This document shows, in pieces, positions 1-64,000 of a stretch of 64,000 nucleotides of DNA. The stretch is taken from assembly GCA_027311385.1 (NCBI GenBank), contig DAICZA010000001.1, positions 5,271 through 69,270 of the forward strand, given 5' to 3'. The position numbers and the translations under genes are program-made. The DNA comes from a bacterium (lineage in GTDB: Bacteria > Patescibacteriota > Minisyncoccia > Phycocordibacterales > Phycocordibacteraceae). Numbering within the stretch: position 1 is the first letter of the stretch; every line of letters begins with the position of its first letter. The notes beneath the pieces were generated by a model. That model saw nothing but the letters and a program-made list of their open reading frames with translations, made no database searches and was not told the DNA's origin.

Positions 1-477
1 CTCCTTCTCTCGCTCGGCAAAGATGTCCGCCAGTGCCCCGACTGTTTGCGTTTCTATAACGGTTCCACGGCGCTCGTCTGCAATTATTGCGCAGACGCGC
101 GGCGCGACGACACCCAGCTCCTCCTCGTGGAAAAAGACCAGGATCTCGCCGCCGTGGAGCGCGCCGGCACCTACAAGGGCCGCTATTTCGTCCTCGGCGG
201 CGTGCTGACCCTCACCGGCAAGGGCGCCATCCGCGAAAAAGAATTGGTGAAAGCGGTGGAAAAGCGTCTGAAAAGCAACTTGAGCGAAGTCGTCCTCGCG
301 CTCTCAGCGACAAGCGAGGGCGAACACACGGCCGACCGCGTGCGCGAGCTCCTCGCGCCGTACCGCGACCACCTGAGGATTTCCGTCCTCGGCCGCGGCC
401 TCGCCACCGGCAGCGAGCTGGAATACTCCGACGCCGAGACGCTCCGCGCCGCGCTCACGAACCGCAAAGAAACCTAA
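1..477 (+). CDS. recR: Recombination protein RecR, C-terminal portion (5' end lies outside window)
   Basis: Frame of ORF 46..477 is open from nt 1: ...CPDCLRFYNGSTALVCNYC (C4 zinc finger) followed by Toprim-like LLVEKDQDLAAVERAGTYKGRYFVLGG. Confidence 0.85.
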   Translation, partial: LLLSLGKDVRQCPDCLRFYNGSTALVCNYCADARRDDTQLLLVEKDQDLAAVERAGTYKGRYFVLGGVLTLTGKGAIREKELVKAVEKRLKSNLSEVVLALSATSEGEHTADRVRELLAPYRDHLRISVLGRGLATGSELEYSDAETLRAALTNRKET

Positions 478-522
478 CCTCCCTCCGAGTAATATGCGGC
501 CGGGACGAACGGCTCTCTTTGT

Positions 523-894
523 ATGGGGCGATTACTCTTTTTTCTCTGCATCGTTGCTCTGTTCGGCTACGCCATGACGACGCTGACGATCTCCCGGGGG
601 AACGTGGCGGTCGCATCCGCGGCGCAGGGCGTGTCGGTGCTTGACGCGGTGACGGCGATTTCAGCGGATTTTACTGAAACGGGAACGCTCGTATTCTATC
701 CGAATAACACCGGCCCGGTGCCGTACCTCTTCTATCAGAATCCGAACGGAAGCACCGTGGCAAAGGCGCTCGTGTTCCCCTACTCATCTCCAAATGACTT
801 TTCTTCGTGGGTCGGTGCGCAGATTTCCGTAACGGGGCACGTCAACAGCGAACATGTCATCGTCAGCACTATCACCTACCTCTCCGCACCGTGA
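523..894 (+). CDS. hypothetical small membrane/secreted protein
   Basis: N-terminal hydrophobic segment LLFFLCIVALFGYA; no recognisable domain. Confidence 0.3.
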   Translation: MGRLLFFLCIVALFGYAMTTLTISRGNVAVASAAQGVSVLDAVTAISADFTETGTLVFYPNNTGPVPYLFYQNPNGSTVAKALVFPYSSPNDFSSWVGAQISVTGHVNSEHVIVSTITYLSAP

Positions 895-895
895 T

Positions 896-1414
896 TCACG
901 CGTGCGTGTATAAAAGCTTCAGTTTCTCCAGTCCCCGATGCAGCTGCACGGCGATAGTATTTTTAGATTGTCCGGTGATAAGCGACATCTCGGTGAGCGA
1001 GAGGTCTTGCACATAGCGCATACGCAGTACCTTCCGGTACCGTTCGGGAAGCTGTTGGATGAGGAGCATCGCCGCCTTTCCGTCCAGGATGCTGAACAGA
1101 CGTTCGGTGTTGTCCTTTTCTCTCGGCTCATACCCTTTCTCCAGGAGCACATCAAGCGACGTTGTCTTGCGCTTCCGGTACTCGTCCACAATGAGGTTAT
1201 TGAGAATGTGGTAGAGAAACGCCTTCATCGTATCAATCTTTCCGCCTTTAACGAGATATTTCCACGTTTTCATAAAAGTGTCTTGCACCAGGTCTTCGCC
1301 CATTTCCTGGCTGTGCGTCTTAAAAAAGGCGTGAGCATTGAGCCCTCCCGCGTAGTTGCGGTAGGCCGTGGTTAACACCACTTGTCGCCGCGTCTCTCGC
1401 TGTGTAGGAGCCAT
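896..1414 (-). CDS. RNA polymerase sigma-70 family (ECF-type) sigma factor
   Basis: Region-2-like FMKTWKYL/YHILNNLIVDEYRKRK and region-4 HTH LSLTEMSLITGQSKNTIAVQLHRG. Confidence 0.8.
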   Translation of the reverse strand: MAPTQRETRRQVVLTTAYRNYAGGLNAHAFFKTHSQEMGEDLVQDTFMKTWKYLVKGGKIDTMKAFLYHILNNLIVDEYRKRKTTSLDVLLEKGYEPREKDNTERLFSILDGKAAMLLIQQLPERYRKVLRMRYVQDLSLTEMSLITGQSKNTIAVQLHRGLEKLKLLYTHA

Positions 1415-1608
1415 ATGAGTGAAGACGGATGCTTCAGTACCCTATGACACATATATTACAATCGCACTGAACTGCTGAGGAGAAAATCCGCACCGGCATT
1501 ACAGAAATGTTGCGCCGAAGGGAAAAGAAGCACCCGAACTCCAGCATACCCCAAAATGCCGTTCAAGGCAACTTGCAATAACTCCGGCTCTTCTGCGGCG
1601 TAGGTAGT

Positions 1609-2190
1609 ATGGAAACAATAAAAAAGAGTGCGGTACAACCCCGCAGCCCGGTTGGAGTCGACTTTGTTGAGCTGTTGTGGGAAAAGAGCTGGATCTATAT
1701 CAAAACCGTCGTTGATGTCGTCCGTGAGCCAATCCTCATCCTGGATAAGGACCTCCGCGTTATGGCGGCCAACGATTCGTTCTACCGCACCTTCCAGGTG
1801 GAATTGGAAGATACCGAGAAGAGGGTCGTCTACGAGCTCGGGAACGGGCAGTGGAATATTCCCGCGCTCCGGAAACTGCTGGAGGATATCTTGCCTAAAA
1901 ATACGTTTTTCAAAGGATTTGAAGTTGACCATGAGTTCCCGTTCATCGGGCGCAAAGTGATGATTCTGAACGCCCGCGAGATACATTTCAAGGAAGACAC
2001 GTCCTCAAAAGATTTCCCGCCTATCATCCTGCTCGCCATTGAAGACGTCACCGATATGATGGTGGTCGCCGAGACGCTTGCCGACCACACGAAGCAGACT
2101 GTGGCACGGTTTATGGAACGGACGCACGGGCTGGAAATCCATATAAAGAAACTGGAGAAAGAAATCAAGACGCTCAAAAAGAAGCCCTGA
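1609..2190 (+). CDS. PAS-domain protein, divergently transcribed from the sigma factor
   Basis: PAS-like core (ILDKDLRVMAANDSFYRTFQ...VMILNAREI); the assignment is weak. Confidence 0.45.
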   Translation: METIKKSAVQPRSPVGVDFVELLWEKSWIYIKTVVDVVREPILILDKDLRVMAANDSFYRTFQVELEDTEKRVVYELGNGQWNIPALRKLLEDILPKNTFFKGFEVDHEFPFIGRKVMILNAREIHFKEDTSSKDFPPIILLAIEDVTDMMVVAETLADHTKQTVARFMERTHGLEIHIKKLEKEIKTLKKKP

Positions 2191-2292
2191 CGCCGTCTGT
2201 ACTGACTGTAATATTCCCCTCGCTTGGGCGGCTTATTTGTAGAGCATTACAGGGCAAAAGGTCGAATTACCTACATAAATAACACAACTCCT

Positions 2293-3546
2293 ATGAACAA
2301 AATCAATACATTCTCAAAGAACATAGCAACTATAGCCGCCTTCTTCGCGCTCAGTCTGGCCGGCCCGAGTGCCGCGTTTGCGGCCACAGCACCTGACCTT
2401 GGGGCGGCTACCGGCTACTCTCTGTATGGCGATGCGGGAGTGACGAATACCGGTGCGGGGACTCATGTTTGGGGGAATGTTGGTGACAACAGTCTCGGTC
2501 ATCCCGGTCTTCTTGGAACACAAGTAGATGGAACGATAGATGCCGGCGTCGGAGTCGCTGGTGCTGCAGGAACAGCGTACGGCGCCCTCGATGCTCAAGG
2601 AGCTACGGGGAATCTCGACTTGGCCGGGACTCACACCGTTACGCCTGGCGTCTATACGGTCGGAGCGACGACATTGAATGGCACGCTCACCCTTGATGGT
2701 GCGGGCGTCTATATCTTCCGGAGCTCGTCCAGTATCTCTACGTCTGGCGCGGGAACGATGAATTTGATTAACGGTGCGACGGCATGCAACGTGTTTTGGC
2801 AGATTCCTACCTCTATGACAATCGGCACGGGTACGCACATGGAAGGAACGATTATCGCGCAAACCGGTCTCATCTCACTCGGAACGGACGCAACATTGGT
2901 TGGTCGAGCATTGGCGCATACTCAAGTGACGCTCGACAGCAACCAAGTCACCGAACCGACATGCGTGACGCCTCCTCCTCCCTCTTCGGGAACAGGCGGC
3001 AGCAGCACCGGCGCTCTCTACTTCCCGCTACTGCCGGCCATCAGCATTCTGAAGGCGCCGAATCCTTCAGTTCTTCCTCTCGGACCCGGACCCGTTACCT
3101 ATACCTACACCGTCACCAATCCGGGCAAGGTCGCACTGAACACCGTGTGGGTCAAAGACAATAAATGTGCTCCCGTGCAATACGTCTCCGGCGATACCAA
3201 TAGCAATGGATTGCTTGATTTGAGTGAGACGTGGACGTACACCTGCACAAAAACAGTTTCTCAGACGGAAACGGATACCGCGACCGCTCACGGGTACGGC
3301 GTCGCTCTGCGTATGGACGTGTACGCTACCGCGAACGCAACAGTCGTGGTATCCGCCCCGACGGTTACCGGAGAAGTGCTCGGCACTTCAACAAGCACGG
3401 TGCCTGTTGTGCCCGCTGTCCCCAGTTTCCCTAACACCGGATTCCCTCCTCAAGACACCACTCCGTGGATTATGCTTGTGCTCTCCGGCGTGCTTCTCGC
3501 GGCGTCAGTCTCGCTGACTATCGCCTTCAAGAAACGCGCGGAATAG
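2293..3546 (+). CDS. secreted DUF3494/ice-binding-like surface protein with C-terminal sortase sorting signal
   Basis: Signal peptide (AAFFALSLAGPSAAFA), CNVFWQIP motif typical of DUF3494, Thr/Gly-rich. C-terminus has FPNTG + hydrophobic stretch + KKRAE (LPXTG-like cell-wall anchor). Start chosen at MNKINTF. Confidence 0.6.
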   Translation: MNKINTFSKNIATIAAFFALSLAGPSAAFAATAPDLGAATGYSLYGDAGVTNTGAGTHVWGNVGDNSLGHPGLLGTQVDGTIDAGVGVAGAAGTAYGALDAQGATGNLDLAGTHTVTPGVYTVGATTLNGTLTLDGAGVYIFRSSSSISTSGAGTMNLINGATACNVFWQIPTSMTIGTGTHMEGTIIAQTGLISLGTDATLVGRALAHTQVTLDSNQVTEPTCVTPPPPSSGTGGSSTGALYFPLLPAISILKAPNPSVLPLGPGPVTYTYTVTNPGKVALNTVWVKDNKCAPVQYVSGDTNSNGLLDLSETWTYTCTKTVSQTETDTATAHGYGVALRMDVYATANATVVVSAPTVTGEVLGTSTSTVPVVPAVPSFPNTGFPPQDTTPWIMLVLSGVLLAASVSLTIAFKKRAE

Positions 3547-3565
3547 CCACGGCGTCCACCCCACT

Positions 3566-4171
3566 ATGCGGCCGGGAATCTCATTGCGGCGCTCGCTGTT
3601 CGCGGTCGGCATTGCGGGAATCGTATGCTCCGCGGCGGCCATATACCTTCTGACGTCTGCCGCGCCCGGACGGAACTCCTCCACGGGGATGAGCCCGCCC
3701 CCGCTCGGCCAGGTCACACAAGCGGACGCGGGACTTCCCGTCCGCCTCATCATCCCGAAGATTCACGTTGACGCAGCGATTGAACATCTGGGCCTGACGC
3801 CCGAGGGAGCGATGGCGGTACCGGCGGGCCCCGCGGATGTTGCGTGGTATGATCTCGGACCGCGTCCCGGAGAAATAGGGAGCGCGGTTATCGCGGGACA
3901 CGTCGGATGGAAAGACAATATCCGCGCCGCATTTGATAGTGTGGCTTCCCTACGACCGGGAGACACGCTCTTTGTGGAGGACGCTCAAGGAGCATCGGTC
4001 ACGTTTGTCGTGCGCGAACTGCGTATGTATGACCAGAATCAGAACGACTCGGACGTGTTCACTTCAACCGACGGGAAAGCGCATCTTAATCTCATTGCTT
4101 GCGAAGGCGTCTGGGACGCGGCCACAAAAAGCTACTCAAAACGGCTCGTGATATTTACCGATAAAGAATAA
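3566..4171 (+). CDS. sortase family transpeptidase (class E/F-like)
   Basis: N-terminal TM anchor, conserved His (IAGHVGW), catalytic Cys in NLIACEG (TLxTC-like), Arg in VVRELRMY. Lies directly downstream of the sorting-signal protein. Confidence 0.7.
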   Translation: MRPGISLRRSLFAVGIAGIVCSAAAIYLLTSAAPGRNSSTGMSPPPLGQVTQADAGLPVRLIIPKIHVDAAIEHLGLTPEGAMAVPAGPADVAWYDLGPRPGEIGSAVIAGHVGWKDNIRAAFDSVASLRPGDTLFVEDAQGASVTFVVRELRMYDQNQNDSDVFTSTDGKAHLNLIACEGVWDAATKSYSKRLVIFTDKE

Positions 4172-4229
4172 TGCCCACATACAAAAGCGCCCCCGTCACG
4201 GGAGCGCTTTTGTTTTTTTGTAAAATAGG

Positions 4230-5615
4230 TTAGTACCGCTCCTGGACGAAGGTCAGCGCCTTCCCCTTCATATCCGCGCGGCCGGTGCGGCCGATGCGGT
4301 GCACGTAGTCCTCGTAGGTGGACGGCAAGTCGTAGTTGATGACGTGCGAGACGGCGGGGATGTCAATGCCGCGGGCGGCGACGTCGGTCGCCACGAGCAC
4401 ACTCACCTTCCCCGCCTTGAAGGCCTCCAGCGCCCGCTGGCGCGCGCCCTGCGTCTTATTGCCGTGGATGCTCTCCGCGTGGATGTGGAGACGCGAGAGC
4501 GCCTTGGCGAGCTTCTCCACGCCGAACTTCGTGCGGCCGAAGACGAGTACACGGCTGAAGTCGCGGTCCTTGAGCAATTCGGCGAGCACCTCAAATTTAT
4601 CCTTCCCGCGCGGGATGCGGACGACGTCCTGGTCAATGCTCGACGGCGTGTCGCGCGTCTTGACCGAGATGATGACGGGGCTTGAAAGGAAGTCGCCGAT
4701 GAGTTTCTCAATGTCCTTCCCCATCGTCGCCGAGAAGAAGAGCGTGTGGCGCTCCTTGCGCATCTTGGAGAGGATGAGGCGCATATCATCAATAAAGCCC
4801 ATATCCAGCATACGGTCCGCCTCGTCCAGCACGACGGTGCCGAACTGGGTTAAGACGAGCGCCTTGCGCTCCAGGAGGTCTTTCAAACGGCCCGGCGTGC
4901 CGATGACGAAGGCCGGGTCGTGCTTCAACTGGGAGATCTGCGGGCCGATGTTGGCGCCGCCGACCGCGACCATGCCGCGGAAGCCGAGGCCCCGGGCGAA
5001 GCCGGCGAGCTCTTTCTCTATCTGCACCGCGAGTTCGCGGGTCGGCGCCATAATGAGAATGCGCTCGCCTTTCTGCTTCATCACCTTATCAATGAGCGGG
5101 ATGAGGAACGCCGCGGTCTTACCGGTACCGGTCGCGGCGAGACCGACGATATCCTGCCCGAGAAGTGCGTGTGGAATGGCCTTATCCTGAATAGGCGTCG
5201 GGTTCTCGTACTTATGAGCGAGGATGTTCGCCTTTAGGTGCGCATTGATGTCAAAATCGGCGAATGTGTGCTCCGGCACGAACACCGGCTCCGAGGTCGT
5301 CACGACCGATTTGTTCATAAACTTGGAGATTTCCGCCTCCGTTTCGCCGAACGAGCCGAAGCCACCGCGCTTCCCTCCCCCGCGGCCGCCGAAACGCTGC
5401 GGGCGAGCTCCGTAGCCCCCGCGTGCGCCGTAACCGCCCTTGGACGAATACCGGCCCGCCGGTGCGCCAAAACTACCGCGTCCCGTTGAACGCGGCGAAT
5501 ACGGCCGGCTCGTGCCGCCGCTTCTTTGTGCTCCTGACGAGCTGCCTGCTGACTGATGATTCCATCTTCCTATTTGCATGTGATATGTGAGTGAATAGTA
5601 ACTAAAACGAAGCAA
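4230..5615 (-). CDS. DEAD-box ATP-dependent RNA helicase with N-terminal RGG/GYG-rich low-complexity tail
   Basis: Motifs GTGKTAAF, PTRELA, VLDEADRM (DEAD), SAT, HRIGRTGRAD. First ~85 aa are Gly/Arg/Tyr rich; the true start may be an internal Met. Confidence 0.9.
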   Translation of the reverse strand: MLRFSYYSLTYHMQIGRWNHQSAGSSSGAQRSGGTSRPYSPRSTGRGSFGAPAGRYSSKGGYGARGGYGARPQRFGGRGGGKRGGFGSFGETEAEISKFMNKSVVTTSEPVFVPEHTFADFDINAHLKANILAHKYENPTPIQDKAIPHALLGQDIVGLAATGTGKTAAFLIPLIDKVMKQKGERILIMAPTRELAVQIEKELAGFARGLGFRGMVAVGGANIGPQISQLKHDPAFVIGTPGRLKDLLERKALVLTQFGTVVLDEADRMLDMGFIDDMRLILSKMRKERHTLFFSATMGKDIEKLIGDFLSSPVIISVKTRDTPSSIDQDVVRIPRGKDKFEVLAELLKDRDFSRVLVFGRTKFGVEKLAKALSRLHIHAESIHGNKTQGARQRALEAFKAGKVSVLVATDVAARGIDIPAVSHVINYDLPSTYEDYVHRIGRTGRADMKGKALTFVQERY

Positions 5616-5664
5616 CGCAAGGCAAACGCCTTTTGCGGTGAAGTCTGTTCTCTAAAACGAAAAG

Positions 5665-5982
5665 TTAGGAGATAGAATCTATCTTCACTTTCAAGACCGG
5701 CTGGCGGTGGCCGACGCGCTTGTAGTAGCGGCTCTTCGGCTTGTATTTCACCACCTCAACTTTCTTGGCCTTCCCGGCGAGAACAACGGTGCCCTTGACC
5801 TCTGCGCCCTTAATGACGGGCGTACCGATGGTCGTGTCCGAGCCGTTGTCCACGAGGAGCACCTCGCCAAAGACAACCGTGTCACCCTTCTTCAAATCCC
5901 CCGGGAGCTTCTCAATAGCGATAGTGTCGCCCTTTGAGACGACATACTGCTTCCCGCCGGTCTTGATTACGGCCACTTCCAT
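5665..5982 (-). CDS. rplU: 50S ribosomal protein L21
   Basis: MEVAVIKTGGKQYVVSKGD... canonical L21 N-terminus, 105 aa. Confidence 0.9.
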   Translation of the reverse strand: MEVAVIKTGGKQYVVSKGDTIAIEKLPGDLKKGDTVVFGEVLLVDNGSDTTIGTPVIKGAEVKGTVVLAGKAKKVEVVKYKPKSRYYKRVGHRQPVLKVKIDSIS

Positions 5983-6130
5983 AGTCCCGCCAATATAGCA
6001 TTTCTGCCCCCAATAGGCAAGCTTTGGGCTTCTGTGGTAGATTCTGAGGGCGCAGACCGTACTCTATTCCGCCCCACAAAGGCTGGGCCAGAGCATAGCG
6101 CACTGTCCGGGTGACAACGTCCGGACTTCC

Positions 6131-6203
6131 CGCCACGGAGAAGAGGTTGTACGGATTCCAAACCCGTAGCTCCCCCTCGACCTTCTCCGTGGCGTTTTTT
6201 TAT
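6131..6203 (+). terminator. 13-bp perfect stem (CGCCACGGAGAAG/CTTCTCCGTGGCG) followed by T7 run; plus-strand intrinsic terminator overlapping the rmuC stop
   Basis: Inverted repeat and U-tract read directly; no annotated plus-strand gene ends here. Confidence 0.45.
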
Positions 6204-7240
6204 TCCTCAGAGGTAACCGGCTTATCAAGCAACTCCGGCTCAATACCGATCTTTGACTCCGCGATGCGGTACACATCTTTATCTATTTTCCCAAGCTCTT
6301 TGTAGCCGCTGTTGTAGTGCGACACGCTTGTGCCGAGCGCGACGCCGAGCTTACGGTAAAACTCCTCGTAGGTGCCGATGTGCTTGCCCAGCTCCCCTAC
6401 CCGTTTCTGGATGTCTGCGGCCTTTTCTTCTATCTGGAGCGCTTTCAGCCCCTGCATGACCGTCTGGAGGTACGCGAGGAACGACGTCGGCGAGACAATG
6501 ATGACTTTGTACTTGCTCGCCGCTCGCTGTATGAGGTTCTCTTCGTCACCACCCCCGCCGATTTGGTTGGTTAGGAGGTCGTAGTAAATGCCCTCAGAGG
6601 GTATGAACATGAAGGCGAAGTCCATTGTGTCTTCCTCTGGGCGGATGTATTTGGCCGTCTCGGTGATGCGGAGCTTGAGGTCGTTTACAAACGCCTTCTC
6701 GGCGGCCGCGCGCTCGGGCGTCCCTACCTGTGCGCTCACGAAGCGGTTGTAGTTATCCAGGGAGAATTTGGAGTCTACCGGCACAAGCTTTTTATTGATG
6801 ACGATGACGGCGTCCACGATTTCGCCGTTCTTAAACGGGTACTGGATTTTGTAGTCCTCCGGCGACATCACGTTCCGCAAAACAGTTTCCAGATAATACT
6901 CGCCCAAGATACCGCGCTGTTTAGGATTCTTAAGCAAGTCCTGGAGCGACTGGAGCTGTTCGGCATAGGTCTGCGTCTGCCGGCCGATTTCTTTTACCGA
7001 CGTGAGCTCGGTGGTGATTTCCTTGATGAGCCGCGACGATTCCGAAAATTGCCGGTGGGCATTCTCCTGCATCGTGCGTGACGATTCCGAGACGCGCGCG
7101 TCCAGCGTGCGTGCGAGCTCCTGCATCTGCTGCTGGAGGAGGACCATACCGCTTCCCTCCTGCTCCGGCGTTTTGCGGCTCAAGAGGAAATACACCAAGA
7201 CGACGACCGCAACGGCGAGAATGATAGTCACGATATCCAT
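6200..7240 (-). CDS. rmuC: DNA recombination protein RmuC
   Basis: N-terminal TM + coiled coil, conserved C-terminal RmuC domain (FMFIPSEGIYYDLL...VSPTSFLAYLQTV). Confidence 0.8.
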   Translation of the reverse strand: MDIVTIILAVAVVVLVYFLLSRKTPEQEGSGMVLLQQQMQELARTLDARVSESSRTMQENAHRQFSESSRLIKEITTELTSVKEIGRQTQTYAEQLQSLQDLLKNPKQRGILGEYYLETVLRNVMSPEDYKIQYPFKNGEIVDAVIVINKKLVPVDSKFSLDNYNRFVSAQVGTPERAAAEKAFVNDLKLRITETAKYIRPEEDTMDFAFMFIPSEGIYYDLLTNQIGGGGDEENLIQRAASKYKVIIVSPTSFLAYLQTVMQGLKALQIEEKAADIQKRVGELGKHIGTYEEFYRKLGVALGTSVSHYNSGYKELGKIDKDVYRIAESKIGIEPELLDKPVTSEE

Positions 7241-7324
7241 GCCTGTAGTATACCAGTATGCAAAAAGAAACCGGCGCTGATGCGTCGGTGTTTTAAGAAT
7301 GCTCTAGCGGCGATTTATTTGAGC

Positions 7325-7852
7325 TTAGGATTGTTTTGGACGCGGTGAGCAGCGGATTTTCCCCGATTCGACAGATAAGACCGATGAGGTTTTCCATTGG
7401 GAACCATCGAGCATGTCGACGAGCATCGACCGTCCTATTTTCAGAAAACTGATCTTGACCGTGGAAAAACCGAGAGGTCGGTCATCGCGAACTATCGTTC
7501 TCGTTCCGTCCCTTTCAGCTTTCCCAAGTCGGTATACCGAATTTCTGGTTTTGACGACGATTGCCCGTCTTGGAACTCCGAATCCAGGGAATACCACGAG
7601 ATTCATGATGCGCCCGCCGACACCGAATGCTGCTCCGTTCCATGTCTTCTTTTCTTCCCTGGTCAGTTCCCTTGTTGTTTTCTTTGGGAAATGGACATCA
7701 AAGAAGCCAAAACCGGATAGAAAACGCCCTACCCAGTCGTCTCCGTCCTCGCCATAGACAACGCAAAGCGAGGGAGATTTACGACTAATGTCTCCCGTCG
7801 TGTGGATCGCTTTGGTAGCCATCAAGTAGCGTACCGTTTTCAGTTGTTGCAT
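7325..7852 (-). CDS. hypothetical protein
   Basis: 175-aa ORF, no recognisable motif; GC somewhat lower than neighbours. Confidence 0.3.
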   Translation of the reverse strand: MQQLKTVRYLMATKAIHTTGDISRKSPSLCVVYGEDGDDWVGRFLSGFGFFDVHFPKKTTRELTREEKKTWNGAAFGVGGRIMNLVVFPGFGVPRRAIVVKTRNSVYRLGKAERDGTRTIVRDDRPLGFSTVKISFLKIGRSMLVDMLDGSQWKTSSVLSVESGKIRCSPRPKQS

Positions 7853-8012
7853 AGAACTCTCCTTCCGAAGTTGAGTCGCGAATCCTTACTCTTACCCAAG
7901 GTCCTATTCTGGATATACAGAATATTTTTATAAAAGTCAATAGCTCCTGGCGTCCGAAATATGACAGAATCCTGACATTTCACTAGAATTTCGTCATGTT
8001 AGAATTTAGCTT

Positions 8013-8465
8013 ATGATCCACGAAACCCTGAAGCAATCCATCCCCGAGGCGCTCCGCGCCCACGACGAGGTCCGCCTCCGGACGCTCCGCTCGCTCGTGA
8101 CCGCGATGACCAACGAAGTCGTCGCCAAGAAGCGCAAGCCGGACGAATTCCTCACCGACGACGAGGCGCTCGCCGTCTTGAAGCGCGCCGCGAGCCAGCG
8201 CAAAGATTCTATTGAGCAATTTGAAAAAGCCGGCCGCAACGAACTCGCCGAGCCCGAGAAGCTGGAGCTCGCTATCATTGAGTCGTATCTCCCCCAAATG
8301 ATGAGCCGCGACGAGATAGTGCCCATCGCGAAGGCGAAGATGGCGGAACTCGGCGTCTCAAGCAAAGCCGACGCCGGCAAGTTCACCGGTGCGCTGATGA
8401 AAGAACTCAAAGGGAAAGCCGATGGCGCTGATGTGAAGGCGGTTGTGGATTCTCTCCTCTCCTAA
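8013..8465 (+). CDS. yqeY: GatB/YqeY domain-containing protein
   Basis: LRAHDEVRLRTLRSL...KELKGKADGADVKAVV pattern typical of the YqeY family. Confidence 0.8.
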   Translation: MIHETLKQSIPEALRAHDEVRLRTLRSLVTAMTNEVVAKKRKPDEFLTDDEALAVLKRAASQRKDSIEQFEKAGRNELAEPEKLELAIIESYLPQMMSRDEIVPIAKAKMAELGVSSKADAGKFTGALMKELKGKADGADVKAVVDSLLS

Positions 8466-8577
8466 AAACAGGGCTCTGTGATTGCTTGTGTAGTAACTTC
8501 CACGTTATGTAATTACCGGCTCTGATCGGCACCTCCGGGTGTCGGTTTTGTTTTGATTATAGAACGCCTGTGGATAA

Positions 8578-8645
8578 CTTGCTTTTTTATTACAACTGTG
8601 CTATAGTCTAATCGTTCACGTTCAACGAAGGAAAGGAGGTGTTCC
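8578..8645 (+). promoter_or_regulatory. putative sigma70-like promoter (TTGCTT ... TATAGT) and GGAAAGGAGGTG ribosome-binding site ahead of TTG start
   Basis: Hexamers read from sequence; spacer about 19 nt, so weak. Confidence 0.35.
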
Positions 8646-8936
8646 TTGAGTACTACTGAGATTCAGAAGTTTACGGAGCGCGAGGCGGAAATGGGTGCCC
8701 GCCACGCACAGTCGATACGCCCCGTATCTGCTACGTTCGACAAACGATTCTTGTGCGAACGTGCAGATCTCGCGAACCAGAAATTGAAGCAGGACCCTCG
8801 CCTGGCCTTTTACCAGGTCATGCGGGAAGTTCTCGGCGACATTCGGGATTACGAGACGCGGCAGGCGTATAACACTGCTATCGCGAAAATGCTCAGCGAA
8901 CGCAGGGTCCTTCAGCGCCAGAAAGTCCCGGCATGA
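8646..8936 (+). CDS. hypothetical protein (TTG start, strong SD)
   Basis: 96-aa ORF preceded by GGAGG; followed by a terminator. Confidence 0.4.
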   Translation: MSTTEIQKFTEREAEMGARHAQSIRPVSATFDKRFLCERADLANQKLKQDPRLAFYQVMREVLGDIRDYETRQAYNTAIAKMLSERRVLQRQKVPA

Positions 8937-8957
8937 GAAAAGCCGGCATCAGTTCAC

Positions 8958-8993
8958 GGGTGGGTTGCTCTGCAACCCACCCATTTTGTTTTT
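8958..8993 (+). terminator. rho-independent terminator (GGGTGGGTTGC...GCAACCCACCC + T-run)
   Basis: Perfect 11-bp stem and U-tract. Confidence 0.6.
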
Positions 8994-9042
8994 ATACAGA
9001 AATCCTGATTGACTCCCCGTAAATCGGGAGTAGCATTATCGT

Positions 9043-9417
9043 ATGACATTCCCTTCCTCCGAATCCGGACATAACTCATTGGACGCCGCGGCGCATCAGG
9101 CAATAGAGATACACAACAAGCCGGAACATCTCCTCACCCCGGAAGAAGAAAAACTGCGGAGCGTAGAGCACACAGGCATTGAACTTACCGGCGCTGAACT
9201 CGCCGTTGTAAGGAAGGTCATTTTTGATTGGATGAAAGACACGGAAAGAAAGATTCCCATCCTTGAGCGCTCACTCAATGAAGCGACCGCGGTTAATTCG
9301 GATAGCACTCGGGAAGAATTACGGAAACTTAAGAAAGAACTCGCCTTCCTCAAGCACAACCTCGCAGAGAAACTTTTCCAGAAGGTAGAGGATACTGACA
9401 ACAGAGTGTCTATATAG
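9043..9417 (+). CDS. hypothetical protein
   Basis: 124-aa ORF, coiled-coil-like C-terminus; no known domain. Confidence 0.4.
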   Translation: MTFPSSESGHNSLDAAAHQAIEIHNKPEHLLTPEEEKLRSVEHTGIELTGAELAVVRKVIFDWMKDTERKIPILERSLNEATAVNSDSTREELRKLKKELAFLKHNLAEKLFQKVEDTDNRVSI

Positions 9418-9435
9418 TAGTGTGCACCTATAGAC

Positions 9436-9507
9436 GGCCTCATCGTCTAACGGTTAGGACAGCGCCCTCTCACGGCGTAAATCGGGGTTCGATTCCCCGT
9501 GAGGTCA
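9436..9507 (+). tRNA. tRNA-Glu (anticodon CUC)
   Basis: Cloverleaf folds by hand: acceptor GGCCTCA/TGAGGTC (one G-U), D-arm GTCT-AACGGTTA-GGAC, anticodon stem GCGCC/GGCGT with loop CTCTCAC, T-arm CGGGG-TTCGATT-CCCCG, discriminator A; CCA not encoded. Confidence 0.8.
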
Positions 9508-9511
9508 CAAA

Positions 9512-18774: not shown

Positions 18775-19616
18775 GGCACGGTAGACGTCGCCTGCGAAAG
18801 TTCGCCGACGAGTGCCTGGCCGCTGTCGCGCACGACGACCCACGACGCGGAGAAGAGATTGAACGCCGGCGTGATGCGGAGCGTGACCGAGGGCGACGAC
18901 GGGTCGCTGTCAATGCGCGCGACGCTCCCGATGGCGAGCATACCCGGGCCGGGACCAAAGACGCTTTCGCCGACCGCGATGTTTGCCGACCGCGCGATTG
19001 AAGCGCTCATCGCTCCCGCACCGGAGCCCGTAATGACGAGCGGGGTGCGCGCCTGCCCGACCCAGCCGGTGAACGTCATCCCCGGCGACGAGAACAGTGT
19101 CACGCGGGAGAAATCGCTCGTGACGAACGAAACGACGCCGACGGGTACGCCGCCGTCGCCGAACGCTTCCATCCCCACGGTGATGCCGGCGTTCGCGCCT
19201 TCGGCGAGCACGAGCGTGTCATACGGACTCTCGGGCGGACGGGCGACGACGCCGGCGAGAATGTGAGCGGCAGTCGTCTTCTCCGCTGCGGGTGCGCCAA
19301 GCAGGGCGCCGAGGTCCGCTACTTTCTGGAGAAGCGTTTGATTCTCGCTCGCGAGTGCCGCATTTTCGTTCTGCAACTTTTCATTTTGAAGTGCGAGGTC
19401 CGCCGTGTTGCCGAAACTGGAGAGGAACGCGCGGCTTCCTGCAGCAACGGAACCCGCGGCGCCGAAGACCGGCGTCATCATCCGCCAAAAGACGTTCGGT
19501 GCGAGCAGGCGCACAAAGAGGAACAGAAGTACGAACGCCAGCGCCAGCGCGCCCCATGACATACCCTCCGGCGTGAGGAGCGCGTTACGCCTCGTTAAGA
19601 ATATCCTCTTCATCAA
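18771..19616 (-). CDS. mreC: rod shape-determining protein MreC
   Basis: N-terminal TM, coiled coil (NEKLQNENAALASENQTLLQKVADL), beta-rich C-domain. Confidence 0.75.
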   Translation of the reverse strand: MMKRIFLTRRNALLTPEGMSWGALALAFVLLFLFVRLLAPNVFWRMMTPVFGAAGSVAAGSRAFLSSFGNTADLALQNEKLQNENAALASENQTLLQKVADLGALLGAPAAEKTTAAHILAGVVARPPESPYDTLVLAEGANAGITVGMEAFGDGGVPVGVVSFVTSDFSRVTLFSSPGMTFTGWVGQARTPLVITGSGAGAMSASIARSANIAVGESVFGPGPGMLAIGSVARIDSDPSSPSVTLRITPAFNLFSASWVVVRDSGQALVGELSQATSTVP

Positions 19617-20637
19617 TAAAGAAATCCGCGTACGGCTCGGGGTCTTCCGTCACGATGCCTGCGCCCCGCACGACCGCCGAGAGCGGGTCCGGCGCGACGC
19701 GGACCGGCACGCCGAGCATTTTCGCAAGCACCTGCGGAAGCCCGCGCAAAAGCGCACCGCCGCCGAAGACGGTGACGCCGTGTTGGAGTACGTCGGAGAG
19801 TAATTCCGGCGGTGTTGCTTCAATAACCTCCTTCATTGTGTCCATCAGTGCATCAAGCGAAGGCGCAAGCGCCTCGCGGATGTGCGCGTCGGTCAGTGTG
19901 ATTTCGCGCGGGAGCCCGGTCGCGAAATCGCGCCCGCGGACGCCCCGCGTGAGCGGCTCGGAGAGCGGGACAACGGCGCCAACCGCTATCTTCACATCCT
20001 CGGCGGTACGCTCGCCGATACCGAGCTTGAACTCGCTCCGCACGAAATCAATGATGTTTTCATTAAAACGGTCGCCGGCGACATGCGAACTCTTGGCGGC
20101 GACGACGCCCTTGAGCGCGATGACGGCGATGTCGGTCGTACCGCCGCCGATATCAAGCACCATCGTGCCAACCGCTTCCGTAATCGGAAGTTTCGCGCCG
20201 ATGGCGCCCGCGACCGTCTCCTCCAAGATTATCGCTTCGCGGGCGCCGGCGTTCTTCGCGGCGTCGCGCACCGCGCGGCTCTGCACATTGGTCACGCCGG
20301 TGGGCACGCCGATGACGACGCGCGGGCCGAAGAGCCGTACGCGGCCGTTCTGCGCCTTGTTGATGAGGTAGGTGAGGAACTCTTCCGTCACCTCAAAGTC
20401 GGAGATGACTCCGTGGGATAGCGGGCGGATGGTGCGAATGTGTGCGGGCGTTTTGCCGAGCATCGTCTTCGCCTCCTTCCCGACCGCGACCACTTGATGC
20501 GTCTTGTCATTGACCGCGACCACCGACGGCTCATTGATGACCACGCCCCGCCCGCGCACGTACACGAGCGTATTCGCGGTCCCGAGGTCAATCGCGATGT
20601 CGCTGGAGAAGAGCGCGTTCTTGGAGAAGCGGGGCAT
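19585..20637 (-). CDS. mreB: rod shape-determining protein MreB
   Basis: Actin-fold motifs IDLGTANTLVY, VVIGVPTGVTNVQSRAV, DIGGGTTDIAV. Confidence 0.9.
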   Translation of the reverse strand: MPRFSKNALFSSDIAIDLGTANTLVYVRGRGVVINEPSVVAVNDKTHQVVAVGKEAKTMLGKTPAHIRTIRPLSHGVISDFEVTEEFLTYLINKAQNGRVRLFGPRVVIGVPTGVTNVQSRAVRDAAKNAGAREAIILEETVAGAIGAKLPITEAVGTMVLDIGGGTTDIAVIALKGVVAAKSSHVAGDRFNENIIDFVRSEFKLGIGERTAEDVKIAVGAVVPLSEPLTRGVRGRDFATGLPREITLTDAHIREALAPSLDALMDTMKEVIEATPPELLSDVLQHGVTVFGGGALLRGLPQVLAKMLGVPVRVAPDPLSAVVRGAGIVTEDPEPYADFFIDEEDILNEA

Positions 20638-20640
20638 ACC

Positions 20641-21885
<1,245 letters not shown>

Positions 21886-21888
<3 letters not shown>

Positions 21889-21994
21889 CCCGTTAGAAGT
21901 CTTACTCATAGTCAAAAGTTATTACCGCGAATGTTTGCGTCGAAAGACCCTCGTTAGGTACTTGCCCTGGCCGCGGACTTCTAACGGGACTCAT
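21886..21994 (-). mobile_element. start-codon palindromic element, MITE-like copy 3 (109 bp) abutting proS start
   Basis: Termini ATGAG|TCCCGTTAGAAGTC ... GACTTCTAACGGGA|TGAG with TSD TGAG. Mini-ORF of about 30 codons ends at TAA 13 nt before the proS ATG. Confidence 0.55.
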
Positions 21995-22032
21995 GCGCCA
22001 CAGTATACGCCACCCTGCCAACTCGGCAAAAG

Positions 22033-23121
22033 CTATCCGACTATCTTAAAGATGTCGTGGGCGGTCACGACGACCATGAGGAGGATGAGGAAAACGAAGC
22101 CGACCATATTAAGGGATTGGGCGATGCGCGGCTTGATGGGGCGGCGGATGACGCTTTCAATGATGACGAAGAGGAGCCGGCCGCCGTCCAAGGCCGGAAT
22201 GGGGATGAGGTTGATGAGCGCGAGGTTGATGGAAATGAGCGCCATAATGGAGAGCAAGTCGCCGAAGCCCTGCGCCGAAGCACTCCCGACGACGCCCGCG
22301 ATGCCGACGGGACCCGAAACCTGCGAGAGATTCGCGGTAAGGGTGAAAACGCCGGAGAAGAAATGCCAGAGTCCCGCCGCAGTCAGCGCTGTGGCGCTCC
22401 ACGTGAGCGCCGCGCCCTCGGTGAGCGCCGTCCCGAGCGAGAGCGGCACGACGCCTACCGTCGCGACATCCACGCCGAGCGCATAGCGAAACGGGTCGTT
22501 GGGCACGACGCCTTCCGCGGGCGTCGCGGTTATCGTTTGCGGCTGTCCATTGCGCAACACCTCAAGCGTGATGGTCTCCCCGCCGCTCTGCGAGATAAAT
22601 GTGGTAAAGCTCGCGGGGTCGGTCGCACTCCACTGCCCTGCCGCGTCCGTTGCCCTCACAATGGCGTCGCCCGGGAGGAGTCCGGCGGAAGCGGCCGGCG
22701 AACCGGGAAGAATGTCCGCCGCCATAAGCTGCAGATTCTGCGCGTGCGGGAGCTCGTTCGCTGATAATGCACGCGGTGTGCCGGCGACCAGCGCGCCCGT
22801 GATGAGCACGTACGCAAAGAGGAGGTTCATCGCGATGCCGGCCACGAGCACGAGCGCCTGCAGGATGTGCGGACGCCGCGAGAACGCGCGCGGGCCGGTC
22901 GCGTCATTATCTTCGCCATAAATCTTCACGAAGCCGCCAAACGGCAGCCAGTTGAGCGTATAGGTCGTCTCGCCTATCTTTCCGAGCACGGCCGCGCGCG
23001 GCGGATAGCCGAGCCCGAATTCATCCACGCGCATACCCGAGAGCTTCGCTACGACGAAGTGCCCGAACTCGTGCACCACGATGAGCGCGACGATGACCGC
23101 GATGAAAATAACAACGCTCAT
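22033..23121 (-). CDS. rseP: RIP zinc metalloprotease RseP (site-2 protease)
   Basis: HEFGHFVVAK (HExxH) in TM1, PDZ domain, C-terminal LDGG motif. Confidence 0.85.
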   Translation of the reverse strand: MSVVIFIAVIVALIVVHEFGHFVVAKLSGMRVDEFGLGYPPRAAVLGKIGETTYTLNWLPFGGFVKIYGEDNDATGPRAFSRRPHILQALVLVAGIAMNLLFAYVLITGALVAGTPRALSANELPHAQNLQLMAADILPGSPAASAGLLPGDAIVRATDAAGQWSATDPASFTTFISQSGGETITLEVLRNGQPQTITATPAEGVVPNDPFRYALGVDVATVGVVPLSLGTALTEGAALTWSATALTAAGLWHFFSGVFTLTANLSQVSGPVGIAGVVGSASAQGFGDLLSIMALISINLALINLIPIPALDGGRLLFVIIESVIRRPIKPRIAQSLNMVGFVFLILLMVVVTAHDIFKIVG

Positions 23122-23669
23122 TGGGCGATTTCTTCTTCTTTCCGTTCCAGAGTCTTCAACAGCGCCTCGTTGCCCGCGTCAATGAGTTTCTGTATCTCGC
23201 CTTTCAACCGTTTTACTTCGTCTTCGCCCATGCCGCCGGCCTTTTCCGCCGCTTCAAGCGCTTTCAAGGCGTCGGTGCGGTGCGCGCGGAGCGTGACCTT
23301 CGCTTGTTCGGTCTTATCGCCCGCAATCTTTGAGAGTTGAGTGCGCCGCTCGCTGGTCAGCTCCGGGAACGAGATGCGCAGACCCTGGTCGTCGGTAGAA
23401 ACGCCGACGCCGAGATTCGCGTCGGTAATACCCTTCTCTATCGCTTTCAGGAGCCCTTTGTCCCACGGGATGACGCGGAGCGTGCGCGCGTCCTCTACCG
23501 ATACGCTCCCGAGCTCGCGAAGCGCCGTGCGCGTGCCGTAAGCCTCGGGCTTCACGCCGTCAAGCAATGTGGGCGTCGCACGGCCGGTGCGCACACCGGA
23601 GAGCTCGCGCGCGAGCCATTCCTCGGTCTCTTTAATCTGCTCGTTTAATTTTGAAAAGTCGTAGGCCAT
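23118..23669 (-). CDS. frr: ribosome recycling factor
   Basis: 183 aa, full-length RRF similarity (RTGRATPTLLDGV...). Confidence 0.9.
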   Translation of the reverse strand: MAYDFSKLNEQIKETEEWLARELSGVRTGRATPTLLDGVKPEAYGTRTALRELGSVSVEDARTLRVIPWDKGLLKAIEKGITDANLGVGVSTDDQGLRISFPELTSERRTQLSKIAGDKTEQAKVTLRAHRTDALKALEAAEKAGGMGEDEVKRLKGEIQKLIDAGNEALLKTLERKEEEIAQ

Positions 23670-23676
23670 ACCTCCA

Positions 23677-24417
23677 TCATACCAAATCCTTCGGCATAAC
23701 CAGCGAAAGATGCTCCAGAATCATCCGGACCGGCGCACTGCGGTCGTGGAGACTGCTCCGCAGGAGCGCGATGTCGGACAGGAGCGCGGCGGCTCCGCCG
23801 CCGCGCGTGAGCTTCGCGTATGCCGCCGCCTCAATGCCGTTGACGATTGCGAGCGCCTCCTCGCGGTTCTCACGCCGTTCTTCCTCGTCTTTCCCACTCG
23901 TGAGTTTCTTAATGAGCGCGCTCCGTTTCTCTTTGCTCGCTTTCATAAATGCTTCCGCCGCTTCAGGTATCGCCCTCTTTGGCCGGCCGGATACGGATAG
24001 TGAGATTTCTTGAACGCGGGAACGGAGCGTCGGGAGCAATCCGCCCAGGGTCGGCATAACGAGAAACAGGTATGCGCCTTCCGGCGGCTCCTCAAAGAGT
24101 TTCAGAAGCGCGTTCTGCGCTTCGTGATACGTACGGGAAGCCGCGATGATGATGACTTTCGTATCGCCGGCAAATGCGACCCCCGCGGCAAGTTCAGAAA
24201 CTCGCCGCGCATCCTCCACCGACAGGAGTCCGTACCGGAGCACGATGACATCCGGGTTCCCCTGCGCCCGCATCCCCAGCTCTTTCTCCGCCCACGCCTG
24301 CGCGGTTTTAATTCCCTCCTCCGCTTCCGCTTCAATGACAAATGCGTGGTGCCGAAGGTCCTGAGCAGAAGCGAAGGGCTGCATGAGGTGATTATACCGC
24401 GAAGCGAGCAATACCAT
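23677..24417 (-). CDS. holB: DNA polymerase III delta' subunit-like protein
   Basis: LLKLFEEPPEGAYLFLV motif typical of delta'/clamp-loader sensor region; N-terminal P-loop degenerate. Confidence 0.55.
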   Translation of the reverse strand: MVLLASRYNHLMQPFASAQDLRHHAFVIEAEAEEGIKTAQAWAEKELGMRAQGNPDVIVLRYGLLSVEDARRVSELAAGVAFAGDTKVIIIAASRTYHEAQNALLKLFEEPPEGAYLFLVMPTLGGLLPTLRSRVQEISLSVSGRPKRAIPEAAEAFMKASKEKRSALIKKLTSGKDEEERRENREEALAIVNGIEAAAYAKLTRGGGAAALLSDIALLRSSLHDRSAPVRMILEHLSLVMPKDLV

Positions 24418-24553
24418 TTTGGAAGCTCTCGGAGGCGAAGCGAAAAGGCCGCAGATGCAAGGCGCGGACGAGGAGCGGAGCGAGCCGTACTAAAACGGTA
24501 CGGTGAGCGAGCGCCGGAGCCCGCAACGCAGCAGGTGTGACCTTTTCGCGAGA

Positions 24554-25579
24554 CTATTGTTTCGCCAAAATACTTTTCTGGTACGTATCCAAATGCTTCA
24601 GTGCGATGCCGGTGCCCCGCGAGACGCAGTAGTACGGGTCGTTCGCGAGCTTGGCGACGACGCCGGTGCGGCGGTAGACAAGCTCGGGCATCTGGCGGAG
24701 CTGAGACGAGCCGCCGGTGAGGATGATGCCGTTATCAATGATGTCGGCGGCGAGCTCTGGCGGCGTGTCCTGGAGCACCTTGCGGATGGCCTGCGTCATC
24801 TCGCGCAATTCGCGTGACATCGCCTGCACGAGGTCGTTCGTGGAAAGGTCCACCGTGCGCGGGAGCCCGCTTAAGAGGTCGCGCCCTTTAACCGGCAGGG
24901 AGAGCTCTTCGTTCATCGGCACCGCCGAACCGACTTTTATCTTCACTTCTTCGGCGGTCTTGTCGCCGATGGCGAGATTGTGCGCCTTCTTCACGTGGTC
25001 AATGATGGCGCGGTCCAGCCGGTCGCCGGCGCACTTCACGCTCGTAGACGCGACGATGCCGCCGAGCGAAATCACGGCGACGTCAATCGTCCCGCCGCCG
25101 ATGTCTGCGATCATACGCCCCATCGGCTCGTGGATGGAGATGCCGGCGCCGATGGCGGCGAGAATCGGCTCCTTCACCACGTACGCATTCTTCGCGCCCG
25201 CTTTCAGCGTCGCTTCAATGACCGCGCGCTTCTCGGTGGACGTCACGCCCGCCGGCACCGACACCAGCACCGTCGGCTTGAACGGGTTCCCTTTGAGCGC
25301 CTTGCGTATGAAATAGCGGAGCATCGCTTCGGTGACGCGGTAGTCCGCGATGACGCCGTCCTTCATCGGGCGGTACGCGATGATGTCGTCCGGCGTCCGG
25401 CCGACCATCTGCTTGGCCTCCGCGCCGATGGCGAGAATTTTGTTGCCGCCGTGCTTACCGTGCGCCTTGCCCACCGCCACCACCGACGGCTCGTTGATGA
25501 CGACGCCTTTCCCGGGCACGAAAACCAGGACATTCGTGGTGCCGAGGTCAATGCCGAGTTTGGGAGAAAAGAAGGACAT
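24554..25579 (-). CDS. MreB/Mbl-like actin homolog (second paralog)
   Basis: IDLGTTNVLVF, DIGGGTIDVAV; start set at MSFFSPKLG. The 67-aa upstream extension in the track ORF is likely spurious. Confidence 0.8.
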   Translation of the reverse strand: MSFFSPKLGIDLGTTNVLVFVPGKGVVINEPSVVAVGKAHGKHGGNKILAIGAEAKQMVGRTPDDIIAYRPMKDGVIADYRVTEAMLRYFIRKALKGNPFKPTVLVSVPAGVTSTEKRAVIEATLKAGAKNAYVVKEPILAAIGAGISIHEPMGRMIADIGGGTIDVAVISLGGIVASTSVKCAGDRLDRAIIDHVKKAHNLAIGDKTAEEVKIKVGSAVPMNEELSLPVKGRDLLSGLPRTVDLSTNDLVQAMSRELREMTQAIRKVLQDTPPELAADIIDNGIILTGGSSQLRQMPELVYRRTGVVAKLANDPYYCVSRGTGIALKHLDTYQKSILAKQ

Positions 25580-25635
25580 ACCGCCTATAGTATCGCCCCT
25601 CGTGTCCCCATGCAAAGTTTTCTCGCAAGATGGTA

Positions 25636-26956
25636 CGATGGCCGTATGCAAGGAGAGATGAATTTCGTCATTGACGGCGGTAGGCCGCTTTCGGGCACGG
25701 TGGAAACGAGCCGCTCCAAGAACGGCGCCGTCGCGCTTCTCGCCGCTTCGCTCCTCAACAAAGGCCGCACGACGCTCCACCGCGTGCCGAAAATAGAAGA
25801 AGTGAACCGGCTCATTGAGGTGCTTCGCTCAATCGGGGTCGGCGTTGAATGGGAGGGCTCAAGTCTCGTCATCACGCCATCCGAAAAAATCGACGTCGGC
25901 CTCATTGACCGAGCGGCGGCAACCAAAACACGCAGTATCCTGATGTTCATCGGCCCTTTGATTCACTTGTTTAACGATTTTGAATTGCCGCAGTCGGGCG
26001 GCTGTACGCTCGGCCTGCGCTCCATCCGCCAGCACCTATGGGTGCTGGAGAAGTTTGGCGTCACCATAGAGACGCTAACCGACCGCTACCACATCCGTCA
26101 TGACGGGCTCAAAAGCGCGACGGCGATTCTCTACGAGGCGAGCGACACCGCGACCGAAAACGCGTTGTTCGCCGCCGCAAAAATCCCCGGCACGTCCGTC
26201 ATTAAATACGCATCCGCCAATTACCAGGTGCAGGAGGTGTGCGGCTTCCTGCGGGCGCTCGGCGTGAAGATTGGGGGCGTCGGCACCAGCACGCTAACCG
26301 TCACGGGCGTCAAAGACATTAATCAAGACATTGCATACTCAGTGGCCGAGGACCCGACCGACTCGATGTTTTTCATCACCGCCGCCATCGCGACCAAAAG
26401 CGCGCTCACCATCACGAAGGCGCCGATTGAATTCCTGGAAGTGGAACTGTTCGTACTTGAGAAAATGGGCCTGCAATTCTCCGTTACCGACGCGGGCGTT
26501 TCAGAAAACGGCATCACCAAACTTGCCGACATCCACATCAGGCCGTCGGAACTGGTCGCCTTCCCGGAAAAAATCCACGCGCGCCCCTACCCCGCGCTCA
26601 ACATTGATAACCTGCCGTTCTTCGCCGTCATCGCCACCCAGGCGCAGGGGACGACGCTCATCCACGACTGGTCGTACGAGAAGCGCGCGATTTATTACAC
26701 CGAACTGGACCGCCTCGGCGCCATCACCAACCTCCACGATCCGCACCGCATTTCCATCGAGGGGCGCCGCGAGCTTAAAGCTGCCGAGGTCATCTGCCCG
26801 CCCGCGCTCCGGCCCGCGACCATCATCCTCGTCGCAATGCTTGGCGCAAAAGGCCGCTCCATGCTCCGAAATGTGTACAGCATCAACCGCGGCTACGAGA
26901 ACATCGTCCGCCGCCTGCAGGAACTCGGCGCGTCCATTGAGGCGCACACGGGCTAA
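25636..26956 (+). CDS. murA: UDP-N-acetylglucosamine 1-carboxyvinyltransferase-like (MurA/EPSP-synthase fold)
   Basis: Real gene is the C-terminal ~440 aa of track ORF 24980..26956, with full-length MurA-like similarity (ISGAKNAAL-like NGAVALLAASLL, inside-out alpha/beta repeats). Confidence 0.7.
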
Positions 26957-26967
26957 CCGCGCCGACT

Positions 26968-27261
26968 ATGAAATCAATCCGCGACATTCTCCCCGAGTTT
27001 GAGAAAAAAGCGGCGGCGGCACCGAAGGGACGGAAGCGCCAGACCGAGCGCGGCGAGCTGATGCGGTTTTTCCTGCGCCACTTGAACTACTCCCGCAAAC
27101 AGGACGGCCTCCCGCCGATGACGATGGCGCACCTCGGCACCGTGCTGGAGCAAATCCCGACACAGGACTTGTACTATCTGAAAAGCGTCTGCAGTCAGGC
27201 GAAAAACTTCGGCAAAAAGTTCTGGTGGGAACTGGATCCGGCCAAGCACCCGCCGCGCTGA
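26968..27261 (+). CDS. hypothetical protein
   Basis: 97-aa basic ORF. Confidence 0.35.
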   Translation: MKSIRDILPEFEKKAAAAPKGRKRQTERGELMRFFLRHLNYSRKQDGLPPMTMAHLGTVLEQIPTQDLYYLKSVCSQAKNFGKKFWWELDPAKHPPR

Positions 27262-27282
27262 TTTTTTGGTATACTCCGCCAC

Positions 27283-27407
27283 ATGAATCCCGTTAGAGAT
27301 AGCGGGCACGGCTCGCAGGGTCGATTACCTGCCGTTATTACCAATGATAACCTCGATAGGTGTTCGCGGCGTACTTTATACGCTCGTACCCTATCTCTAA
27401 CGGGATG
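27283..27407 (+). mobile_element. start-codon palindromic element, MITE-like copy 4 (125 bp) abutting def start
   Basis: 16-bp perfect terminal inverted repeat ATCCCGTTAGAGATAG/CTATCTCTAACGGGAT with TSD TGAA. 41-codon stop-free mini-ORF (MNPVRDSG...RTLSLTG) ends with TGA overlapping the def ATG (ATGA). Confidence 0.65.
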
Positions 27408-27944
27408 AAAGACATCGTACAAGACGGGGCGGAGGTGTTGCGGGATATCGCGAAGCCGGTGCCGGAGGAGCTGTTCGGCTCCGCGGAACTCGCGACGCTT
27501 ATCGCGGATATGACCAAAGCACTTGATAAGGAGCTTGAGGGCGTCGCGCTCGCCGCGCCGCAGGTTGGTGTGTCCTACCGTCTCTTCATCGTGCGGAAAG
27601 ACCGCACCCTGCCTCCCCCGCCGGAAGCTACGGAAGGTGCCGCGCTACCGCCCCCGCCGCCGCCCGAAGTGGAGGTGTACATCAATCCCGAAATCGTAAA
27701 GACCTCCCGCAAACGCGCCCGCGCCGACGAAGGGTGCCTCTCGGTGCGCGGCGTCTACGGCACGACGAATCGGCACGAACGCGTCACCATCCGCGCACGC
27801 CGCCCGGACGGTTCCCGAATTGAACGCGGCGCCGGCGGCTTGATGGCGCAGATATTTGAGCACGAGATAGACCACTTAAACGGCATTCTCTTCATTGACC
27901 ACGCCGAGCACCTCATCCAGATCCACCATGCCGCAACCGCATAA
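27405..27944 (+). CDS. def: peptide deformylase (with Pro-rich insertion)
   Basis: GVALAAPQVG, EGCLSV, HEIDHLNG motifs; insert TLPPPPEATEGAALPPPPPPEV. Confidence 0.9.
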   Translation: MKDIVQDGAEVLRDIAKPVPEELFGSAELATLIADMTKALDKELEGVALAAPQVGVSYRLFIVRKDRTLPPPPEATEGAALPPPPPPEVEVYINPEIVKTSRKRARADEGCLSVRGVYGTTNRHERVTIRARRPDGSRIERGAGGLMAQIFEHEIDHLNGILFIDHAEHLIQIHHAATA

Positions 27945-28752
27945 GTTTGTATTTTTCGGGACACCGAAAGTTGCGAGCGAGACGCTCGCGACGCTTCTCG
28001 CGCGCGAGTTCGTTCCCGCACTCGTGGTGACGTCGCCGGACGCGCCGCAAGGGCGCGGCCTCGCACTGACTCCCTCGCCGGTTCGGGTGCTGGCCGAGGA
28101 GCACACCATCCCCGTTCTCACACCGGAGACCCTTGGTGCCGAGACGATTTCCGCCATCCGCGCGCACGGGTGCGACTACGCCGTCGTCGTCGCGTACGGA
28201 AAAATATTCCCGGAAGAACTCATTTCAGTATTCCCGAAAGGCGTCCTCAACGTGCACTATTCGCTCCTGCCGAAATACCGCGGCGCGACACCGCTTGAAG
28301 CCGCATTGCTCGCGGGCGAGCGCGAAACCGGCGTGACCGTCCAGAAAATGGCGCGGGAACTGGACGCGGGCGACATCGTCGCACAGGAAGCGACGCCTAT
28401 CGCGCCGGACGAGACCGCCCGCGAGCTGCGGCCCCGGCTCATCGCACTCGGCGCACAATTACTTGCCGACACGCTCCCCGCATTTGAGCGGGGTGACCTC
28501 GCCCCGACAGTGCAAGACGCGTCGCGCGCGACGCACTCGCACAAATTAAAAAAAGAAGACGGTCTTCTTGAACTCAGCGCGCCCGCCGAGGAGAACTGGA
28601 ACAAGTACCGCGCCTACGCCGACAGCATCGGCACGTATTTCTTTGAAAACGGGAAGCGGATGAAAATAACGAGTGCGGAATTCGCCCAGGGTGTTTTCCG
28701 CGTCCTGCGCGTCATCCCCGAAGGGAAAAAAGAAACCGCGTACCGCGCCTAG
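27928..28752 (+). CDS. fmt: methionyl-tRNA formyltransferase
   Basis: FVFFGTP..., NVHYSLLPKYRGATP, C-terminal domain; overlaps def by 17 nt. Confidence 0.9.
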   Translation: MPQPHKFVFFGTPKVASETLATLLAREFVPALVVTSPDAPQGRGLALTPSPVRVLAEEHTIPVLTPETLGAETISAIRAHGCDYAVVVAYGKIFPEELISVFPKGVLNVHYSLLPKYRGATPLEAALLAGERETGVTVQKMARELDAGDIVAQEATPIAPDETARELRPRLIALGAQLLADTLPAFERGDLAPTVQDASRATHSHKLKKEDGLLELSAPAEENWNKYRAYADSIGTYFFENGKRMKITSAEFAQGVFRVLRVIPEGKKETAYRA

Positions 28753-29111
28753 CGGTCGCGGCGGAGCATATTCTTAATTGCGGAGCTGCCGCGCTTCCAG
28801 AGCCGGCGCGTGCGCCCGCGCGAGCGCCGTATCTCCGCCTCCAGCTGGCTCCTGACCCGGTCGGCGGCGCTCTCGGGAGTCGGCTTCACCGCCTCGGCAT
28901 GGAATACCGTGTCATTGATGACGAGCCGTGCGACGAGACGGCACGGCTCCGACGAGCGCCCCTCCGGCGGCGCTTCCTCCACTTCTATTTCAAGCAATGC
29001 ATTCTCCTTCTCGTCGCCGAGCAGGCGCAGCGGGGCCGCGAGCTTCTCCTCTACCAATGCTTCCGTCTCAGGCGAGAGGTGATACTTCGTTGCTTTGATA
29101 GTGATGTTCAT
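28749..29111 (-). CDS. hpf: ribosome hibernation promoting factor / RaiA family
   Basis: MNITIKATKYHLSPETEALVEEKL... typical HPF/YfiA fold. Confidence 0.7.
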   Translation of the reverse strand: MNITIKATKYHLSPETEALVEEKLAAPLRLLGDEKENALLEIEVEEAPPEGRSSEPCRLVARLVINDTVFHAEAVKPTPESAADRVRSQLEAEIRRSRGRTRRLWKRGSSAIKNMLRRDR

Positions 29112-29232
29112 CCCGTTAGAGGTAGGAAATCGGAGATTTCCGTACGATTATTGATAATGGTTTTCACCCACTGTCACATAGTTTACCACAAGACCTTAAT
29201 TACCCAAGGTTTTGACCTCTAACGGGATTCAT
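29109..29232 (-). mobile_element. start-codon palindromic element, MITE-like copy 5 (124 bp) abutting hpf start
   Basis: Termini ATGAA|TCCCGTTAGAGGT ... ACCTCTAACGGGA|TGAA with TSD TGAA; mini-ORF interrupted by TAA at codon 11 (degenerate copy). Confidence 0.55.
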
Positions 29233-29242
29233 AGGCAGGAGG

Positions 29243-29461
29243 TCAGCTACTAATGCTTACCATCTTAGCCCGAGAATGATGTCCTGTCAGTATGCGCACT
29301 GCGCCAACCGGCTTCCCGACGCGGAGCGCGACGAGCTCGCGCACGCGGGTGTTCGCGCGGTTCTGCGCTGCCGGCTCGCGGACCGCTATGAGGAGGGTCT
29401 CGCCTTTTTCTTCCACCCTCTCGCGCTTCGCGCCCGGTGTGACGAAGATTTTTATAAACAT
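29243..29461 (-). CDS. DUF167 (YggU) family protein
   Basis: MFIKIFVTPGAKRERV...GKANxxL-like pattern; start at the ATG regenerated by element copy 6. Confidence 0.7.
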   Translation of the reverse strand: MFIKIFVTPGAKRERVEEKGETLLIAVREPAAQNRANTRVRELVALRVGKPVGAVRILTGHHSRAKMVSISS

Positions 29462-29582
29462 CCCGTTAGAGACAGGGTACGGAATCTCCCTGTACGGCCG
29501 TCTTATTCGGCTTCGCACTCGACCTTATGAATATATGCATGGTGTCCATATTACCGTACTCGCTGTCTCTAACGGGAAACAT
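29459..29582 (-). mobile_element. start-codon palindromic element, MITE-like copy 6 (124 bp) between grx stop and DUF167 start
   Basis: Termini ATGTT|TCCCGTTAGAGACAG ... CTGTCTCTAACGGGA|TGTT with TSD TGTT. grx TAA overlaps the mini-ORF ATG (TAATG). 37-codon stop-free mini-ORF ends at TAA 4 nt before the DUF167 ATG. Confidence 0.6.
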
Positions 29583-29821
29583 TACTGCGGCGCGTACTGC
29601 TCGCGCAGGTAGGCGTCAATGTCTGCCGACTCATACATCTCTACGCCGCGCTCGCTATCCACGAGGTACGGCACCTGGCGCTTGCCACCGCGGGCGACCA
29701 GCTCCGCCGCAACCGCGTCGTCCGCAATATTCTTCTCATCAAACGTGAGCCCGAGCTCCGCGCCGGTATCCAGCACCTTGTGGCAGAACGGGCATCCGGT
29801 TTTTACATACAGTGTCAGCAT
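29582..29821 (-). CDS. glutaredoxin-like protein
   Basis: CPFC active site in KTGCPFCHKV, thioredoxin fold size (79 aa). Confidence 0.65.
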   Translation of the reverse strand: MLTLYVKTGCPFCHKVLDTGAELGLTFDEKNIADDAVAAELVARGGKRQVPYLVDSERGVEMYESADIDAYLREQYAPQ

Positions 29822-29833
29822 AGTGAATGAGGA

Positions 29834-30316
29834 TTAGGGTCTCGCATACCGACCGACCAGTTCCGTTTCGGCAAGAAGAAGCGGCGCGAGCGCGTCCAGC
29901 ACCTGCCGTTTCGTCGGCGGTTCATTGAACGAGAGCATGCTCGAAAGCGCGTAAAGTTTGAAGAAGTAGCGGTGCTCGCGCGGCTCGTGCTCGGGCGGCG
30001 GGCACGGACCCACGTAGTGCGGCTCGCCTCTCGTGGTGAGCCCGGACGTGCCTGTCGTCCCGCCCTCGGGAATCCCGGCCGTATCGGCGGGAATGTTGTA
30101 GAGCGTCCAGTGGTCAAACACGTCAATGCCGAACTTCTCCTTCGCGAACTGCGGAATGTCGGGGTCGTCCATAACGAGCACGAACGATTTCGTCCCCTCC
30201 GGCGCACCGCTCCACGCCAAGGGCGGCGAGAGCTCGCCATCGCCGTCGCAGGTGTATTTCGCGGGTATCATCCCGTCGTGCTCAAATGCCGGGCTGGTAA
30301 GGGTGAACGTTTCCAT
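29834..30316 (-). CDS. YbhB/YbcL family (PEBP-like) protein
   Basis: GELSPPLAWSGAPEGTKSFVLVMDDPD...HRYFFKLYAL motifs; start at METFTLT. Confidence 0.75.
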   Translation of the reverse strand: METFTLTSPAFEHDGMIPAKYTCDGDGELSPPLAWSGAPEGTKSFVLVMDDPDIPQFAKEKFGIDVFDHWTLYNIPADTAGIPEGGTTGTSGLTTRGEPHYVGPCPPPEHEPREHRYFFKLYALSSMLSFNEPPTKRQVLDALAPLLLAETELVGRYARP

Positions 30317-30320
30317 AGGA

Positions 30321-30695
30321 TTATTTTGACGCACGGGCGCCGAAGTAACAAGCCTCGACGTTATTCCCGTCGGCGTCGTGAACAAATGCGGCATAGTAAT
30401 TCGGGCCGTAGTCGCGGCGGAATCCCGGGGCGCCGTTATCTTTGGCGCCGGCCTTGAGCGCAGCCGCGTAGAAATCCTGTACCGCCTTTTTGCTTCTCGC
30501 TCGAAACGCGATGTGCGTGGCTTGCGGCCGCTTCTGCACTGCAATGATGAAGCTCGCGTGCCCTCCTTCCATAAAGCCGGCGGCGTCCGGCGCCCATTCG
30601 TACTTCAGCTTGTAGCCGAGCGGCTTCAGCGCAGCGGTGTAGAACTGCACCGCCCTGCGATAATCGCTCACCGGAATTGAGACATGCTCAATCAT
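30321..30695 (-). CDS. VOC (glyoxalase/bleomycin-resistance) family protein
   Basis: MIEHVSIPVSD...AFVHDADGNNVEA typical of the VOC fold. Confidence 0.6.
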   Translation of the reverse strand: MIEHVSIPVSDYRRAVQFYTAALKPLGYKLKYEWAPDAAGFMEGGHASFIIAVQKRPQATHIAFRARSKKAVQDFYAAALKAGAKDNGAPGFRRDYGPNYYAAFVHDADGNNVEACYFGARASK

Positions 30696-30770
30696 GGCGG
30701 CAGTATACCATTGCGACATAGCATTTTTCGGTTAGTATACGAATACGCCCCTGCAAAGGGGCTAATAGAT

Positions 30771-30919
30771 TCCGCGGGAGCTCAGTGGTAAGCCCTCCGG
30801 GCTTTCTGCGTCGGCACTCGGCAGAAATGAATGTGCAGACGCATTCATTCCGCCTCACTTCTCGCAGTAGAGCGGATCGCCTCGAGAACATCGTGCAAGT
30901 TCATCGTCTGCAGTTCCAT
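30771..30919 (+). ncRNA. structured RNA-like region beginning with a 20-nt near-copy of the tRNA-Asn 5' end
   Basis: TCCGCGGGAGCTCAGTGGTA (19/20 identical to nt 30920-30939) followed by hairpins AAGCCC-TCC-GGGCTT and AATGAATG-N8-CATTCATT; does not fold as a complete tRNA. Confidence 0.3.
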
Positions 30920-30953
30920 TCCGCGGTAGCTCAGTGGTAGAGCGGCTCGCTGT

Positions 30954-31518
30954 GGTTAAAGTTCAGAACCCGATGGTATACTGCACAGAGTATGCCAAAA
31001 GAAAAAAGAACTTATGCCGATCGTGCCGAGTATTTGCGTAAGGCCGTTTCCGAACGTCGTAAGAAACTTCGTGAAATGGCGCGCGAATACCGGGGCGGGA
31101 AATGTATGATTTGTGGTTACAAACGGTATTCGGGAGCACTTGATTTCCACCATCGAGACCCCACGAAGAAAGACTTTGGTCTTTCTGTGAAGGGACTTAC
31201 GCGATCGTGGGAGAAAATCAAAATAGAGATTGAGAAATGTGCTCTCGTGTGCGCAAACTGTCATCGCGAAATACATGCAGGCATTACGCAGCTTCCTACA
31301 GAAATGTAGACTGAAAACGAGGTGAATTCGGGGAAACCCTAACAGAGGAAATGCTGTGGGCAATCCCGAGCCAAGTCCCGAGAGTAATCAAGGGAAAGGT
31401 GTAGAGACTATCCCGCAAGGGAGTAGACCGAAAGGTCGAAGCGCCTCGCATCCGACATTTACGAAATGTAAAAAGGATGATGATATAGTCCATCCCGCCA
31501 GTAACGGCGGAACAAATG
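30954..31518 (+). ncRNA. group I intron with embedded HNH homing-endonuclease ORF
   Basis: P7-like pairing (AGACTA...TAGTCC) in the 3' core, omega-G, U at 5' splice site; ORF sits in a peripheral loop. Confidence 0.6.
30992..31309 (+). CDS. HNH homing endonuclease (intron-encoded)
   Basis: CMICGY...HHRDP...CANCHREIH: CxxC/HH/CxxCH zinc-finger HNH motif, 105 aa. Confidence 0.8.
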   Translation: MPKEKRTYADRAEYLRKAVSERRKKLREMAREYRGGKCMICGYKRYSGALDFHHRDPTKKDFGLSVKGLTRSWEKIKIEIEKCALVCANCHREIHAGITQLPTEM

Positions 31519-31716
31519 TAACGAGTTGGTCGTAGGTTCGAATCCTACCCGCGGAGCTAGAAACAGTTAGGCCCTAATGCGAAAGCATCGGGGTCTTACT
31601 GTTTCTCTTCGTCGGTAGGATTCGAAGGCCGGAGGCGGACGCGCCGAGGCGGGGTCGCGCAAAATCTCAGCAGAGATTTATGCGCGACCGAGTCCTGCTC
31701 CCGGAGCCGAGTGAGC

Positions 31717-31752
31717 AAAACAAAAGAGCCCTCTTCAGGCTCTTTTGTTTTC
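31717..31752. terminator. bidirectional terminator-like hairpin (AAAACAAAAGAGCC-tcttca-GGCTCTTTTGTTTT)
   Basis: 14-bp stem flanked by A-run and T-run. Confidence 0.5.
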
Positions 31753-31851
31753 GAGCGAGGCTCCGCGGGTATGCCTACATACCCGCGGAGCAAGGTAGGG
31801 ATGGAAGTGTGATAGCCTTATGGCATACAACGTGGCGCGAGTGGGCAGGTC

Positions 31852-32841
31852 ATGACTATCGTGCTCGTAGCCATTGCCCTAGCCGGTATTGTCGGGGTGT
31901 GTGCGGCCAGCGCGGAGGGCTCCCGGGAGAGCAACCGGGCACTTGACGAGACTTGCACAAAATTGGATTATTATGGAATCATGCGCTCTTCAAGAATTCA
32001 GCAACAGGCGCTCTTCATAACACTCCTGGCGTGTCTCTTGTCTCTCGTCGCCTATAAGGTATGGGGTACCCGGCAGACTCCCGTCTCTCAGACGGCCACG
32101 GTGGCAACTTCTATCGAGTCATGGGGTGAACTGGCTCCCGTGCCGGCAATCCCTGTCCTGTCCGCTGGATTCCCCTACATCGAGATTTTTGACAGCTGCA
32201 ACTGGGCGTACGCGGGCACCTGCGTCAATTTGCGTTCGGGTCCGGGCACGAATTTCCCCGTCGTGATGCAATTGCGGAACAATATAGTACTCAAGGTGGC
32301 GAGCACCACGGTGGTAGACGGCCGCACCTGGTACCAGATTGGCTTTGACGCCGAAATTCGTTACCCCGAACGCGTAACGAGCGATTGGTATGTCGCTGCG
32401 GATTATGCGCGGCTATTCTACGACCCCGGCCTCCTTGCGACGACAACAGGGGTGGACGCTTCGAGTGCCAAGCGGATTGTCATAGACCGCACCAAGGAAA
32501 TGCTCTACGCATACGACGGAGACGCGCTCTTCATGCAGCAAGCCATATCGGTTGGCCTGGAACTCACGCCGACGCCGCGCGGGACTTTCTATATATATCG
32601 CAAGCTGCCCGACAGCTACATGCAAGGCCCGATCCCGGACCTCAGTGACCAGTACTACGACCTGCCCGGTGTCCCGTGGGACCTCTATTTCACCAAGGAC
32701 GGGGGTGCTATCCACGGCGCGTATTGGCACAATAACTTTGGGCGGCCGTGGTCGCACGGATGCGTGAACTTGCCGCCCGCCGCCGCCGAGGTTCTCTACG
32801 AATGGGCCGATCTCGGAACGCCTGTCATCGTGACGGACTAG
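31852..32841 (+). CDS. L,D-transpeptidase (YkuD domain) with SH3b-like domain
   Basis: Catalytic HGAYWHNNFGRPWSHGCVNL motif, SH3_3-like TCVNLRSGPGTNFPVVMQL...WYQIGF; N-terminal TM. Confidence 0.8.
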   Translation: MTIVLVAIALAGIVGVCAASAEGSRESNRALDETCTKLDYYGIMRSSRIQQQALFITLLACLLSLVAYKVWGTRQTPVSQTATVATSIESWGELAPVPAIPVLSAGFPYIEIFDSCNWAYAGTCVNLRSGPGTNFPVVMQLRNNIVLKVASTTVVDGRTWYQIGFDAEIRYPERVTSDWYVAADYARLFYDPGLLATTTGVDASSAKRIVIDRTKEMLYAYDGDALFMQQAISVGLELTPTPRGTFYIYRKLPDSYMQGPIPDLSDQYYDLPGVPWDLYFTKDGGAIHGAYWHNNFGRPWSHGCVNLPPAAAEVLYEWADLGTPVIVTD

Positions 32842-32880
32842 ACGCTTGCCAAGTATCCCTGCATTTGAGATGATTGTTCG

Positions 32881-33606
32881 GTGTTAGCGTTATTTGCCGC
32901 CATCGCAGCGACAGTCACGTGGGTCGCCTTCCCCGCGACGCTCTACGAGGCGCCTACTCGTCCGGCTATTCACCAAGCAACCGCACCGCCGGCATTTTCT
33001 GTTGCACTCGCGCACGCCGAAACTGCCGGGTCTCCATCCATTTCAAAAGCCGCGCCGTCCGCAGCCGCCACAACAGCCGTCCCGAGCGTACCGTTCTTTT
33101 CCCAGTTCGCCGACATCGCTTCGCCTACGTGGCAGAAAGTGGGGTGTGGCATTACGGATCTCACGATGATCATCGATTACTATCATCCGGACGCCGTGTC
33201 GGTAGAAACCATGCTCAAAAAGGGCATCGCCGCGGGTGCCTATGACTACAATGCCGGCTGGATATACCAAGGGTTGATTGACTTGTCGAAGCTGTACGGT
33301 CTTGACGGCGCGTATTACGATCTGACCGCGCTCAATGCGGAAGCCGCATACGCTGCGCTCGCACAACACGTAGAGGCCGGACCGGTCATCGCCTCAGTGC
33401 ACTATAAATTTGACCCCAAGAACACTATTCCACACCTCGTCGTCATCAACGGCATCAAGGACGATATTGTGTACTACAACGATCCCGCCGCGAGGGAGGG
33501 TGCGAAGTCTATCTCTAAGTCAAACTTCCTCAAGGCGTGGAAGAAGAGAATCATTGACTTCCGTCCCTCTACTCAAAGTCGTGGGGTCGCCCTTGATTCA
33601 CACTAG
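32881..33606 (+). CDS. secreted peptidase C39-like (papain-fold) domain protein
   Basis: Signal peptide; Cys in QKVGCGITDLTMII and His in IPHLVVINGI, spaced as in C39-like/BtrH-type peptidases. Confidence 0.5.
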   Translation: MLALFAAIAATVTWVAFPATLYEAPTRPAIHQATAPPAFSVALAHAETAGSPSISKAAPSAAATTAVPSVPFFSQFADIASPTWQKVGCGITDLTMIIDYYHPDAVSVETMLKKGIAAGAYDYNAGWIYQGLIDLSKLYGLDGAYYDLTALNAEAAYAALAQHVEAGPVIASVHYKFDPKNTIPHLVVINGIKDDIVYYNDPAAREGAKSISKSNFLKAWKKRIIDFRPSTQSRGVALDSH

Positions 33607-33675
33607 TGGTACCTCTTGGCATATACATATAGTTTTGATACGGCTTTTTTATTTTCACCCGGGTTCCCTGGCGCG

Positions 33676-34068
33676 CTATGCGCCCTCTTTCAGTGCCGCA
33701 AGCGCTTCCTCTTTTGTTTTAAGAAACGTGATGTTCTCGCGGCTGGAGAGTGCTGAGATTATCTCGCCGGCAAATTTAATCGTCGGGTTCGCACCGAAGC
33801 AGAGCGTCTTTGTTACGTACGGGCGGTCTACCTTCTCAAGATTGGCGAGCAGGAGCATTGCGCTCGGGTCATAGGTGCCGCTCAACTCGGTCAGGTCAAT
33901 GAGAATCGGGAGCGGTCGCGACGCTTTCTCGGATTCCTCGCGGATGAATGCGTTCGCCTTTTTAATATCTTCTTCAAGTAATGGGAGGCGCTCTCCGGTG
34001 AGCTCCCCTTGAATGACCATAAGTATGACTCCGTCCTGAATTGAGACCTCCAGTGGGCGATTTTCCAT
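33676..34068 (-). CDS. STAS-domain protein (anti-sigma-factor antagonist-like)
   Basis: 130 aa, LPILIDLTELSGTYDPSAMLLLANL pattern resembling SpoIIAA/RsbV. Confidence 0.45.
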   Translation of the reverse strand: MENRPLEVSIQDGVILMVIQGELTGERLPLLEEDIKKANAFIREESEKASRPLPILIDLTELSGTYDPSAMLLLANLEKVDRPYVTKTLCFGANPTIKFAGEIISALSSRENITFLKTKEEALAALKEGA

Positions 34069-34261
34069 AGAATAAGTGTACCATCGCTCTCTGTCCGCAC
34101 GAGGTTATCCCCACGTCGCTTGCGGCGGTCTGACAGCCCGCGAGCCATTGACAAACACATTTATAGAGTGTATAAACAACGCCAGGTGGTTTCTAAGCCT
34201 AACCGGGGTTTCTCCTTTGGAGATGCCCCACCGACAGTTGTCCTTTGATGGGAGACATACC

Positions 34262-35179
34262 ATGAAAATGCGTGTTTTGGCGGTCCTCGCGACCGTGATG
34301 TTGTTATTCGGGTGCGGTGGTGGCGGAGGTGGGAGTAGTGATTCGGCGGCTCCGGCCGCTCAAAATCCGTCTTCCTCAACTACTTCCACTGCTGAAGTAA
34401 AAGCACTCTCGACCACACCGGCAAAAGGTGCGGTCGTTCCCCCGGATTCGTTTTCGGGAGTCACGTATCAATTCAGCGGTGCCCTTGACCCGGCGAGTGT
34501 GAAGGCGGCAGGAAACATAACCCTGTGGGCCGGCGCGTCCGGTATCCCCGGGAATGCTGTTCCCCTCACGGTCACAGTAAGCGCTGACGGCAAGTCGTTC
34601 ACCGTTACCACGACGGGGAAGTTGAACTACTCGCAACCGTACGTGCTTACCGTAAAAGGTCTGACCGATTCGCTCGGCCGTCCGATCCAGGTAGACGACC
34701 TAGCCTTCAGCACCACGGGTCTGGACTGCACCGGGCTCACTGCCTGGTCCACGGACTACGAGACATGCAAATACCCCGTTGGGACACAAATCGTTAGCAT
34801 CAAGCAACTGCAAGACAGCAGTTGCACCAGCGATAAGTGGACCTGGGACAATGCGTGTTTCGTCACCGCTGTTCACAACGGAACGGTGCAAATTGCCGAG
34901 TCGCTCGACATAGCAGAGAACGACGACCCGGTGATATTCGCATTGTTTGCGGATGCCGCCGATGTAAACGTCATCCTGCCCTTTGACGTCGTTAACCCGA
35001 AAGCTCCGAAACCAATCGGCGGGAATATCCTCGCCGGATTGCCGGGAGCAGTCATCAATTGGGCAACCGGAAACATGGGAATCCGCCTGAATCTTAGCGG
35101 CATCCCTACCGTAGGTCTGTATCAGTTCATGTATAACCCGACGAACAAGGCCTTCGTCGGCGAACTTGTGACGCCGTAA
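34262..35179 (+). CDS. lipoprotein with Ig-like domain
   Basis: Signal + lipobox LLFGCGGGGG, Gly/Ser linker, Big-like segment (SFSGVTYQFSGALDPASV). Confidence 0.5.
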   Translation: MKMRVLAVLATVMLLFGCGGGGGGSSDSAAPAAQNPSSSTTSTAEVKALSTTPAKGAVVPPDSFSGVTYQFSGALDPASVKAAGNITLWAGASGIPGNAVPLTVTVSADGKSFTVTTTGKLNYSQPYVLTVKGLTDSLGRPIQVDDLAFSTTGLDCTGLTAWSTDYETCKYPVGTQIVSIKQLQDSSCTSDKWTWDNACFVTAVHNGTVQIAESLDIAENDDPVIFALFADAADVNVILPFDVVNPKAPKPIGGNILAGLPGAVINWATGNMGIRLNLSGIPTVGLYQFMYNPTNKAFVGELVTP

Positions 35180-35191
35180 AGGACCGGCGTC

Positions 35192-35232
35192 AAAAGCCCC
35201 CTCCGCTGTAGTGCGGCGGGGGCTTTTTGTTT
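35192..35232. terminator. bidirectional terminator (AAAAGCCCCCTCCGC...CGGCGGGGGCTTTT)
   Basis: 14-bp GC-rich stem with flanking A/T runs between convergent genes. Confidence 0.55.
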
Positions 35233-35238
35233 ATACCG

Positions 35239-36294
35239 CTACTTCCCTTGCCCGTAATATTTCTTCAGGAGCGCGACGTGCTCCGCGTACGTATCGCTGC
35301 AGTGGATATTCCCCGCTTGGTCGTTGAAATAGTAGAGGCACGACGTCTGGAGCGGGTTAAGCGCGGCCAATACCGCGGCGACCGAAGGATTCGCGATGGG
35401 CGTCGGCGGCAGTCCGGAATGCAGGTAGGTGTTGTACGGCGAGCGGCGGTACATATCTGCGGGCACAACCGTCGGCCACCAGCTGGTGGCCGCCGCGGTA
35501 TTCGCTTTTGCATACTGGAGGGTGGAATCTATCTGCAGATTCATGTTGGCAAACAGGCGGTTCCAAATGATGCCGGAGACGAGCCGCATATCGGTGGTAC
35601 CGATGGTTTCGCGCTCTATGAGCGAGGCGATAGTGAGCGCTTCGGAGAGCGGTACCACGGCGGCCGTGCTCGTCGCGTAGTGATTCAGAACGTCTTGCGT
35701 AAAGCGCTCGTTCACGAGCGCCTGCACGGCCTGCGGCGCCATCCCGACGGTGACGAGGTACGTCCCGGGTGCAAACGAGCCCTCAACAAGCGGCAGCGAC
35801 GAAGTCGCTGTGGCGGTGAGGAACTTCTTCTTCTGCGCGGCGTTCCACGAGAGCGCTTTCCCGAACATCTCCGCCGCCTGCTCCTTGCGCATCCCCGGCG
35901 CGATGGTGACGAACCGGCCGTCCGCCGCCGCGAGGTCCTGGTACGCCGCCGTTCCGGCGATAGTCAGCGCCAGCCACCGGAACGCGCTCCAGAGCGCGTT
36001 CCCGGTGTCCCCTACCGCCGCCGCAAGCGGAGAATTGGGATTCTCAAGAAACGCATTCACCTGCGGGTCTTCCACAATCAGCTTGTCCTTGGGATACACC
36101 GTCACGGGAAACGGCGCCGACGCGGACGAATGAGATTGTTCGTACTGAACGGAGAGCGTAAAAAAGAACGGGACGGCATACAGCACGGCACACGTGACGG
36201 CTACCGCGAGCGCGCCGCTCCAGAGCAACCGCGAGAAGCGGCTTTTCGTATTTTGTTGCGGACGGCTTTTAGAATCACTTGGTATTGTTTTCAT
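35239..36294 (-). CDS. mltG: endolytic murein transglycosylase MltG (YceG family)
   Basis: N-terminal TM, conserved YNTYLHSGLPPTPIANP motif. Confidence 0.85.
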   Translation of the reverse strand: MKTIPSDSKSRPQQNTKSRFSRLLWSGALAVAVTCAVLYAVPFFFTLSVQYEQSHSSASAPFPVTVYPKDKLIVEDPQVNAFLENPNSPLAAAVGDTGNALWSAFRWLALTIAGTAAYQDLAAADGRFVTIAPGMRKEQAAEMFGKALSWNAAQKKKFLTATATSSLPLVEGSFAPGTYLVTVGMAPQAVQALVNERFTQDVLNHYATSTAAVVPLSEALTIASLIERETIGTTDMRLVSGIIWNRLFANMNLQIDSTLQYAKANTAAATSWWPTVVPADMYRRSPYNTYLHSGLPPTPIANPSVAAVLAALNPLQTSCLYYFNDQAGNIHCSDTYAEHVALLKKYYGQGK

Positions 36295-36300
36295 ATGAGC

Positions 36301-36894
36301 TCAAGCCGAGGGCATAAAGAGCAGGCTGACGAGTGCGAAGAGTATCGCGCTGTAGAGGCCCCACGTCGCCGCGACGAGGAAAAATGTTGGCCCCCCGAGA
36401 ACGTAGATGAACAAGAACAGCAGCGCGAACGACTGGAGCACCATTTTCACCTTCCCCGTCGCGTTCGCCCCCGCGCTCCGGCCGTATGCGTACCGGTACA
36501 CGGCCCGCGCGCTAAGGACAACCTCAAGGAAGATAATGAGCGCCGCCACGCCGATGCCTATGTACCGCGTGACGAGGATGAGCGCAGTAGAGCCGATGAG
36601 CAGTTTGTCGGCCAAGGGGTCGGCAATCTTCCCCCAGCGGGTTATCTGGCCGCGCGTGCGCGCCATCGCCCCGTCAAGCGCGTCGGTGAGCGCGGCGGCG
36701 GCGAACACCGCCGCGCCCCACGCATAACTCTGCACCAAGAGGAGCGTGATGACGATAGGGACGGACACGAACCGCACGACCGTCACCGAGTTCGGCGAGA
36801 CCGAACGCGGAATGAGCCGCAGTATCGTGGCGCGCAAGAAGTCGTCGGCAATCTTCAGATGCGGCCCTGCTTGCTGTCTCGTGTGTCCGCTCAT
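36301..36894 (-). CDS. pgsA: CDP-alcohol phosphatidyltransferase (PgsA-like)
   Basis: DALDGAMAR...G...GKIADPLADK signature (D-G-x2-A-R...G-x3-D-x3-D); start at MSGHTRQ. Confidence 0.8.
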   Translation of the reverse strand: MSGHTRQQAGPHLKIADDFLRATILRLIPRSVSPNSVTVVRFVSVPIVITLLLVQSYAWGAAVFAAAALTDALDGAMARTRGQITRWGKIADPLADKLLIGSTALILVTRYIGIGVAALIIFLEVVLSARAVYRYAYGRSAGANATGKVKMVLQSFALLFLFIYVLGGPTFFLVAATWGLYSAILFALVSLLFMPSA

Positions 36895-37290
36895 AGCTGT
36901 CTCTCTGTTATACACCATCGGGAAGCGTTCCCTCGCCTTTCTGCGCGCAAACTCGTGCACAAACAACCGGACACATTGCGATAATGAATAGTTCGTGGTA
37001 CTATCAAGGGATGAAATCGCCCGATGTAGACCGACTGCGGAGCGAGAAGCCGATTTCTTTTTCAGACTTCTTGCAGTCATACAACGAGAATCTCCCCGCG
37101 GCGTTCCCGCGCGCCTCGCTCGCGCTCCTGCGCGAGTTCAAGAAAGCGAACGCGTCGCTCTTTAAGGAAGGCAACCTGTGGTCGCTTGACCAGCACCGCA
37201 AAAAAGTGATGGACTGGCTCACGTCACGGCAGCTGAAACAGCTCTGAGGATACCGCCTGCGGCACACCGCGGCCGTGCTACGCTGGAGGT

Positions 37291-38310
37291 ATGGATACCC
37301 ATCGGGTAGAAAGCAATTCCCTCCTCGCGCTCTTTCTCGGCGCCTCCATTCTTCTCTTTTTCGTCTTCGCGCCGTTCTTCGCGGCTCTGTCGCTCGCCGC
37401 AGTCTTTGCGATACTCCTCCACGCGCCGTACGAGAAACTGGTCCGCCTTTTCGGCGGATGGAAGAGCGCGGCCGCCCTGCTCACCGTCGGCGTGATGCTT
37501 ATCTTCTTTATCGTACCGCTCTTCTTCCTGGGAACGCAGATCGCCCAGGAAGCGCACGGGCTCTACACGGGAATGAACGGAAACGGAGCGCAGTACGTGC
37601 AAACGCTCCAGACGGCGGCTGAGCATCCGCTCCAGCAGATATTCCCCGGCTTCGTATTCAACTTGAATGCGTACATCGGGAACACGCTTGTCTTCATCTC
37701 GGATAATCTCGGGTCGCTCATCTACCAGACGCTGTACGTGCTCTTTGAAACATTCCTGATGCTCTTCGCTCTCTTCTTCTTCCTGCGCGACGGACGCGGC
37801 TTCCTCGCGGCATTCGCGCGGATAAGCCCGTTCGGGAAAGATACGACAAACGACATTCTGGACAAGATGTACCGGACCATCCAGGCGGTGATGCAGGCGA
37901 CGCTGTTCGTGGCGCTTGCCCGCTGGATATGTCTCGGCATCGCGTTCACGCTCTTCGGCATACCGAATGCGCTCCTCTGGAGCAGTGTCGGCGCCCTTCT
38001 CGGAATGATTCCCGGCGTCGGGACGCCCGTCGCCCTCGTCGGCGCGGTCGCGTATCTGTACCTCCTCGGCAATCTTCCCGCCGCGGTTCTCCTCGCACTG
38101 CTTGGCATCGTCATCGTCGTGCTTGTGGACAACTTGCTCACGTCGTACTTCTTCAGCAGGGGACTCCAGGTATCGCCGGTGTTTATCCTGTTCTCGCTCC
38201 TCGGCGGCATCGTCTTCTTCGGGCCGGTCGGGTTCGTACTCGGGCCGCTCATTCTTTCAGTATTCCTCTCCGTCATCCGCGTCTACGGCCGCGAAGAAAA
38301 TAGGGCCTGA
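37291..38310 (+). CDS. AI-2E family transporter (PerM/YdiK-like)
   Basis: 8 predicted TM helices, conserved central loop of UPF0118/AI-2E family. Confidence 0.8.
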   Translation: MDTHRVESNSLLALFLGASILLFFVFAPFFAALSLAAVFAILLHAPYEKLVRLFGGWKSAAALLTVGVMLIFFIVPLFFLGTQIAQEAHGLYTGMNGNGAQYVQTLQTAAEHPLQQIFPGFVFNLNAYIGNTLVFISDNLGSLIYQTLYVLFETFLMLFALFFFLRDGRGFLAAFARISPFGKDTTNDILDKMYRTIQAVMQATLFVALARWICLGIAFTLFGIPNALLWSSVGALLGMIPGVGTPVALVGAVAYLYLLGNLPAAVLLALLGIVIVVLVDNLLTSYFFSRGLQVSPVFILFSLLGGIVFFGPVGFVLGPLILSVFLSVIRVYGREENRA

Positions 38311-38320
38311 TGGCCCGCAG

Positions 38321-38360
38321 AAAACGCGGCCGCCCCTCTCGGGGCGGCCGCGTTTCTTTC
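38321..38360. terminator. bidirectional terminator (AAAACGCGGCCGCCCC-tctc-GGGGCGGCCGCGTTT)
   Basis: 16-bp perfect stem. Confidence 0.55.
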
Positions 38361-38371
38361 TCTCTTATTCC

Positions 38372-38638
38372 CTATTGCGTCCAACCGCTCATCATCCCGT
38401 AGCCGTAGCCACCGTAGCCGTTTCCATAACTTCCGTGGAGCATCCCGCGCAGTTCGCCGAACTGCACGCCGCACCAGAAGATGAAGATGGCGACCAGAAT
38501 CTTGATGGCAATATGCGCCCAGTGATGGCGTCCGTGCCAGCAGTGGCCGCAGTGGCCGCACCCTTCCCGCCCCTCTCTCATTTCTTTTGTCTCCGTATCC
38601 ATATGCTTTGTATTACAGAATATAGGGTCAGTATACAC
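38372..38638 (-). CDS. small Cys/His-rich membrane protein with GYG-rich tail
   Basis: CGHCGHCWHGRHHWAH then TM helix then YGNGYGGYGYG; the true start may be MDTETKE. Confidence 0.3.
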   Translation of the reverse strand: MYTDPIFCNTKHMDTETKEMREGREGCGHCGHCWHGRHHWAHIAIKILVAIFIFWCGVQFGELRGMLHGSYGNGYGGYGYGMMSGWTQ

Positions 38639-38901
38639 GATGAACGCCTATCAAATAAAGCTCCAACTGTCCATCCTTAAGGAGGATGACGATGCTGTCT
38701 GGGTATGTATGCTCTCCCGCTAAAGGTTACGCCGGTACTGGAAGACGTGGGGAGTATTGAACCCCCGCTACTGCCCCCGCCAGACGAGGAGAATAAACAG
38801 TACACTCCATCCGAAAACGGTACGCATAACTTTCTTTTATCGTAGCATAAGGTGGATGTCATTTTCTCTTTCTCCCGCGCAACGGTATACTGCCGACCAC
38901 C

Positions 38902-39765
38902 ATGACCCCGCGTGCCCGCCCTCCCCTTGTCCTGACTATTTCCGCCCTCGCCGTGCTGGCGGGAATGCTCCTTGTGCTTCAAGGAAGAACGGCGCCTGCC
39001 GTCCGACCGTCTCCAGGCAACGAAACACTCTATGCCGAACTCCCAATACACGCGACGCAAACGGTCCCTCCCGCGACGGCGTCCACAACGGAGGTTGCCC
39101 TGCCGATTTTGGTCTACCACATCGTCCGGCCGAGCTACCCGAGCGACAGCGCGGCCGTGCGGGCGCTCGCCCAGACGCCGGAAGTCTTTGACGCACAGAT
39201 GCAGTACCTGAAAGACGCCGGCTACCACGTCGTATCGTTTGGCGCGCTTGAGAACTATTTCCGCGACGGCACCCCGCTCCCTGCTAAACCGGTCATCATT
39301 TCGTTTGACGACGGCTGGGGCGACCAGTTCAACTACGCCTTCCCCATTCTGGAGAAGTACCAGTACACGGCGACCTTCTTCGTCTTCACAAACCCGATAG
39401 GCAAGGGCGGCTTTATGACCTGGGACGACTTGCGGACGCTCGTGAAGGCCGGTATGACCATCGGCAGCCATTCGCGCTCGCATCCATACCTGACGAAAAT
39501 CACCGACCCCGCCGTCCTCTGGAACGAAATAGACGGAAGCAAGAAGCTCCTGGAACAGAACCTCGGCATCACGGTCAACGAATTCGCCTATCCGTTCGGG
39601 CAGTACAATGCGACGACCACGGCGCTCGTGCGGCAGGCCGGCTACCGCTCCGCCCGCGGCGACTTCTACACCGGCAAACAGTTCTCCAACCGGCTCTATA
39701 TGCTAAGCGCGCTGAATGCGCCTACGACGCTGGCGCAGTTTGAGCGGCGGTTCCCTGCTCAATGA
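38902..39765 (+). CDS. polysaccharide deacetylase (CE4/NodB homology domain)
   Basis: ISFDDGW (motif 1), HSRSHP (motif 2); signal/TM at N-terminus. Confidence 0.85.
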   Translation: MTPRARPPLVLTISALAVLAGMLLVLQGRTAPAVRPSPGNETLYAELPIHATQTVPPATASTTEVALPILVYHIVRPSYPSDSAAVRALAQTPEVFDAQMQYLKDAGYHVVSFGALENYFRDGTPLPAKPVIISFDDGWGDQFNYAFPILEKYQYTATFFVFTNPIGKGGFMTWDDLRTLVKAGMTIGSHSRSHPYLTKITDPAVLWNEIDGSKKLLEQNLGITVNEFAYPFGQYNATTTALVRQAGYRSARGDFYTGKQFSNRLYMLSALNAPTTLAQFERRFPAQ

Positions 39766-40414
39766 GTTCCCAATCGCGCGGGAAAAGATGCCGGGCGATG
39801 TTGAATATGCCGTACGCCATAAACGGCGCCGCAAACACGTCAATGGAATAATGGATGTGCGCAAGCAACACCGCCACGCCGAAGACGAACGACAGCACGA
39901 AGAAGATGATGCGCGCCAGCCGTTCCCGCCAGAAAATAAGCGCCATCAGAAACGGCAAGGCGGTGTGTCCAGAAAAGAAGAAGCCGGTCTGGAAATTGAG
40001 ATAGAGATAGATACCGTCAAAGATGCCCGCACCCGGGTTGATATTGCCCGGGTAAATGCCGACGTGCGTCAGCGAGACGAACAAGGCGCGAATGGCGATG
40101 AAAAGCGCGACCGCCTTGAGACTGAAGAGGACGTGGCGCGGGCGCAGGAGCACGAAGAGCGACCCCGCGAGGATGCTGATGAGCGCGCCTTCCACAATGA
40201 TGAAATTCAGGTTCACCACCGGCAAATTATCCAGGAGCAAGTCTCCCACGTAGGTAGAGGTCGGCCGGAGCGAATACGCGAGCTCATACAAATTGGCGAA
40301 ATGCTCGGCGACAAACGCGCCGGCAAGCAGGAGGAGAGCGCCGAGGAGCGAGTACCGGTACGCCGGACCGAATATATCTCGCAGGGTGAAAGCATCAGTG
40401 TGTCGTGTCTCCAT
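39722..40414 (-). CDS. integral membrane protein, PAP2-superfamily-like
   Basis: SGHTALPF and HIHYSIDV resemble PAP2 motifs 2-3; 6 TM segments; start at METRHT. Confidence 0.4.
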   Translation of the reverse strand: METRHTDAFTLRDIFGPAYRYSLLGALLLLAGAFVAEHFANLYELAYSLRPTSTYVGDLLLDNLPVVNLNFIIVEGALISILAGSLFVLLRPRHVLFSLKAVALFIAIRALFVSLTHVGIYPGNINPGAGIFDGIYLYLNFQTGFFFSGHTALPFLMALIFWRERLARIIFFVLSFVFGVAVLLAHIHYSIDVFAAPFMAYGIFNIARHLFPRDWELIEQGTAAQTAPAS

Positions 40415-40593
40415 AGCGGCCGATGATAGTACGAAGTGTAGCAGACCGGCGGACGCGAACGGCCTGTTGACAAGAAACTGCAGGTCTGCTATTCTGTGTG
40501 CATCAACCAGCGCTGGATCCAAAGAAGTGGGATCGAGCTTCTCTCTTCGGCTACTGATTTGATACCTTAGTCACACACACTATCTACTGCAGT

Positions 40594-40803
40594 ATGCAAA
40601 ACGGTACAGTCATCAAGAAGAACCAGAACGGCTTCGGCTTCATCAAAGTTGATGGAGCCGCGGATGGCGCGAAGGACCTTTTCTTCCACTCTAACGAGCT
40701 CCAGAACATTTCGTTTGACGAGCTCCAGGAGGGAGACAAAGTCTCGTTCACCATCGGCGACAGCCCGAAGGGCCCGAACGCCCTCGGCGTCAGCAAGGTC
40801 TAA
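40594..40803 (+). CDS. cspA: cold-shock protein (CspA family)
   Basis: GTVIKKNQNGFGFIKVDG...LFFHSNEL RNP1/RNP2 motifs. Confidence 0.9.
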   Translation: MQNGTVIKKNQNGFGFIKVDGAADGAKDLFFHSNELQNISFDELQEGDKVSFTIGDSPKGPNALGVSKV

Positions 40804-40818
40804 GCAATTAGATTGAGC

Positions 40819-40852
40819 AGAAATCGCCCCGCGAAAGCGGGGCGATTTCTAT
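40819..40852. terminator. bidirectional terminator (GAAATCGCCCCGC-gaaa-GCGGGGCGATTTC)
   Basis: 13-bp perfect stem with GNRA-like loop. Confidence 0.55.
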
Positions 40853-41253
40853 GTGGTGTAGTGCTTCACGCACCGGCAGCCGTAGGGCTTGATATGCTCG
40901 TCAAAATATTCCTCTCCGTAATCGTAGGTGAACTCTTCCCCCGCTTTGATGCTTTTTATCGCGTCAATGAAAATGCGCCCGCGCTCTATTTCCGGTTCGC
41001 AGTTGGGTGTGCAGGAGTGATTGATGTACCGCGCGATGTTTGAGCGCGCCGCGCCGTCAATGGTCTTGCGGGAGTTCACCTCAAAGAGATACTTGCTCCG
41101 GCTGGTGTACTCCTCGGCCGTGGTGAGCGTCCGGCCGGCGTATTCAATGATGCGCTCCCCTTTTTTGTACGGGCGTGTCGCGAAGAGGCCGAGTCCGGCA
41201 CTCGCTCTCCCCACCCGAACACCGTCGGGGTATGTTAGTTTCTTTCTCGCCAT
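40849..41253 (-). CDS. SET-domain protein (putative protein-lysine methyltransferase)
   Basis: NHSCTPNC, ELxxDYG-like EEFTYDYGEEYF, post-SET Cys (CRCVKH). Confidence 0.75.
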   Translation of the reverse strand: MARKKLTYPDGVRVGRASAGLGLFATRPYKKGERIIEYAGRTLTTAEEYTSRSKYLFEVNSRKTIDGAARSNIARYINHSCTPNCEPEIERGRIFIDAIKSIKAGEEFTYDYGEEYFDEHIKPYGCRCVKHYTT

Positions 41254-41289
41254 ACCGTTTCGTCTCTCCGGTATAGCATTTCTCCGGCG

Positions 41290-41979
41290 CTATTTCCACT
41301 CAATGAGCTTCCCCGCTTTGAGTTCCATAGCATCGGCGCGGCGCACGTAGCGCCAGTTCCCTTTCGGCACGAGGAAATAATGCTTGCGTTCGGCGAGCGC
41401 GTCGGCGACGTTCCAGAGATCCGTCTCGGCGGTGAGCCACGCCGCGCCGATGCGGTCTGCCCCCGACGGGGCGCCGATGCGGTCTGCCCCCGACGGGGCG
41501 CCGATGCGGCGCATATCGAGCGGCTTGGAGTAGCACTCCAGTGTCTTCTCCCGCGTCTCGTTCATAAACCACTCGTGGAAATACGAGAGCGCGAGCTCGC
41601 GCGGCGTCCGGTACACGGGGTCGCGGAAGCGGAGCACGGCGTGATTCGTCTTGCTGATGGCGCCATAGCGCCCGCCGCGCGCATACAGCGCCACGACGTG
41701 GTCCACGTCGCCCTTCCCCATCCGCGACGACAGATTCATGATAATCGGCGGCTCGCCGTGGACCCAGAGCGCGGCGGCGGCAAGCAGAGCGCCCTCAATG
41801 CAGTGCGCCTTCTTCTCGCGCAGGACGCGGCGCGGGGACATATGCGTATCACCGCTCTTCTCCAGATTGAACGGGAGCGTGTCCAGGAAATCCTGAATCT
41901 TCGCCGGCGTAGAGAGCCGCGAGAGCGTCTCATACTCACCGCGATTGAATCCGGATTTGGCGCGAGTGAGATGCTTCAT
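41290..41979 (-). CDS. hypothetical protein (possible Cys/His hydrolase fold) containing a 27-bp tandem repeat
   Basis: Start at the ATG regenerated by element copy 7; KAHCIEGALL...DHVVALY; RIGAPSGAD x2.4. Confidence 0.4.
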   Translation of the reverse strand: MKHLTRAKSGFNRGEYETLSRLSTPAKIQDFLDTLPFNLEKSGDTHMSPRRVLREKKAHCIEGALLAAAALWVHGEPPIIMNLSSRMGKGDVDHVVALYARGGRYGAISKTNHAVLRFRDPVYRTPRELALSYFHEWFMNETREKTLECYSKPLDMRRIGAPSGADRIGAPSGADRIGAAWLTAETDLWNVADALAERKHYFLVPKGNWRYVRRADAMELKAGKLIEWK

Positions 41980-42260
41980 CCCGTTAGAGATAGGAAACGC
42001 TTCAGTCTGTTTTTTAGATATCGTTTCCCCATCCCGGTTTTTAGATACGTCTCCCGAGCCGTTGCGTCGTTTAGATTGCGGCATGCTTCGTAATATACCA
42101 GTTCGTAGGGGCGGTGGCGTTTCGTCCACCCGCGTGGGGCTGTCTGGTGCTGGCTGAAGCGTTTCCGTAAATCATTCGTGACACCGGTGTACCAATAATC
42201 ACTTGTGAGGCTTCTGATGACGTACACATAGCACATGTTGTCATCTCTAACGGGATTCAT
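41976..42260 (-). CDS. GIY-YIG nuclease (UPF0213/YhbQ-like), element-encoded
   Basis: MNPVRDDNMCYVYVIRSLTSDYWYTGVTNDLRKRFSQH...ELVYYEA...; GIY-YIG core with arm-encoded N- and C-terminal extensions (MNPVRDD..., ...FLSLTG). Confidence 0.8.
   Translation of the reverse strand: MNPVRDDNMCYVYVIRSLTSDYWYTGVTNDLRKRFSQHQTAPRGWTKRHRPYELVYYEACRNLNDATARETYLKTGMGKRYLKNRLKRFLSLTG
41977..42260 (-). mobile_element. start-codon palindromic element, full-length copy 7 (284 bp) carrying a GIY-YIG nuclease gene
   Basis: 14-bp perfect terminal inverted repeat ATCCCGTTAGAGAT/ATCTCTAACGGGAT with TSD TGAA. ORF runs from the left ATG to TGA overlapping the host ATG (ATGA). Confidence 0.7.
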
Positions 42261-42278
42261 CCCGAAATGATACCGCAT

Positions 42279-42316
42279 AAAAAGAGCGCGCCCCGAGACG
42301 GGGCGCGCTCTTTTTA
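42279..42316. terminator. bidirectional terminator (AAAAAGAGCGCGCCCCG-aga-CGGGGCGCGCTCTTTTT)
   Basis: 17-bp perfect stem with flanking A5/T5. Confidence 0.55.
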
Positions 42317-42322
42317 TATGTC

Positions 42323-42877
42323 CTAGTATTGAAGCGCGAGCGGGGTACTCGTATCGCCGGTGACGAGCGCCGCGAGCGCGGCCTGCGTCTTAGGAATGCG
42401 GTTGATAGCCACGTACCCGACGACGCGGACCGTGACGCCGCTGCAGACGCCGAGCACTTGTGCCGCGTTCCGCTTCCCCTTATCGGCGGTCGTATAGTCG
42501 GCGTTCGTCGGGAGCAACACGTCAACACGGTCGGTGTAGTGGGCATTCATCGTGTCTGCGATGACGCGATACCCGATGTGCGGCGCGACGACGTCATAGC
42601 CGCAGGTATCTGTGGATGACGCGGACGAGCCGTCAATCTCTATGATGGTGCCGAACGGCAAGGTGCCGGCGAGGTCCGGAGAGCGCGCCGCGACGACTTC
42701 CGGATTGGAATACGCGCCGGAGGCGGTCTCAAGCGGGCTGCTGTCGGTCTGTGCCGGGACGGCATTGTACGCGGTGAGCGTCACCGTATAGCTCGGTACC
42801 ACCGGCACGGCCGCATACGCGGGCGCGGCGCCGCCGGACAAAAGCAAAAACCCCATCAGGGCTGTGAGTGATAGCAT
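42323..42877 (-). CDS. secreted 3D-domain protein (MltA-like lytic transglycosylase domain)
   Basis: Signal peptide; VTLTAYN...SPLETASG...GTIIEIDG...YRVIADTMNAHYTDRVDVLL (three conserved Asp). Confidence 0.65.
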   Translation of the reverse strand: MLSLTALMGFLLLSGGAAPAYAAVPVVPSYTVTLTAYNAVPAQTDSSPLETASGAYSNPEVVAARSPDLAGTLPFGTIIEIDGSSASSTDTCGYDVVAPHIGYRVIADTMNAHYTDRVDVLLPTNADYTTADKGKRNAAQVLGVCSGVTVRVVGYVAINRIPKTQAALAALVTGDTSTPLALQY

Positions 42878-42961
42878 TGGATGTAGTTACCGAAATAGCT
42901 AGGAGCTACCTCGTTATTTTCATCTTAGCATATTGACAATATGCTGTCAATAGGTTGAAAA

Positions 42962-44365
42962 CTAGAATTCCTGGAGATGCGCAAGCACGTTTACGATGAC
43001 CGAGGCCTTAGCGCTGGTGCCGTAGCTGTTCACGCAGTCAATCGCGTACACGGTCTGGGTCGTAATGGAATCAGTTGTGCCTGCGGAACTAAGACCGGTC
43101 TTCGGCCATCCCGTGGATGTGGGGTTTTTGGTAACGGTGCAGGAAGTCGCATCTGCGGATGACCACGCGATTGATACGTTATTCGGTGTCGCCGGATTCA
43201 CGCGCGCGGTACCGGTTTGGCCGTTCACGGTAAATGTCGTGACTGACGGGACGATGACCGTCACCGTCGCATTGGCGGGCGGCGGCGGGCCGTAGGTGCC
43301 GCCGGTGCAGGTGAGCGCGTAGGAGGTGGTGGGAGGACTTGGAGGAACCGTAGCACTTACTCCCGTTGAATTGGAGATTGCACCGCCAGTGTTGAAACCG
43401 CTTCCGCCGGAGCACGATGTCGCACAAGTAGACCCGCCTGGGACCGACCACGTAAGCGTCGTGTTCTGCCCCTGATTCACTGTGCTCGGCGTCGCGGTAA
43501 GCGTGGAGGTGCAGGCCTGAACCGGAACGCCTTGAGTGCCTGTGCCGCTGTCAGTACAAGTAGCGGTCGTACTGCTGTGCGTGATGGTATCGGTTACCGT
43601 AACCGATGCGCTCTTCTGTCCGGCCGTGATGTAGGTTTTCTGGACCGAGGCTGTGGAGCCGGAAAGACCATCAGTACCAGTCCACGAGTAGGTGTATGAA
43701 CCCGACCCGCCCACGGTTGAGGAACTCCACGTGACCGGCTGATTGACGTACGGGCTTGCGGGGGAACCCGTACACGTGGTGACTATCTGGCCGGCGCAAA
43801 TGGCCTGGCTGGAACCGGTCACACCGTACGTGGAACCGTTGGTCGCCGTCCCGCTCGCGCTTATCCACCCTACCGGCGTGGAGCCCCATGCATACCCTGT
43901 CCAGCCGCAGGTCGGGCTCTGCACCATACCGTAGGAAGAGCCGTCGCTCGCGGTGCCCGAAAGCGATATCCAGCCGTCCCAGCCGCCGCTGTTGCCGTCA
44001 AGTGCGCCACTGCAGGCGTTTTTGTTGGCGAATGCCGCACACGCGAGCGCCCAGCCGGTGACTTTCCCGGTTACGAAATTGACTGCGGGAGCAGGGTGCG
44101 AGCCGTCAGATGCATTGAAGCTTATCCAGCCGATATTTGACGACCACGCGTAGCCGGAGAGTGCTCCGCTCACACTATCTTCGGACACGCCGTAGCCCGG
44201 ACCGCTGAAGCTGATCCAGCCCGTGTTTGAGGACCACGCGTAGCCGGAGAGCGACATTGCGGACGCGTTCGCAGTGCCGTGCAGGGTCAGGAGAACCCCG
44301 AGCGCAACAATGACCAGCACCGGCAGAGAGGAGCGGAGGCGGCGGAGCAGTGGCGCAGATGACAT
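42962..44365 (-). CDS. secreted repeat protein (GYAWSSNxGWISF repeats + PKD-like domains)
   Basis: Signal peptide; at least three YAWSxNxGWIS repeats; Thr/Ser-rich PKD-like modules (YTYSWTGTDG...VTVTD). Confidence 0.5.
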   Translation of the reverse strand: MSSAPLLRRLRSSLPVLVIVALGVLLTLHGTANASAMSLSGYAWSSNTGWISFSGPGYGVSEDSVSGALSGYAWSSNIGWISFNASDGSHPAPAVNFVTGKVTGWALACAAFANKNACSGALDGNSGGWDGWISLSGTASDGSSYGMVQSPTCGWTGYAWGSTPVGWISASGTATNGSTYGVTGSSQAICAGQIVTTCTGSPASPYVNQPVTWSSSTVGGSGSYTYSWTGTDGLSGSTASVQKTYITAGQKSASVTVTDTITHSSTTATCTDSGTGTQGVPVQACTSTLTATPSTVNQGQNTTLTWSVPGGSTCATSCSGGSGFNTGGAISNSTGVSATVPPSPPTTSYALTCTGGTYGPPPPANATVTVIVPSVTTFTVNGQTGTARVNPATPNNVSIAWSSADATSCTVTKNPTSTGWPKTGLSSAGTTDSITTQTVYAIDCVNSYGTSAKASVIVNVLAHLQEF

Positions 44366-44366
44366 A

Positions 44367-44666
44367 TTATTTTTTCGGCGTCAGCGATTCCAATACCGCG
44401 TTTGTGTCGGCCGGTGTCGGCGCAGGAGGAGACACCGACGCAGACGTCGTCCCCGCCGCGGGAGCGGGCGTGAGTTCGTTTAGTACCGTCGGCGCAGCCG
44501 GAGTACTCGTCGCGGTGAGTGAGTTAAGCACATCCTGCCGTGCGGGCTGTCGCCCCGAGACAAACGGGAACCAGCCGGCGACCCAGCTCGCCCAAAGCCA
44601 CCCGAGAAGGATAACTACGACGAGCATCAGCACTAAGAGGTACGGTTTTCCGGAGGAAGTTTCCAT
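44367..44666 (-). CDS. hypothetical membrane-anchored Pro/Thr/Ala-rich protein
   Basis: N-terminal TM, low-complexity tail. Confidence 0.3.
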   Translation of the reverse strand: METSSGKPYLLVLMLVVVILLGWLWASWVAGWFPFVSGRQPARQDVLNSLTATSTPAAPTVLNELTPAPAAGTTSASVSPPAPTPADTNAVLESLTPKK

Positions 44667-44735
44667 ATGATTATCCTTTCATACAGTATACCTGGTGGTT
44701 CGGTTTGGCATTTGGATGTTGTGGAGAACGGTTCC

Positions 44736-45323
44736 CTATTTCTTCGCCGGCGGAGGGGTGTTCACGACGGGAGCAGTACCCGTGGTGCTTGCCATGCCAG
44801 TCGGGACGGCCGTCGTCGCCATACCGGTGACCGTGACGGTGGCCGCGTCAAAGGAGGACGCTGTTGAGACGTCCTTGCCGGCGTCAACCGTGACCATATC
44901 GCCCGCCTTGAGGTCGGAGAGCATAATTGTCGTCTGCGTGACGGGCATCGGCATTGGCGGCGGGGTTGCGGTGGTGGACGTAGCGGATTTCTGTACGGCT
45001 TTCTGATATGCCGCCATCTCCTGCTGGAAGACCGTCGGGTCAACCGGTGTACTCTTCACTATCTTGGTGGAGCTTGTCACCGTAACGGTGCGCGTGGCCG
45101 GTGTGGTCACAAACGGATTCGGCGATTGCGGCGTGTTGAGCGTGATGGTGTTGCCGGAGATGCCCTGTATCGTGCCGGAAACGGAGGTCATCGCCATCTG
45201 CGGCGGAAACGCTTCCTTCGCTTTGGTGAGTATTGCCGAGTATTGGTACCCCGCCCCGGCGTAGCCGATGACGCCGCCAATGATGAGCGCAATGATAACG
45301 CTGATGAAAGATGTTTTGGTCAT
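44736..45323 (-). CDS. hypothetical membrane-anchored Thr-rich protein
   Basis: N-terminal TM (FISVIIALIIGGVIGYAG), Thr/Pro-rich. Confidence 0.3.
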   Translation of the reverse strand: MTKTSFISVIIALIIGGVIGYAGAGYQYSAILTKAKEAFPPQMAMTSVSGTIQGISGNTITLNTPQSPNPFVTTPATRTVTVTSSTKIVKSTPVDPTVFQQEMAAYQKAVQKSATSTTATPPPMPMPVTQTTIMLSDLKAGDMVTVDAGKDVSTASSFDAATVTVTGMATTAVPTGMASTTGTAPVVNTPPPAKK

Positions 45324-45380
45324 AGGGCTAGTATATCGTGGTTATTTTTTGTACTGAGGCCGGGCTGTGGAAATGTCCGT

Positions 45381-47405
45381 TCATTTCTTTAATAACTCTT
45401 GGACTTGTTGCTGTAACGCTTCTATTTCTTTCTGTAGAGTGTCAATTGTTTTTTGTTGGGCGTTGATTTTACTATCCAACGCCTGTACGCCTACTAAGGC
45501 GACACCGGCAGGGTCAATGGTTGAAATTGATTTATTATTGTCGCCCAATCCGAAGATTGAGTAGAAATCTTCGGCGACAGGACCGATATGTTTAGCACCT
45601 GTGTCCGTTTTATACACCCATTCGGTAATAGGCAGTTGATCGATTTTGCCTAATATTGATTGCGCGTCAACAGGAGTAAAGTTTTCCTTCAAGTTGCGGC
45701 TGGAACCGTTCACCCAATTGGCACCCGATGTATACTCACCATGGCTTCCCTGAAAATCAACACCTGATGCGCCATAGCCTTGGACGCCAGTCCAGCCGTA
45801 GCCGGATACGCCGATGCCGCCGGAACCGTAGGAGTTGCTACCGCTACCGGCGACGCCAACGATGCCCTCGCCGTAGACTCCGTCCTGGCCGCCCTGGCCG
45901 TGGACGCCATAGCTGGTGCCCCAGCCGTAGGTGCCGGTAAAGCCGCCCTCGCCATAAACGCCATAACCGCCGCTACCATTGCCAGCGATATTGCCGTAGA
46001 CACCATAGGCGGTGCCATTGCCGTAGACGCCATAGCTGCCGCTACCGTAGACACCTTGGCCGGTACCGCTACCATAGACGCCGATAGGACCGCCAGTGCC
46101 GGTTACACCATAACCTCCGGTCGTACTAATACCCGTGACGCCGTTTGTGTTACCAACGACCCGTTGAGCATCGAATTCTCCAGCGTAAGGAGTTGTGATG
46201 TAGCCGGCGTTGTTGGCGAGCTGACTCACATTCGTCAGGTTCCCGGAGGTCCATATCCTCTGCCAACCGCCGGTGAAGCTGTCGCCGTTCTGGATGCGGT
46301 AATAGAAATCACTGGGGTTATAGAAATTGCCGAGAAGCTGGAAGCCGTAGTTGTTCGCCGTGTTGACGTGGCGGAGGTTGAGGAGCGCCCACCAGGAGGT
46401 GTAGGGGACGTTGGTACCGGTATAGCCGTTATAGAATCCGGAAGACAACCAACTGTTTGGATCGCTAATCGACGTCGTCTTGGTGCTGTTGTCGCCGTAG
46501 ACGATGCGCGAGATATCAACACCGCTAAGCGTTGCGGCGTTGCCGCCGCTTGAGGACGGCCAGCTCGTGATGCAGGAGCCGCTGAGGCAGATAGACCCAG
46601 CGACGTCCAGCTTCCCCGCTGGATTCGTCGTCCCGATACCGACATTACCGCTCCCATTGATGTAGAGCCGTGAAGCGCCCCCGTTAGCTTGGAAGAGGTC
46701 AAGGAAATTCCAGAAGCGGAACTGCTCGCCATCGCCGGTTGTATTATGTATCGCATGATTCGTGTCGCCGGGTCCGGCCAGATACAGATAATTTCGCTCT
46801 ACTGATATGTCGCCTGAGACGTCAAGCTTCACTCCCGGGCTATTCGTCCCAATACCGACGTTGCCGCCGGAGAGTGCCAGTGTCGGCGTTCCTTGTGAAC
46901 CGCTAAAGTTCCACGGGAAAAAGCCTAGCGTATTCGTATTCTGGACATACCCCATTTGCCAAACATAATTACCCTGTCGAATAAATGCCAGAAGGGCTTT
47001 AGCTGTATCGGCTGGACGGGTTAAGTTAACCATGCCGTAAGTATTACCGTTATCAATTCCCGAATCGCCGATGCTTAACACCGGCTGAGCAGTTGTACCG
47101 TCTATCTCAAGTTTAGCCCCCGGGCTCACCGTCCCGATGCCCACGTTGCCGGACTGGACGATGAGGCCGTTGGTCGCGCCGCCCGTGTTGAGGAGGAGAC
47201 CGCCGGTCTTCGCCTGCGCGTTTGCGCTCGTGTCAAGCGGCGCGGATGCGTCGCCGTTTGGCGGCGAGGTAGACGGCTGGGTGAAAGCGAACGCCTGGAC
47301 GCCGATAGACAAGAGAACGGCGCCGACGACGAGTGCGATTTGCGAGAGATGATGCCGGAGGTTCATTGCCGCTTTTTTATACTCTCGCAGTATACCCTTC
47401 CTCAA
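45381..47405 (-). CDS. secreted tail-fibre-like protein with C-terminal peptidase-S74 intramolecular chaperone domain
   Basis: Signal peptide; repeated GNVGIGTxxPxxKL(D/E)V motifs; Gly/Tyr-rich GVYG repeat tract; C-terminal NLKENFTPVD...IGPVAEDF...coiled coil, characteristic of tail-fibre chaperone (S74) domains. Confidence 0.65.
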   Translation of the reverse strand: MRKGILREYKKAAMNLRHHLSQIALVVGAVLLSIGVQAFAFTQPSTSPPNGDASAPLDTSANAQAKTGGLLLNTGGATNGLIVQSGNVGIGTVSPGAKLEIDGTTAQPVLSIGDSGIDNGNTYGMVNLTRPADTAKALLAFIRQGNYVWQMGYVQNTNTLGFFPWNFSGSQGTPTLALSGGNVGIGTNSPGVKLDVSGDISVERNYLYLAGPGDTNHAIHNTTGDGEQFRFWNFLDLFQANGGASRLYINGSGNVGIGTTNPAGKLDVAGSICLSGSCITSWPSSSGGNAATLSGVDISRIVYGDNSTKTTSISDPNSWLSSGFYNGYTGTNVPYTSWWALLNLRHVNTANNYGFQLLGNFYNPSDFYYRIQNGDSFTGGWQRIWTSGNLTNVSQLANNAGYITTPYAGEFDAQRVVGNTNGVTGISTTGGYGVTGTGGPIGVYGSGTGQGVYGSGSYGVYGNGTAYGVYGNIAGNGSGGYGVYGEGGFTGTYGWGTSYGVHGQGGQDGVYGEGIVGVAGSGSNSYGSGGIGVSGYGWTGVQGYGASGVDFQGSHGEYTSGANWVNGSSRNLKENFTPVDAQSILGKIDQLPITEWVYKTDTGAKHIGPVAEDFYSIFGLGDNNKSISTIDPAGVALVGVQALDSKINAQQKTIDTLQKEIEALQQQVQELLKK

Positions 47406-47449
47406 GAAACGGGCACCGGGTCAATAGCCGGAAATGTGGATAGCGGACG

Positions 47450-48004
47450 TCAATTGACGTCCGCCTCCGGAACCTCTTTCACTACCATTTTGCGAGCCAG
47501 GTAAAACGTGACGCAGGCGACCGCGATGCCGATGACTGCCCCGCCGATAATATCCAACGGGTAGTGCACGCCCGCTGCGACGCGGCCGATGGTGATGACC
47601 GCCGCCGCGATGAAGAACCACGTGCCCCACGTCTTATTGTAGAAATAGAGCGCCGTCGCCATCGCAAAGAAGAACGTCGCATGCCCCGAGGGGAACGACC
47701 ATGCGCTGTCGGTGAACAAATTATGCACATTGGGGAGCGCATTGAACGGCCGCACCCGGTGGTAGAAAAAACGGATGACCTCAGCCACGCCGAACCGGGA
47801 GACGACGCTCGCGATAGAGGTCACCCAGAATATTTCCCACTTCTTCCGCACCGGATAGCTTGAGAAGTAGACGGTGACGAAGAAAAGAATGCCGACGATG
47901 TACGCCAGATACGACGCGCAGAAGACAATGAGCCAATCAAGCACGGGTGAATGCCCCGCAAGACTGTTCAGGGCGTAGAAGAGCTGGGTATCAAGAGCCA
48001 TCAT
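47450..48004 (-). CDS. PAP2 family phosphatase (undecaprenyl-diphosphatase-like)
   Basis: KxxxxxxRP (HRVRPF), PSGH, GVHYPLD motifs; 5-6 TM. Confidence 0.8.
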   Translation of the reverse strand: MMALDTQLFYALNSLAGHSPVLDWLIVFCASYLAYIVGILFFVTVYFSSYPVRKKWEIFWVTSIASVVSRFGVAEVIRFFYHRVRPFNALPNVHNLFTDSAWSFPSGHATFFFAMATALYFYNKTWGTWFFIAAAVITIGRVAAGVHYPLDIIGGAVIGIAVACVTFYLARKMVVKEVPEADVN

Positions 48005-48025
48005 AGTGACAAATTTTTTATTATA

Positions 48026-48601
48026 TTAATGCATCGGCACGAGGGAACCGACGACGACGCCCATAATAATAGCCGCACCGCCCAGAAGCGCCATCCGCGC
48101 GCCGCGCCAGACCATCGGCAGGCGCGAGAAGCGAGCGCTCGCCATCCCGACGATGAAGAGCGCGATGATGGAGACGCCGATGGAGGTCGCGAGCGCGACC
48201 CACGTGCCGAAGATGAGGTACGGCAGAAGCGGAATGAGCGCCGCGACGACGAACGTGACGAACATCACCGCGCCGGCGGCGACAGACGGACCGTCGGCGA
48301 CGTCGGCCTTGCTCGCATACTCCTCCGCCGATTCCTCGGAGAGGAAATTCCCCACCGCCATGGAGAACGCTTCCACAAAGGCGTAGACAATGCCCGTCAG
48401 AGCCAAGGTCGCGTGCGGCGCGCCCGCGACATCAATGCCGGCGAGGAGCCCGACGGTGGAGACGAGACTGTCGGTCACGCCGAACACGATGGTGCGCAGA
48501 TAGAGCGCGGGCGATTTCATAAAAAGGATCATAGCATGCGCCACACCGTTGTTTCCCCAAAAGAAAACCCGGCCGCGTTGCGCGGCCGGGCGTCGCTCCA
48601 A
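48026..48601 (-). CDS. VIT1/CCC1 family membrane protein
   Basis: VTDSLVSTVGLLAGI...EAFSMAVGNFLSEESAEEY pattern, 5 TM; start probably an internal Met. Confidence 0.65.
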   Translation of the reverse strand: MERRPAAQRGRVFFWGNNGVAHAMILFMKSPALYLRTIVFGVTDSLVSTVGLLAGIDVAGAPHATLALTGIVYAFVEAFSMAVGNFLSEESAEEYASKADVADGPSVAAGAVMFVTFVVAALIPLLPYLIFGTWVALATSIGVSIIALFIVGMASARFSRLPMVWRGARMALLGGAAIIMGVVVGSLVPMH

Positions 48602-48609
48602 GGCGGAGC

Positions 48610-49656
48610 TTAACCGGGGAAAACGATCCCGGCGGCTTCGTAGTCTTCGCGATACGGTCCGTAGGTATCCGGAGCAACGAACGCCAGCACAACTTCGCCG
48701 GATTCATTGCGCACGCTGTCGAGCTTTCCCCGAAACTTCAGGGAGAGGACCGAGAGCAATCCCCCGGCGAGGGCAAATCCGGTACTTTCGCCGCCGATGA
48801 TTTTTTTCCCGGGGTCATCCGGAGCATGTTGCCAGAGAGCCGCGCTGAAGGTGAGCGACTCGTGCAGACCGACGTAATTCACGTCGTCGGCGAGCATACG
48901 CCACGGCAATCCGGGTTTTCCGCCGAGATGGAGACCGATTTCGGTGCGGACACCGCCGACGGAACCATAAGGCTCAACAGCAACCGCCACACAATGCAAC
49001 CGGTGGGGCCGTGCCCGATTTTTGAATGCCTCTTTCAGCGAGAGAACCGTTCCGGAAAAAGTCCCGCCGCTGCCGACGCCGCACACCAGAATGCCGAGCT
49101 CCGGCAACTGCCGCGCGATTTCAGTTCCTATGTCCATATAGGAATCGGGATTATCGGGATTCCAGTACTGCTGTGTGTACCAGTAGCCGTGCCGGCGCGC
49201 GAGATCTTCCGCCCATTTCATCGCGTGGACCGCATTGTCGGCGAATTCAAGTTCAATGCGTTTGTTCGCACGCAACCGGGCAATTTTCCCCGGCTGGAGC
49301 GAACGCGGTACGACGGCGAGAACACGCTTGATCGGGAAGTCCGGCGCCAGCACGAGCAACCGCTCAACTACCCAGGCAAGCCCTTCGCCGAAGTTCCCCG
49401 ATGTGGACTCCACGATGGTGTCCGTACTGAGGTACTCGCCGCGTTCAATGCCGCGTGCGATGATGCCGCCGGCCGGCCATACCTTAATGTTCTTGACCTC
49501 GTTTTCGTAGCCGATGACGGCATGCAAGCGAATCCGATTTTCAAGACAAAATTCGTCCCACGGCCTCGGAAGCACCTGCCGGTCTACTTCAACCACCCGA
49601 GGCACAGCACGACCATTGTTCAGGTCGTACCATGTTGCATCCATTACTGTGTTCAT
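48610..49656 (-). CDS. PLP-dependent enzyme, cysteine synthase/Trp-synthase-beta superfamily
   Basis: ESTSGNFGEGLA loop, GVGSGGTFSG glycine-rich PLP phosphate-binding loop. Confidence 0.7.
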   Translation of the reverse strand: MNTVMDATWYDLNNGRAVPRVVEVDRQVLPRPWDEFCLENRIRLHAVIGYENEVKNIKVWPAGGIIARGIERGEYLSTDTIVESTSGNFGEGLAWVVERLLVLAPDFPIKRVLAVVPRSLQPGKIARLRANKRIELEFADNAVHAMKWAEDLARRHGYWYTQQYWNPDNPDSYMDIGTEIARQLPELGILVCGVGSGGTFSGTVLSLKEAFKNRARPHRLHCVAVAVEPYGSVGGVRTEIGLHLGGKPGLPWRMLADDVNYVGLHESLTFSAALWQHAPDDPGKKIIGGESTGFALAGGLLSVLSLKFRGKLDSVRNESGEVVLAFVAPDTYGPYREDYEAAGIVFPG

Positions 49657-49772
49657 TCCGTTCTCCTCTGAAAAATGGAAACAAAAGAAGGCGTTGTTGT
49701 GCCCTTCTTAACCGTAAAGGGCTCCCGGCTGGAGCATACTCCCTCCCCGCCGCGGACGCCACTTTTTGCAGT

Positions 49773-50498
49773 ATGGGCGGGATGCCCTATACTGCCCGTA
49801 TGGATTCATCAACACCCCAGCCCGCCAAGCTCATCACCGTTGACGGCGTCACCTATGAACGGATTCCCATCAAGGTGCCGCGCCTGATTGAGTTTGGCGA
49901 GAATCTTGAACAGGTCATCAAAGCGTATCTCCTGCCCCACTACCAAAAGGGCGACTGGGTGGCGCTCTCCGAGAAACTTATCTCTGTTTCGCAGAATCGC
50001 GTCCGGCACATCTCTACGGTGAAGGTGACGTGGCTCGCGCGCTTCATCCAGAAGGGCGTGAAGAAGCATAAAAATATGACGGCGTGGAACAATCCGGCGA
50101 AAATCCAGGTCGCGATAGAAGAGGCCGGCGTGTGGCGGATTCTCCCGGCGATGGTCATCGGCGCTCTCGGCAAACTCGTCGGCATCCGCGGACTCTTCTG
50201 GATTATCGCGGGAAACCGCGTCTCGGAGATTGACGGCTTCATCCCCGAGGATATGTATCCGTACACCGAGTGGGCCGTGCTCCCGCCGCCGGACCCGCAG
50301 GGCGATTGCGACCGCATTGAACGCGACCTCGGGATACCGAACATCACCGGCGATATGAATTTCATCGGCGTAAAGATTCTGGGGGTAAGCTCGGGCGTCG
50401 GTATGGATAAGAAAACCGTGCGGAAGATTTTGCTGGACAATCCGCTCGGACAGGGCAATAAGATGACGCCGTTCTGCCTCGTCCGCCGCGCCGGCTAA
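49773..50498 (+). CDS. possible coenzyme F420-0:gamma-glutamyl ligase (CofE)-like protein
   Basis: GDWVALSEKLISVSQNRV resembles the CofE GDxxxxxSKxVSxxEGR segment; low confidence. Confidence 0.35.
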   Translation: MGGMPYTARMDSSTPQPAKLITVDGVTYERIPIKVPRLIEFGENLEQVIKAYLLPHYQKGDWVALSEKLISVSQNRVRHISTVKVTWLARFIQKGVKKHKNMTAWNNPAKIQVAIEEAGVWRILPAMVIGALGKLVGIRGLFWIIAGNRVSEIDGFIPEDMYPYTEWAVLPPPDPQGDCDRIERDLGIPNITGDMNFIGVKILGVSSGVGMDKKTVRKILLDNPLGQGNKMTPFCLVRRAG

Positions 50499-50505
50499 AC
50501 ACACT

Positions 50506-51285
50506 ATGCATCTGCGCAGCAGGATAAAGCGATACGTGCCGTGGCCGCTCCACTACCTGTACCGGAAGCTGTACTACGCGCCGCAAGACCTTCCCGCCAT
50601 CGCCGGATTCCTCTTTCATACAACCGCATCGCCGACAACCTTCGGCGAGCGCCTGCGGCTCGTCGGCGCGTTCTACCGCATTTCCTACCGGGTGGACTGC
50701 CCGCACACGGAGCACGAGCTCATCACCATCGCGCGCGCCATCCTCAATCTCGGCACCAACGTCCCGGGTGTCATCGTTGAAGCGGGCGCCTACCACGGCG
50801 GAAGCACAACGAAGCTGAGTCTGGTCGCGAAGCTCGCCAAGCGGAAACTCGCGGTCTTTGATTCCTTTGAGGGGATGCCGGAAAACACCGAGGCGGGCGG
50901 CGCGAGCATCTACGGGCGCGAGCACCACTTCCCGAAAGGAAGCCACGCCGTCGGCCTGGAAGAAGTCCGGCACAACGTCGCGACGTACGGCGACAGCTCC
51001 CGCGTGAGTTTCCATAAAGGGTGGCTGAGCGACACTCTGAAAGACTTCACCGAGCCGGTCGCCGCCGCGTGTATGAACGTGGACCTCGCCCAGTCCACCA
51101 AAGACTGTTTGAAATATTTGTATCCGCTCACGAGCGCGGGCGGCGTGATTTTCTCGCAGGACGCGCACTTCCCCTGGATTATTGAACTCCTCGGCGATGC
51201 GGCGTTCTGGGAAAAGGAACTCGGGGTACCGAAGCCGGTAATACGGAATCTCGGCTCCTCAAAGTTCGTCGCCATCCCGCGCTAG
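50506..51285 (+). CDS. TylF/MycF-family class I SAM-dependent O-methyltransferase
   Basis: GVIVEAGAYHGGSTTKLS ... AVFDSFEGMP ... DVDLAQSTKDCL. Confidence 0.7.
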   Translation: MHLRSRIKRYVPWPLHYLYRKLYYAPQDLPAIAGFLFHTTASPTTFGERLRLVGAFYRISYRVDCPHTEHELITIARAILNLGTNVPGVIVEAGAYHGGSTTKLSLVAKLAKRKLAVFDSFEGMPENTEAGGASIYGREHHFPKGSHAVGLEEVRHNVATYGDSSRVSFHKGWLSDTLKDFTEPVAAACMNVDLAQSTKDCLKYLYPLTSAGGVIFSQDAHFPWIIELLGDAAFWEKELGVPKPVIRNLGSSKFVAIPR

Positions 51286-51353
51286 CCGTTCATCTGTGCA
51301 TTACGGCGCCGACATACGGCGCGTGATGCTACTATGAAAGTGCTCGCGCTTCT

Positions 51354-52703
51354 ATGGACCCGATTTTTATAGCGAACATTGTCGCGCTGCTTTTTTCCTT
51401 CTTTGTCGTTGGAGCAATTCTCGGTGCCGTTTTTTCAAAACCGGAGACGAGGAAAACACTCCTCACGGAGACCGCGCGGCGGCTTCGCGTGCTTATGTTC
51501 GGGTGGGAATTCCCGCCCTTTAATAGCGGCGGCTTGGGTGTCGCCTGCCACGGACTCGTCCGCGCGCTCTCCGGCAAAAATCTGGACATCACCTTCGTTA
51601 TGCCGAAGCGCCTGCCCGACGCAGTCCCCTACGCGAAAATGGTTTCGGCTGAAATAGAAAAAATAACCGGCTCTTCGGTTAGTTATTCGGTTAATTCCCC
51701 CGTTACTCCCTATGTTTCCAGCGAATCGTACGCAAAATATACGGACGGCACGCCGGTGTACGGTTCGGACCTCGTGAGCGAGGCGAGGCGCTATGCGCAG
51801 TTTGGCGCAAAAATAGCGGCGCAGGAACCGCACGACATTATCTACGCGCACGATTGGCTCTCCTTCGGCGCCGGAAGAGCCGCGAAACGCGTCTCCAAGA
51901 AACCGTTCATCGCCCACGTACACTCCACCGAGTTTGACCGGGTAGGCGGCGATACTGTAGACCAAAACATTTACGACCTTGAACGCGCCGGAATGCACGA
52001 AGCCGACCGTGTTGTCACCGTGTCGGGCAGGACAAAAGACATCGTCGTCGGGCGCTACGGCGTACCGAAAAACAAAGTGCAGGCGGTGTGGAACGGCATT
52101 GACGGCACGACGGCGCCCGCCCCCGATCCTTCCGTTCCGGCACGGCTTTCGGCGCTGAAGAAAGCCGGGTACAAGATTGTCCTCTTCATGGGGCGCATCA
52201 CCATCCAAAAAGGCCCGGATTATTTTGTACGCGCGGCGCGGCGCGTCATTGACCGCGACCCGAACGTGCTCTTCATCCTTGCCGGCTCCGGCAATATGGA
52301 GCGGCAAATGATGCACCTTGCCGCGTCGCTTGGGATCGCCGACAAAATGTTGTTCCCGGGATTTTTGCGCGGGGCGGAGCAGCACGAGGCCTACGCGCTC
52401 GCCGACCTGTTCGTGATGCCGTCGGTCTCCGAACCGTTCGGGCTCGCGGCTCTGGAAGCTATGCGGATCGGGACGCCGGTTATCGTCTCAAAACAATCCG
52501 GCGTCGCCGAGGCAGTCAGCAATGCCCTCCAGGTGGACTTCTGGGACGTTGAGAAGATGGCGGACCTCATACTCTCCGTGCTTGAATCTCCCGCACTGCG
52601 CGATGCACTCTCAAAAAAGGGTATCGCCGAGGCCGCCGGCCTGACCTGGGACCGTTCGGCAGACGAGGTGCGAACGCTTATAGATCAACTCGTACCTGCT
52701 TAA
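51354..52703 (+). CDS. glycosyltransferase family 4 (glycogen/alpha-glucan synthase-like)
   Basis: N-terminal GGLGVACHGL, C-terminal GT-B EX7E-like region (PSVSEPFGLAALEAM). Confidence 0.8.
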   Translation: MDPIFIANIVALLFSFFVVGAILGAVFSKPETRKTLLTETARRLRVLMFGWEFPPFNSGGLGVACHGLVRALSGKNLDITFVMPKRLPDAVPYAKMVSAEIEKITGSSVSYSVNSPVTPYVSSESYAKYTDGTPVYGSDLVSEARRYAQFGAKIAAQEPHDIIYAHDWLSFGAGRAAKRVSKKPFIAHVHSTEFDRVGGDTVDQNIYDLERAGMHEADRVVTVSGRTKDIVVGRYGVPKNKVQAVWNGIDGTTAPAPDPSVPARLSALKKAGYKIVLFMGRITIQKGPDYFVRAARRVIDRDPNVLFILAGSGNMERQMMHLAASLGIADKMLFPGFLRGAEQHEAYALADLFVMPSVSEPFGLAALEAMRIGTPVIVSKQSGVAEAVSNALQVDFWDVEKMADLILSVLESPALRDALSKKGIAEAAGLTWDRSADEVRTLIDQLVPA

Positions 52704-52704
52704 T

Positions 52705-53910
52705 ATGACGTCGGTCTGCCTCTATCTGCAAATACATCAACCCTACCGCCTGAAGCGGTACACGGTCTTTGACATCGGTCATGACCGCGACTATTTCAAT
52801 GAGAACGGCGAGAACGATCTCAACAACCGCCGCCTGATGCGCAAAGTCGCCGAGAAATCCTATCTGCCGACCGCTGCGCTCCTGCTCCGGCTTCTGGAGG
52901 CGCATCCCGAGTTCAAGGTCTCTCTCTCCTTCTCCGGCGTCGTCCTGGAACAGATGGAACGCGACGCTCCGGAGGTGCTTGCACTCTTCACGCGGCTGGT
53001 CGCGACCGGCCGCGTTGAAGTGCTCGGCGAAACGTACTATCACTCGCTCTCCTTCTTCTACTCGCGCGCGGAGTTTGAGCGGCAGGTGGCACTGCACCGC
53101 GAACTCATCCGGCGGCTTTTCGGCGTTAGTCCGCGTGTCTTCCGCAACACCGAACTGGCGTACCGTAACGACCTGGGCACCTGGGCCGATGCGCACGGAT
53201 ACGCGGGTGTCATCACCGAGGGCTGGGACCCTGTTCTCGGGTGGCGAAGCCCGAATTACGTCTATCGCCCGCAGGGCGCGAAAAATGCGCGGCTCCTCCT
53301 CAAAAACTATCGTCTCTCGGACGACATCGCATTCAGATTCTCATCGCAATCCTGGGCGGGGTGGCCGCTGACGACCGAGAAATTCGGCCAATGGGTGGCG
53401 GCGGCGGAGGGCGATACGGTGAACCTCTTTATGGATTTTGAAACTTTTGGCGAACATCAATGGGAATCAACCGGCATTTTCAATTTCCTTGAACACCTGC
53501 CGAACGAACTCCTCAAGAATCCGCGCGTTGATTTCAAGACGCCCTCGGAAGTCATCGCCGCATACGAACCGAAAGATGAAATTGACGTCCCCTCCATCCT
53601 CACGTGGGCGGACACCGACCGCGACCTCACCGCCTGGGTCGGCAACGACCTTCAGCGCTCCGCCATCGGCACGCTCTATGGTATGGAAACGGGCGTGCTC
53701 GCGCGCAATGATGAAAAACTTACCGAGGATTGGCGCCGCCTCCAGACATCCGACCACTTCTACTATATGTGCACGAAGTGGTTCGCTGACGGCGATGTGC
53801 ACGCGTATTTCTCACCCTACTCAACTCCCTACGACGCGTACTCGTCCTATATGAGCGCGCTGAAAGACATGGAACTGCGCCTCCGGACGGCTCCGGTCGG
53901 TTCACCATAA
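52705..53910 (+). CDS. glycoside hydrolase family 57 protein
   Basis: N-terminal LYLQIHQPYR motif and (beta/alpha)7 core characteristic of GH57. Confidence 0.8.
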   Translation: MTSVCLYLQIHQPYRLKRYTVFDIGHDRDYFNENGENDLNNRRLMRKVAEKSYLPTAALLLRLLEAHPEFKVSLSFSGVVLEQMERDAPEVLALFTRLVATGRVEVLGETYYHSLSFFYSRAEFERQVALHRELIRRLFGVSPRVFRNTELAYRNDLGTWADAHGYAGVITEGWDPVLGWRSPNYVYRPQGAKNARLLLKNYRLSDDIAFRFSSQSWAGWPLTTEKFGQWVAAAEGDTVNLFMDFETFGEHQWESTGIFNFLEHLPNELLKNPRVDFKTPSEVIAAYEPKDEIDVPSILTWADTDRDLTAWVGNDLQRSAIGTLYGMETGVLARNDEKLTEDWRRLQTSDHFYYMCTKWFADGDVHAYFSPYSTPYDAYSSYMSALKDMELRLRTAPVGSP

Positions 53911-53915
53911 TCGCT

Positions 53916-55892
53916 ATGCGCGCTCTTATCCTCGGCAACGGTTCGCTCCTCGTCACACTTGATGCGACCGGCGAGGTCCGCGACCTCTATTTCCCCCATG
54001 CCGGACTGGAGAATCATACCGGCGGCGATACCCGGCACCGAATCGGCGTATATTGCGACGGCGCGCTCTCGTGGCTTTCGGAAGACCCGCGGTGGGAAAT
54101 ACAGGTGTCCTGCGAGGAGGACTCCCTTGAGAGCCGCATTACCGCGAAGAATCCGGCGATTGAGGTTGAACTCGCGTTCCGCGATATCGTCTACAACGAG
54201 AGTTCAATATTCCTCCGCCAGATTACGGTCACGAACCGCGCCGCACGGGCGCGGGAGATTAAGTTGTATCTCGGGCATAAATTCACCATCGGCCAATCCC
54301 ACGGCGGCGAAACCGCCTACTTTGACCCGGCGACCAAAGTCATTATCCACTACAAGGGTAAACGCGCCTTTCTCATAAATGCGGAGTGCGACGGGGTGCC
54401 GTTCTCGGACTATGCCATCGGCATTACGCACTTTGAAGGAAAGCAAGGCACGTACCGCGACGCGGAAGACGGGGCGCTCTCAAAAAATCCGATTGAACAC
54501 GGGCATGTTGACTCGGTCATCGGGTTGTATAACCGGTACGAGGCGGGAGCAGAAAAGCAGGTCCGCTACTGGCTTGCGGTCGGCGATTCAATTGAACGGA
54601 CGCTGGAACTGAACGCGTATGTGCTCAAGAAGAGTCCCGAGCACCTCGTGAAGACCGCCGGGAATTATTGGCAGGCGTGGATTAACCGGTACCCGTGGAG
54701 TTTCTATCGTATGTCTCCCAAGACCGTAGCACTTTTCAAGAAATCGCTTATGTTCGTACGCGCGCACGTGGACGACGGCGGCGGCATCATCGCTTCCGCC
54801 GACGCGGCGGTTCTGCAATTCGGAGAAGACACGTACGCTTATGTCTGGCCGCGCGACGCGTCCTACGCGGCGCTCGCGCTTGACCATGCCGGCGACACCA
54901 ATGTCGCGGAACGGTTCTTCAATTTCTGCAACGCGGTCATCAGCAAAGACGGATATTTCATGCACAAATATCTGCCCGACCGTTCGCTCGGCTCTTCGTG
55001 GCACCCGTGGATACGGGACGGCGTAGAACAATTACCCATCCAGGAAGACGAGACGTCACTCGTCATCTGGGCGCTCGCCAAACACTATACGCACAGCCAC
55101 GACCTGGAGTTCATAGAATCCCTCTACAATTCTCTCATAGAAAAGGCGGCGAATTTTATGGCGGCGTACCGCGACACCGCAACCGGACTCCCGAAACCGT
55201 CGTACGACCTCTGGGAACAGAAGCACGGCGTCTCAACGTTTACTTCCGCCGCCGTGTACGGTGCACTCTCGGTCACCGCCGACCTTGCCGGCATTCTCGG
55301 GAAGGAAGACCGCAAGCAATTCTACCTCGCCGCCGCCACCGAGGTTCGCGAGGGAATCCTGACCCATCTGTTTGACCCGGAAACGGGGAGGTTCGCGAAA
55401 ATGATTGAGACCGTTGACCGGAAAACGGTGTACGACTCCCGGACGGATATCTCAAGCGTATACGGAGTCCTTTCTTTCGGCGTACTGCCGCCGGATGACC
55501 CCCGGCTTGCAAAAGCATTTGAGAATACGGTTGCACGATTGTCGGTCCAGGGCGGCGTTATGCGCTATGAGGATGACCACTATTATGATGACAACGCGGC
55601 GGACGGCGTCAGCAATCCCTGGTTCATTACGACGCTTTGGTACGCGGAATACCTCACGGCGCGCGCAAAAAGCGAAGAAGATTTTGCAAAAGTGCGGGAC
55701 ATTTTTGAGTGGGTCGCCCGCCACGCACTGTCTTCCGGCGTCCTTTCCGAACAGTTATCGGCAACAGACGGCACCCAGCGTTCGGTCGCCCCGCTTATGT
55801 GGAGCCACGCCGCCTACGTAAACGCCGTCTTGAATTATCTTGACCGGCTCGCGGAGGTCGGCATCTGTCCGGCCTGCAATCCGGTCCCGTGA
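53916..55892 (+). CDS. glycoside hydrolase family 15 (glucoamylase/glucodextranase-like)
   Basis: YAYVWPRDASYAALAL, NPWFITTLWYAEY (alpha/alpha)6 barrel signatures; N-terminal beta-sandwich. Confidence 0.75.
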   Translation: MRALILGNGSLLVTLDATGEVRDLYFPHAGLENHTGGDTRHRIGVYCDGALSWLSEDPRWEIQVSCEEDSLESRITAKNPAIEVELAFRDIVYNESSIFLRQITVTNRAARAREIKLYLGHKFTIGQSHGGETAYFDPATKVIIHYKGKRAFLINAECDGVPFSDYAIGITHFEGKQGTYRDAEDGALSKNPIEHGHVDSVIGLYNRYEAGAEKQVRYWLAVGDSIERTLELNAYVLKKSPEHLVKTAGNYWQAWINRYPWSFYRMSPKTVALFKKSLMFVRAHVDDGGGIIASADAAVLQFGEDTYAYVWPRDASYAALALDHAGDTNVAERFFNFCNAVISKDGYFMHKYLPDRSLGSSWHPWIRDGVEQLPIQEDETSLVIWALAKHYTHSHDLEFIESLYNSLIEKAANFMAAYRDTATGLPKPSYDLWEQKHGVSTFTSAAVYGALSVTADLAGILGKEDRKQFYLAAATEVREGILTHLFDPETGRFAKMIETVDRKTVYDSRTDISSVYGVLSFGVLPPDDPRLAKAFENTVARLSVQGGVMRYEDDHYYDDNAADGVSNPWFITTLWYAEYLTARAKSEEDFAKVRDIFEWVARHALSSGVLSEQLSATDGTQRSVAPLMWSHAAYVNAVLNYLDRLAEVGICPACNPVP

Positions 55893-56026
55893 GCCGCTAG
55901 CGCACACCAGATCGGCGACGAACTGGGGTCGGGCGGCAACGACGAAGCGGTCTATAAAACAGACGCGCAAAAACTATATTTTAAGGCGTCTTTTGGTTGT
56001 TGCAGTGTTTGATTTATAAAAAGTGC

Positions 56027-56347
56027 TTGACAGGATTTTATAACCTGCTATGATAGCACTACGTTCTAGTCGGGAGGAGATTCCTGCCCCAACGAGCGTT
56101 GTGCCGGCGAGGCTTCGGTCACGCTTTGCACAGGAGGTAGATGTACCTGGAGAGAGAGTAGGAGGTCGGCTGCCTAGGAGCCGATAACATTCGGTCTCAT
56201 GAACCGAATCGTTCCGCGGAAATTCCGCCAGTGCGGCGGGGGAGCTCTGAAAGGACGGGATGAGCTCCGTCGTTTTGTGCCGGATCGCCCAAGGGCGATC
56301 CACGGGGTGAAGGTTGACCGCAGGTCTCCTTCACCCCTTTTATTTTT
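56027..56347 (+). ncRNA. candidate unidentified structured RNA (own promoter TTGACA-N17-TATGAT, multiple hairpins, intrinsic terminator)
   Basis: About 290 nt with no convincing ORF; hairpins GTCGGCT/AGCCGAT, ATTCGGT/ACCGAAT, GGAGCTC/GAGCTCC, GGATCGCCC/GGGCGATCC; terminator GGGGTGAAGG...CCTTCACCCC+T-run at 56304-56347. No RNase P, tmRNA or SRP signature seen. Confidence 0.3.
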
Positions 56348-56424
56348 CTATACTCAATTCTTCATAAGCCGCACGAGGCGGATGGTTTCAAACGAGTGAG
56401 TTCATTTGTTTTGTCCACAAATCA

Positions 56425-56449
56425 ATGATGGGTTTCCGAAACCCATCAT
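56425..56449. repeat. REP-like perfect palindrome at left end of the RAYT gene (ATGATGGGTTTCCGAAACCCATCAT)
   Basis: 25-bp palindrome; related copies at 56616-56636 and 57152-57175. Confidence 0.6.
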
Positions 56450-56463
56450 GTATGATGAGGAAG

Positions 56464-57153
56464 ATGGAACTTTGGCACGCACTCAATCGGGGCGTTGACG
56501 GAAGAGATCTCTTTCTAGATTCTCAAGATTATGCACGCTTTGTTCACAATCTCTACGAATTTAACGACGTAGCCCCAGCTGATAATCTTGTGCGTCTCTT
56601 TGATCCTTCTGGTATGAGGGATTTCCGAAACCCTTCATTTAGGAAAAGCCGCAAGATGTTGGTGGATATTCACGGGTGGACATTGATGAAGAACCATTAT
56701 CATCTTTTGCTATCCGAAAGAATCGAAAACGGTATTAGATTATTTCTTCGCAAACTGAATGTTGGCTATGCAAATTATTTCAACAAACGCTACGAACGGA
56801 AAGGAACCCTTTTCCAAGGACATACAAAGAAAATATTGATCGTGCGCCAATCGCATTTTCTTTATATTCTCCATTATTTGCACCTTAATCCGCTTGATTA
56901 TCTTTCAGGTGCACAAGAATGGCGTCTGCGCAGTAAAAACGGGATCCGGGGCACGGGAGCAGCATTAGAACATCTTGACTCATATCGCTGGAGCAGTTAT
57001 CTCGATTATACTGGCAAAAAGAACTTCCCTTCTATTCTTACCCCGTCTCTTTTTAAGAATGTGCTCGGTGACTATCGCGATTCGCTCAAGGAATATCTTC
57101 ATGACGCCGAGTATGAATACGATGACGGTATAACGAGACTGACTATGGAATGA
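56464..57153 (+). CDS. REP-associated tyrosine transposase (RAYT; IS200-like Y1 HuH transposase)
   Basis: HuH motif in IHGWTLMKNHYHLLL, catalytic Tyr region (YANYFNKRY); start at MELWHAL. The track start 56425 lies inside the palindrome. Confidence 0.8.
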   Translation: MELWHALNRGVDGRDLFLDSQDYARFVHNLYEFNDVAPADNLVRLFDPSGMRDFRNPSFRKSRKMLVDIHGWTLMKNHYHLLLSERIENGIRLFLRKLNVGYANYFNKRYERKGTLFQGHTKKILIVRQSHFLYILHYLHLNPLDYLSGAQEWRLRSKNGIRGTGAALEHLDSYRWSSYLDYTGKKNFPSILTPSLFKNVLGDYRDSLKEYLHDAEYEYDDGITRLTME

Positions 57154-57198
57154 TGGGTTTCGGAAACCCTTCATCGGGAGTGATTGAGAACATACTCG

Positions 57199-58908
57199 CT
57201 AGCGCATAAGCCGCACGAGGCGGATGGTTTCAAACGAGTGGCGCCCGTGGAGGGCGTGGAAGACGGGCGAGAGTTTATCGCCCTGCGCCTCCGCGAGCGC
57301 CTCATGGACTTCGCCGACGATATCCAGCGGCACGAGATGCGCGAAATCACTGCGCGTGAGCTTGCCGATGTCTGCGAGCTCTTCCAAGTGATGCACGACC
57401 GTTGACGGGACAATCCCGCGCGCCTTCGCCGCGTCCTTGAGACTTTTTGCGTCCCGCACGGCGGAAAGCGTTTCCGCAAGCCGTCCCGGCAATCCCGCCG
57501 CCGTTGCATTCCCTTTTCTGTCTCCTGTTTTTTGTTTTTTACCTGCCGTCTCTTCCATCCATGCGCCGCCCATCGCTTTGACGAATTTTTTCTGCATTCC
57601 AATCTTTTCCGCCTCCGGCATCTGCACAAATGCGTCCCGCGCCGCCTCACTGGCGGCGCGGAAATCCCGGTCCTTCTCCAAAATCTCCGGATGTACCTCA
57701 AGCGCGCGCTGGTTGAGACCGGTGAGGTACACGCCGGAGAGCCGCCGCACGCGCGAGAGCGCGACGTATCCCTGCCCGTATTCAAACGCTTTGGAGAGGT
57801 CCATAATCGCGGCGTCCATACTCATCCCCTGGCTCTTGTGCACCGTCATCGCATAGGCGAGCCGCAGCGGCACCTGCGCGACGCTCGCCTTCACCTTTCC
57901 CTGCTCTTCCAGCTGCCACTCCATCGGCTCGGTAGAAATTTTCAGGCCGTCCTTCGTCTCAACGATAGGCATTCCGCCCGCGTCGGTGCCGATGACGACG
58001 CCGAGCGTCCCGTTGACGAACCTTCCTTGCGGCGAATTCTTGGTGAACATCACCGCCGCGCCTTCTTTCAATTCCAATGTCTCCGGCGAGAGACAGCCGC
58101 GCTTCAGCCCCTCTACGAGCGACTCTTTCCCTTTGGAACTCATACGGAAGGTCAGCACCTTGCCCGGGAGCTTCGCGAGCTCGGCGGCGTTGATGCGGTC
58201 CACGTCGGCGTTGTGCGAGAAGAGCTTCGGCGCGCCCAGTACCACATCCGATGTGGTACTGGGCAAGCCCGCTTCGGATTCTCCCGAGCCGATGCGACGT
58301 GCGTTTAATGCTTCATAGTGGAGCTCCTCTACGTTCCCCGCGCGGATTGCCGAGAGTACGCCGAGGAATTCCGCGTCGTCCTGCCGGTACTGCTCGGTGA
58401 GGTAGCAAGTGATGAGGTTCAGGTCGCGCCACAGGGGCGACGTGTACGCGAATTGGACGTCGCGGGCGCGCGACACCGGCGGCAACTGGAAGAAGTCGCC
58501 CACGAGTATAAGCGTGAGCCCGCCGAAGGGTTTATCCACGCGCCGCACTTCGCGGCAAATCGCGTCCGCCATTTCAAACGTCGTCGCCGAGAGCATGGAA
58601 ATCTCTTCAATGATGAGCACCTTCGCTTTCTGGATGCGCCGCGCGACATGCTCCTTGCCCGCGATGCGGTCCACGTCCGCGCGAGAAAGCGACTCGCTGA
58701 TGCCGATGCCGCTCCAGGAGTGGAGCGTCATTCCGCTTACGTGCGTCGCGGCGATGCCGGTTGCCGCCGTCACCGACGGCTCAATGCCGGAATCGCGCAG
58801 CCACGCGACGAACTCGTTGATGGTGTGTGTTTTCCCGCTCCCGGGCTCGCCGGTGAGGTACACGTTCGCACCCGTTTTCAATATGGTCAGCGCTTCGCCT
58901 TGGGTCAT
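57199..58908 (-). CDS. PIF1/RecD-family ATP-dependent DNA helicase
   Basis: Walker A GEPGSGKT, Walker B LIIEEISML, PIF1-like motifs GDFFQLPPV, ...QSQGMS; C-terminal codons lie in the right 36-bp direct repeat of the RAYT unit. Confidence 0.8.
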   Translation of the reverse strand: MTQGEALTILKTGANVYLTGEPGSGKTHTINEFVAWLRDSGIEPSVTAATGIAATHVSGMTLHSWSGIGISESLSRADVDRIAGKEHVARRIQKAKVLIIEEISMLSATTFEMADAICREVRRVDKPFGGLTLILVGDFFQLPPVSRARDVQFAYTSPLWRDLNLITCYLTEQYRQDDAEFLGVLSAIRAGNVEELHYEALNARRIGSGESEAGLPSTTSDVVLGAPKLFSHNADVDRINAAELAKLPGKVLTFRMSSKGKESLVEGLKRGCLSPETLELKEGAAVMFTKNSPQGRFVNGTLGVVIGTDAGGMPIVETKDGLKISTEPMEWQLEEQGKVKASVAQVPLRLAYAMTVHKSQGMSMDAAIMDLSKAFEYGQGYVALSRVRRLSGVYLTGLNQRALEVHPEILEKDRDFRAASEAARDAFVQMPEAEKIGMQKKFVKAMGGAWMEETAGKKQKTGDRKGNATAAGLPGRLAETLSAVRDAKSLKDAAKARGIVPSTVVHHLEELADIGKLTRSDFAHLVPLDIVGEVHEALAEAQGDKLSPVFHALHGRHSFETIRLVRLMR

Positions 58909-58926
58909 AAACCGTCAGTATACCCT

Positions 58927-61602
58927 CTATCGGTGCGCGAGCGTATGCGCCGTCCGTACGAGCAATTTCCGCGCTTCTTCTACGATGAGGATGGACGAGG
59001 CGATGATGATGATGCCGAGCCACTCGGAGAACGAGAGCGGCACGGTGTGCAGGATTGCGCGCAAGAACGGCGTGTACAGCGCCAGAAGCTGCAGCGCAAC
59101 GACCGTGAACGTCGCCCCGATGAGGTAGCGGTTGGAGAACGGGTCCCGGAAGACCGACTCGGTCTCCGAGCGGCAATTCCACGCGTTCATCCACTGGAAG
59201 ACCGCGAGTATGGTGAGCGAAATCGTCCACGCCTTCACCGGGTCGCCGCCGACGTTCAGTGCAAAGAGGGAGAGCGTGCCTACCATCATCGGCGCCGCCA
59301 TCAGAATCATGCGCAGACCCATACGGTAGTCAACCAAGTATTTCTTCGGGCGCTCAAACCGGCGCCGGAGCAGATTCCGTTCCTCGGGCTCCATCGCAAG
59401 CGCCACGTCCAAAAAGCCGTCGGTCACGAAGTTGAGCCAGAGAATCTGCACCGCAATGAGCGGGAGCGGGAAGCCGAGAATGAGCGCGCCGAGTATCACC
59501 GATACTTCCCCAAGACTGGTTGAGAACAGGTACAGCACGACTTTCTTGATGGTAACGTAGATGCTTCTCCCCTCTTCCACCGCCGAAATGATGCTCCCGA
59601 AATTATCGTCAAGGAGAACGATGTCGGCCGCCTCCTTCGCGACTTCCGTCCCGATGACGCCCATCGCGACGCCGAGGTCCGCCGCGACAAGCGACGGCGC
59701 GTCGTTGACTCCGTCGCCGGTCATAGCGATAATTTCGCCCCGCTTCTGGTATGCGCGGATGACGCGCAATTTATGTTCCGGCGTCACGCGCGCGAAAACC
59801 GATACCGCCTCAAGCTGTCCGGCGAGCGCCGTGTCCGAAAGCGCGTCCATCTCCTCGCCGGTAAGCACGCGGTCGCCCGGGTGGAAGATACCCGCCTCCT
59901 TCGCGATGGCGCGCGCGGTGAGCTTGTGGTCGCCGGTTATCATCACGACCCTGATGCCGGCGCCTTCCGCCCGCCGCACCGTCTCGGCGACGCCGGGCCG
60001 GAGCGTGTCTTGAATGCCGAAGAATCCGCCGAACACGAGGTGTTGTATCGGCTCGGCGTCGTGCGCCGGATGCGCGTCTTCCCGCACCGCGTACGCGACT
60101 GTGCGCAATCCCCGTCCGGACATATCGTCGGAAATCTCCGTCACATAGGTGCGCTCCGCGGCGCTTAGGGCGCGCGTCGTCCCCCCGGTGCGCACGCGTG
60201 TGCACAGCGCGATGACCGCCTCGGGCGCGCCGATGACGCTCACCAGCGCTGTGCCGTCCACCGCGTGCGTCGTCGCGTGGTACTTCAGCCGGTAATCAAA
60301 CGGCACTTCAAAGAGGAGCGGCGATTCGGCGATGAGGTCGTCTTTGCGGAATCCCATTTTCTCGCCGAGGACAAGCAATGCCGCTTCGGTCGGGTCGCCG
60401 GCGACGCGCCAGCGCTTATCGGCTTCGGTATACGAGACGCGCGCATTCGCGAGAAGCGCCGCGACTTTCCCCGCAAAAAAGAGCGCCTCGTGGTCCGCCG
60501 GCACCACGGCCGCTCCGTCCTGCTCCACCGCGCCGGTCGGCTCGTAACCGACGCCGCCGACGCGGTACGTCGTACCCTCGGCGTATATCTCGCGCACGAC
60601 GAGTTCGTTCTTGGTAAGCGTGCCCGTCTTATCCACCGCGATGACGCGCGCCTGCCCGAGCGCTTCCACCGCTTGGAGCCGCTTCACGAGCGCATTGCGC
60701 TTGCTCATCCGCCATACGCCGGTCGCAAGCACGAGCGTAATGACGACCGGCAATCCTTCGGGGATGATGGACACCGCGAGCGATACGACGGTCGCGAAAA
60801 TGACGGAGAGCGCCTGCCCTTCGGCAAGACCGAGCAGAAGAATCGTGACGCTCACCACAGTGACGACACTGATGATAGCGCGCGACAGCGAACGGATATC
60901 CGCTTTGAGCGGTATCTCCGATGTGATGGTATGGATGGAATGCGCTATCCGGCCGAGGGCGGTCGCACTGCCGGTTGCGACCACGACGGCTTCGCCGTTG
61001 CCCGAGACGATGCTCGTGCCCTTGAACACCATATTCACCTGCTCCGCCACCGGGACGTTCTCGCGCGAAATCGTATCCGCCGTTTTCCCGACCGGCTCCG
61101 ACTCTCCGGTCATAGAGGCTTCGTCAATCTTCAGCGTGTGCGCGGTGCGGATACGCGCGTCGGCGGGGACTTTTTCTCCCTCGTTCAGGAGCACGATATC
61201 GCCGGGAACGACCTCGCGGTCGGGGATGATGACTTCGGTGCCGTCGCGCATCACTGTCGCCGTCGTCTCGCTAAACGCCGTGAGCGCGCGGAGCGTGTTC
61301 TGCGCCCGTCCCTCCTGAATCAGGCCGACAATCGCATTAAAAAGAAGTACGGCGAAGATGATGACGCCGTCGGTCACTTCGCCGAGCAGGAGAACCGCGG
61401 CCGCGGCCGCGAGGAGGATATAGATGAGCGGGCTCGCAAACTGCCGTAGGAAGAGGGTGAACAGGCTCGGCGTCTTCCCTTTCGGCAGTTCGTTGGCGCC
61501 GAACTCCTGCAGGCGCCGTTTCGCAACGGCGGCGGAAAGTCCGTGCTCATTCGTCTCCAGTTCCGCAAAAATCTCCGGAATTGCTGTTGCGTACCAGTTC
61601 AC
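58927..61602 (-). CDS. cation-transporting P-type ATPase (type II, Ca2+/Mg2+-like)
   Basis: DKTGTLT phosphorylation site, TGES, MTGDGVNDAPSL hinge, 10 TM. Confidence 0.9.
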   Translation of the reverse strand: MNWYATAIPEIFAELETNEHGLSAAVAKRRLQEFGANELPKGKTPSLFTLFLRQFASPLIYILLAAAAAVLLLGEVTDGVIIFAVLLFNAIVGLIQEGRAQNTLRALTAFSETTATVMRDGTEVIIPDREVVPGDIVLLNEGEKVPADARIRTAHTLKIDEASMTGESEPVGKTADTISRENVPVAEQVNMVFKGTSIVSGNGEAVVVATGSATALGRIAHSIHTITSEIPLKADIRSLSRAIISVVTVVSVTILLLGLAEGQALSVIFATVVSLAVSIIPEGLPVVITLVLATGVWRMSKRNALVKRLQAVEALGQARVIAVDKTGTLTKNELVVREIYAEGTTYRVGGVGYEPTGAVEQDGAAVVPADHEALFFAGKVAALLANARVSYTEADKRWRVAGDPTEAALLVLGEKMGFRKDDLIAESPLLFEVPFDYRLKYHATTHAVDGTALVSVIGAPEAVIALCTRVRTGGTTRALSAAERTYVTEISDDMSGRGLRTVAYAVREDAHPAHDAEPIQHLVFGGFFGIQDTLRPGVAETVRRAEGAGIRVVMITGDHKLTARAIAKEAGIFHPGDRVLTGEEMDALSDTALAGQLEAVSVFARVTPEHKLRVIRAYQKRGEIIAMTGDGVNDAPSLVAADLGVAMGVIGTEVAKEAADIVLLDDNFGSIISAVEEGRSIYVTIKKVVLYLFSTSLGEVSVILGALILGFPLPLIAVQILWLNFVTDGFLDVALAMEPEERNLLRRRFERPKKYLVDYRMGLRMILMAAPMMVGTLSLFALNVGGDPVKAWTISLTILAVFQWMNAWNCRSETESVFRDPFSNRYLIGATFTVVALQLLALYTPFLRAILHTVPLSFSEWLGIIIIASSILIVEEARKLLVRTAHTLAHR

Positions 61603-61784
61603 TAGTGCAGTGTATCAGCTCCGACCGGGGCCGGCAGTACCGCCGTCTCAATGTGCACCTGTTCCCAGAAAATGCCCAGGTCGAACGCAATGAGGAACGT
61701 GGCGAGGAACACGATAACCGCCGCAAGCTTTGAGTACCAGGTCACTTTGTTCCATTCAATCTTCATACAGCCGAAGTATAGCAA
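61602..61784 (-). CDS. hypothetical small membrane protein
   Basis: 60 aa, one TM. Confidence 0.3.
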   Translation of the reverse strand: MLYFGCMKIEWNKVTWYSKLAAVIVFLATFLIAFDLGIFWEQVHIETAVLPAPVGADTLH

Positions 61785-61790
61785 ACGGGC

Positions 61791-62264
61791 TTATGCGCTT
61801 TTCAAGCGGCGGGCGGCGAAAACGGCGGTGACGAACGCGGCGATGAAGAACAGCAGGCCGGTGAAGCACGGGCTTTGGACCGGCGACACGCCGGGCGTGC
61901 AGATAAAGGCGGAGGTAGGAGGGCCGAAGAGCTTGTAATACTCCACCGCCTCGTACGCGACTACCGACGCGGCGAACACGACACAGAAGAGGAGGAAATT
62001 GCGCAGCCGGCGCTGGTTCACCGGGTGCGGCCTCTGGTACGCGCGCACCGACCAGAACAGCGCGACGAGAAATGCCGTGGAGCCGTAAAAGCAGGCGGTC
62101 GTGAGCGGATTCGGGACGGTGCAATCAGTGAAGCGAAAGAGCGTCCCATAGAGTGAATGAAAGGTGCTGAATTGGGAAAGCGTCGCTGACCAGGCGAAGA
62201 CGGTGCCTCCGAACAGGAGAAGCGTCTGGACGAGGAGGATATTTTTTGTGTCGGTTGTTTTCAT
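61791..62264 (-). CDS. hypothetical polytopic membrane protein with two Cys pairs (possible thiol-oxidoreductase-like)
   Basis: 4 TM; CTVPNPLTTAC and CTPGVSPVQSPC loops. Confidence 0.3.
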   Translation of the reverse strand: MKTTDTKNILLVQTLLLFGGTVFAWSATLSQFSTFHSLYGTLFRFTDCTVPNPLTTACFYGSTAFLVALFWSVRAYQRPHPVNQRRLRNFLLFCVVFAASVVAYEAVEYYKLFGPPTSAFICTPGVSPVQSPCFTGLLFFIAAFVTAVFAARRLKSA

Positions 62265-62273
62265 AGCGTGTTG

Positions 62274-62807
62274 TTAGCGGATGCCGCTGTCGCAGGAAAT
62301 GCTCGTCGTCGCGTACGCGCCCGCCGCGACAGTGACGACGACCGGCGCGCAGCGCGGGAGCGCGGCGCCGCCGCCTGCGTTGAGCGTGTAGGAACCGGGC
62401 GCAAGCGGGAGTGCGAACGCACCGGTCGCGTCCGAGTTCCCGATGAGAAGCGGCTTTGCAGAGCCGGTGCGGTACACCGCTATCGCCGTCGCGTACGGCT
62501 TGTCGGCGCACTGCGGGTCGGGCGGATTCCGCATCACCGGGCAGGTCGGCCCGAGTGAGACCGTCCCGCGCACGCCGGATGTGCCGGGAGGAGTGCCGCT
62601 CGGCGTGGTCGTCGCCGTCGGACACGGGGCGAATTCGCAGTCCGGCCCGACGCGCCCGACGGCGGAGCCGTCGGGGCAGAGTTTCGCCTCCAGCGAGCAC
62701 GCCTGACCCGCCGGGGCCGGTGCGGTGCGCGTGTCCACGACCCAGAGCGCTATGAGAACCGTCACCGCGACAATGACAATGATGGAAGTGTATTCCTTCA
62801 TCGTCAT
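62274..62807 (-). CDS. hypothetical secreted Cys-rich protein
   Basis: Signal/TM, 10 Cys, Pro/Gly-rich. Confidence 0.3.
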   Translation of the reverse strand: MTMKEYTSIIVIVAVTVLIALWVVDTRTAPAPAGQACSLEAKLCPDGSAVGRVGPDCEFAPCPTATTTPSGTPPGTSGVRGTVSLGPTCPVMRNPPDPQCADKPYATAIAVYRTGSAKPLLIGNSDATGAFALPLAPGSYTLNAGGGAALPRCAPVVVTVAAGAYATTSISCDSGIR

Positions 62808-62992
62808 TTCTTGTGCTTCGTCCGGTCGGTGAGTTTATATTTCATTCCGGCCTTCGGCGCGGGAGGAAATTTCTTTCCTTTGACGCTCGTTATCTCTTTC
62901 TTGGTCTTGTGCCGCGACGGGCCGATTTTGGCATACTGGGCGGACACGGGGACTTTCTGGCCGGGTTTGAATGTCTTGTTTTTGGTCGCCAT
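62804..62992 (-). CDS. hypothetical small basic protein
   Basis: 62 aa, Lys-rich; ATGA-coupled to downstream ORF. Confidence 0.3.
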   Translation of the reverse strand: MATKNKTFKPGQKVPVSAQYAKIGPSRHKTKKEITSVKGKKFPPAPKAGMKYKLTDRTKHKK

Positions 62993-63045
62993 ATGCCTTT
63001 CATCGTATCACCGCCACAGACACCGCGGCGCGAAGTCCACAGACC

Positions 63046-63345
63046 TTACACCAGTGGGAAGCCGGCGCTGTGCCAGGAGATGACGCCGCCAACGACGTTC
63101 GCTGCCCTCACACCTGCCGAGGCGAGGAATTGGCACGCCATCCCGCTCCGGTTCCCGCTCGCACAGATGAGACAGAGATTCGGCATCGCTCGCAAGCGGT
63201 CAACCGCGTGAGGCACCATCTGGAGCGGAATGTTTTCCGACCCCTCTACGTGCGCGTCGGCATATTCGGCCGGCGAACGCACATCAATAATCGTCGCGCC
63301 TCCGGCGCGACGATTATTCAGTTCTGCAACGGTTATCTGTTCCAT
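63046..63345 (-). CDS. rhodanese-like domain protein (sulfurtransferase)
   Basis: Active-site loop CASGNRS, 99 aa single rhodanese domain. Confidence 0.8.
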   Translation of the reverse strand: MEQITVAELNNRRAGGATIIDVRSPAEYADAHVEGSENIPLQMVPHAVDRLRAMPNLCLICASGNRSGMACQFLASAGVRAANVVGGVISWHSAGFPLV

Positions 63346-63465
63346 ACGCGGCCAGTATACATAAAATCACACGCCGAGTGTACTCCCTACAATACAATTT
63401 GGTTTGCTACAGAAACGAAAAGCCCACGATGGAGCGCGTGGGCTAATCGTGGGCCATGGGATGTT

Positions 63466-63978
63466 TTATCCCATAACGAGCTTCACAAGCGGATTGTTCT
63501 TGTCGGACCAGTTCTTGGCCCCGACCTGCTTTGAAAAGAACTGCCTTAGCAAGTCTTTTGATGCCTCCTGCAAAACTCCTCCCGTGATCACCGGCCGCTC
63601 TTCCTGGAATCTCGGGCAGAGCATGGAAGGATTCTTGAGCAGGAAGCCACCGCCGCCGTACGGGTCGTCAAGCGCGTAGACGATGCGCGAGACACGTGCG
63701 GTCATGAGCATACTAAGGCACATGATGCACGGTTCCAGCGTCGTATATACCGTAAATCCGTCCAGATTCCGCGGTCCTTCCCTGCTCCACAACGCTTGGT
63801 AACAGCCGTTATGCTCGGCGTGGTCAAACAACGGGTGGTTGATGCCGGTCTTTCGGCCGTGAGCAACGACCTGTCCGTTTCTGACGAATACCGCCCCGAC
63901 GGGGATCCAGCTATTGTTCAACGCCAGTCCCGCCTGTTCCAACGCGAGTTGCATAAAATCCTCGTCAGTATCTTTCAT
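63466..63978 (-). CDS. cytidine/deoxycytidylate deaminase family protein (TadA-like)
   Basis: HAEHNG (H-A-E zinc ligand) and PCIMC motifs. Confidence 0.8.
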   Translation of the reverse strand: MKDTDEDFMQLALEQAGLALNNSWIPVGAVFVRNGQVVAHGRKTGINHPLFDHAEHNGCYQALWSREGPRNLDGFTVYTTLEPCIMCLSMLMTARVSRIVYALDDPYGGGGFLLKNPSMLCPRFQEERPVITGGVLQEASKDLLRQFFSKQVGAKNWSDKNNPLVKLVMG

Positions 63979-64000
63979 TTCCGCACCTCTCTCTAATTTC

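Follow-up and report, generated by a model that had tools for sequence, protein, structure and literature searches.

What role does a stop-free frame of 41 codons play immediately in front of a gene for peptide deformylase, when its own stop codon overlaps the start codon of that gene? An initial annotation of the window (the whole stretch of 64,000 nucleotides that was analysed) had proposed that miniature repeat copies carry such mini-ORFs, that the ends of these are engineered for translational coupling to the host gene in all three frames, and that the insertion hijacks host initiation and returns expression by coupling. At def the description of the frame was confirmed by the sequence, as it comprises 41 codons, its TGA overlaps the def ATG as ATGA, and the translation of 27283-27408 on the plus strand reads MNPVRDSGHGSQGRLPAVITNDNLDRCSRRTLYARTLSLTG. 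The features of this locus are as follows.

27267..27275, plus strand: extended -10-like box TGgTATACT, 7 nt before the left ATG; consensus match only
27283..27408, plus strand: mini-ORF of 41 codons, from the left (original host) ATG to the TGA
27284..27287, plus strand: left 4-bp target-site repeat TGAA, by comparison with the empty def sites of relatives
27288..27405, plus strand: miniature element including the terminal T…A; outer arms 27289-27304 and 27389-27404, the terminal A being the A of the def ATG
27366..27388, plus strand: inner hairpin adjoining the right arm, based on folds and on covariation in six full-length copies
27405..27944, plus strand: host gene def (peptide deformylase), Pfam PF01327, E = 1.8e-41
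27406..27409, plus strand: right 4-bp repeat TGAA, the source of the mini-ORF TGA stop

The def site was found empty in 56 of 57 orthologous loci, where it reads ..ccacATGAAAGA.., and these empty sites in relatives indicate that the left ATG is the original host start. The 126-base mini-ORF is thus best read as a very small mobile element that has no gene in this copy and inserts precisely at start codons. We further consider it probable (about 0.7) that 27283-27408 is a non-autonomous, internally deleted copy of an element of ~280 bp with a GIY-YIG nuclease as its only gene. The inner hairpin at 27366..27388 is the putative remnant of the inner stem of that full-length element. The box TGgTATACT was also conserved upstream of the empty def starts in ~50 relatives, and its position suggests that def may be transcribed leaderless.

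Seven copies of the element precede start codons in the window

Seven copies of the element, bounded by CCCGTTAGAG…CTCTAACGGG, were found in the window, six of them miniatures and one full-length. All seven lie directly before the start codon of a host gene, namely those for an ftsI-like PBP, rsmH, proS, def, hpf, yggU and one gene of 229 aa. Besides the def copy these are the following.

12770..12884, minus strand: miniature before the ftsI-like PBP gene; repeat TGCG; mini-ORF 12890-12774, 38 codons, stopped by the arm TAA 4 nt ahead of the host ATG
14125..14202, minus strand: short (78 nt) miniature before rsmH; repeat TGGA; ends C…G; mini-ORF of 28 codons in frame with rsmH
21889..21988, minus strand: miniature (100 nt) before proS; repeat TGAG; mini-ORF stops 16 nt before the host ATG
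29112..29226, minus strand: miniature before hpf; repeat TGAA; mini-ORF stops after 10 codons
29462..29576, minus strand: miniature before the yggU/DUF167 gene; repeat TGTT; mini-ORF 29582-29466, 38 codons, ending at the arm TAA
41980..42254, minus strand: full-length element, 275 nt, before the 229-aa gene
41976..42260, minus strand: GIY-YIG nuclease ORF, 94 aa, Pfam PF01541, E = 5e-16; begins at the ATG taken from the host and ends at the right-repeat TGA, which overlaps the host ATG

Most of the details given earlier for these copies held. The C…G ends of the rsmH copy imply GTG as the host start, with which the in-frame mini-ORF of 28 codons was confirmed. In both the PBP and the yggU copy the mini-ORF ends at the arm TAA, 4 nt short of the host ATG, as had been described, but their lengths, put at 38 and 37 codons, are both 38. 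Of the two copies that had been called degenerate, the one at proS does have a further TAA, 9 nt ahead of the arm TAA, and the one at hpf an early TAA. The upstream junctions were likewise as described: the grx TAA overlaps the left ATG of the yggU copy (TAATG), the mraZ TGA lies 1 nt before the left ATG of the copy downstream of it, and the left ATG of another copy is preceded, at 6 nt, by the TAA of a 93-aa ORF. The 93-aa ORF had been named ftsL and gave no Pfam match. Internally the window copies are only 38-63% identical to one another.

The full-length copy encodes a single-domain GIY-YIG nuclease

The Pfam domain PF01541 spans residues 9-76 of the 94 residues of the nuclease, which has no second domain, and the window contains no other GIY-YIG gene besides 41976-42260. 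A search of NCBIfam with the nuclease gave no family, the nearest solved structure by PDB sequence search was the UPF0213 protein BH0048 (E = 0.0014), and a plasmid search for a link to annotated Ssn genes returned three weak GIY-YIG matches only. We found 3,805 homologues with the pattern MNPVRD…GMGKRYLKNRLKRFLSLTG (also given as MNPVRD…RFLSLTG). Members of the family are 86-95 aa long, and an internal Met near the N-terminus is absent in 46 of 89 of them. One locus in a bacterium of the Candidate Phyla Radiation (CPR) has a neighbourhood of competence-pilus genes. The initial annotation had made no link between the miniatures and a GIY-YIG parent.

In full-length copies the nuclease ORF has neither a start nor a stop codon of its own, and takes both from the target. 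The ATG is made of the host A and the left repeat and the TGA is that of the right repeat, while the last base of the element rebuilds the host ATG or GTG, and the nuclease and the host gene therefore overlap as ATGA. Such an overlap, as ATGA or GTGA, was present in all five independent contexts (the window gene, RuvX, a methyltransferase, Bac_transf and SmpB). The proposed hijack of host initiation with return by coupling is thus, as far as the arrangement of codons tells, right for the full-length element, whose ORF runs in 5/5 contexts from the host ATG to a TGA on the host ATG, and is partly supported for the miniatures. TGA-type repeats flanked 87 of 89 full-length copies as against 60 of 88 miniatures (Fisher 4e-8). 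The termini of the protein, which are encoded by the arms, are conserved at 94-96% versus 73% in the catalytic core. The miniatures retain both stems and have lost the loop encoding the catalytic core.

The hairpin appears to be selected in DNA

The outer stem is formed by Y-CCCGTTAGAnnn and nnnTCTAACGGG-R, and a second, inner stem adjoins the right arm. The 13-bp outer arms covary, at four positions, which points to selection for the hairpin. The terminal bases covary as well (T:A in 72 and C:G in 60 of 139 copies), and the inner stem showed compensatory changes in six full-length copies. The stem is 99% Watson-Crick, with six G:T versus six A:C pairs and no wobble bias, which argues for selection at the DNA level and against an RNA switch. 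The arm TAA was also present in non-CPR copies away from start codons, the hairpin being conserved across phyla, and the TGA comes from the target-site repeat; the ends of the mini-ORFs are hence inherited, and the idea that they are engineered for coupling had to be given up.

The RNA fold computed for 27283-27420 (-54.3 kcal/mol, z = -4.9) has the outer stem pairing the A and U of the def AUG, which bears out the pairing over the host start codon that had been foreseen. Rfam 15, run over the whole window at gathering score, matched only a group I intron and a tRNA elsewhere and nothing on the element, and 27150-27550 gave no Rfam match up to E = 1. The right arm contains no Shine-Dalgarno motif, nor, as read from the sequence, a plausible -10 box at the right distance for an internal host promoter. 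In 29 of 72 copies a -10-like box was present 5-9 nt ahead of the left ATG.

A very stable RNA stem with its foot at the host AUG might also act in RNA, in that RNase III or another double-strand RNase would cut the stem and free a near-leaderless host mRNA, the frame of the mini-ORF being immaterial. The Correia elements of Neisseria have a long stem which is processed by RNase III-type cutting, leaderless starts are apparently frequent in the genomes considered here, and such processing would account for the expression of host genes behind miniatures with an early stop. We hold this explanation to be very unlikely, since the stem shows no G:U bias, the excess of open frames described below would go unexplained, and a cut within the stem gives a short leader with a 5'-monophosphate, not a true leaderless 5' AUG.

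The element inserts at start codons in the orientation of the host gene

In CPR bacteria the element is inserted between the A and the TGNN of start codons, with a flanking 4-bp direct repeat that is perfect in 68 of 88 copies, and the target common to the copies is little more than this junction of A and TG. Of the related loci, 56 had an empty hpf site and 12 a filled one, the latter with two different miniature types, and at yggU we noticed both empty and filled orthologous sites, again with two different miniature types. The presence/absence polymorphism, the 4-bp repeats and the different miniature types at one site together point to ongoing mobility. The polarity of the element follows that of the host gene (32 vs 4, P = 2e-6), and all window copies fit the host-oriented profile far better in the host orientation, on both chromosome strands.

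Terminal inverted repeats, a target-site duplication and empty sites in relatives, as expected of a MITE or an insertion sequence, are thus all present, whereas the full-length partner encodes a GIY-YIG nuclease only and no recognised transposase. We know of no mechanism by which a lone GIY-YIG nuclease would bring about a 4-bp duplication and strand joining. Identical miniatures at several loci of DX4.bin27 were not taken as proof of recent transposition, since their flanks are also alike and a larger repeat is possible. An integron attC site, considered from GTTAGAG/CTCTAAC, was rejected, as neither an array nor an integrase is present, and as the copies lie dispersed at the starts of essential genes and do not match the core GTTRRRY.

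Comparison with known systems

The closest known system is Ssn/NTS (Chenal 2025, Nat Commun, PMC11893778), although its published repeat consensus is not matched here. Ssn proteins are single-domain GIY-YIG nucleases of ~94 aa, a description which also fits the window nuclease, and their hairpin repeats flank the own gene and occur in hundreds of gene-less copies; the authors remarked on an IS-like architecture and hypothesised movement only (PMC11893778). The gene lies between hairpin-forming inverted repeats in Ssn, and between the two halves of one hairpin here. In both systems many gene-less copies are scattered near genes (six within the 64 kb of the window), and on one strand a ..TCAT-like flank stands ahead of the CCCG…CGGG stem of the repeats. 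The published consensus of the SRM (Ssn-related motif), HGTCWY N0-2 YYVSBRH N0-5 WNVSBRG N0-2 RNCYNB (PMC11893778), had 0 matches on both strands of the window versus 0.7 in shuffles. Here, one covarying hairpin is split around the gene together with an inner stem, whereas Ssn has a complete hairpin on each side; the copies occupy start codons precisely, with 4-bp repeats and with empty sites seen in relatives; the ORF takes its start and stop codons from the target; and the hosts are CPR bacteria, which are unmentioned in PMC11893778.

It could be argued that the element is a domesticated system of the Ssn/NTS type, in which the nuclease cuts the hairpin in single-stranded DNA and controls transformation or recombination near certain genes, the position at start codons being incidental and translation irrelevant. 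The resemblance of a ~94-aa single-domain nuclease tied to hairpin repeats with hundreds of gene-less copies (PMC11893778), the DNA-selected appearance of the stem and the competence-pilus neighbourhood mentioned above would agree with it. We nonetheless judge domestication unlikely in view of the ongoing mobility, the dependence of the nuclease ORF on the target for both terminal codons and the lack of SRM matches in the window; it would also leave the strict start-codon placement and the gene-directed polarity unexplained.

Other families share traits with the element, which we read as mobile. IS200/IS605 elements and REP/RAYT are likewise very small, with hairpin ends, strand- and orientation-specific insertion at a short target and abundant gene-less hairpin derivatives, but their transposase is of the HUH Y1 type and their target is not duplicated; membership in IS200/IS605 was rejected, as the element has room for one 94-aa GIY-YIG ORF only and has a 4-bp repeat. 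The MITEs Correia/NEMIS, ERIC and RUP are inverted-repeat elements of 80-150 bp which have short target duplications, adjoin genes, are co-transcribed and form long transcript hairpins, but they are not limited to start codons, do not duplicate an ATG and derive from DDE-type IS elements. Rickettsia palindromic elements (RPEs) are also palindromic mobile repeats tolerated in essential genes through translatability; they are, however, inserted in frame within coding sequence, and the protein incorporates them, whereas the present element stands before the ORF and an in-frame fusion is rare (2/15). The free-standing GIY-YIG homing endonucleases of phages (Seg, I-TevI type) are similarly selfish genes lodged between those of the host, and stop and start codons often overlap there, but they have a DNA-binding domain, one long site and spread at the same locus, as against many unrelated genes, inverted repeats and miniatures here. 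A homing endonuclease gene was rejected on account of the seven different host genes in the window, RuvX, SmpB and others elsewhere, and a target of little beyond the A-TG junction.

Mini-ORFs are open more often than expected

Within the window, 4 of 6 miniatures are open versus 1.43 expected from dinucleotide shuffles (P = 0.025). The wider set consisted of 72 non-redundant miniatures from other genomes, taken from many CPR species, copies from different species not being fully independent samples. The left-ATG frame was stop-free in 28 of these 72 (39%), while the other five frames were open in 9-14 (12-19%) and shuffling gave 9.2 (13%, P<5e-5); the rate of open left-ATG frames is roughly threefold that of the other frames and of shuffles. 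Permutation of frames within elements gave P = 5e-5, and terminations cluster at the host ATG (25 observed, 6.5 expected). On the other hand, in-frame stops were present in 44 of 72 miniatures (61%), and in 32 of the 72 (44%) the stop came over 60 nt ahead of the host ATG, as in the hpf copy and two of its three orthologues. Selection for stop-free mini-ORFs, as initially claimed, thus agrees with the excess over shuffles and other frames but not with the 61% that are closed. Contrary to what had been stated, no particular reading frame is preserved, since orthologous miniatures differ by 1-2 nt in length and the frame shifts between them. Similarly, the in-frame fusion said to arise in the third frame is nearly never open (2/15).

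These data bear on whether the mini-ORFs are simply decaying relics of the nuclease ORF, with host genes translated independently and the excess due to young copies and not to selection. The 5' part of the miniatures is colinear with nuclease codons 1-30, and the copy at 27289 reads ..VITNDNL.. where the parent nuclease has ..GVTNDLR..; the outcome is bimodal, miniatures being either fully open or stopped early; host genes behind the closed miniatures are intact; and miniatures of n mod 3 = 2, the class which needs TGA, showed no enrichment of TGA-type repeats (P = 0.76). Against this, no similarity to the nuclease could be detected in the miniature peptides with its profile (best E = 0.11), which together with the divergent window interiors makes the copies old, yet 39% are open, at a mean interior GC of ~37% (a 62-copy set overlapping the 72), versus the 13% from shuffling. 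Of the two halves, the 3' one next to the host ATG also showed the stronger excess (P = 2e-4, versus P = 0.047 for the 5' half with its coding ancestry), and the excess tracks the frame actually translated and not the ancestral C-terminal frame. Relics alone are hence a possible but doubtful explanation, although part of the excess could be inherited from the ancestral reading frame, given the colinear 5' part.

A model for insertion and its implications

Under the reading that we prefer, ribosomes, often on leaderless mRNA, would initiate at the ATG that the host gene had before insertion, translate across the element and terminate on the rebuilt host ATG or within a few bases of it. The latter lies at the base of the stem and lacks a Shine-Dalgarno sequence, and termination-reinitiation would then yield the host protein. 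Insertions before needed genes would be purged once an early stop arises, which would leave the threefold excess of open frames that was observed. If the Ssn family is a guide, movement would probably involve an action of the nuclease on single-stranded DNA folded into the hairpin. Tentatively, and at somewhat less than even odds, these elements may form a new class of minimal transposon widespread in CPR/Patescibacteria: a ~280-bp hairpin with an Ssn-like GIY-YIG nuclease as sole product, specific for start codons, which gets start and stop from the 4-bp duplication, is rendered harmless through termination-reinitiation and gives rise to miniatures kept translatable by selection. Our search of the literature for a GIY-YIG element with a target duplication, or in CPR bacteria, returned only the Ssn paper and unrelated work, and the insertion strategy seems to be undescribed.

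If true, it would be a third way to hide in essential genes, by hijacking and then returning translation, the known routes being RNA splicing and protein splicing; such a "translationally transparent" insertion would be comparable in logic to inteins and introns. The empty sites and target repeats would be the first genomic evidence that Ssn-type GIY-YIG/hairpin elements move. The element would account for thousands of "GIY-YIG nuclease" and "excinuclease ABC subunit C" annotations in CPR genomes, and host genes preceded by a duplicated ATG flag systematic errors in start-codon annotation. The nuclease-hairpin pairs are candidates for new specificities in the cutting of single-stranded DNA. 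Organisms that are not yet culturable alone would furthermore offer, in this arrangement, a natural system in which to study reinitiation and leaderless translation.

Copies of the element at start codons

The feature at 27283-27408 is a reading frame of 41 codons whose TGA overlaps the ATG of def (an identity backed by a Pfam match) within ATGA, just as the initial annotation had described it, and beneath it lies an element bounded by CCCGTTAGAGATAG … CTATCTCTAACGGG. Using arm searches and a profile search over the whole window, we found seven copies of this hairpin-bounded element and no further ones, six of them miniatures, which lack the nuclease gene, and one full length.

Element copies in the window and their host genes
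12770-12884, minus strand: miniature, 115 nt, host ftsI-like PBP
14125-14202, minus strand: miniature, 78 nt, host rsmH
21889-21988, minus strand: miniature, 100 nt, host proS
27289-27404, plus strand: miniature, 116 nt, host def
29112-29226, minus strand: miniature, 115 nt, host hpf
29462-29576, minus strand: miniature, 115 nt, host yggU/DUF167
41980-42254, minus strand: full-length copy, 275 nt, host an unknown 229-aa gene

A start codon lies immediately 3' of the element in 7/7 copies, and a second ATG (the left ATG, the original host start, which opens the mini-ORF) is located six bases upstream of the left arm. The reading frames, premature stops and upstream gene junctions of the miniatures had been reported correctly, the codon count of the last one being 38 and not 37. 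RNA folding of the def copy predicted a structure of -54.3 kcal/mol (z = -4.9) in which the A and U of the def AUG are base-paired within the outer stem, as had been anticipated. A lone arm-like CGCTAACGGG (gene orientation; 12893-12902 in plus-strand coordinates) was noticed at the copy at 12770-12884, 2 nt before its left ATG, where it includes the TAA stop of an upstream 93-aa ORF; it may be left over from an older element or have arisen by chance, about four one-mismatch 10-mers being expected per window.

Among miniatures still holding the asymmetric right-end motif, 32 have this motif adjoining the host ATG and 4 have it at the opposite end (P = 2e-6). With a host-oriented profile each window copy scored many orders of magnitude better in the host orientation, on the plus strand at def and, only 2 kb away, on the minus strand at hpf and yggU; the polarity is therefore set by the gene and not by the chromosome strand.

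Insertion site and pairing of the arms

To compare empty and filled sites we fetched 80 metagenomic loci with relatives of the neighbouring fmt gene. The def start was empty in 56 of the 57 usable loci; the empty site reads …TATAgTtcgccacATGAAAGAAATC and the window …ccacATGAA-T[CCCG…CGGG]A-TGAAAGAC. Of the hpf starts, 12 were filled and 56 empty, the same site being taken by two unrelated miniature types. At yggU, 6 loci had a filled start and 46 an empty one; here too there were two types, and the repeats were TGTT or TGTA. The occurrence of orthologous starts in both states indicates that the element enters at A|TGNN with a 4-bp direct repeat, which is perfect in 68/88 copies. Just outside CCCG/CGGG the bases are T…A in 72 and C…G in 60 of 139 copies, and this terminal pair is Watson-Crick in 134 against 68 expected if the ends were independent. 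By this pairing the flanking base is itself part of the element, so that the base which ends the element also opens the rebuilt host start codon (ATG or GTG). Arm positions 10-12 covary likewise, which argues that the arms are selected for pairing and not solely for a protein-binding consensus. The stem is 99% Watson-Crick with 6 G:T versus 6 A:C mismatches, and this points to stem selection acting on DNA.

Two miniatures stand head to tail before one gene (…CGGG ATGAAT CCCG…) at the loci L035 (5899-6278) and L038 (7674-7895), and evidently a rebuilt ATGNN can be targeted anew. The MAG DX4.bin27 (L017, L024, L108) carries four 92-nt copies with 100% identical interiors and flanks also alike; these may lie within a larger repeat and so may not be independent insertions.

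The parent element encodes a GIY-YIG nuclease

The 275-nt copy has an unbroken 94-codon ORF that begins at the upstream ATG and whose TGA stop overlaps the host ATG; its product is a GIY-YIG nuclease domain (Pfam PF01541, E = 5e-16). Among 5.8 billion proteins searched there were 3,805 relatives, and the best 120 of these are nearly all of 94-95 aa (MNPVRD … GMGKRYLKNRLKRFLSLTG), or else of 86 aa where called from an internal Met. Since 46 of the 89 relatives beginning M-x-PV have no Met near the N-terminus, the upstream ATG is the sole possible start for these. The overlap between the nuclease gene and the next gene is four bases in 5/5 independent genomic contexts (the window gene, RuvX, a methyltransferase, a Bac_transf gene and SmpB). 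The repeat starts with TGA in 87/89 full-length copies versus 60/88 miniatures (Fisher 4e-8), which fits the nuclease needing TGA as its stop codon.

The arm-encoded termini of the nuclease are conserved at 94% and 96%, versus 73% for the catalytic core, and arm changes are compensatory even when the protein is altered (e.g. PVRG…LPLTG for PVRD…LSLTG), as a dual constraint on protein and DNA would predict. Full-length copies have a second, inner stem in which LRKRF(S/N) codons pair with (R)LKRFL codons, with compensatory changes among six such copies. The miniatures retain the outer stem and a short-looped inner stem; the loop of ~165 nt, encoding the rest of the enzyme, is gone.

Proposed start-codon hijack and translational coupling

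The initial annotation had proposed an insertion that hijacks the host initiation site and returns expression by coupling, and the hijack fits our observations. Upstream of the left ATG of miniatures an SD motif is rare (13/72) but a -10-like box 5-9 nt away is frequent (29/72), and this box is also present in each of the five full-length contexts and in the conserved def promoter; the right arm has no SD motif, and the host AUG sits in the foot of the predicted stem. The original initiation site would now serve the element, and ribosomes reading through it would then reach the host ORF. For the full-length element such hijack with read-through seems, from its anatomy, close to demonstrated. 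The coupling claim stands in outline for the parent, and for the miniatures it is partly supported, by frame statistics.

Boxes of the type TAnnnT, often TGnTATAnT, were seen 7-9 nt before starts in the window (27267-27282), at def in L131-L209 and in the full-length contexts L125, L211, L213 and L217, and the box is conserved across ~50 def orthologues. Leaderless mRNAs thus seem common in these Kaiserbacteria-like genomes, and many targets of the element seem to be leaderless starts.

We examined 72 non-redundant miniatures that are preceded by a start codon at -6 and followed by a host ORF. The left-ATG frame is stop-free through the interior in 28 (39%) and the other five frames in 9-14; composition-matched shuffles gave 9.2 (P<5e-5), and permuting frame labels within each element gave P = 5e-5. 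In the window alone 4/6 miniatures are open, with 1.43 expected (P = 0.025). Openness is hence above chance, contrary to the outcome that the initial annotation had named as refuting its claim, and the mini-ORFs are a real and non-random observation. Of the two halves of the element, the one closer to the host ATG gave the stronger signal (P = 2e-4; 5' half, P = 0.047), and first stops are bimodal, 25 lying within 9 nt of or overlapping the host ATG (6.5 expected) and 32 more than 60 nt upstream (40.7 expected).

On the other side, 61% of these miniatures are interrupted by stops. In the hpf copy, as in two of three orthologues of it, the frame ends after ~10 codons, and hpf is still intact; orthologous miniatures of 77, 78 and 79 nt represent three different frames; miniatures whose frame needs ATGA for a stop have no ATGA excess; and the peptides of the miniatures have nothing in common beyond the arm-encoded ends. 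The open frames could be an inheritance of the ancestral reading frame. The frame statistics nevertheless support what would be selection against early stops in a subset of miniatures. The claim that the ends are engineered for all three frames was overstated: the hairpin is conserved across phyla, and its right-arm TAA is complementary to TTA in the left arm; the TGA comes from the target repeat; and in-frame fusions to the host are open in only 2/15.

Distribution and relation to known systems

A pattern scan of species-representative genomes gave at least 120 loci. Among the matches listed are Saccharibacteria, Paceibacterota, Kaiser-, Nomura-, Wolfebacteria and many other groups of the Candidate Phyla Radiation (CPR), and also Omnitrophota, Desulfobacterota, Planctomycetota and others. 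CPR flanks in these matches are ATGNN…RTGNN, and 77/150 copies adjoin an ORF of at least 50 codons; non-CPR flanks are mostly GTAAAC…GTAAA, with copies, some of 90-120 nt, intergenic or at stop codons. Omnitrophota, Desulfobacterota and Planctomycetota have short 27-29-nt versions of the same hairpin (L079 3406-3434, L080 3725-3752, L090 6560-6586, L099 6015-6041, L111 1263-1290), and an Omnitrophota full-length copy (L110 6920-7198) carries an SD and an ATG of its own and extends beyond the arm. The arm sequence, TAA included, is therefore older than the start-codon habit or independent of it.

Further features were also noticed. At 31222-31552 (plus strand) a group I intron matching Rfam RF00028 (79 bits) directly precedes a tRNA 3' half (GGTCGTAGGTTCGAATCCTACCCGCGGAGCTA), and around 31238-31285 there is coding sequence for an HNH-like motif (CALVCANCHREIHAG); the arrangement resembles a tRNA gene interrupted by an intron that has a homing-endonuclease ORF, and ARAGORN called no tRNA there. 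More distant small GIY-YIG genes in CPR (L007 ~1941 and L035 ~5457, both minus strand) lie between directly duplicated stretches of tRNA-like sequence, e.g. GGGCCCATAGCTCATCCGGTAGA on both sides, which suggests a second GIY-YIG element type targeting tRNA genes.

Literature searches found no account of an element of this kind. The present element lacks a defining feature of each of these: IS200/IS605, DDE-derived MITEs, homing endonuclease genes, introns and known RNA families. The nearest described system is the Ssn family of ~94-aa single-domain GIY-YIG nucleases, which bind NTS/SRM hairpin repeats in single-stranded DNA and cut beside them; these repeats bracket ssn genes, and the authors remarked on their IS-like look, mobility not being shown (Chenal et al. 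2025, PMC11893778). By analogy the present element would work like Ssn. It differs, however, in that the two halves of its hairpin enclose the gene, the window contains no match to the published SRM consensus, it has target repeats and empty sites, and it resides at start codons in CPR bacteria, which that paper does not mention. The feature at 27283-27408 is a miniature copy of a GIY-YIG hairpin element whose insertion sites are start codons, and this element appears to be an undescribed variant of Ssn-type nuclease/hairpin systems.

Follow-up and report, generated by a model that had tools for sequence, protein, structure and literature searches.

Two short elements of 117 nt each, lying on successive start codons of one small gene string, are recent and precise insertions of mobile DNA. 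They are probably non-autonomous members of a widespread family of very small transposable elements, in which a full-length partner encoding a GIY-YIG nuclease would mobilise the short copies in trans and the occupied host genes would be expressed by reinitiation. The two elements are referred to as copies 5 and 6 of the seven found in the window, which denotes here the whole 64-kb stretch of DNA that was analysed.

The grx-DUF167-hpf gene string and its two elements

The genes PEBP, grx, DUF167 and hpf form one co-directional string. On the minus strand, grx is followed by a TAATG overlap, a 115-nt element, DUF167, 10 nt, a second 115-nt element and hpf. The features are listed below; the mini-ORFs and the target-site duplications (TSDs) were read directly from the sequence.

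29582..29821, minus strand: grx (glutaredoxin) ORF, PF00462, E=3e-10, stop TAA at 29584-29582
29466..29582, minus strand: mini-ORF 6, 38 codons, MFPVRDSEYGNMDTMHIFIRSSAKPNKTAVQGDSVPCL
29578..29581, minus strand: upstream TSD copy TGTT (copy 6)
29461..29577, minus strand: short element copy 6, 117 nt including the terminal T...A pair, core 29462-29576 (115 nt)
29457..29460, minus strand: downstream TSD copy TGTT (copy 6), bases 2-5 of the DUF167 ORF
29243..29461, minus strand: DUF167 (YggU family) ORF, PF02594, E=2e-15, residues 2-70 against profile positions 3-75
29200..29232, minus strand: mini-ORF 5, 10 codons and TAA (29202-29200)
29228..29231, minus strand: upstream TSD copy TGAA (copy 5)
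29111..29227, minus strand: short element copy 5, 117 nt including the T...A pair, core 29112-29226 (115 nt)
29107..29110, minus strand: downstream TSD copy TGAA (copy 5)
28749..29111, minus strand: hpf/raiA-type S30AE ORF, PF02482, residues 3-101 against profile positions 1-87

The A at position 29582 is common to the grx stop codon and to the ATG at 29582-29580, which gives the TAATG overlap noted in the first-pass annotation. This A and the adjacent TGTT are the ancestral start codon of DUF167, which now opens mini-ORF 6. The overlap exists because the upstream TSD copy preserves the ancestral grx/DUF167 TAATG junction, an origin that the first-pass annotation had missed. The core of copy 6 begins with CCCGTTAGAG and ends with CTCTAACGGG (29576->29462), and its terminal inverted repeat is perfect over 15 bp (TCCCGTTAGAGACAG / CTGTCTCTAACGGGA). 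Mini-ORF 6 terminates within the 3′ terminus, at the TAA 29468-29466, and the 4 nt described earlier between this stop and DUF167 are indeed present as CGGG. The regenerated ATG of DUF167 takes its A from the last base of the element, A29461, and the DUF167 N-terminus aligns to the start of the PF02594 profile.

Copy 5 is arranged in the same manner. It had been placed about 10 nt after the DUF167 stop and directly against hpf; the distance between the stop (TGA) and the ATG at 29232-29230 is exactly 10 nt (cctcctgcct), and the core ends at 29112. The ancestral hpf start codon consists of A29232 and the upstream TGAA, and the hpf ATG is regenerated with the last base of the element, A29111, as its A. 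The terminal repeat of copy 5 is perfect over 13 bp, and this copy belongs to class A, which carries a subterminal hairpin (GGAAATC-TCC-GATTTCC) 1 nt ahead of the 3′ repeat arm. The predicted RNA folds are stable in both elements, with -50.4 kcal/mol (z=-5.1) for copy 6 and -47 kcal/mol (z=-5.2) for copy 5. A consensus scan found neither promoters nor terminators within the elements, which is weak evidence for one polycistronic mRNA. The hpf ORF has 505 homologues, some of them called HPF/RaiA by their source.

The first-pass annotation described five translation units chained by stop/start overlaps. Four of them are joined by overlap or near-overlap, but the fifth is not: mini-ORF 5 stops 88 nt upstream of hpf and is therefore not coupled to it.

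Empty sites in relatives

The comparison with the orthologous operon in relatives, proposed together with the first description of the locus, identifies both elements as insertions. Seven relatives, whose hpf is 78-88% identical, have a compact grx-DUF167-hpf string with clean empty sites, in agreement with the original reading of two elements on successive start codons of one gene string. Copies 4, 5 and 6 are missing in L125-L128 and L137-L140. The ancestral TAATG junction is intact in L126 (...aaataATGTTCATAAAA), which represents the empty site of copy 6. The empty site of copy 5 reads ...gttgacctttctcacc^ATGAACATCACT in L125 and ...gctgacctctttcact^ATGAATATCACC in L126. The corresponding sites are gattttttggtatactgcgccac^ATGAAAGAA for copy 4 in L125 and ...gtgcggtatcctaacggg^ATGAAGCGC for copy 7 in L277, and L276 also lacks copy 7. 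For copies 4, 5, 6 and 7 the filled site differs from the empty one by exactly the element and 4 bp.

The intact mini-ORF of copy 6 and the decayed one of copy 5 had been taken as a contrast between a young and an old insertion. This dating is not supported. The TSD is perfect in either copy, as are the repeats of 13-15 bp; both elements are missing in every relative examined, up to an hpf identity of 88%; and each of the four near-identical assemblies (0-2 mismatches in 1073 nt) carries the two of them virtually unchanged. The state of the mini-ORF is no clock, because the two copies belong to different structural subclasses.

The same comparison bears on the idea that the elements are non-mobile cis-regulatory leader RNAs, that is, attenuator hairpins or uORFs evolved in place. 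Very stable closing helices directly 5′ of start codons and an enrichment of open frames through the elements are what such leaders would offer. All close relatives, though, lack the elements at the same junctions, target duplications flank them, they precede unrelated genes, and the same termini occur in several phyla. With Rfam 15, no match in the window reached the gathering score, and nothing relevant appeared at E<=10 within 29050-29650. A leader RNA evolved in place is thus scarcely credible.

Other copies in the window

The window contains seven complete elements, each adjoining the start of a Pfam-verified or long-ORF gene. The 10-mer terminus, with one mismatch allowed, occurs 17 times where 3.4 are expected, and none of 100 shuffles reaches 17; the pattern is not due to chance. 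The interiors of the seven copies are mutually dissimilar and their lengths range from 78 to 275 nt. The copies outside the operon are as follows.

12769..12885, minus strand: short copy 1, core 12770-12884 (115 nt), at the ftsI/PBP start, TSD TGCG
14124..14203, minus strand: short copy 2, core 14125-14202 (78 nt), at the rsmH/mraW start
21888..21989, minus strand: short copy 3, core 21889-21988 (100 nt), at the start of a class II aminoacyl-tRNA synthetase gene, TSD TGAG
27288..27405, plus strand: short copy 4, core 27289-27404 (116 nt), on the def start codon
41979..42255, minus strand: long copy 7, core 41980-42254 (275 nt), with the same termini, TSD TGAA
41976..42260, minus strand: ORF of copy 7, 93-aa GIY-YIG nuclease, PF01541, E=5e-16

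The relation between element and gene differs from copy to copy. The mini-ORF of copy 1 is open up to the TAA of the terminus, and in copy 4 the frame of the upstream ATG stays open as far as an ATGA overlap. Copy 2 continues the frame of rsmH/mraW and lengthens the N-terminus by 28 aa; as its terminal pair is C...G, the regenerated start is GTG. Copy 7 lies on the start codon of a gene for 229 aa (41290-41979), 3′ of a TATCAT -10-like box. Among the ATGRR gene starts of the window, 5 of about 18 are occupied, compared with 0 of 43 non-coding ATGRR sites.

Termini, target and rebuilding of the start codon

The anatomy of the family was derived from a survey of 144 copies from 120 GTDB contigs and the window. 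The terminal inverted repeat is 13 bp long, Y-CCCGTTAGA-R-N-N, and the length of perfect pairing peaks sharply at this value (73/144 copies). Four variable repeat positions are matched between the arms in 116 of the 144 copies, which represent 28 distinct types, against a mean of 8 in shuffles. The base immediately outside CCCG...CGGG is complementary in 139/144, and 4-bp direct repeats lie beyond that base in 98/144. Inverted instead of direct flanking repeats were found in only 4 of the 144 and are not a general feature. The termini occur in several phyla. Matches in viral contigs (8) lack TSDs and are uninformative.

The reconstructed target follows the logo R-T-R-A/G-A, or R^TRRA, of which 4 bp are duplicated. 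In Patescibacteria it is mostly A^TG(A/G)(A/G). The targets include TGAA, TGGA, TGAG and TAAA, and the duplicated 4-mers are of at least 16 kinds. When the insertion takes place on a start codon, the upstream duplicate retains the original host ATG with its promoter or initiation context, and the last base of the element (A or G) and the downstream duplicated TG remake the host ATG or GTG. All 7 copies in the window and 56/92 in Patescibacteria lie on gene starts, although this occupancy could partly reflect survivorship, not targeting. The frame of the upstream ATG is free of stops across the interior in 29/73 copies, against 6-15/73 for the other five frames and 11% for shuffles. Early stops are present in 41 of the 73 start-codon copies, and hence translational coupling cannot be universal.

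Several known arrangements were compared with this anatomy. Integron attC sites have the polarity 5′-RYYYAAC ... GTTRRRY-3′; here the order is reversed on both strands (GTTAGAG...CTCTAAC) and the neighbours are housekeeping genes, and the candidate was rejected. Guide-directed insertion of the IS200/IS605 type, in which the apparent TSD would be a cleavage tetranucleotide belonging to the element itself, was rejected likewise, given that the 4-mers vary without a covarying guide and the empty sites show a true duplication. Translational bypassing from a take-off AUG to a matched landing AUG is contradicted by the enrichment of open frames, and it is unnecessary, since the TSD accounts for the repeat.

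Another reading is that the elements are REPIN-like single-strand DNA hairpins moved by a Y1 transposase (RAYT/IS200-type). They do resemble REPINs in being hairpins of ~100 nt in many copies, with arms kept complementary through compensatory variation; the relative L125 has a Y1_Tnp gene close to the operon; and one viral-contig element has palindromic units of ~27 nt with these termini, while two other short palindromes carry a partial motif. L125, though, has none of the termini, no Y1 gene was seen flanked by these repeats, and Y1 enzymes leave no TSD, unlike the target-derived 4-mers without a covarying internal guide described above. The elements also differ from REPIN/RAYT systems in their defined 13-bp termini, conserved across phyla. 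A Y1-driven origin is most improbable.

The long form and its GIY-YIG nuclease

The transposition reading that we prefer gains a candidate enzyme from the long form, whose ends are identical to those of the short copies. The full-length form is ~275-280 nt long and contains solely the gene for a GIY-YIG nuclease of 85-94 aa, which consists of the catalytic domain only; the terminal repeats are the first and last codons of this gene. An example of such an arrangement is copy 7, where the ORF starts at the duplicated host ATG (42260-42258) and its stop TGA (41978-41976) lies within an ATGA overlap with the regenerated host ATG. The TGA of such an overlap is the usual stop of the long form, and many copies likewise begin at the duplicated host ATG. 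The protein matches PF01541 with 59.2 bits (cutoff 22.6) over profile positions 1-71 of 78. Across 26 sequences Y13, Y24-T25-G26, R32 and E70 never vary, while N84 is retained in at least 90%. The pN is 0.23 against a pS of 0.78. Homologues fall into at least 3,805 protein clusters in Patescibacteria, Omnitrophota, Planctomycetota and Desulfobacterota. Most begin with M[NSDI]PVRD and finish with ...FLSLTG, both encoded by the terminal repeats.

The AlphaFold model (pLDDT 81) predicts a three-strand sheet and helices. Its top PDB matches are 1ZG2 (UPF0213) and the Slx1-Slx4 structures 6SEH, 7CQ2 and 4XM5, ahead of I-TevI and UvrC. The nuclease belongs to the UPF0213/YhbQ-Slx1 branch of the GIY-YIG enzymes.

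Long forms were sampled from metagenomes (118 long copies, 82 of them full-length). GIY-YIG homology was present in 92/118, the remainder being composites of short copies, and no other cargo or DDE/DDD transposase ORF was found inside the 118. Among the 82 full-length forms, the flank supplies the stop codon (TGA or TAA at +1) in 50, 52 adjoin an ATG or GTG, and 42 are in sense and 1 in antisense to the host gene that they abut. The host ATG is usable as the start in only 13/82, most having an internal ATG, and an intact TSD is retained by only 31/82. Near-identical long copies that occupy separate loci within a single genome were looked for and not found; the L188 pair, a candidate for recent transposition, is a segmental duplication.

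These observations have to be weighed against conventional transposition. The elements may be conventional MITEs that depend on a DDE transposase from another locus, such as an IS1380/piggyBac-like one, with the GIY-YIG gene as a passenger or domesticated addiction module in some copies. A terminal inverted repeat with a short TSD of fixed length is what classically marks DDE cut-and-paste. PiggyBac has 13-14-bp inverted repeats, a TTAA TSD and asymmetric subterminal repeats, and IS1380 is its prokaryotic relative (PMC10140906); the present elements likewise have 13-bp repeats starting with CCC, a 4-bp TSD of the T..A type and asymmetric subterminal repeats. They differ in size (~275 bp compared with 1.5-2.5 kb) and in their target, RTRRA and not TTAA, as well as in the repeats, where the outermost and three inner positions vary yet covary, in 28 types, which is unexpected for ends read by a DDE protein. 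In ~2 Mb of fetched loci no transposase was bounded by the termini and none was recurrent nearby, and neither a classical transposase in the long elements nor a recurrent transposase-like ORF was found at 124 loci. Moreover, the GIY-YIG gene is the only coding content between the termini, which form part of its coding sequence. Movement by a DDE enzyme from elsewhere is thus unlikely. A 686-aa gene between two inverted copies (L021) is not a transposase, and the one recurrent ORF cluster that was checked was identified, by reading its sequence, as a PilB/GspE-type ATPase.

Alternatively, the long form could be a free-standing homing endonuclease gene which spreads by homing only, with the short copies as remains decayed in place. 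GIY-YIG genes are classical homing endonucleases, horizontal transfer of GIY-YIG domain genes from Patescibacteria has been predicted (PMC12455944), and P0157 and P0207 each keep a single genomic context across many samples. Homing, though, yields no 4-bp TSD, and one is present at each site here; seven different host genes are occupied within 64 kb by elements with dissimilar interiors of 78-275 nt; the protein has no DNA-binding domain for a long cognate site; and copies 5 and 6 postdate the split from the relatives with 88% identical hpf, yet are already short. Spread by homing alone is very unlikely.

Relation between short and long copies

The sequence TACGGAAA, which corresponds to the L-R-K codons of the long form, is present in 7/140 short interiors, against 0.36 expected. 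A long-form profile (nhmmer) showed no significant similarity to short-copy interiors with the repeats trimmed, and global alignment of short with long forms was no better than in shuffled controls. On account of these two null results, descent of short copies from long ones is supported for class A only and is not claimed generally.

A possible mechanism

On the preferred reading, the GIY-YIG nuclease would be the enzyme that mobilises the elements. It may recognise a hairpin or cruciform made by the complementary element ends, a step suggested by the solved members of its branch, which cut branched or hairpin DNA. Cleavage of the ends and of RTRRA targets with a 4-nt stagger would follow, and host repair or ligation would finish the move. 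Short copies such as 5 and 6 would retain only the ends, with the subterminal hairpin in class A, and would be moved in trans. GIY-YIG enzymes are, to our knowledge, hydrolytic nucleases without known strand-transfer activity, which counts against the mobilising role and speaks for the DDE alternative.

Expression of the occupied genes would rely on termination-reinitiation. In this process ribosomes starting at the old ATG would traverse the element, terminate and reinitiate at the host gene. The chain appears intact from grx through mini-ORF 6 to DUF167 and broken between mini-ORF 5 and hpf.

In a wider sense, the family may represent an unrecognised class of prokaryotic transposable elements, a proposal that we hold tentatively and place slightly short of even. 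Its sole protein would be a UPF0213/Slx1-type nuclease of ~90 residues. The element would carry no promoter, would often take its start and stop from the duplicated A^TGA. target, and would hand ribosomes on through ATGA. Non-coding derivatives would sit on roughly 1/10 of the start codons in the window, and the class would have crossed four phyla (Patescibacteria, Omnitrophota, Planctomycetota and Desulfobacterota). We know of no autonomous insertion sequence as small as ~275 bp, which is well below the smallest of them. No description of such a bacterial element was found in the largely non-subscription literature that was searched.

Comparison with known systems

Correia/NEMIS elements of Neisseria and the RPEs of Rickettsia are likewise ~100-150 bp long, have inverted repeats and many copies, and are co-transcribed with their neighbours as long hairpins, with translation tolerated. 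RPEs insert in frame into ORFs (PMC10969869), and copy 2 in the window is a case of this kind. Correia elements duplicate TA, whereas the TSD here is 4 bp; the autonomous partners of RPEs are unknown, whereas a full-length partner with the same ends encodes the GIY-YIG nuclease here. Unlike in both systems, the last base rebuilds the host start, and the elements of Patescibacteria occupy start codons as a rule. By keyword search, a 2024 review on prokaryotic MITEs does not contain the term "start codon" (PMC10969869).

The long form resembles free-standing GIY-YIG homing genes (T4 seg, I-TevI-type), which are selfish, encode only a nuclease and are wedged between host genes with minimal disturbance. 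It differs by the missing DNA-binding domain, by the terminal repeats, TSDs and non-coding derivatives, and by its occurrence at many unrelated loci per genome; the modelled fold also appears nearer to UPF0213/Slx1 than to I-TevI. [quoted passage not shown] The gene of the long form is bounded by inverted repeats encoded in its own end codons and behaves as an insertion. YhbQ-type genes, in contrast, are treated as ordinary single-copy host genes of unknown function.

The 13-bp ends with complementary arms and the 4-bp RTRRA target suggest a compact, structure-guided system of DNA insertion. If the nuclease is the mobilising enzyme, GIY-YIG would join the short list of prokaryotic transposition chemistries. 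The family would then be a case of extreme parasitic economy, with a single minimal catalytic domain borrowing the host start codon, and part of the UPF0213/YhbQ-like family, which is large and uncharacterised, would acquire a function. The elements also account for thousands of ~90-aa proteins annotated as "GIY-YIG nuclease family protein" or "excinuclease ABC subunit C" in candidate-phyla genomes. In ultra-small genomes, an inserted uORF and hairpin may have rewired the translation start of a tenth of the genes. The annotation of such genes is affected as well: gene callers do call the mini-ORFs as genes, and they may make host genes too long by including element sequence, as the longest ORFs of this stretch reach into the elements.

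Two insertions in the grx-DUF167-hpf operon

Two of the seven elements of the window, the short copies 5 and 6, are located in the grx-DUF167-hpf region. Core denotes the CCCG...CGGG part without the outermost terminal pair, and mini-ORFs 5 and 6 are the frames opened by the retained upstream ATG of the respective copy.

Features of the grx-DUF167-hpf region
29821-29582, minus strand: grx; its stop TAA shares the A with an ATG (TAATG)
29576-29462, minus strand: core of copy 6 (115 nt), ends CCCGTTAGAG...CTCTAACGGG
from the ATG of TAATG, minus strand: mini-ORF 6, 38 codons, ending at a TAA inside the 3′ end of the element, 4 nt before the DUF167 ATG
29461 (ATG) to 29243, minus strand: DUF167; the next ATG (29232) lies 10 nt further
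29226-29112, minus strand: core of copy 5 (115 nt), followed by the hpf ATG at 29111

The first-pass annotation had the geometry, minus-strand coordinates and operon context right. It also described stop/start overlaps chaining five translation units; the other links hold, and the last one fails, as mini-ORF 5 stops after 10 codons, 88 nt short of hpf. For DUF167, for hpf and for four of the other five genes flanked by an element, the N-terminus placed by Pfam coincides with the downstream start codon, with the limits that the 229-aa gene has no match and that the match of the aminoacyl-tRNA synthetase begins only at residue 95.

The proposed comparison with the orthologous operon identifies both elements as insertions. 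In all seven relatives compared (L125-L128, L137-L140; hpf 78-88% identical), grx-DUF167-hpf is compact and element-free. L126 keeps the ancestral TAATG overlap (...aaataATGTTCATAAAA), and the empty DUF167/hpf junction reads ...ctttcact/ATGAATATCACC. The TAATG overlap noticed in the window is therefore the upstream copy of a duplicated ancestral junction. The def site of copy 4 is also empty in a relative (gattttttggtatactgcgccac/ATGAAAGAA, compared with ...ccgccacATGAAT[116]ATGAAAGAC in the window), and in the relative L277 the site of the long form, copy 7, is cleanly empty (...gtgcggtatcctaacggg/ATGAAGCGC). The suggested contrast between an old copy 5 and a young copy 6 is not upheld: both arose after the separation from every relative sampled, both have intact ends and an intact 4-bp target-site duplication (TSD), and they belong to different subtypes. 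Copy 5 is present in all four assemblies with identical hpf, and copy 6 in three of them, the fourth contig (L004) being short; over 1073 nt, 0-2 mismatches separate the three contigs that cover the region in full.

Ends, target and distribution of the family

The terminus motif matches 17 times in the window (3.4 expected), and the seven complete elements span 78-275 nt, each flanked in the pattern ATGNN-Y[CCCG...CGGG]R-TGNN. When one genome of each GTDB species was searched for the two 10-mers 70-100 nt apart, at least 120 contigs matched; those listed include many Patescibacteria lineages, Omnitrophota, Planctomycetota, Desulfobacterota, Elusimicrobia and others. Among the matches listed together with the window copies, the two bases that flank CCCG...CGGG pair with each other in 139 of 144 copies, the outer pair being T..A mainly in Patescibacteria and C..G elsewhere, and the next four bases form direct repeats in 98/144 and inverted ones in only 4/144. 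Perfect pairing inward from the ends peaks sharply at 13 bp in these 144 copies. The variable positions 1, 11, 12 and 13 are matched between the arms in 116 of them, and the arm-matched copies fall into 28 different types, with a mean of 8 in shuffles. Arm complementarity itself, and not only a protein-binding sequence, is therefore conserved.

The target reconstructed from the matches listed is R/TRRA. As the terminal base is A or G, an ATG or GTG is rebuilt by the element and the duplicated TG... Strictly on start codons lie 56 of the 92 Patescibacteria copies listed. Outside Patescibacteria, the flanks in the matches listed are typically GTAAAC/.../GTAAA, and many copies coincide with the stop codon that ends a long ORF upstream. 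The element-free window holds 417 ATGRR sites, 43 of them non-coding and about 18 at gene starts; five of the seven elements occupy ATGRR gene starts, and none occupies the 43 non-coding sites. Motif preference combined with neutrality of non-coding DNA does not explain this bias. More broadly, gene boundaries seem to be where the family persists. Three other readings, namely pure homing, REPIN/RAYT elements and regulatory leaders that arose in place, are contradicted, each being at odds with the TSDs, the empty sites or the multiplicity of loci. The elements are filed among the TIR/TSD transposable elements.

Several individual loci extend this description. Copies exactly on the stop of a long upstream ORF (266-741 codons) occur at L016, L034, L052, L062, L067, L090, L096, L106 and L109, in non-Patescibacteria and Patescibacteria GTDB loci alike; where intact, the TSD contains TAA, TAG or TGA (e.g., L016, L034, L062, L090). 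Copy 2 (14124-14208, minus strand; 78 nt, a multiple of 3) retains an ATG 1 nt past the mraZ stop; its C..G end pair regenerates a GTG start in frame with rsmH, and translation from the retained ATG would add a 28-aa N-terminal extension to RsmH (MDPVRDFGKGSSSSRRRLLPLERNISNG). At L010 (3760-4165, minus strand) a short copy is nested in the YYEAC/L codons of a long one, and at L021 (2167-5033) two inverted short copies bracket the gene of a 686-aa secreted protein. Tandem or nested runs of ends occur on several metagenome contigs (L221, L183, L155). Eight IMG/VR viral contigs (L129-L136) fit the two-terminus pattern without TSDs; within the L129 element lie two palindromic units of ~27 nt with family termini, and in L134/L136 the motif is enclosed by a shorter palindrome. 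Native sequences resembling the element 3′ end stand upstream of copy 1 (12891-12902, minus strand; end of an ftsL-like ORF, CGC-TAA-CGGGCC-ATGCGT) and at the empty site of copy 7 (L277, 1484-1500; tatcCTAACGGG/ATGAAG). Chance, a preference for such targets or footprints of old insertions may account for them.

Long form and its GIY-YIG nuclease

The reading frame of copy 7 (275 nt, 41980-42254) begins at the duplicated host ATG, stays open until it overlaps the rebuilt host ATG in an ATGA, and encodes a GIY-YIG catalytic domain (PF01541, E=5e-16). Its homologues form at least 3,805 90% clusters, typically of 94-95 or 85-86 aa. In most, the TSD and the 5′ repeat together encode the opening M[NSDI]PVRD and the 3′ repeat encodes the closing ...KRFLSLTG, with a TGA in the flank serving as stop. 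Little or no variation is seen at the catalytic Y, YTG, R, E and N, and pN is 0.23 with pS 0.78 (42 long-form ORFs). By sequence and predicted fold, the closest solved relatives are UPF0213 BH0048 (1ZG2) and the nuclease domain of Slx1 as solved in Slx1-Slx4 complexes with branched DNA; I-TevI and UvrC rank behind them. Slx1 is described as the founder of a family that includes YhbQ and YazA (PMC7017083).

A metagenome scan yielded at least 118 long copies with flanks. Among those listed, 92/118 show homology to GIY-YIG, the remainder being composites built from short copies. The 82 full-length long forms listed take the stop codon from the flank in 50 cases, abut ATG or GTG in 52, and lie sense to a long host ORF in 42 and antisense in one; the host ATG is usable as start in 13, the others having an internal ATG. 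The L141 form, also listed, reads ...ATGAAT/278 nt/ATGAAATACTTAGGA, its downstream ATG being the RuvX start. In the Omnitrophota long form at L096 (6919-7198, minus strand), an SD-like GAGGA and the internal ATG of the nuclease lie inside the element, and the ORF continues beyond the 3′ repeat until it overlaps the following gene in a TAATG; here the coupling problem is solved in another way.

The gene could instead be a passenger of a MITE driven by a DDE transposase. This is improbable, as no such transposase was found in ~2 Mb of fetched loci and the repeats lie within the GIY-YIG coding sequence itself. An unproven reading with substantial support is a new class of transposons that have a minimal GIY-YIG nuclease as their driving enzyme. 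No description of such elements was found in the literature, of which the coverage was incomplete, so that an earlier description elsewhere is possible; by keyword search, "start codon" appears nowhere in a 2024 review of prokaryotic MITEs (PMC10969869). GIY-YIG domain genes appear, by prediction, among genes transferred from Patescibacteria, with nothing further given there (PMC12455944).

Relation of short to long forms

The 13-bp ends are common to short and long forms. Short copies of class A, copy 5 among them, also keep a subterminal hairpin, GGNNNNN-loop-N′N′N′N′N′CC, whose arms in the long form are L-R-K-R and K-R-F-L codons; in the start-codon copies listed it is gene-proximal in 16 and gene-distal in 3. 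Short interiors are ~20-fold enriched in TACGGAAA among the matches listed. A DNA profile of long forms did not detect short interiors once the repeats were trimmed, and none of the seven window copies resembles another in its interior. Only for class A, therefore, is an origin of the short forms by internal deletion supported.

Proposed mechanism and possible translation coupling

The anatomy, the TSDs, the empty sites, the donated start and stop codons, the conserved nuclease and the orientation bias are observed; the mechanism is a proposal. By analogy with its structure-selective family, the nuclease would recognise the hairpin or cruciform into which the complementary ends fold, and would cut the element ends and RTRRA with a 4-nt stagger; the transfer would be completed by host repair or ligation, and short copies would be mobilised in trans. 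Translation would begin at the host ATG kept upstream, and the ribosomes would traverse the element and start again at the rebuilt codon. The reading frames agree with such coupling: among the matches listed, 29/73 interiors lack stops in the frame of the upstream ATG, and 6-15/73 in the other frames.

Boxes resembling -10 elements lie 6-7 nt before the ATG of def (TATACT; 27265-27287, plus strand), the aminoacyl-tRNA synthetase gene (TATACT; 21995-22015, minus strand) and the 229-aa gene (TATCAT; 42261-42280, minus strand). The def box is conserved in L125-L128, and the position at the 229-aa gene reads TATCCT in L277. These genes thus appear leaderless, and inserted elements would therefore sit 5 nt inside the transcript. 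All three sites retain a stop that coincides with the host ATG or lies no more than 16 nt from it. In the operon, grx, mini-ORF 6 and DUF167 are probably coupled, judging from their termination/start geometry, and DUF167 lies close to mini-ORF 5 (10 nt). Mini-ORF 5 and hpf are uncoupled; translation of hpf may therefore be impaired or use another route.

Other features of the window and relatives

In L125, the closest relative, a 225-aa Y1_Tnp (IS200-like) gene (125-802) precedes the element-free grx-DUF167-hpf by 2.3 kb; CCCGTTAGA-type repeats are absent from this locus. At 30922-31557 (plus strand), a tRNA gene (5′ half TCCGCGGTAGCTCAGTGGTAGAGCGGCTCGCT, 3′ half ...GGTCGTAGGTTCGAATCCTACCCGCGGAG), not called by ARAGORN, is split by a group I intron (Rfam RF00028, 79 bits, 31222-31511) with an HNH endonuclease-like ORF within it (30992-31309). 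The def and fmt genes (27405-28752, plus strand) are separate overlapping ORFs in the window, L125, L128 and L138, and are fused in L126, L127 and L139 into a single ORF of 448-449 aa with Pep_deformylase and Formyl_trans_N domains.

Follow-up and report, generated by a model that had tools for sequence, protein, structure and literature searches.

The window, a 64,000-nucleotide stretch of bacterial DNA, holds at positions 30920–31557 of the plus strand a tRNA-Asn(GUU) gene in which a 565-nt intron separates anticodon positions 35 and 36. The 5' exon (30920–30953, plus strand) supplies the acceptor strand, the D arm, the 5' anticodon stem and bases C32, U33, G34 and U35, and the 3' exon (31519–31557, plus strand) supplies U36, A37, A38, the 3' anticodon stem, the variable loop, the T arm, the acceptor strand and the discriminator G73, with no encoded CCA. 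All of the exon and intron features in the original prediction, which was made from the sequence alone, were found in place or at most one base off: the 5' half was delimited correctly, whereas the 3' half had been ended at 31556, overlooking the discriminator at the true end, 31557. As predicted, the intron (30954–31518, plus strand) begins after a U (U30953, position −1) and ends in a G (G31518, the omega-G). ARAGORN with introns allowed, an intron-aware search of the kind that had been proposed as a check, called tRNA-Asn(gtt), interrupted after position 35 by an intron of 565 nt. On an in-silico spliced construct it returned a canonical 73-nt tRNA-Asn cloverleaf with the anticodon loop CUGUUAA, in agreement with the loop and GUU anticodon originally put forward. 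Run on the window without intron mode, ARAGORN missed tRNA-Asn and called tRNA-Glu as the sole tRNA. Homology across species starts at 30920, the first base of the 5' exon, and stops at 31557–31563. The same boundaries, a U before the intron and a G at its end, rebuild tRNA-Asn(GUU) at 35/36 in 59 other loci that we fetched from other species (60/60 counting the window), and the layout of the element is shared as well. Because the composite element could be resolved in 59 loci of other species' genomes, its arrangement in the window lies far beyond chance.

The discriminator G73, present in the window, is an identity feature of tRNA-Asn. It bears on whether the host could instead be tRNA-Thr(UGU) with an intron at 33/34, a call that ARAGORN and tFind often make for this class of intron, as documented in PMC13011429, and that ARAGORN made for 21 related loci, which it labelled Thr(tgt) at 33 or 34. 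We give this assignment almost no credence. Shifting both boundaries by two bases would make the window intron end in A31516 rather than G, and on that ground the 33/34 boundary was dropped; ARAGORN itself calls Asn at 35/36 in the window; and the resolved loci, all 60 with the window included, read as Asn(GUU) with U(−1) and a terminal G. In addition, the sequenced products of a homologue spliced in vitro confirm the 35/36 site (PMC13011429).

The ribozyme core covaries across species

The tRNA-Asn intron carries a group I core. Rfam RF00028 matched 31222–31511 (model positions 1–253) at 79 bits, where the gathering score is 50 (E = 2e-18), and this match, together with the covarying P3–P9 core described below, bears out the group I claim. 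The Rfam group I scan had been suggested as a check, and the core was detected by it; P3–P9 were placed correctly in the resulting alignment and P1/P2 wrongly. In E-value mode, a scan of 30500–32000 found no additional RNA family. For covariation, we aligned the introns of 57 species and scored 44 pairs, with slid partners and 500 shuffles as controls. Across these pairs and species, 93.2% of cells were paired, compared with 33–51% when the partners were slid; double-sided changes occurred in 29 of the 44 pairs, and the observed values were reached by 0/500 shuffles. Covariation across the 57 species supports P2–P9.

All helices lie on the plus strand. The P2 hairpin (31295–31310, GAAA loop), which holds the stop codon of an open reading frame (ORF) described below, showed double-sided changes in 5/6 pairs, with 98.8% of cells paired; its closing pair is a C·A mismatch in the window copy, and this counts against our best explanation. 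In the alignment, P3 is formed by 31318–31324 and 31442–31448 (seven pairs, four of them compensatory, 95% of cells paired). The P4–P5–P6 domain (31328–31400) comprises P4 (31328–31333 with 31364–31369), P5 (31337–31339 with 31358–31360) and P6 (31370–31372 with 31398–31400), all three placed by the covariation alignment. Here 95–100% of cells were paired, stems covary (for example, CGGGG/CCCG versus GCTGG/CAGC) and the joining segments J4/5 and J5/4 are A-rich and conserved. The AGACTA/TAGTCC pairing that had been described as P7-like is indeed P7, the guanosine-binding helix: 31406–31410 pairs with 31486–31490, is invariant in all 57 species (57/57) and is aligned to P7 by Rfam, and the conserved J8/7 segment GATGATA lies just before its 3' strand. 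Between P7 and the 3' strand of P3, at 31411–31437, are two hairpins that are inserted with respect to the Rfam consensus, P7.1 (31411–31422, GCAA loop, with covariation) and P7.2 (31426–31437, GAAA loop); both loops are of the GNRA type. Extra hairpins P7.1 and P7.2 are a structural hallmark of subgroup IA. Their presence fits subgroup IA, in agreement with the IA assignment in PMC13011429. Compensatory changes occurred in 4/5 pairs of P8 (31449–31479), in which 31449–31453 pairs with 31475–31479 around an inner hairpin, and likewise in 4/5 pairs of the P9 hairpin (31495–31510; 31495–31499 with 31506–31510), where only 69.5% of cells were paired, probably owing to poor alignment there.

The Rfam alignment placed P1/P2 at 31222–31260, inside the ORF and with many non-canonical pairs, and we preferred a long-range P1 that pairs 30949–30954 with 31287–31292. 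Its 5' strand, as read from the sequence, consists of exon bases GCUGU and intron base G+1, with U30953 in a wobble pair with G31288. The 3' strand holds the internal guide sequence, C-GCAG-C (GCAG at 31288–31291), which lies within ORF codons for T-Q-L. GCAGC is invariant in the 57 aligned introns, synonymous sites included. In relatives whose intron has no ORF, P1 is a compact hairpin of the form CUGU|N-loop-N'GCAG (10/10), and intron position +1 covaries with the base 5' of GCAG (C-G, G-C, U·G and A-U). We also considered a local P1 formed with bases immediately 3' of the 5' splice site. It was rejected: no guide sequence in that stretch can make a wobble pair with U(−1), and the compact P1 of the ORF-less relatives decides the matter. 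Two features of the long-range P1 count against our best explanation: it is short, with 6 bp spanning a 332-nt loop, and P10 has at most 3 bp (31519–31521 with 31284–31286).

Taken together, the locus is very probably a tRNA-Asn(GUU) gene of a Parcubacteria (Patescibacteria) bacterium that is split by a self-splicing IA-type group I intron with an HNH gene in its L1 loop. In the pre-tRNA, the long-range P1 would join the exon end GCUGU and G+1 to the guide sequence at 31287–31292 and set the splice-site base U30953 in a U·G wobble. The P3–P9 core (31318–31510) would then take up guanosine at P7 and cut after U30953, and the terminal G31518 would be used for exon ligation, restoring the anticodon loop CUGUUAA. 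One alternative is that insertion of the intron or ORF inactivated this gene and that an intron-less copy elsewhere does the work. This would suit the single other tRNA (Glu) in the inspected 64 kb, the degenerate tRNA-Asn fragments nearby and the mismatch in P2. However, the window copy has every nucleotide that is invariant in the 57 relatives, its exons form a perfect cloverleaf, compensatory changes maintain the structure across species and purifying selection on the ORF is strong. Moreover, intron-bearing and intron-less copies of one anticodon rarely shared a genome in a published survey (PMC13011429). On the conservation and covariation we set the pseudogene aside as very unlikely.

An HNH gene in the P1 loop

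The intron carries an ORF of 105 amino acids in the P1 loop (30992–31309, plus strand; stop codon TAG at 31307–31309), the last codons of which contain the GCAG guide sequence and P2. That the intron encodes a 105-residue HNH protein with the pattern CxxC...HH...CxxCH had been proposed at the outset, and the family evidence agrees. As a single sequence, the ORF product scored 21.7 bits with Pfam HNH (PF01844), barely above the cut-off of 21.4, and 41/43 family members match. It has 28/28 of the family-invariant residues; C38, C41, H53, H54, C87, N89, C90, H91 and H95 (CxxC...HH...N...CxxCH...H) are invariant in the family. When PDB was searched with the single sequence, nothing but chance CxxCH matches to c-type cytochromes came up, and we discarded them; reaching an HNH domain took the family profile, which matched the En domain (HNH) of a group II intron reverse transcriptase in 6me0 (E = 6e-4). 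The best fold matches of an AF2 model (pLDDT 88) are weak (E ≥ 0.13, TM ~0.4) and are all HNH nucleases: Cap5, T4 endonuclease VII, Cas9 HNH, Gme and T5 SciA. The dN/dS of the ORF, ~0.02–0.08, indicates strong purifying selection.

If the HNH protein acts as other intron-encoded endonucleases do, it would cut intron-less tRNA-Asn genes, after which repair would copy in the intron together with its ORF. The ORF is not needed for splicing, because ORF-less introns exist and the tested homologue splices without protein (PMC13011429). Both facts would also suit an ORF that is no longer a homing endonuclease and is either decaying or kept for another role, such as maturase or general nuclease. So would an in-frame TGA at the invariant Trp in one relative (L003), and so would the apparent fixation of the intron across many lineages, since homing endonuclease genes tend to decay once fixation is reached. 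Against such a loss, the residues for catalysis and zinc binding do not vary, dN/dS lies far below 1, and the gene stays tightly linked to tRNA-Asn even when free-standing and in phages, as expected of a mobile endonuclease that is linked to its target. We regard loss of homing as unlikely.

The start of the ORF lies in a predicted hairpin. Folding of the window segment gave a 9-bp stem, TGGTATACT/AGTATGCCA, with a 6-nt loop (30974–30997, plus strand), whose 3' arm includes the start codon (30992–30994). A stem of at least 6 bp was present in 77/81 loci, whereas mononucleotide shuffles produced one in 44% of cases; its outer pairs show covariation with codons 2–3 of the ORF. We found no description of this conserved sequestration of the HNH start codon in the literature searched. 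An extended −10 box (TGnTATACT) can also be read in the 5' arm, 9 nt upstream of the ATG, and on this reading TGGTATACT may be an internal extended −10 promoter; a two-hexamer promoter and terminator scan of 30650–31900 called nothing. The hairpin probably has a regulatory role: in the pre-tRNA, it should keep ribosomes off the folding ribozyme. In the td intron of phage T4, a start-codon hairpin keeps translation from disturbing splicing. That intron belongs to subgroup IA, interrupts a protein-coding gene and encodes the GIY-YIG enzyme I-TevI from an ORF in the P6 loop. The two systems share the IA intron and the sequestration of the endonuclease start in an RNA hairpin, and differ in that the ORF in the window is located in L1 and extends into the guide sequence and P2.

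Relation to known tRNA introns

The structure of the intron is correctly described, but the arrangement has already been published (2025–26) and the finding is not new. The ORF product is identical to OYV63825.1, a protein of Parcubacteria group bacterium 21-58-10, which is classified within the Patescibacteria group. Since the window comes from a Parcubacteria metagenome-assembled genome (MAG), it falls inside the class described in PMC13011429. Among the tRNA introns of Patescibacteria, group I introns at 35/36 of tRNA-Asn(GUU) are the commonest type (15/22, in 95 complete genomes; Nakagawa et al., mSystems 2026, PMC13011429), and the view in the original prediction that a tRNA-Asn host with an HNH ORF would be unusual is thus out of date. 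The same paper reports Pfam HNH genes in four Patescibacteria tRNA-Asn introns, precise self-splicing at 35/36 in vitro for a homologue from GCA_016700035.1 that has no homing endonuclease gene (HEG), and assignment of 25/28 introns at 35/36 to subgroup IA; it also relates that the type was listed as 'Asn.4Ug' by Williams 2020 (bioRxiv 10.1101/2020.01.27.920355). The window agrees with this class in host tRNA and anticodon, 35/36 site, U(−1), terminal G, IA-type architecture and phylum, and its HNH belongs to the same Pfam family as that of the long (>500 nt) versions. There is no difference of substance: the window copy is that of a draft MAG, GCA_002255405.1, outside the set of complete genomes, and the published in vitro splicing used the HEG-less copy of another genome. 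Like many published cases, the gene in the window is missed by default tRNA finders. The GenBank record annotates the ORF as a hypothetical protein, and the gene list that we retrieved has no tRNA at this position (GCA_002255405.1). As a result, such genomes can seem to lack tRNA-Asn, which affects completeness scores, a point already made in PMC13011429. The value of the intron finding as such is practical.

The classic bacterial tRNA introns, in Azoarcus tRNA-Ile and Anabaena/Nostoc tRNA-Leu(UAA), belong to subgroup IC3 and are inserted at 36/37 and 34/35, respectively. Unlike the intron in the window, they are IC3 rather than IA, are without P7.1/P7.2 and an ORF, and occupy other insertion positions. 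Another parallel is the cyanobacterial tRNA-fMet group I intron, which is inserted at 33/34 and encodes I-Ssp6803I, an enzyme of the PD-(D/E)XK fold whose target is the anticodon region in genes that have no intron. Both are group I introns in the anticodon loop of a bacterial tRNA gene that carry their own homing endonuclease, whereas the tRNA, the site and the endonuclease fold differ, the fold being HNH in the window. The tRNA-fMet intron is expected to belong to subgroup IC, as do most of the bacterial tRNA introns surveyed in PMC13011429. That paper also notes PD-(D/E)XK genes in tRNA-fMet introns.

HNH genes beside tRNA-Asn in relatives and phages

The data on the HNH lineage of the window take in 399 species-level genomes, 478 cultured-phage records and at least 562 viral contigs, and the HNH relatives number 1,400 or more. 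In all of the resolvable genomic loci (70/70), the gene lies inside a tRNA-Asn gene or within ~120 nt of one. It occurs in three states. In the first, it is a free-standing gene within tRNA arrays of phages whose hosts span many phyla, and tRNA-Asn is usually its direct neighbour. In the second, found in some Patescibacteria, it is free-standing beside tRNA-Asn genes that are intron-less or have an ORF-less intron. In the third, which the window represents, it is embedded in the P1 loop of the intron. Neither the free-standing position beside tRNA-Asn in some relatives nor the association in phage tRNA arrays, where the lineage adjoins tRNA-Asn in 50/67 loci against ~20% expected, was described in the literature that we searched. 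Some loci seemed to have no 5' exon, and a split, trans-spliced tRNA was considered for them; this was dropped, as each 5' exon sits downstream of a free-standing HNH gene.

In a neighbour-joining tree of the HNH lineage, the second and third states are interleaved. A tentative interpretation, to which we give slightly less than even weight, is that the lineage is specialised on tRNA-Asn and that its three states reflect repeated mergers of a free-standing endonuclease with a group I intron, possibly shuttled by phages. If true, this would provide a large natural series of endonuclease/intron mergers into a mobile intron and a data-rich test system for the 'collaborative homing' route to mobile introns, and it would qualify the published view that transfer of tRNA introns is limited. 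It would also help to explain why one tRNA gene is a persistent target, the anticodon loop being unable to mutate away from recognition. We consider this side lead on the HNH genes to be of moderate interest and the intron finding itself to be of low interest. The free-standing relatives of the HNH gene adjoin tRNA-Asn in the way that T4 SegB, in a tRNA cluster (PMC2330249), and T4 mobE (PMC2790892) adjoin their target genes. SegB differs in belonging to the GIY-YIG enzymes and in recognising the T arm, whereas the lineage found in the window is HNH and intron-embedded.

Interruption of tRNA-Asn by a group I intron

When introns were permitted, ARAGORN called a tRNA-Asn(gtt) gene at 30920-31557 on the forward strand, interrupted after position 35 by a 565-nt intron. 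Splicing the gene in silico (30920-30953 joined to 31519-31557) gave a canonical 73-nt tRNA-Asn with the anticodon loop CUGUUAA, again by ARAGORN. The intron (30954-31518) is preceded by U and its final base is G. These results bear out the sequence description in the original prediction, including its exon coordinates except for the end of the 3' exon, which is at 31557 (the discriminator G) rather than 31556; CCA is absent from the gene. The group I core expected there was detected by the Rfam group I model at 31222-31511 (79 bits against a gathering score of 50, E=2e-18), and an E-value-mode Rfam scan of 30500-32000 found no further RNA family. Consistent with the structure originally proposed, the tRNA-Asn gene is split by a group I intron that carries an HNH ORF.

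Run with default settings on the 64-kb window, ARAGORN called tRNA-Glu alone and missed tRNA-Asn. The exact ORF product is deposited as OYV63825.1 from Parcubacteria group bacterium 21-58-10 (GCA_002255405.1), under the name hypothetical protein; the lineage of this bacterium is within the Patescibacteria group. The gene list retrieved for its contig, NCBF01000001.1, assigns the ORF no Pfam family and has no tRNA gene at the position of 30920-31557. Because this list and default ARAGORN both miss the gene, the metagenome-assembled genome (MAG) would appear to lack tRNA-Asn.

Several degenerate pieces of tRNA-Asn surround the gene. Upstream by 130 nt, a 20-nt stretch repeats the acceptor and D arm (30771-30790; 19/20 matches, E=8e-4). 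At 30867-30880, 14 nt match the D-arm/anticodon-stem region, and a T-arm-like 13-mer is downstream at 31614-31626. Two copies of the 12-nt 3' end form an inverted repeat at 31760-31791 (GCTCCGCGGGTA...TACCCGCGGAGC). These pieces may be relics of past duplication or homing events. Immediately 3' of the tRNA end is a long imperfect hairpin (31559-31606; AGAAACAGT...ACTGTTTCT), which matched no Rfam family.

Conservation of the ribozyme and the published class

Searching the protein collection gave 1,446 relatives of the HNH protein, and a relative is encoded in 399 species-representative genomes. The best 80 loci were fetched and, with the window, made 81 for comparison. Trying all U|...G| combinations at 35/36 in each locus rebuilt tRNA-Asn(GUU) in 60 of the 81 (window counted), with introns of 499-712 nt; several further loci are interrupted by contig ends. 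The layout is mostly uniform: the ATG is typically 25-40 nt 3' of the 5' splice site, the ORF typically encodes about 104-110 amino acids and the stop codon is usually 140-250 nt ahead of the 3' splice site.

An alignment of 57 ribozyme parts from different species runs from an invariant GCAGC through a hairpin with covarying arms to the canonical core. We derived the window structure by hand (P2, P3, P4, P5, P6, the P7 pseudoknot, P7.1, P8 and P9) and mapped it onto this alignment. Standard pairs occupied 93.2% of cells, compared with 33-51% when partners were slid by 1-3 columns. Two-sided changes occurred at 29 of 44 pairs (369 cells), and none of 500 shuffles matched the observed covariation values. 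P7 is identical in 57/57 sequences. Between P7 and P3' are two extra GNRA-capped hairpins, P7.1 and P7.2 (31411-31422 and 31426-31437), a hallmark of subgroup IA. In two of the loci, L019 and L037, the base 5' of GCAG is unpaired with intron position +1 (G.A) and the assigned 3' splice site (AAG|TAAGG) aligns badly; their intron boundaries may differ from those of the rest of the class.

Introns of this kind have been described. In 95 complete Patescibacteria genomes, Nakagawa et al. (mSystems 2026, PMC13011429; preprint July 2025) identified 22 tRNA group I introns, including 15 in tRNA-Asn(GUU) at 35/36. Nearly all of the 35/36 introns were classified as subgroup IA, and four of the tRNA-Asn introns, each over 500 nt, carry genes for Pfam HNH endonucleases (PMC13011429). 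One tRNA-Asn and one tRNA-Asp intron self-spliced precisely in vitro, with a G-to-C change at the intron 3' end as control (PMC13011429). The same paper credits the first listing of the type to Williams 2020. It also reports that ARAGORN and tFind often mislabel such genes as Thr(UGU) at 33/34, and ARAGORN did so in 21 of our fetched loci. The window element shows every defining feature of the class that could be checked and is thus already known as a kind; the copy itself comes from a draft MAG outside those complete genomes. The view that a tRNA-Asn host with an HNH ORF would be unusual therefore does not hold, because tRNA-Asn 35/36 introns, some with HNH genes, are already published (PMC13011429). 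As regards the kind of intron, this one instance is what is new here, nothing more.

The endonuclease cassette in the P1 loop

The guide GCAG (31288-31291) pairs with the exon-end CUGU, U30953 forming a U.G wobble. Counting G30949-C31292 and G30954-C31287, P1 in the window has 6 bp (30949-30954 with 31287-31292). Ten relatives have ORF-less versions of the same intron, all starting with CUGU|N, a short loop and N'GCAGC. The P1 loop in these is 4-8 nt, or 23 nt in one, and the N/N' pair covaries (C-G, G-C, U.G and A-U). Because the ORF-less relatives show the P1 assignment directly, the entire endonuclease cassette of the window intron lies in the P1 loop. Rfam's own P1/P2 at 31222-31260 was rejected; it is inside the HNH ORF and has many non-canonical pairs. 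Since the real P1 is long-range, the 5' intron end read from the raw Rfam match is off by about 270 nt. A weak P10 may also form, pairing 31519-31521 with 31284-31286 over no more than 3 bp.

The tail codons of the ORF (...I-T-Q-L-P-T-E-M-stop) cross the guide sequence and finish within P2, with the stop codon at 31307-31309. At 31285-31310, the guide (GCAGC) and P2 overlap the final nine codons of the ORF plus its stop. Both the RNA and the protein place constraints on these bases, because GCAGC within the ORF codons is invariant in 57/57 sequences. Free-standing HNH copies retain a degenerate form of this tail, such as GIAQVP in locus L064.

In the best-supported account, guanosine-initiated two-step self-splicing would restore tRNA-Asn, and the HNH protein would be a putative homing endonuclease acting on intron-less tRNA-Asn genes. 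A 9-bp hairpin at 30974-30997 (TGGTATACT paired with AGTATGCCA) holds the AUG of the ORF in its 3' arm. The hairpin is conserved: a stem of at least 6 bp occurred in 77/81 loci, compared with 44% of sequences shuffled by mononucleotide, and covariation links its outer pairs to codons 2-3. It should keep translation from starting on the pre-tRNA, by analogy with the T4 td intron, in which a hairpin is described as acting in much this way on I-TevI. The hairpin also occurs in free-standing gene copies. Because its 5' arm resembles an extended -10 element (TGnTATACT or TATAAT) 9 nt ahead of the ATG, a putative internal promoter there, yielding a near-leaderless mRNA without the 5' arm, is conceivable from the sequence. 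A two-hexamer promoter scan did not call this element.

The HNH protein

The ORF (30992-31309) encodes 105 amino acids and, as originally proposed, is an HNH protein, with a Pfam HNH match barely over the cut-off. Pfam HNH was matched by 41 of 43 aligned family members, among which C38, C41, H53, H54, C87, N89, C90, H91 and H95 are invariant; the window copy is full-length, with every invariant residue retained. The family profile matched the HNH (En) domain of 6me0, a group II intron reverse transcriptase, at E=6e-4, and gave a weaker match to McrA. Cytochrome matches of the single ORF sequence were discarded as chance CxxCH resemblance, HNH being reached with the family profile. An AlphaFold model from the alignment (pLDDT 88) had only HNH nucleases as its best PDB matches, all weak (E >= 0.13, TM ~0.4). 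Against nine relatives, dN/dS was about 0.02-0.08 where computable, an approximate figure because dS is saturated, and clearly far under 1.

In one relative with 89% identity (locus L003; CAYLPX010000001.1, within 2501-2803), the codon for the invariant Trp73 is an in-frame TGA, and gene prediction shortened the protein to 71 amino acids. L003 is probably a decaying endonuclease gene; a recoded TGA is the less likely reading.

Association of the HNH lineage with tRNA-Asn

In each of the 70 fetched genomic loci that yielded a complete tRNA-Asn gene, the HNH gene is within this gene or no more than about 120 nt away. It is inside the intron in 58 loci. In 10 it is free-standing (upstream, downstream or on the opposite strand) next to a tRNA-Asn whose intron has no ORF, and in 2 it is free-standing next to an intron-less tRNA-Asn, an arrangement that ARAGORN also indicated for L080. 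The free-standing loci are L023, L025, L027, L032, L035, L038, L050, L055, L060, L064, L066, L077 and L080. In a neighbour-joining tree (about 100 residues, without support values), free-standing copies fall in at least 5-6 places among embedded ones, an interleaving which suggests that the HNH gene has repeatedly entered or left the intron. The essential difference between the sister loci L057 and L064 is whether an identical 37-nt 5' exon is upstream or downstream of the HNH gene. Free-standing HNH copies are not mentioned in the mSystems paper (PMC13011429).

At least 562 IMG/VR contigs carry relatives of the HNH protein with 48-65% identity, as do 478 cultured-phage records spanning many host phyla. 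The viral copies are free-standing genes within tRNA arrays, and just 3 of 80 fetched viral loci have a group I intron core. The immediately adjacent tRNA gene was tRNA-Asn in 50 of 67 distinct viral loci, compared with about 20% expected from array composition (binomial P ~1e-21, which overstates the association because related phages share gene order).

An endonuclease gene that stands beside its target is not a new concept. The tRNA cluster of T4 includes SegB, a GIY-YIG enzyme that cleaves tRNA genes, with a preference for the T2L tRNA-Asn gene (PMC2330249). The presence of HNH genes in tRNA clusters of phages has been reported (PMC6409571), and T4 mobE is described as an HNH endonuclease, free-standing, by which trans homing of I-TevIII is promoted (PMC2790892). 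A limited literature search found no paper tying this HNH lineage to both phage tRNA-Asn genes and the Patescibacteria intron. Its association with tRNA-Asn in phages as well as Patescibacteria offers a moderate lead and merits proper phylogenetic analysis. Annotated phage genomes are a mixed check on the adjacency: in Bacteroides phage DAC15, the HNH gene is in a tRNA array with no annotated tRNA-Asn adjoining; in Yersinia phage fHe-Yen9-04 (NC_042116.1 309324-309956), tRNA-Asn is 62 nt downstream of the HNH gene; and in Bacillus phage Bastille (NC_018856.1 5857-6685), the order is tRNA-Asn, HNH, tRNA-Asn.

Follow-up and report, generated by a model that had tools for sequence, protein, structure and literature searches.

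A GIY-YIG nuclease gene set exactly on the start codon of another gene is probably the autonomous member of a family of tiny mobile elements found across Patescibacteria; these elements carry an Ssn-like GIY-YIG gene, insert at start codons and would move by the mechanism proposed below. The window (the whole 64-kb stretch of DNA that was analysed) holds this full-length element as copy 7, together with six short copies of 80-118 bp that have the same ends and lie at six other start codons. The element borrows the start and stop signals of its host gene and rebuilds the host ATG. Literature searches gave no description of this element.

Anatomy of the element

The length of the element is 277 bp = 1 + 92×3, without any non-coding base, and its sequence is identical in GCA_002255405.1. 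The features are collected in Table 1. On the minus strand the reading frame runs from 42260 to 41976 and is translated as MNPVRDDNMCYVYVIRS…KNRLKRFLSLTG*. The TGA of the nuclease (41978-41976) shares bases with the host ATG (41979-41977), giving ATGA at 41976-41979. An earlier reading made from the DNA letters only (the sequence-only reading) had already proposed a single frame starting on the duplicated host ATG and this overlap at its end, and both are confirmed here. It had also described a 284-bp copy with perfect 14-bp inverted repeats, which needs some correction. That length is roughly the element plus both duplications (285 bp) and not the element proper. The arms (41978-41991 and 42243-42256; ATCCCGTTAGAGAT / ATCTCTAACGGGAT) are 100% complementary over 14 nt at a spacing of 251 nt, but only 13 bp are owned by the element and the 14th pair is supplied by the target duplication.

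With up to 3 mismatches, the repeat motif occurs 15 times in the window while 3.8 occurrences are expected, and 15 was reached in 0 of 100 shuffles; the matches form 7 convergent pairs. The tetranucleotide TGNN is duplicated at all seven copies, as had been proposed (NN = CG, GA, AG, AA, AA, TT, AA). All seven insertions are at start codons, yet of the 1,721 ATGs just a few per cent are start codons.

Table 1. Features of the full-length element, its host gene and the short copies in the window
Feature	Position	Strand	Remarks
Host gene, 229 aa	41290..41979	-	No Pfam family; element on its start codon
Nuclease ORF, 94-aa single-domain GIY-YIG nuclease	41976..42260	-	Starts with the outer copy of the host ATG; TGA built from the inner duplication
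Full-length element (probably autonomous), 277 bp	41979..42255	-	Coding throughout, from codon 2 third base to codon 94 last base
Host-proximal terminal repeat	41979..41991	.	Encodes …L S L T G (TCT CTA ACG GGA)
Host-distal terminal repeat	42243..42255	.	Encodes (N)PVRD (T CCC GTT AGA GAT)
Inner target duplication TGAA (gene strand)	41975..41978	.	Part of regenerated host ATGAAG and of nuclease stop TGA
Outer target duplication TGAA	42256..42259	.	With A at 42260, forms the nuclease start codon
Second stem, 3' strand (gene sense), 13 bp	41993..42005	.	Codons 86-90 (LKRFL); 1-2 nt from terminal repeat
Second stem, 5' strand (gene sense)	42154..42166	.	Codons 32-36 (RKRFS)
-10-like box TATCAT (42267-42272) and 6-nt spacer TTCGGG (42261-42266)	42261..42272	-	Native, directly upstream of ATG
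Uninterrupted (empty) target sequence			…CACATGAAAGAC…
Short copy 1, 117 bp	12769..12885	-	Start codon of penicillin-binding transpeptidase gene; duplication TGCG
Short copy 2, 80 bp	14124..14203	-	Start of rsmH/mraW; terminal pair C:G
Short copy 3, 102 bp	21888..21989	-	Start of class II aminoacyl-tRNA synthetase gene; duplication TGAG
Short copy 4, 118 bp	27288..27405	+	Start of peptide deformylase
Short copy 5, 117 bp	29111..29227	-	Start of ribosome hibernation factor gene
Short copy 6, 117 bp	29461..29577	-	Start of YggU-family gene; duplication TGTT

The nuclease and its relatives

The only Pfam domain in the protein is GIY-YIG (PF01541, residues 9-76, E = 5e-16, 59 bits against a cut-off of 22.6), and a separate DNA-binding domain is absent. 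Y11, Y13, Y24-T25-G26, R32/R34, H38 and E58, which include the GIY/YIG, Arg and Glu residues on which the sequence-only reading had staked its assignment, do not vary among 22 sequences with identities as low as 64%, and by analogy with I-TevI we take them to be catalytic. The AF2 model (pLDDT 79.7; elements E10-17, E23-28, H31-40, E52-60, H63-74 and H76-93) has the three-stranded sheet with flanking helices of the GIY-YIG superfamily. Its best fold matches in the PDB are UPF0213 1zg2 (8e-4) and Slx1, UPF0213/YhbQ-type nucleases being the group against which the sequence-only reading had proposed to model the protein; the match to I-TevI (PDB 1ln0) is weak (E ~1). In profile comparison with UPF0213 sequences, BH0048 is the best PDB sequence match (1e-8), followed by EF2693 (2e-4), and the alignment covers the core only. 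The NCBIfam model of group I intron endonucleases gives 16 bits against a cut-off of 56. The dN/dS of the gene is about 0.09, so the protein is functional and under purifying selection. No recognised transposase (DDE, HUH, Ser, Tyr or DEDD) is found in the element; the nuclease is the sole gene in its 277 bp, which are too short for a second one.

Then which characterised enzymes come nearest? In the Ssn/NTS system (family cd10448; Chenal et al., Nat Commun 2025; PMC11893778), GIY-YIG nucleases of 94 aa cut single strands and bind to hairpin repeats, a hairpin split into two strands being accepted as well; SsnA cuts about 7 nt upstream of the palindrome. The authors liken repeat-gene-repeat to an insertion sequence, and mobility is only hypothesised. 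Rickettsia is among the SRM-rich genomes of that paper, which makes no mention of Patescibacteria (PMC11893778). A single-domain GIY-YIG protein about 94 aa long and many genomic inverted-repeat copies are common to both systems, and in both the repeat starts, on one strand, with (T)CCCG after [G/T]TCAT. The NTS reads CGTCAT-TCCCGCG…GCGGGAA-TC; the element has the ends T-CCCGTTAGAG…CTCTAACGGG-A and reads TTCAT-CCCGTTAGAG…CTCTAACGGG-A-TTCAT, or, as paired ends with their flanks, TTCAT + CCCGTTAGAGAT…ATCTCTAACGGG + ATTCAT. The published SRM pattern has 0 matches in the window, the likeness being limited to TCAT-(T)CCCG…CGGG(A). GTCAT-hairpin repeats, among them GTCATCCCGAGG…GGGATC, flank distant homologues of the nuclease, namely GIY-YIG proteins of Planktothrix and Spirosoma (hhalign probability 97%, E 1e-11).

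There are also clear differences. The Ssn flanks are complete hairpins of 20-50 nt outside the gene, whereas here a single hairpin encloses the gene and its arms are formed by the codons at the two ends of the gene. Nothing described for Ssn corresponds to the target duplication, the insertion polymorphism, the targeting of start codons, the borrowing of start and stop or the MITE-like derivatives, and the C-terminal 20 residues differ. These comparisons support hairpin-binding Ssn nucleases and UPF0213/Slx1-type domains as the probable nearest characterised relatives. The earlier label of a homing-endonuclease-like enzyme needs correction here, the nearest relatives not being of the I-TevI type. 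The element itself would be a gene within its own split hairpin, which appears to behave as a transposon.

Host gene and empty sites

The host protein was found in 3 assemblies, and the element is present in all of them. Metagenomic orthologues of the host gene are mostly empty. Such was the score of 69 of 71 loci, although in some the match starts only at residue 4-11, and about 55 have an uninterrupted ATG start. Empty orthologous sites show a single ATGAAG. One orthologue (L136) is occupied by a short copy, which is related to short copy 5.

Upstream of the empty sites there is a -10-like box followed by a 6-7 nt spacer, often with GGG at its end. Element-free orthologues keep the box-spacer layout of the window, e.g. 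ggtatccttatgggATGAAG in L098, and from its layout TATCAT with the spacer is a putative leaderless-type promoter. The string TTTCGGGATGA just outside the left end had been read as a possible scar of an earlier insertion at the same start codon. It is present at 42256-42266, but its TTTCGGG is the native spacer, which element-free orthologues also have, and a scar is ruled out. A more convincing solitary half-site, CCCGTTAG, lies at 12893-12900, adjoining copy 1.

Family, target and insertion polymorphism

The family seems to be widespread in Patescibacteria, judging from 3,802 protein homologues, mostly of 94-95 aa. Their near-invariant ends MNPVRD…RFLSLTG bear out the suggestion that the repeat arms encode the protein termini. 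At 80 of 80 genome loci the nuclease gene lies inside the same repeats and is coextensive with them; a free-standing gene without repeats, which the sequence-only reading had named as evidence against its view, was seen at 0 of the 80. These loci yielded 83 elements, all of the same architecture, and the terminal pair is complementary in every one (T:A 73, C:G 9, G:C 1). Of the 83, 60 have an exact TGNN duplication and 67 are followed by TGAA, and in most a long host ORF comes next. The other 23 are without matching duplications, and some of them, such as L085, look recombinant, with chimeric flanks.

The target logo is ATGAA with zero information beyond. Residue 2 varies among N, I and S, which is expected since the first two bases of its codon would come from the target. 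A -10-like box at leaderless spacing is found at 33% of targets and at 20% of control ORF starts, a modest enrichment over a crude control; leaderless targeting is not claimed as a rule, the logo being only ATGAA. No relative was found among IMG/VR viral contigs, and plasmids gave only three distant homologues, with GTCAT-hairpin flanks.

Insertion is polymorphic. In syntenic Kaiserbacteria loci the same start codons are empty, occupied by a short copy or occupied by a full-length element. For example, at the start codon that carries short copy 4 in the window, L007, L008 and L009 have a full-length element and L001, L002 and L003 have no insertion, and the site of short copy 3 is empty in the L003 orthologue. 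One genome has at least four nuclease-bearing copies within two 12-kb loci (L004, L007), and tandem re-insertion at the regenerated ATG is seen in L057 and L060. Many unrelated host genes have been invaded.

Might the system have been domesticated? Here Ssn-type hairpins and nuclease would serve the host, by restricting or steering incoming single-stranded DNA in transformation or by tuning expression, and recombination would account for most of the spread of copies. In Neisseria, natural transformation is modulated by SsnA/NTS, a system for which domestication has been suggested by its authors (PMC11893778). Strong purifying selection on the nuclease, housekeeping genes that carry copies without being destroyed, and the chimeric flanks of some elements would all fit. 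On the other hand, both occupancy and copy type vary at orthologous start codons with host-specific TGNN duplications, the element is absent from most orthologues of its host gene, and the multicopy genome and the tandem re-insertions have to be explained. Variable occupancy, multiple copies and re-insertion are hallmarks of a selfish mobile element, and we consider domestication unlikely as the main explanation, while a secondary benefit to the host may exist.

Short copies

Short copies have the ends, target, polarity and subterminal stem of the full-length element. Thirteen of them have the subterminal hairpin on the side of the host gene, and two have it on the far side. Intermediates also exist: L057 has a copy (3043-3161) which still contains the first 90 nt of the nuclease gene. 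With a DNA profile of the full-length element (nhmmer), most short copies are matched at the ends only, and the first 90 nt are kept only in L057_3043 and L048_4559. A 'VITND' remnant in copy 4 was considered and dropped, as it is not significant alone. Rfam gave no family match for any copy. Gene remnants and the internal stem are retained, and hence the full-length form is ancestral to the short copies. The same short lineages are at different genes in different genomes. They are, so far as comparison of copies can tell, deletion derivatives that move on their own, which agrees with the proposal that copy 7 is the autonomous member and the short copies are MITE-like.

The occupied genes of the window include def, an aminoacyl-tRNA synthetase gene, a PBP gene and rsmH, so host expression must survive insertion. 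Short copy 2 has a C:G terminal pair and therefore an inner start GTG; it is in frame with rsmH/mraW and may add a 28-aa extension. More generally, the upstream frame is open to the right-end stop or to fusion in 15 of 24 short copies, compared with 5.1 expected.

Constraint on the ends as nucleic acid

The codons of both repeats are frozen. In the host-proximal repeat these are TCT (42/42), CTA (45/45) and ACG (45/45), and in the host-distal repeat CCC (45/45), GTT (44/45) and AGA (43/44), while invariant residues elsewhere in the protein use all their codons. Among 149 end pairs, each of the repeat positions 0-12 is paired in at least 97%. At positions 10-12 there are compensatory changes, even with paired amino-acid changes (PVRA…LALTG, PVRG…LPLTG), and in the second stem synonymous or wobble positions about 160 nt apart covary (45 unique full-length copies). 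Because synonymous codons are frozen and both stems show compensatory changes, the ends are constrained as nucleic acid and not only as protein.

Is this nucleic acid RNA or DNA? Hairpins of the Correia/NEMIS type and rRNA intervening sequences are processed by RNase III. In the same manner, the pairing of the ends might be selected mainly as an mRNA stem, which would be processed (e.g. by RNase III) or would bring initiation signals to the inner AUG, mobility being a separate matter. Every copy folds, on either strand, into a terminal stem of at least 13 bp, and about a third of the targets look leaderless, so that the inner AUG would need rescue. GIY-YIG ORFs are known in non-intron insertions of CPR rRNA genes (PMC11270868). 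The mismatches of the first stem favour G:U on the sense strand, with G:T versus A:C counted 14 vs 1, but those of the second stem lean the opposite way, 12 vs 30. Since the two trends are opposite (26 vs 31 overall), a strand assignment from the second stem alone was dropped. Furthermore, open upstream frames are in excess, which suggests that ribosomes traverse the element, and their passage would melt the stem; a process specific to a DNA strand is indicated by the single orientation of insertion and by the likeness of TTCAT-stem to Ssn sites; and the perfect conservation of CCCGTTAGA itself is left unaccounted for. Selection at the RNA level is therefore a very unlikely main cause.

The same data bear on another scenario, in which the nuclease is a passenger: a MITE is moved by an unlinked transposase, and one copy was invaded by a homing-endonuclease-like GIY-YIG gene. 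Short copies exceed the full-length one 6 to 1 in the window, and transposition catalysis is not known for GIY-YIG enzymes. Yet a late invader would hardly be exactly coextensive with the repeats at 80 of 80 loci, with its conserved termini encoded by them and both stems covarying within its coding sequence. Short copies would not be expected to keep remnants of its gene and its internal stem either, and no consistently linked transposase was seen among the loci examined. We regard a passenger nuclease as very improbable indeed.

Comparison with other mobile elements

IS200/IS605 elements use HUH tyrosine transposases with covalent intermediates; their ends are not mutually paired repeats, and no target is duplicated. 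They and REP/RAYT resemble the present element in small size, ends of folded single-stranded DNA (as proposed here), strand and orientation specificity, a short fixed target adjoining the end, and many short hairpin copies. The element differs in having a GIY-YIG nuclease, two ends that pair together and a 4-bp duplication.

Classical insertion sequences and bacterial MITEs (Correia/NEMIS; IS630/Tc1 with fixed TA target) have inverted repeats and a duplication of fixed length. Terminal inverted repeats, a fixed short duplication, autonomous and miniature copies and possible hairpin effects on mRNA are common features, but the present element has no known transposase, no non-coding DNA and no expression signals of its own, and its target is a start codon. 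To our knowledge, 277 bp is several times below any known autonomous insertion sequence.

Homing endonucleases such as I-TevI and Seg bear an additional DNA-binding domain, and homologous repair copies their genes into a single cognate allele. They share with the element the GIY-YIG fold and the habit of a selfish gene that limits harm to the invaded gene, but they are without inverted repeats or duplication, whereas the present enzyme has only the one domain and the element has entered many unrelated genes. Rickettsia palindromic elements insert in frame inside coding regions, and we know of no autonomous partner for them. They are likewise short, palindromic and compatible with translation, and their insertion in or at genes is tolerated; the differences here are insertion at the start codon and an identified partner gene.

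A proposed mechanism

How could such an element move? We propose that it integrates at 5'-A|TGAA-3' in one orientation, with TGNN duplicated. The nuclease frame would thereby be placed straight behind the host ATG and take over the host promoter and initiation signals, often leaderless, while the stop TGA would be assembled from the duplicated target. The host ATG would be remade from the last element base and TG, with the genes overlapping as ATGA, and the host gene would be translated by termination-reinitiation, a translational coupling which might restore host expression. In the other two frames, translation from upstream would stop at a TAA in the right end, 4 nt before the ATG, or continue into the host protein. 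Because the other frames end in one of these two ways, copies of 80-120 bp with internal deletions should be harmless, and they would be mobilised in trans.

Both ends and the second 13-bp stem would have to pair, most likely as folded single-stranded DNA. After TTCAT on the antisense strand, the paired ends would imitate the GTCAT-hairpin sites which Ssn nucleases bind and cut beside. The nuclease would then cut the folded single strand and so drive excision and integration, and rejoining would be done by host repair functions. We infer host rejoining along with nuclease-driven mobility.

Several points count against this mechanism. GIY-YIG enzymes are hydrolytic nucleases and are not known to transfer strands. 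To leave a 4-bp duplication, a duplex would have to be cut in a staggered way, which is not known for the single-strand-only Ssn enzymes. The failure of the SRM pattern to match, the 23 elements without matching duplications and the modest leaderless enrichment also weigh against it. A cut like that of SsnA, about 7 nt upstream of the palindrome, would fall outside the duplication here. The restriction to start codons could stem from selection alone rather than from targeting.

Significance

The element points to a previously undescribed lifestyle for selfish DNA in compact genomes, an extreme adaptation to a tiny gene-dense genome. It is all coding, starts on the host ATG, takes its stop from the target and restores the host start, which is why even essential genes (def, tRNA synthetase, PBP) tolerate it. 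If the main reading is true, mobility would be a biological role for the recently discovered Ssn-type nucleases and would give an origin for genome-wide hairpin repeats, and one more nuclease superfamily would join the few enzymes that drive prokaryotic transposition. A stronger version is conceivable, though we hold it only tentatively: that this is the first GIY-YIG-driven class of prokaryotic DNA transposons and, at 277 bp and lacking a start or stop codon of its own, the smallest autonomous mobile element known, a start-codon parasite that repays its host via translational coupling, and that the Ssn/NTS-type hairpin repeats dispersed in many bacterial genomes are products or relics of elements of this kind. 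The enzyme-site pair is a candidate for a programmable single-strand DNA tool, like other Ssn pairs.

For annotation, the family accounts for thousands of calls of 86-95 aa named 'excinuclease ABC subunit C' or GIY-YIG in Patescibacteria, and for mis-called starts. An exact-sequence look-up of the 94-aa protein gave no match because gene callers chose an internal ATG and called 86 aa. Many homologues are without the internal Met, and thus the outer ATG is the real start.

Structure of the element and its copies in the window

Read along the minus strand, the nuclease-bearing copy (copy 7) and its surroundings are …GGTATCATTTCGGG ATGAA T CCCGTTAGAGAT … ATCTCTAACGGG A TGAAG CAT CTC…. The sequence-only reading had claimed a perfect terminal inverted repeat, coding capacity at each base and a nuclease stop codon overlapping the host start, and all three are borne out: the arms pair without mismatch, the element is in frame throughout once the TGAA duplications are removed, and the nuclease TGA shares bases, as ATGA, with the ATG of the downstream 229-aa gene (Table). 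Residues 9-76 of the ORF match Pfam GIY-YIG (E = 5e-16). The host protein itself contains a tandem peptide repeat, RIGAPSGAD RIGAPSGAD RIGAAW.

Is copy 7 a single case? At three mismatches or fewer the repeat motif occurs 15 times in the window against 3.8 expected, a number reached in 0 of 100 shuffles, and the matches pair up convergently as seven pairs. All seven read, in the orientation of the adjacent gene, ATGNN-[T/C]-CCCGTTAGA…TCTAACGGG-[A/G]-TGNN, with NN being CG, GA, AG, AA, AA, TT and AA; within each copy the two sides agree. All six short copies (80-118 bp) lie on start codons. Given 1,721 ATGs on the two strands of the window, 7/7 insertions at gene starts are not chance. A solitary half-site, 7 nt from short copy 1, has its TTA as the TAA stop of an upstream 93-aa membrane-protein ORF; it is probably the leftover of an earlier tandem insertion, now providing a stop codon.

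Features of the element, its copies and their sites (window positions unless stated)
Feature	Position	Strand	Description
Inverted-repeat arms of copy 7	41978-41991 and 42243-42256		14 nt, perfect
ORF of copy 7	42260→41976	minus	94 aa, MNPVRDDNMCYVYVIRS…NRLKRFLSLTG*
Element proper, without duplicated TGAA on either side	41979-42255	minus	277 bp = 1 + 92 codons
Stem 2, 13 bp	42154-42166 with 41993-42005		codons 32-36 (RKRFS) : codons 86-90 (LKRFL)
Peptide repeat in copy 7 host protein	about 41400-41480	minus	
Short-copy host			start codon of PBP transpeptidase gene
Short-copy host			start codon of rsmH
Short-copy host			start codon of class II aminoacyl-tRNA synthetase gene
Short-copy host			start codon of peptide deformylase gene
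Short-copy host			start codon of ribosome hibernation factor gene
Short-copy host			start codon of YggU-family gene
Half-site	12893-12900		CCCGTTAG
Membrane-protein ORF	12897-13178	minus	93 aa
Peptide deformylase start			full-length: L007, L008, L009; short: window; empty: L001, L002, L003 (e.g. gctatagtcgcagtATGAAGAAA)
Neighbouring 94-aa gene start			full-length: L001, L002, L003, L007; empty: window, L008, L009
Group I intron	31222-31511	plus	Rfam RF00028, 79 bits; flanks 30992-31309 and about 31530-31565

Homologues and target site in other genomes

A protein search found 3,802 homologues. Almost all come from Patescibacteria, and almost all are 94-95 aa long, or 85-86 aa where the gene caller chose an internal Met. 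In many homologues this Met of the window protein is replaced by F, V, S or Y, which places the true start at the outer ATG. The termini MNPVRD and RFLSLTG are kept down to 62% identity, and residue 2 varies among N, I and S (AAT, ATT, AGT), as expected if the first two bases of its codon belong to the host target and the third to the element. A scan of species-representative genomes gave at least 548 coding copies, and in all 80 of the best loci, which were fetched, the gene is enclosed by CCCGTTAGAG…CTCTAACGGG. In every one of 83 elements the outermost bases pair (T:A 73, C:G 9, G:C 1), TGAA directly follows the element in 67, and the 4-bp duplication is exact in 60, the other 23 having no matching duplications; in most, an ORF of more than 90 aa begins at the regenerated ATG/GTG. 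The reconstructed target logo is A-T-G-A-A with zero information in the flanks. Note that with a C:G terminal pair (locus L065 and window copy 2) the inner start becomes GTG while the outer start is still ATG. Thus the terminal pair is owned by the element and the duplication is 4 bp (TGNN), as had been proposed from the window.

The protein has invariant Y11, Y13, Y24-T25-G26, R32, R34, H38 and E58, and dN/dS is about 0.09 over 91 pairs. An AF2 model (pLDDT 79.7) gives a GIY-YIG fold with a long C-terminal helix, residues 1-9 being of low confidence. The best solved relative is UPF0213 BH0048 (profile 1e-8; Foldseek 8e-4), followed by Slx1; I-TevI and UvrC match much more weakly. No relatives were found in IMG/VR viral contigs.

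Empty sites and insertion polymorphism

Is there any trace of movement? To look for empty orthologous sites, the host proteins at occupied sites served as queries against all of the fetched DNA. The window region 26968-29578 is syntenic with six Kaiserbacteria loci (L001-L003, L007-L009), and occupancy varies by gene (Table). This five-gene block is a hot spot, with three short copies in the window and an empty/short/full pattern that differs in each of the six related genomes; the same start codons were apparently struck by independent insertions. In L003 the start of the synthetase gene that hosts window copy 3 is empty (…gcgtatactttccttATGAGGCAA). For copy 7, scanning metagenomes with its host protein gave 80 loci, of which 71 were examined. 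The site was scored 'empty' in 69, about 55 of them matching from residue 1 with an uninterrupted ATG start (e.g. L098, …gtgcggtatccttatgggATGAAGTGTCTC); L136 carries a short copy of the lineage of window copy 5, and one orthologue has a right-end-like stretch only. The identical host protein occurs in three NCBI assemblies, one of them identical to the window, with the element in 3/3. Another of these assemblies, L085 (GCA_002255415.1, 779-1053), shares the host gene, and its element is nearly identical to that of the window (5 mismatches). Upstream it has a different gene, encoding a cation efflux protein, and its two duplications disagree, with TGAG outside and TGAA inside. The sequence suggests a recombinant or rearrangement between two element copies, and such recombination may account for part of the 23/83 elements without matching duplications.

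The empty sites also bear on TTTCGGG before the outer ATG, which the sequence-only reading had put forward as a possible scar of an earlier insertion. This is ruled out, as the orthologues show it to be native spacer. Host-gene orthologues have a -10-like box (TATCAT/TATCCT/TATTCT), then the spacer, then ATG, and the copy 7 host gene looks leaderless. Across the fetched genome loci (L001-L080), the metagenome loci (L086-L165) and the window, Shine-Dalgarno-like motifs are rare before ORF starts (about 9%), and a TAnnnT box stands 5-8 nt ahead of the ATG in many genes, often right after the preceding gene's terminator. This suggests that leaderless transcripts are widespread in these genomes.

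Constraint on the ends and the short copies

Codon usage was compared over 45 unique 94-aa copies. Within the repeats it is frozen at both the N terminus (Pro3 CCC 45/45, Val4 GTT 44/45, Arg5 AGA 43/44) and the C terminus (Ser91 TCT 42/42, Leu92 CTA 45/45, Thr93 ACG 45/45). T25, G26, L54, R69, R80, R85 and L86 are as invariant, yet use all synonymous codons. Repeat positions 10-12 show compensatory variants (GAT/ATC, GAC/GTC, GCC/GGC, GGC/GCC, GAA/TTC), by which both protein ends are sometimes altered together (…PVRA/…LALTG, …PVRG/…LPLTG). Stem 2 occurs in every full-length copy, and its wobble positions, about 160 nt apart, covary: K33.3:R88.3 A:T 25 / G:C 18, R34.3:K87.3 C:G 35 / T:A 8, and F35.3:L86.3 C:G 24 / T:A 10. 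The ends are therefore constrained as nucleic acid. A long panhandle is predicted for all copies on either strand, and mismatch types in the stems do not distinguish the functional strand. That the pairing of the ends is selected mainly in RNA is less well supported than the mechanism proposed below.

A full-length DNA profile matches the short copies at their ends and not in their interiors, except in L057_3043 and L048_4559, where the first 90 nt (MFYTYLLQS…WYTGF…) are retained and followed directly by stem 2 and the right end. Most short copies retain stem 2 as a local hairpin of variable sequence adjoining the host-proximal end (13 proximal vs 2 weak distal), so their polarity is that of the gene-bearing form. 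The genes occupied by related short lineages differ from genome to genome (window copy 4 / L007_8398; window copy 5 / L136), which implies movement as short elements. That the nuclease is a passenger in a MITE moved by another enzyme is less well supported than an active role for it. At L057 2763-3161 and L060 2136-2534 a full and a short element stand in tandem at one start codon, the short copy sitting in the regenerated ATGA(A/T) immediately after the full-length one; the regenerated ATGAA can thus be struck again.

Then how does the host gene survive? The right end reads TCT CTA ACG GGA TGA in frame 1, with the stop overlapping ATG; CTC TAA cggg ATG in frame 2, with the stop 4 nt before ATG; and ATC TCT AAC GGG ATG in frame 3, a read-through fusion with the host protein. 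It is safe in each of them. In 15/24 independent short copies, vs 5.1 in shuffled interiors (P < 1e-5), the frame that starts at the outer ATG runs uninterrupted to one of these three ends, an excess that argues for selection for translation through the element and then reinitiation.

Comparison with Ssn and possible mechanism

Ssn are 94-aa single-domain GIY-YIG proteins (cd10448; Chenal et al. 2025, PMC11893778) that bind NTS/SRM hairpin repeats, CGTCAT-TCCCGCG-MAV-GCGGGAA-TCYRG. These repeats flank the ssn gene on both sides and are also scattered through the genome in hundreds of copies. Ssn proteins cleave single-stranded DNA only, and just one strand of it, at a point a few nucleotides upstream of the hairpin, and still cleave a hairpin built from two strands (PMC11893778). 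The authors remarked on the insertion-sequence look of repeat-gene-repeat and suggested domestication; their paper shows no duplication, insertion polymorphism or Patescibacteria data for Ssn. A domesticated host system is less well supported for the present element than a mobile one.

The antisense strand of the element, TTCAT-CCCGTTAGAG…CTCTAACGGG-A-TTCAT, shares with NTS the frame TCAT-(T)CCCG…CGGG(A). Plasmids of Planktothrix and Spirosoma encode distant homologues of the window protein (hhalign probability 97%, E about 1e-11), and their genes have TGTCATTCTGAG… and GTCATCCCGAGGAACGAGGGATC repeats on the flanks. Because the published SRM pattern has zero matches in the window, the element is best described as working, by analogy, like an Ssn-hairpin pair, and not as a proven family member. 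Unlike Ssn/NTS and classical IS/MITE pairs, it is wholly coding, its gene lies within what would be its own recognition hairpin, and it acts as a parasite of start codons that bears clear signs of transposition. On its sequence, such a wholly coding start-codon element with the gene inside the hairpin appears to be new relative to both; no description of it was found in the literature searched. GIY-YIG ORFs are known from non-intron insertions in CPR rRNA genes (PMC11270868).

How might it move? A single strand of the element would fold, its ends paired and stem 2 stacked on them; the encoded nuclease would recognise this structure with the TTCAT flank and cut beside it. The element would enter A|TGAA sites, by copying or by moving, always in the same orientation and duplicating 4 bp, and host enzymes would finish the joining. 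Only at start codons would an insertion allow nuclease expression without harm to the host gene, so the distribution would be explained with or without an enzyme preference for gene starts. The mechanism has weak points: no GIY-YIG enzyme is known to carry out strand transfer, the 4-bp duplication implies a staggered duplex cut, and by analogy the SsnA cut position and the element boundary would not coincide.

On L081 and L082 (the Planktothrix and Spirosoma plasmids), the small GIY-YIG genes have defence or glycoside-hydrolase genes as neighbours. Repeated GTCAT-hairpin units flank them, and in one Spirosoma case two units form a large palindrome. The opposite strand of each unit ends in ATGAC, which raises the question whether SRM/NTS repeats of other phyla also came from start-codon-type targets.

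Elsewhere in the window lies a group I intron (Table). ARAGORN found no tRNA around it after trial splicing; downstream there is sequence resembling a tRNA 3' half (GGTCGTAGGTTCGAATCCTACCCGCGGAGC), and an ORF with a CxxC…HH motif precedes and overlaps the intron.
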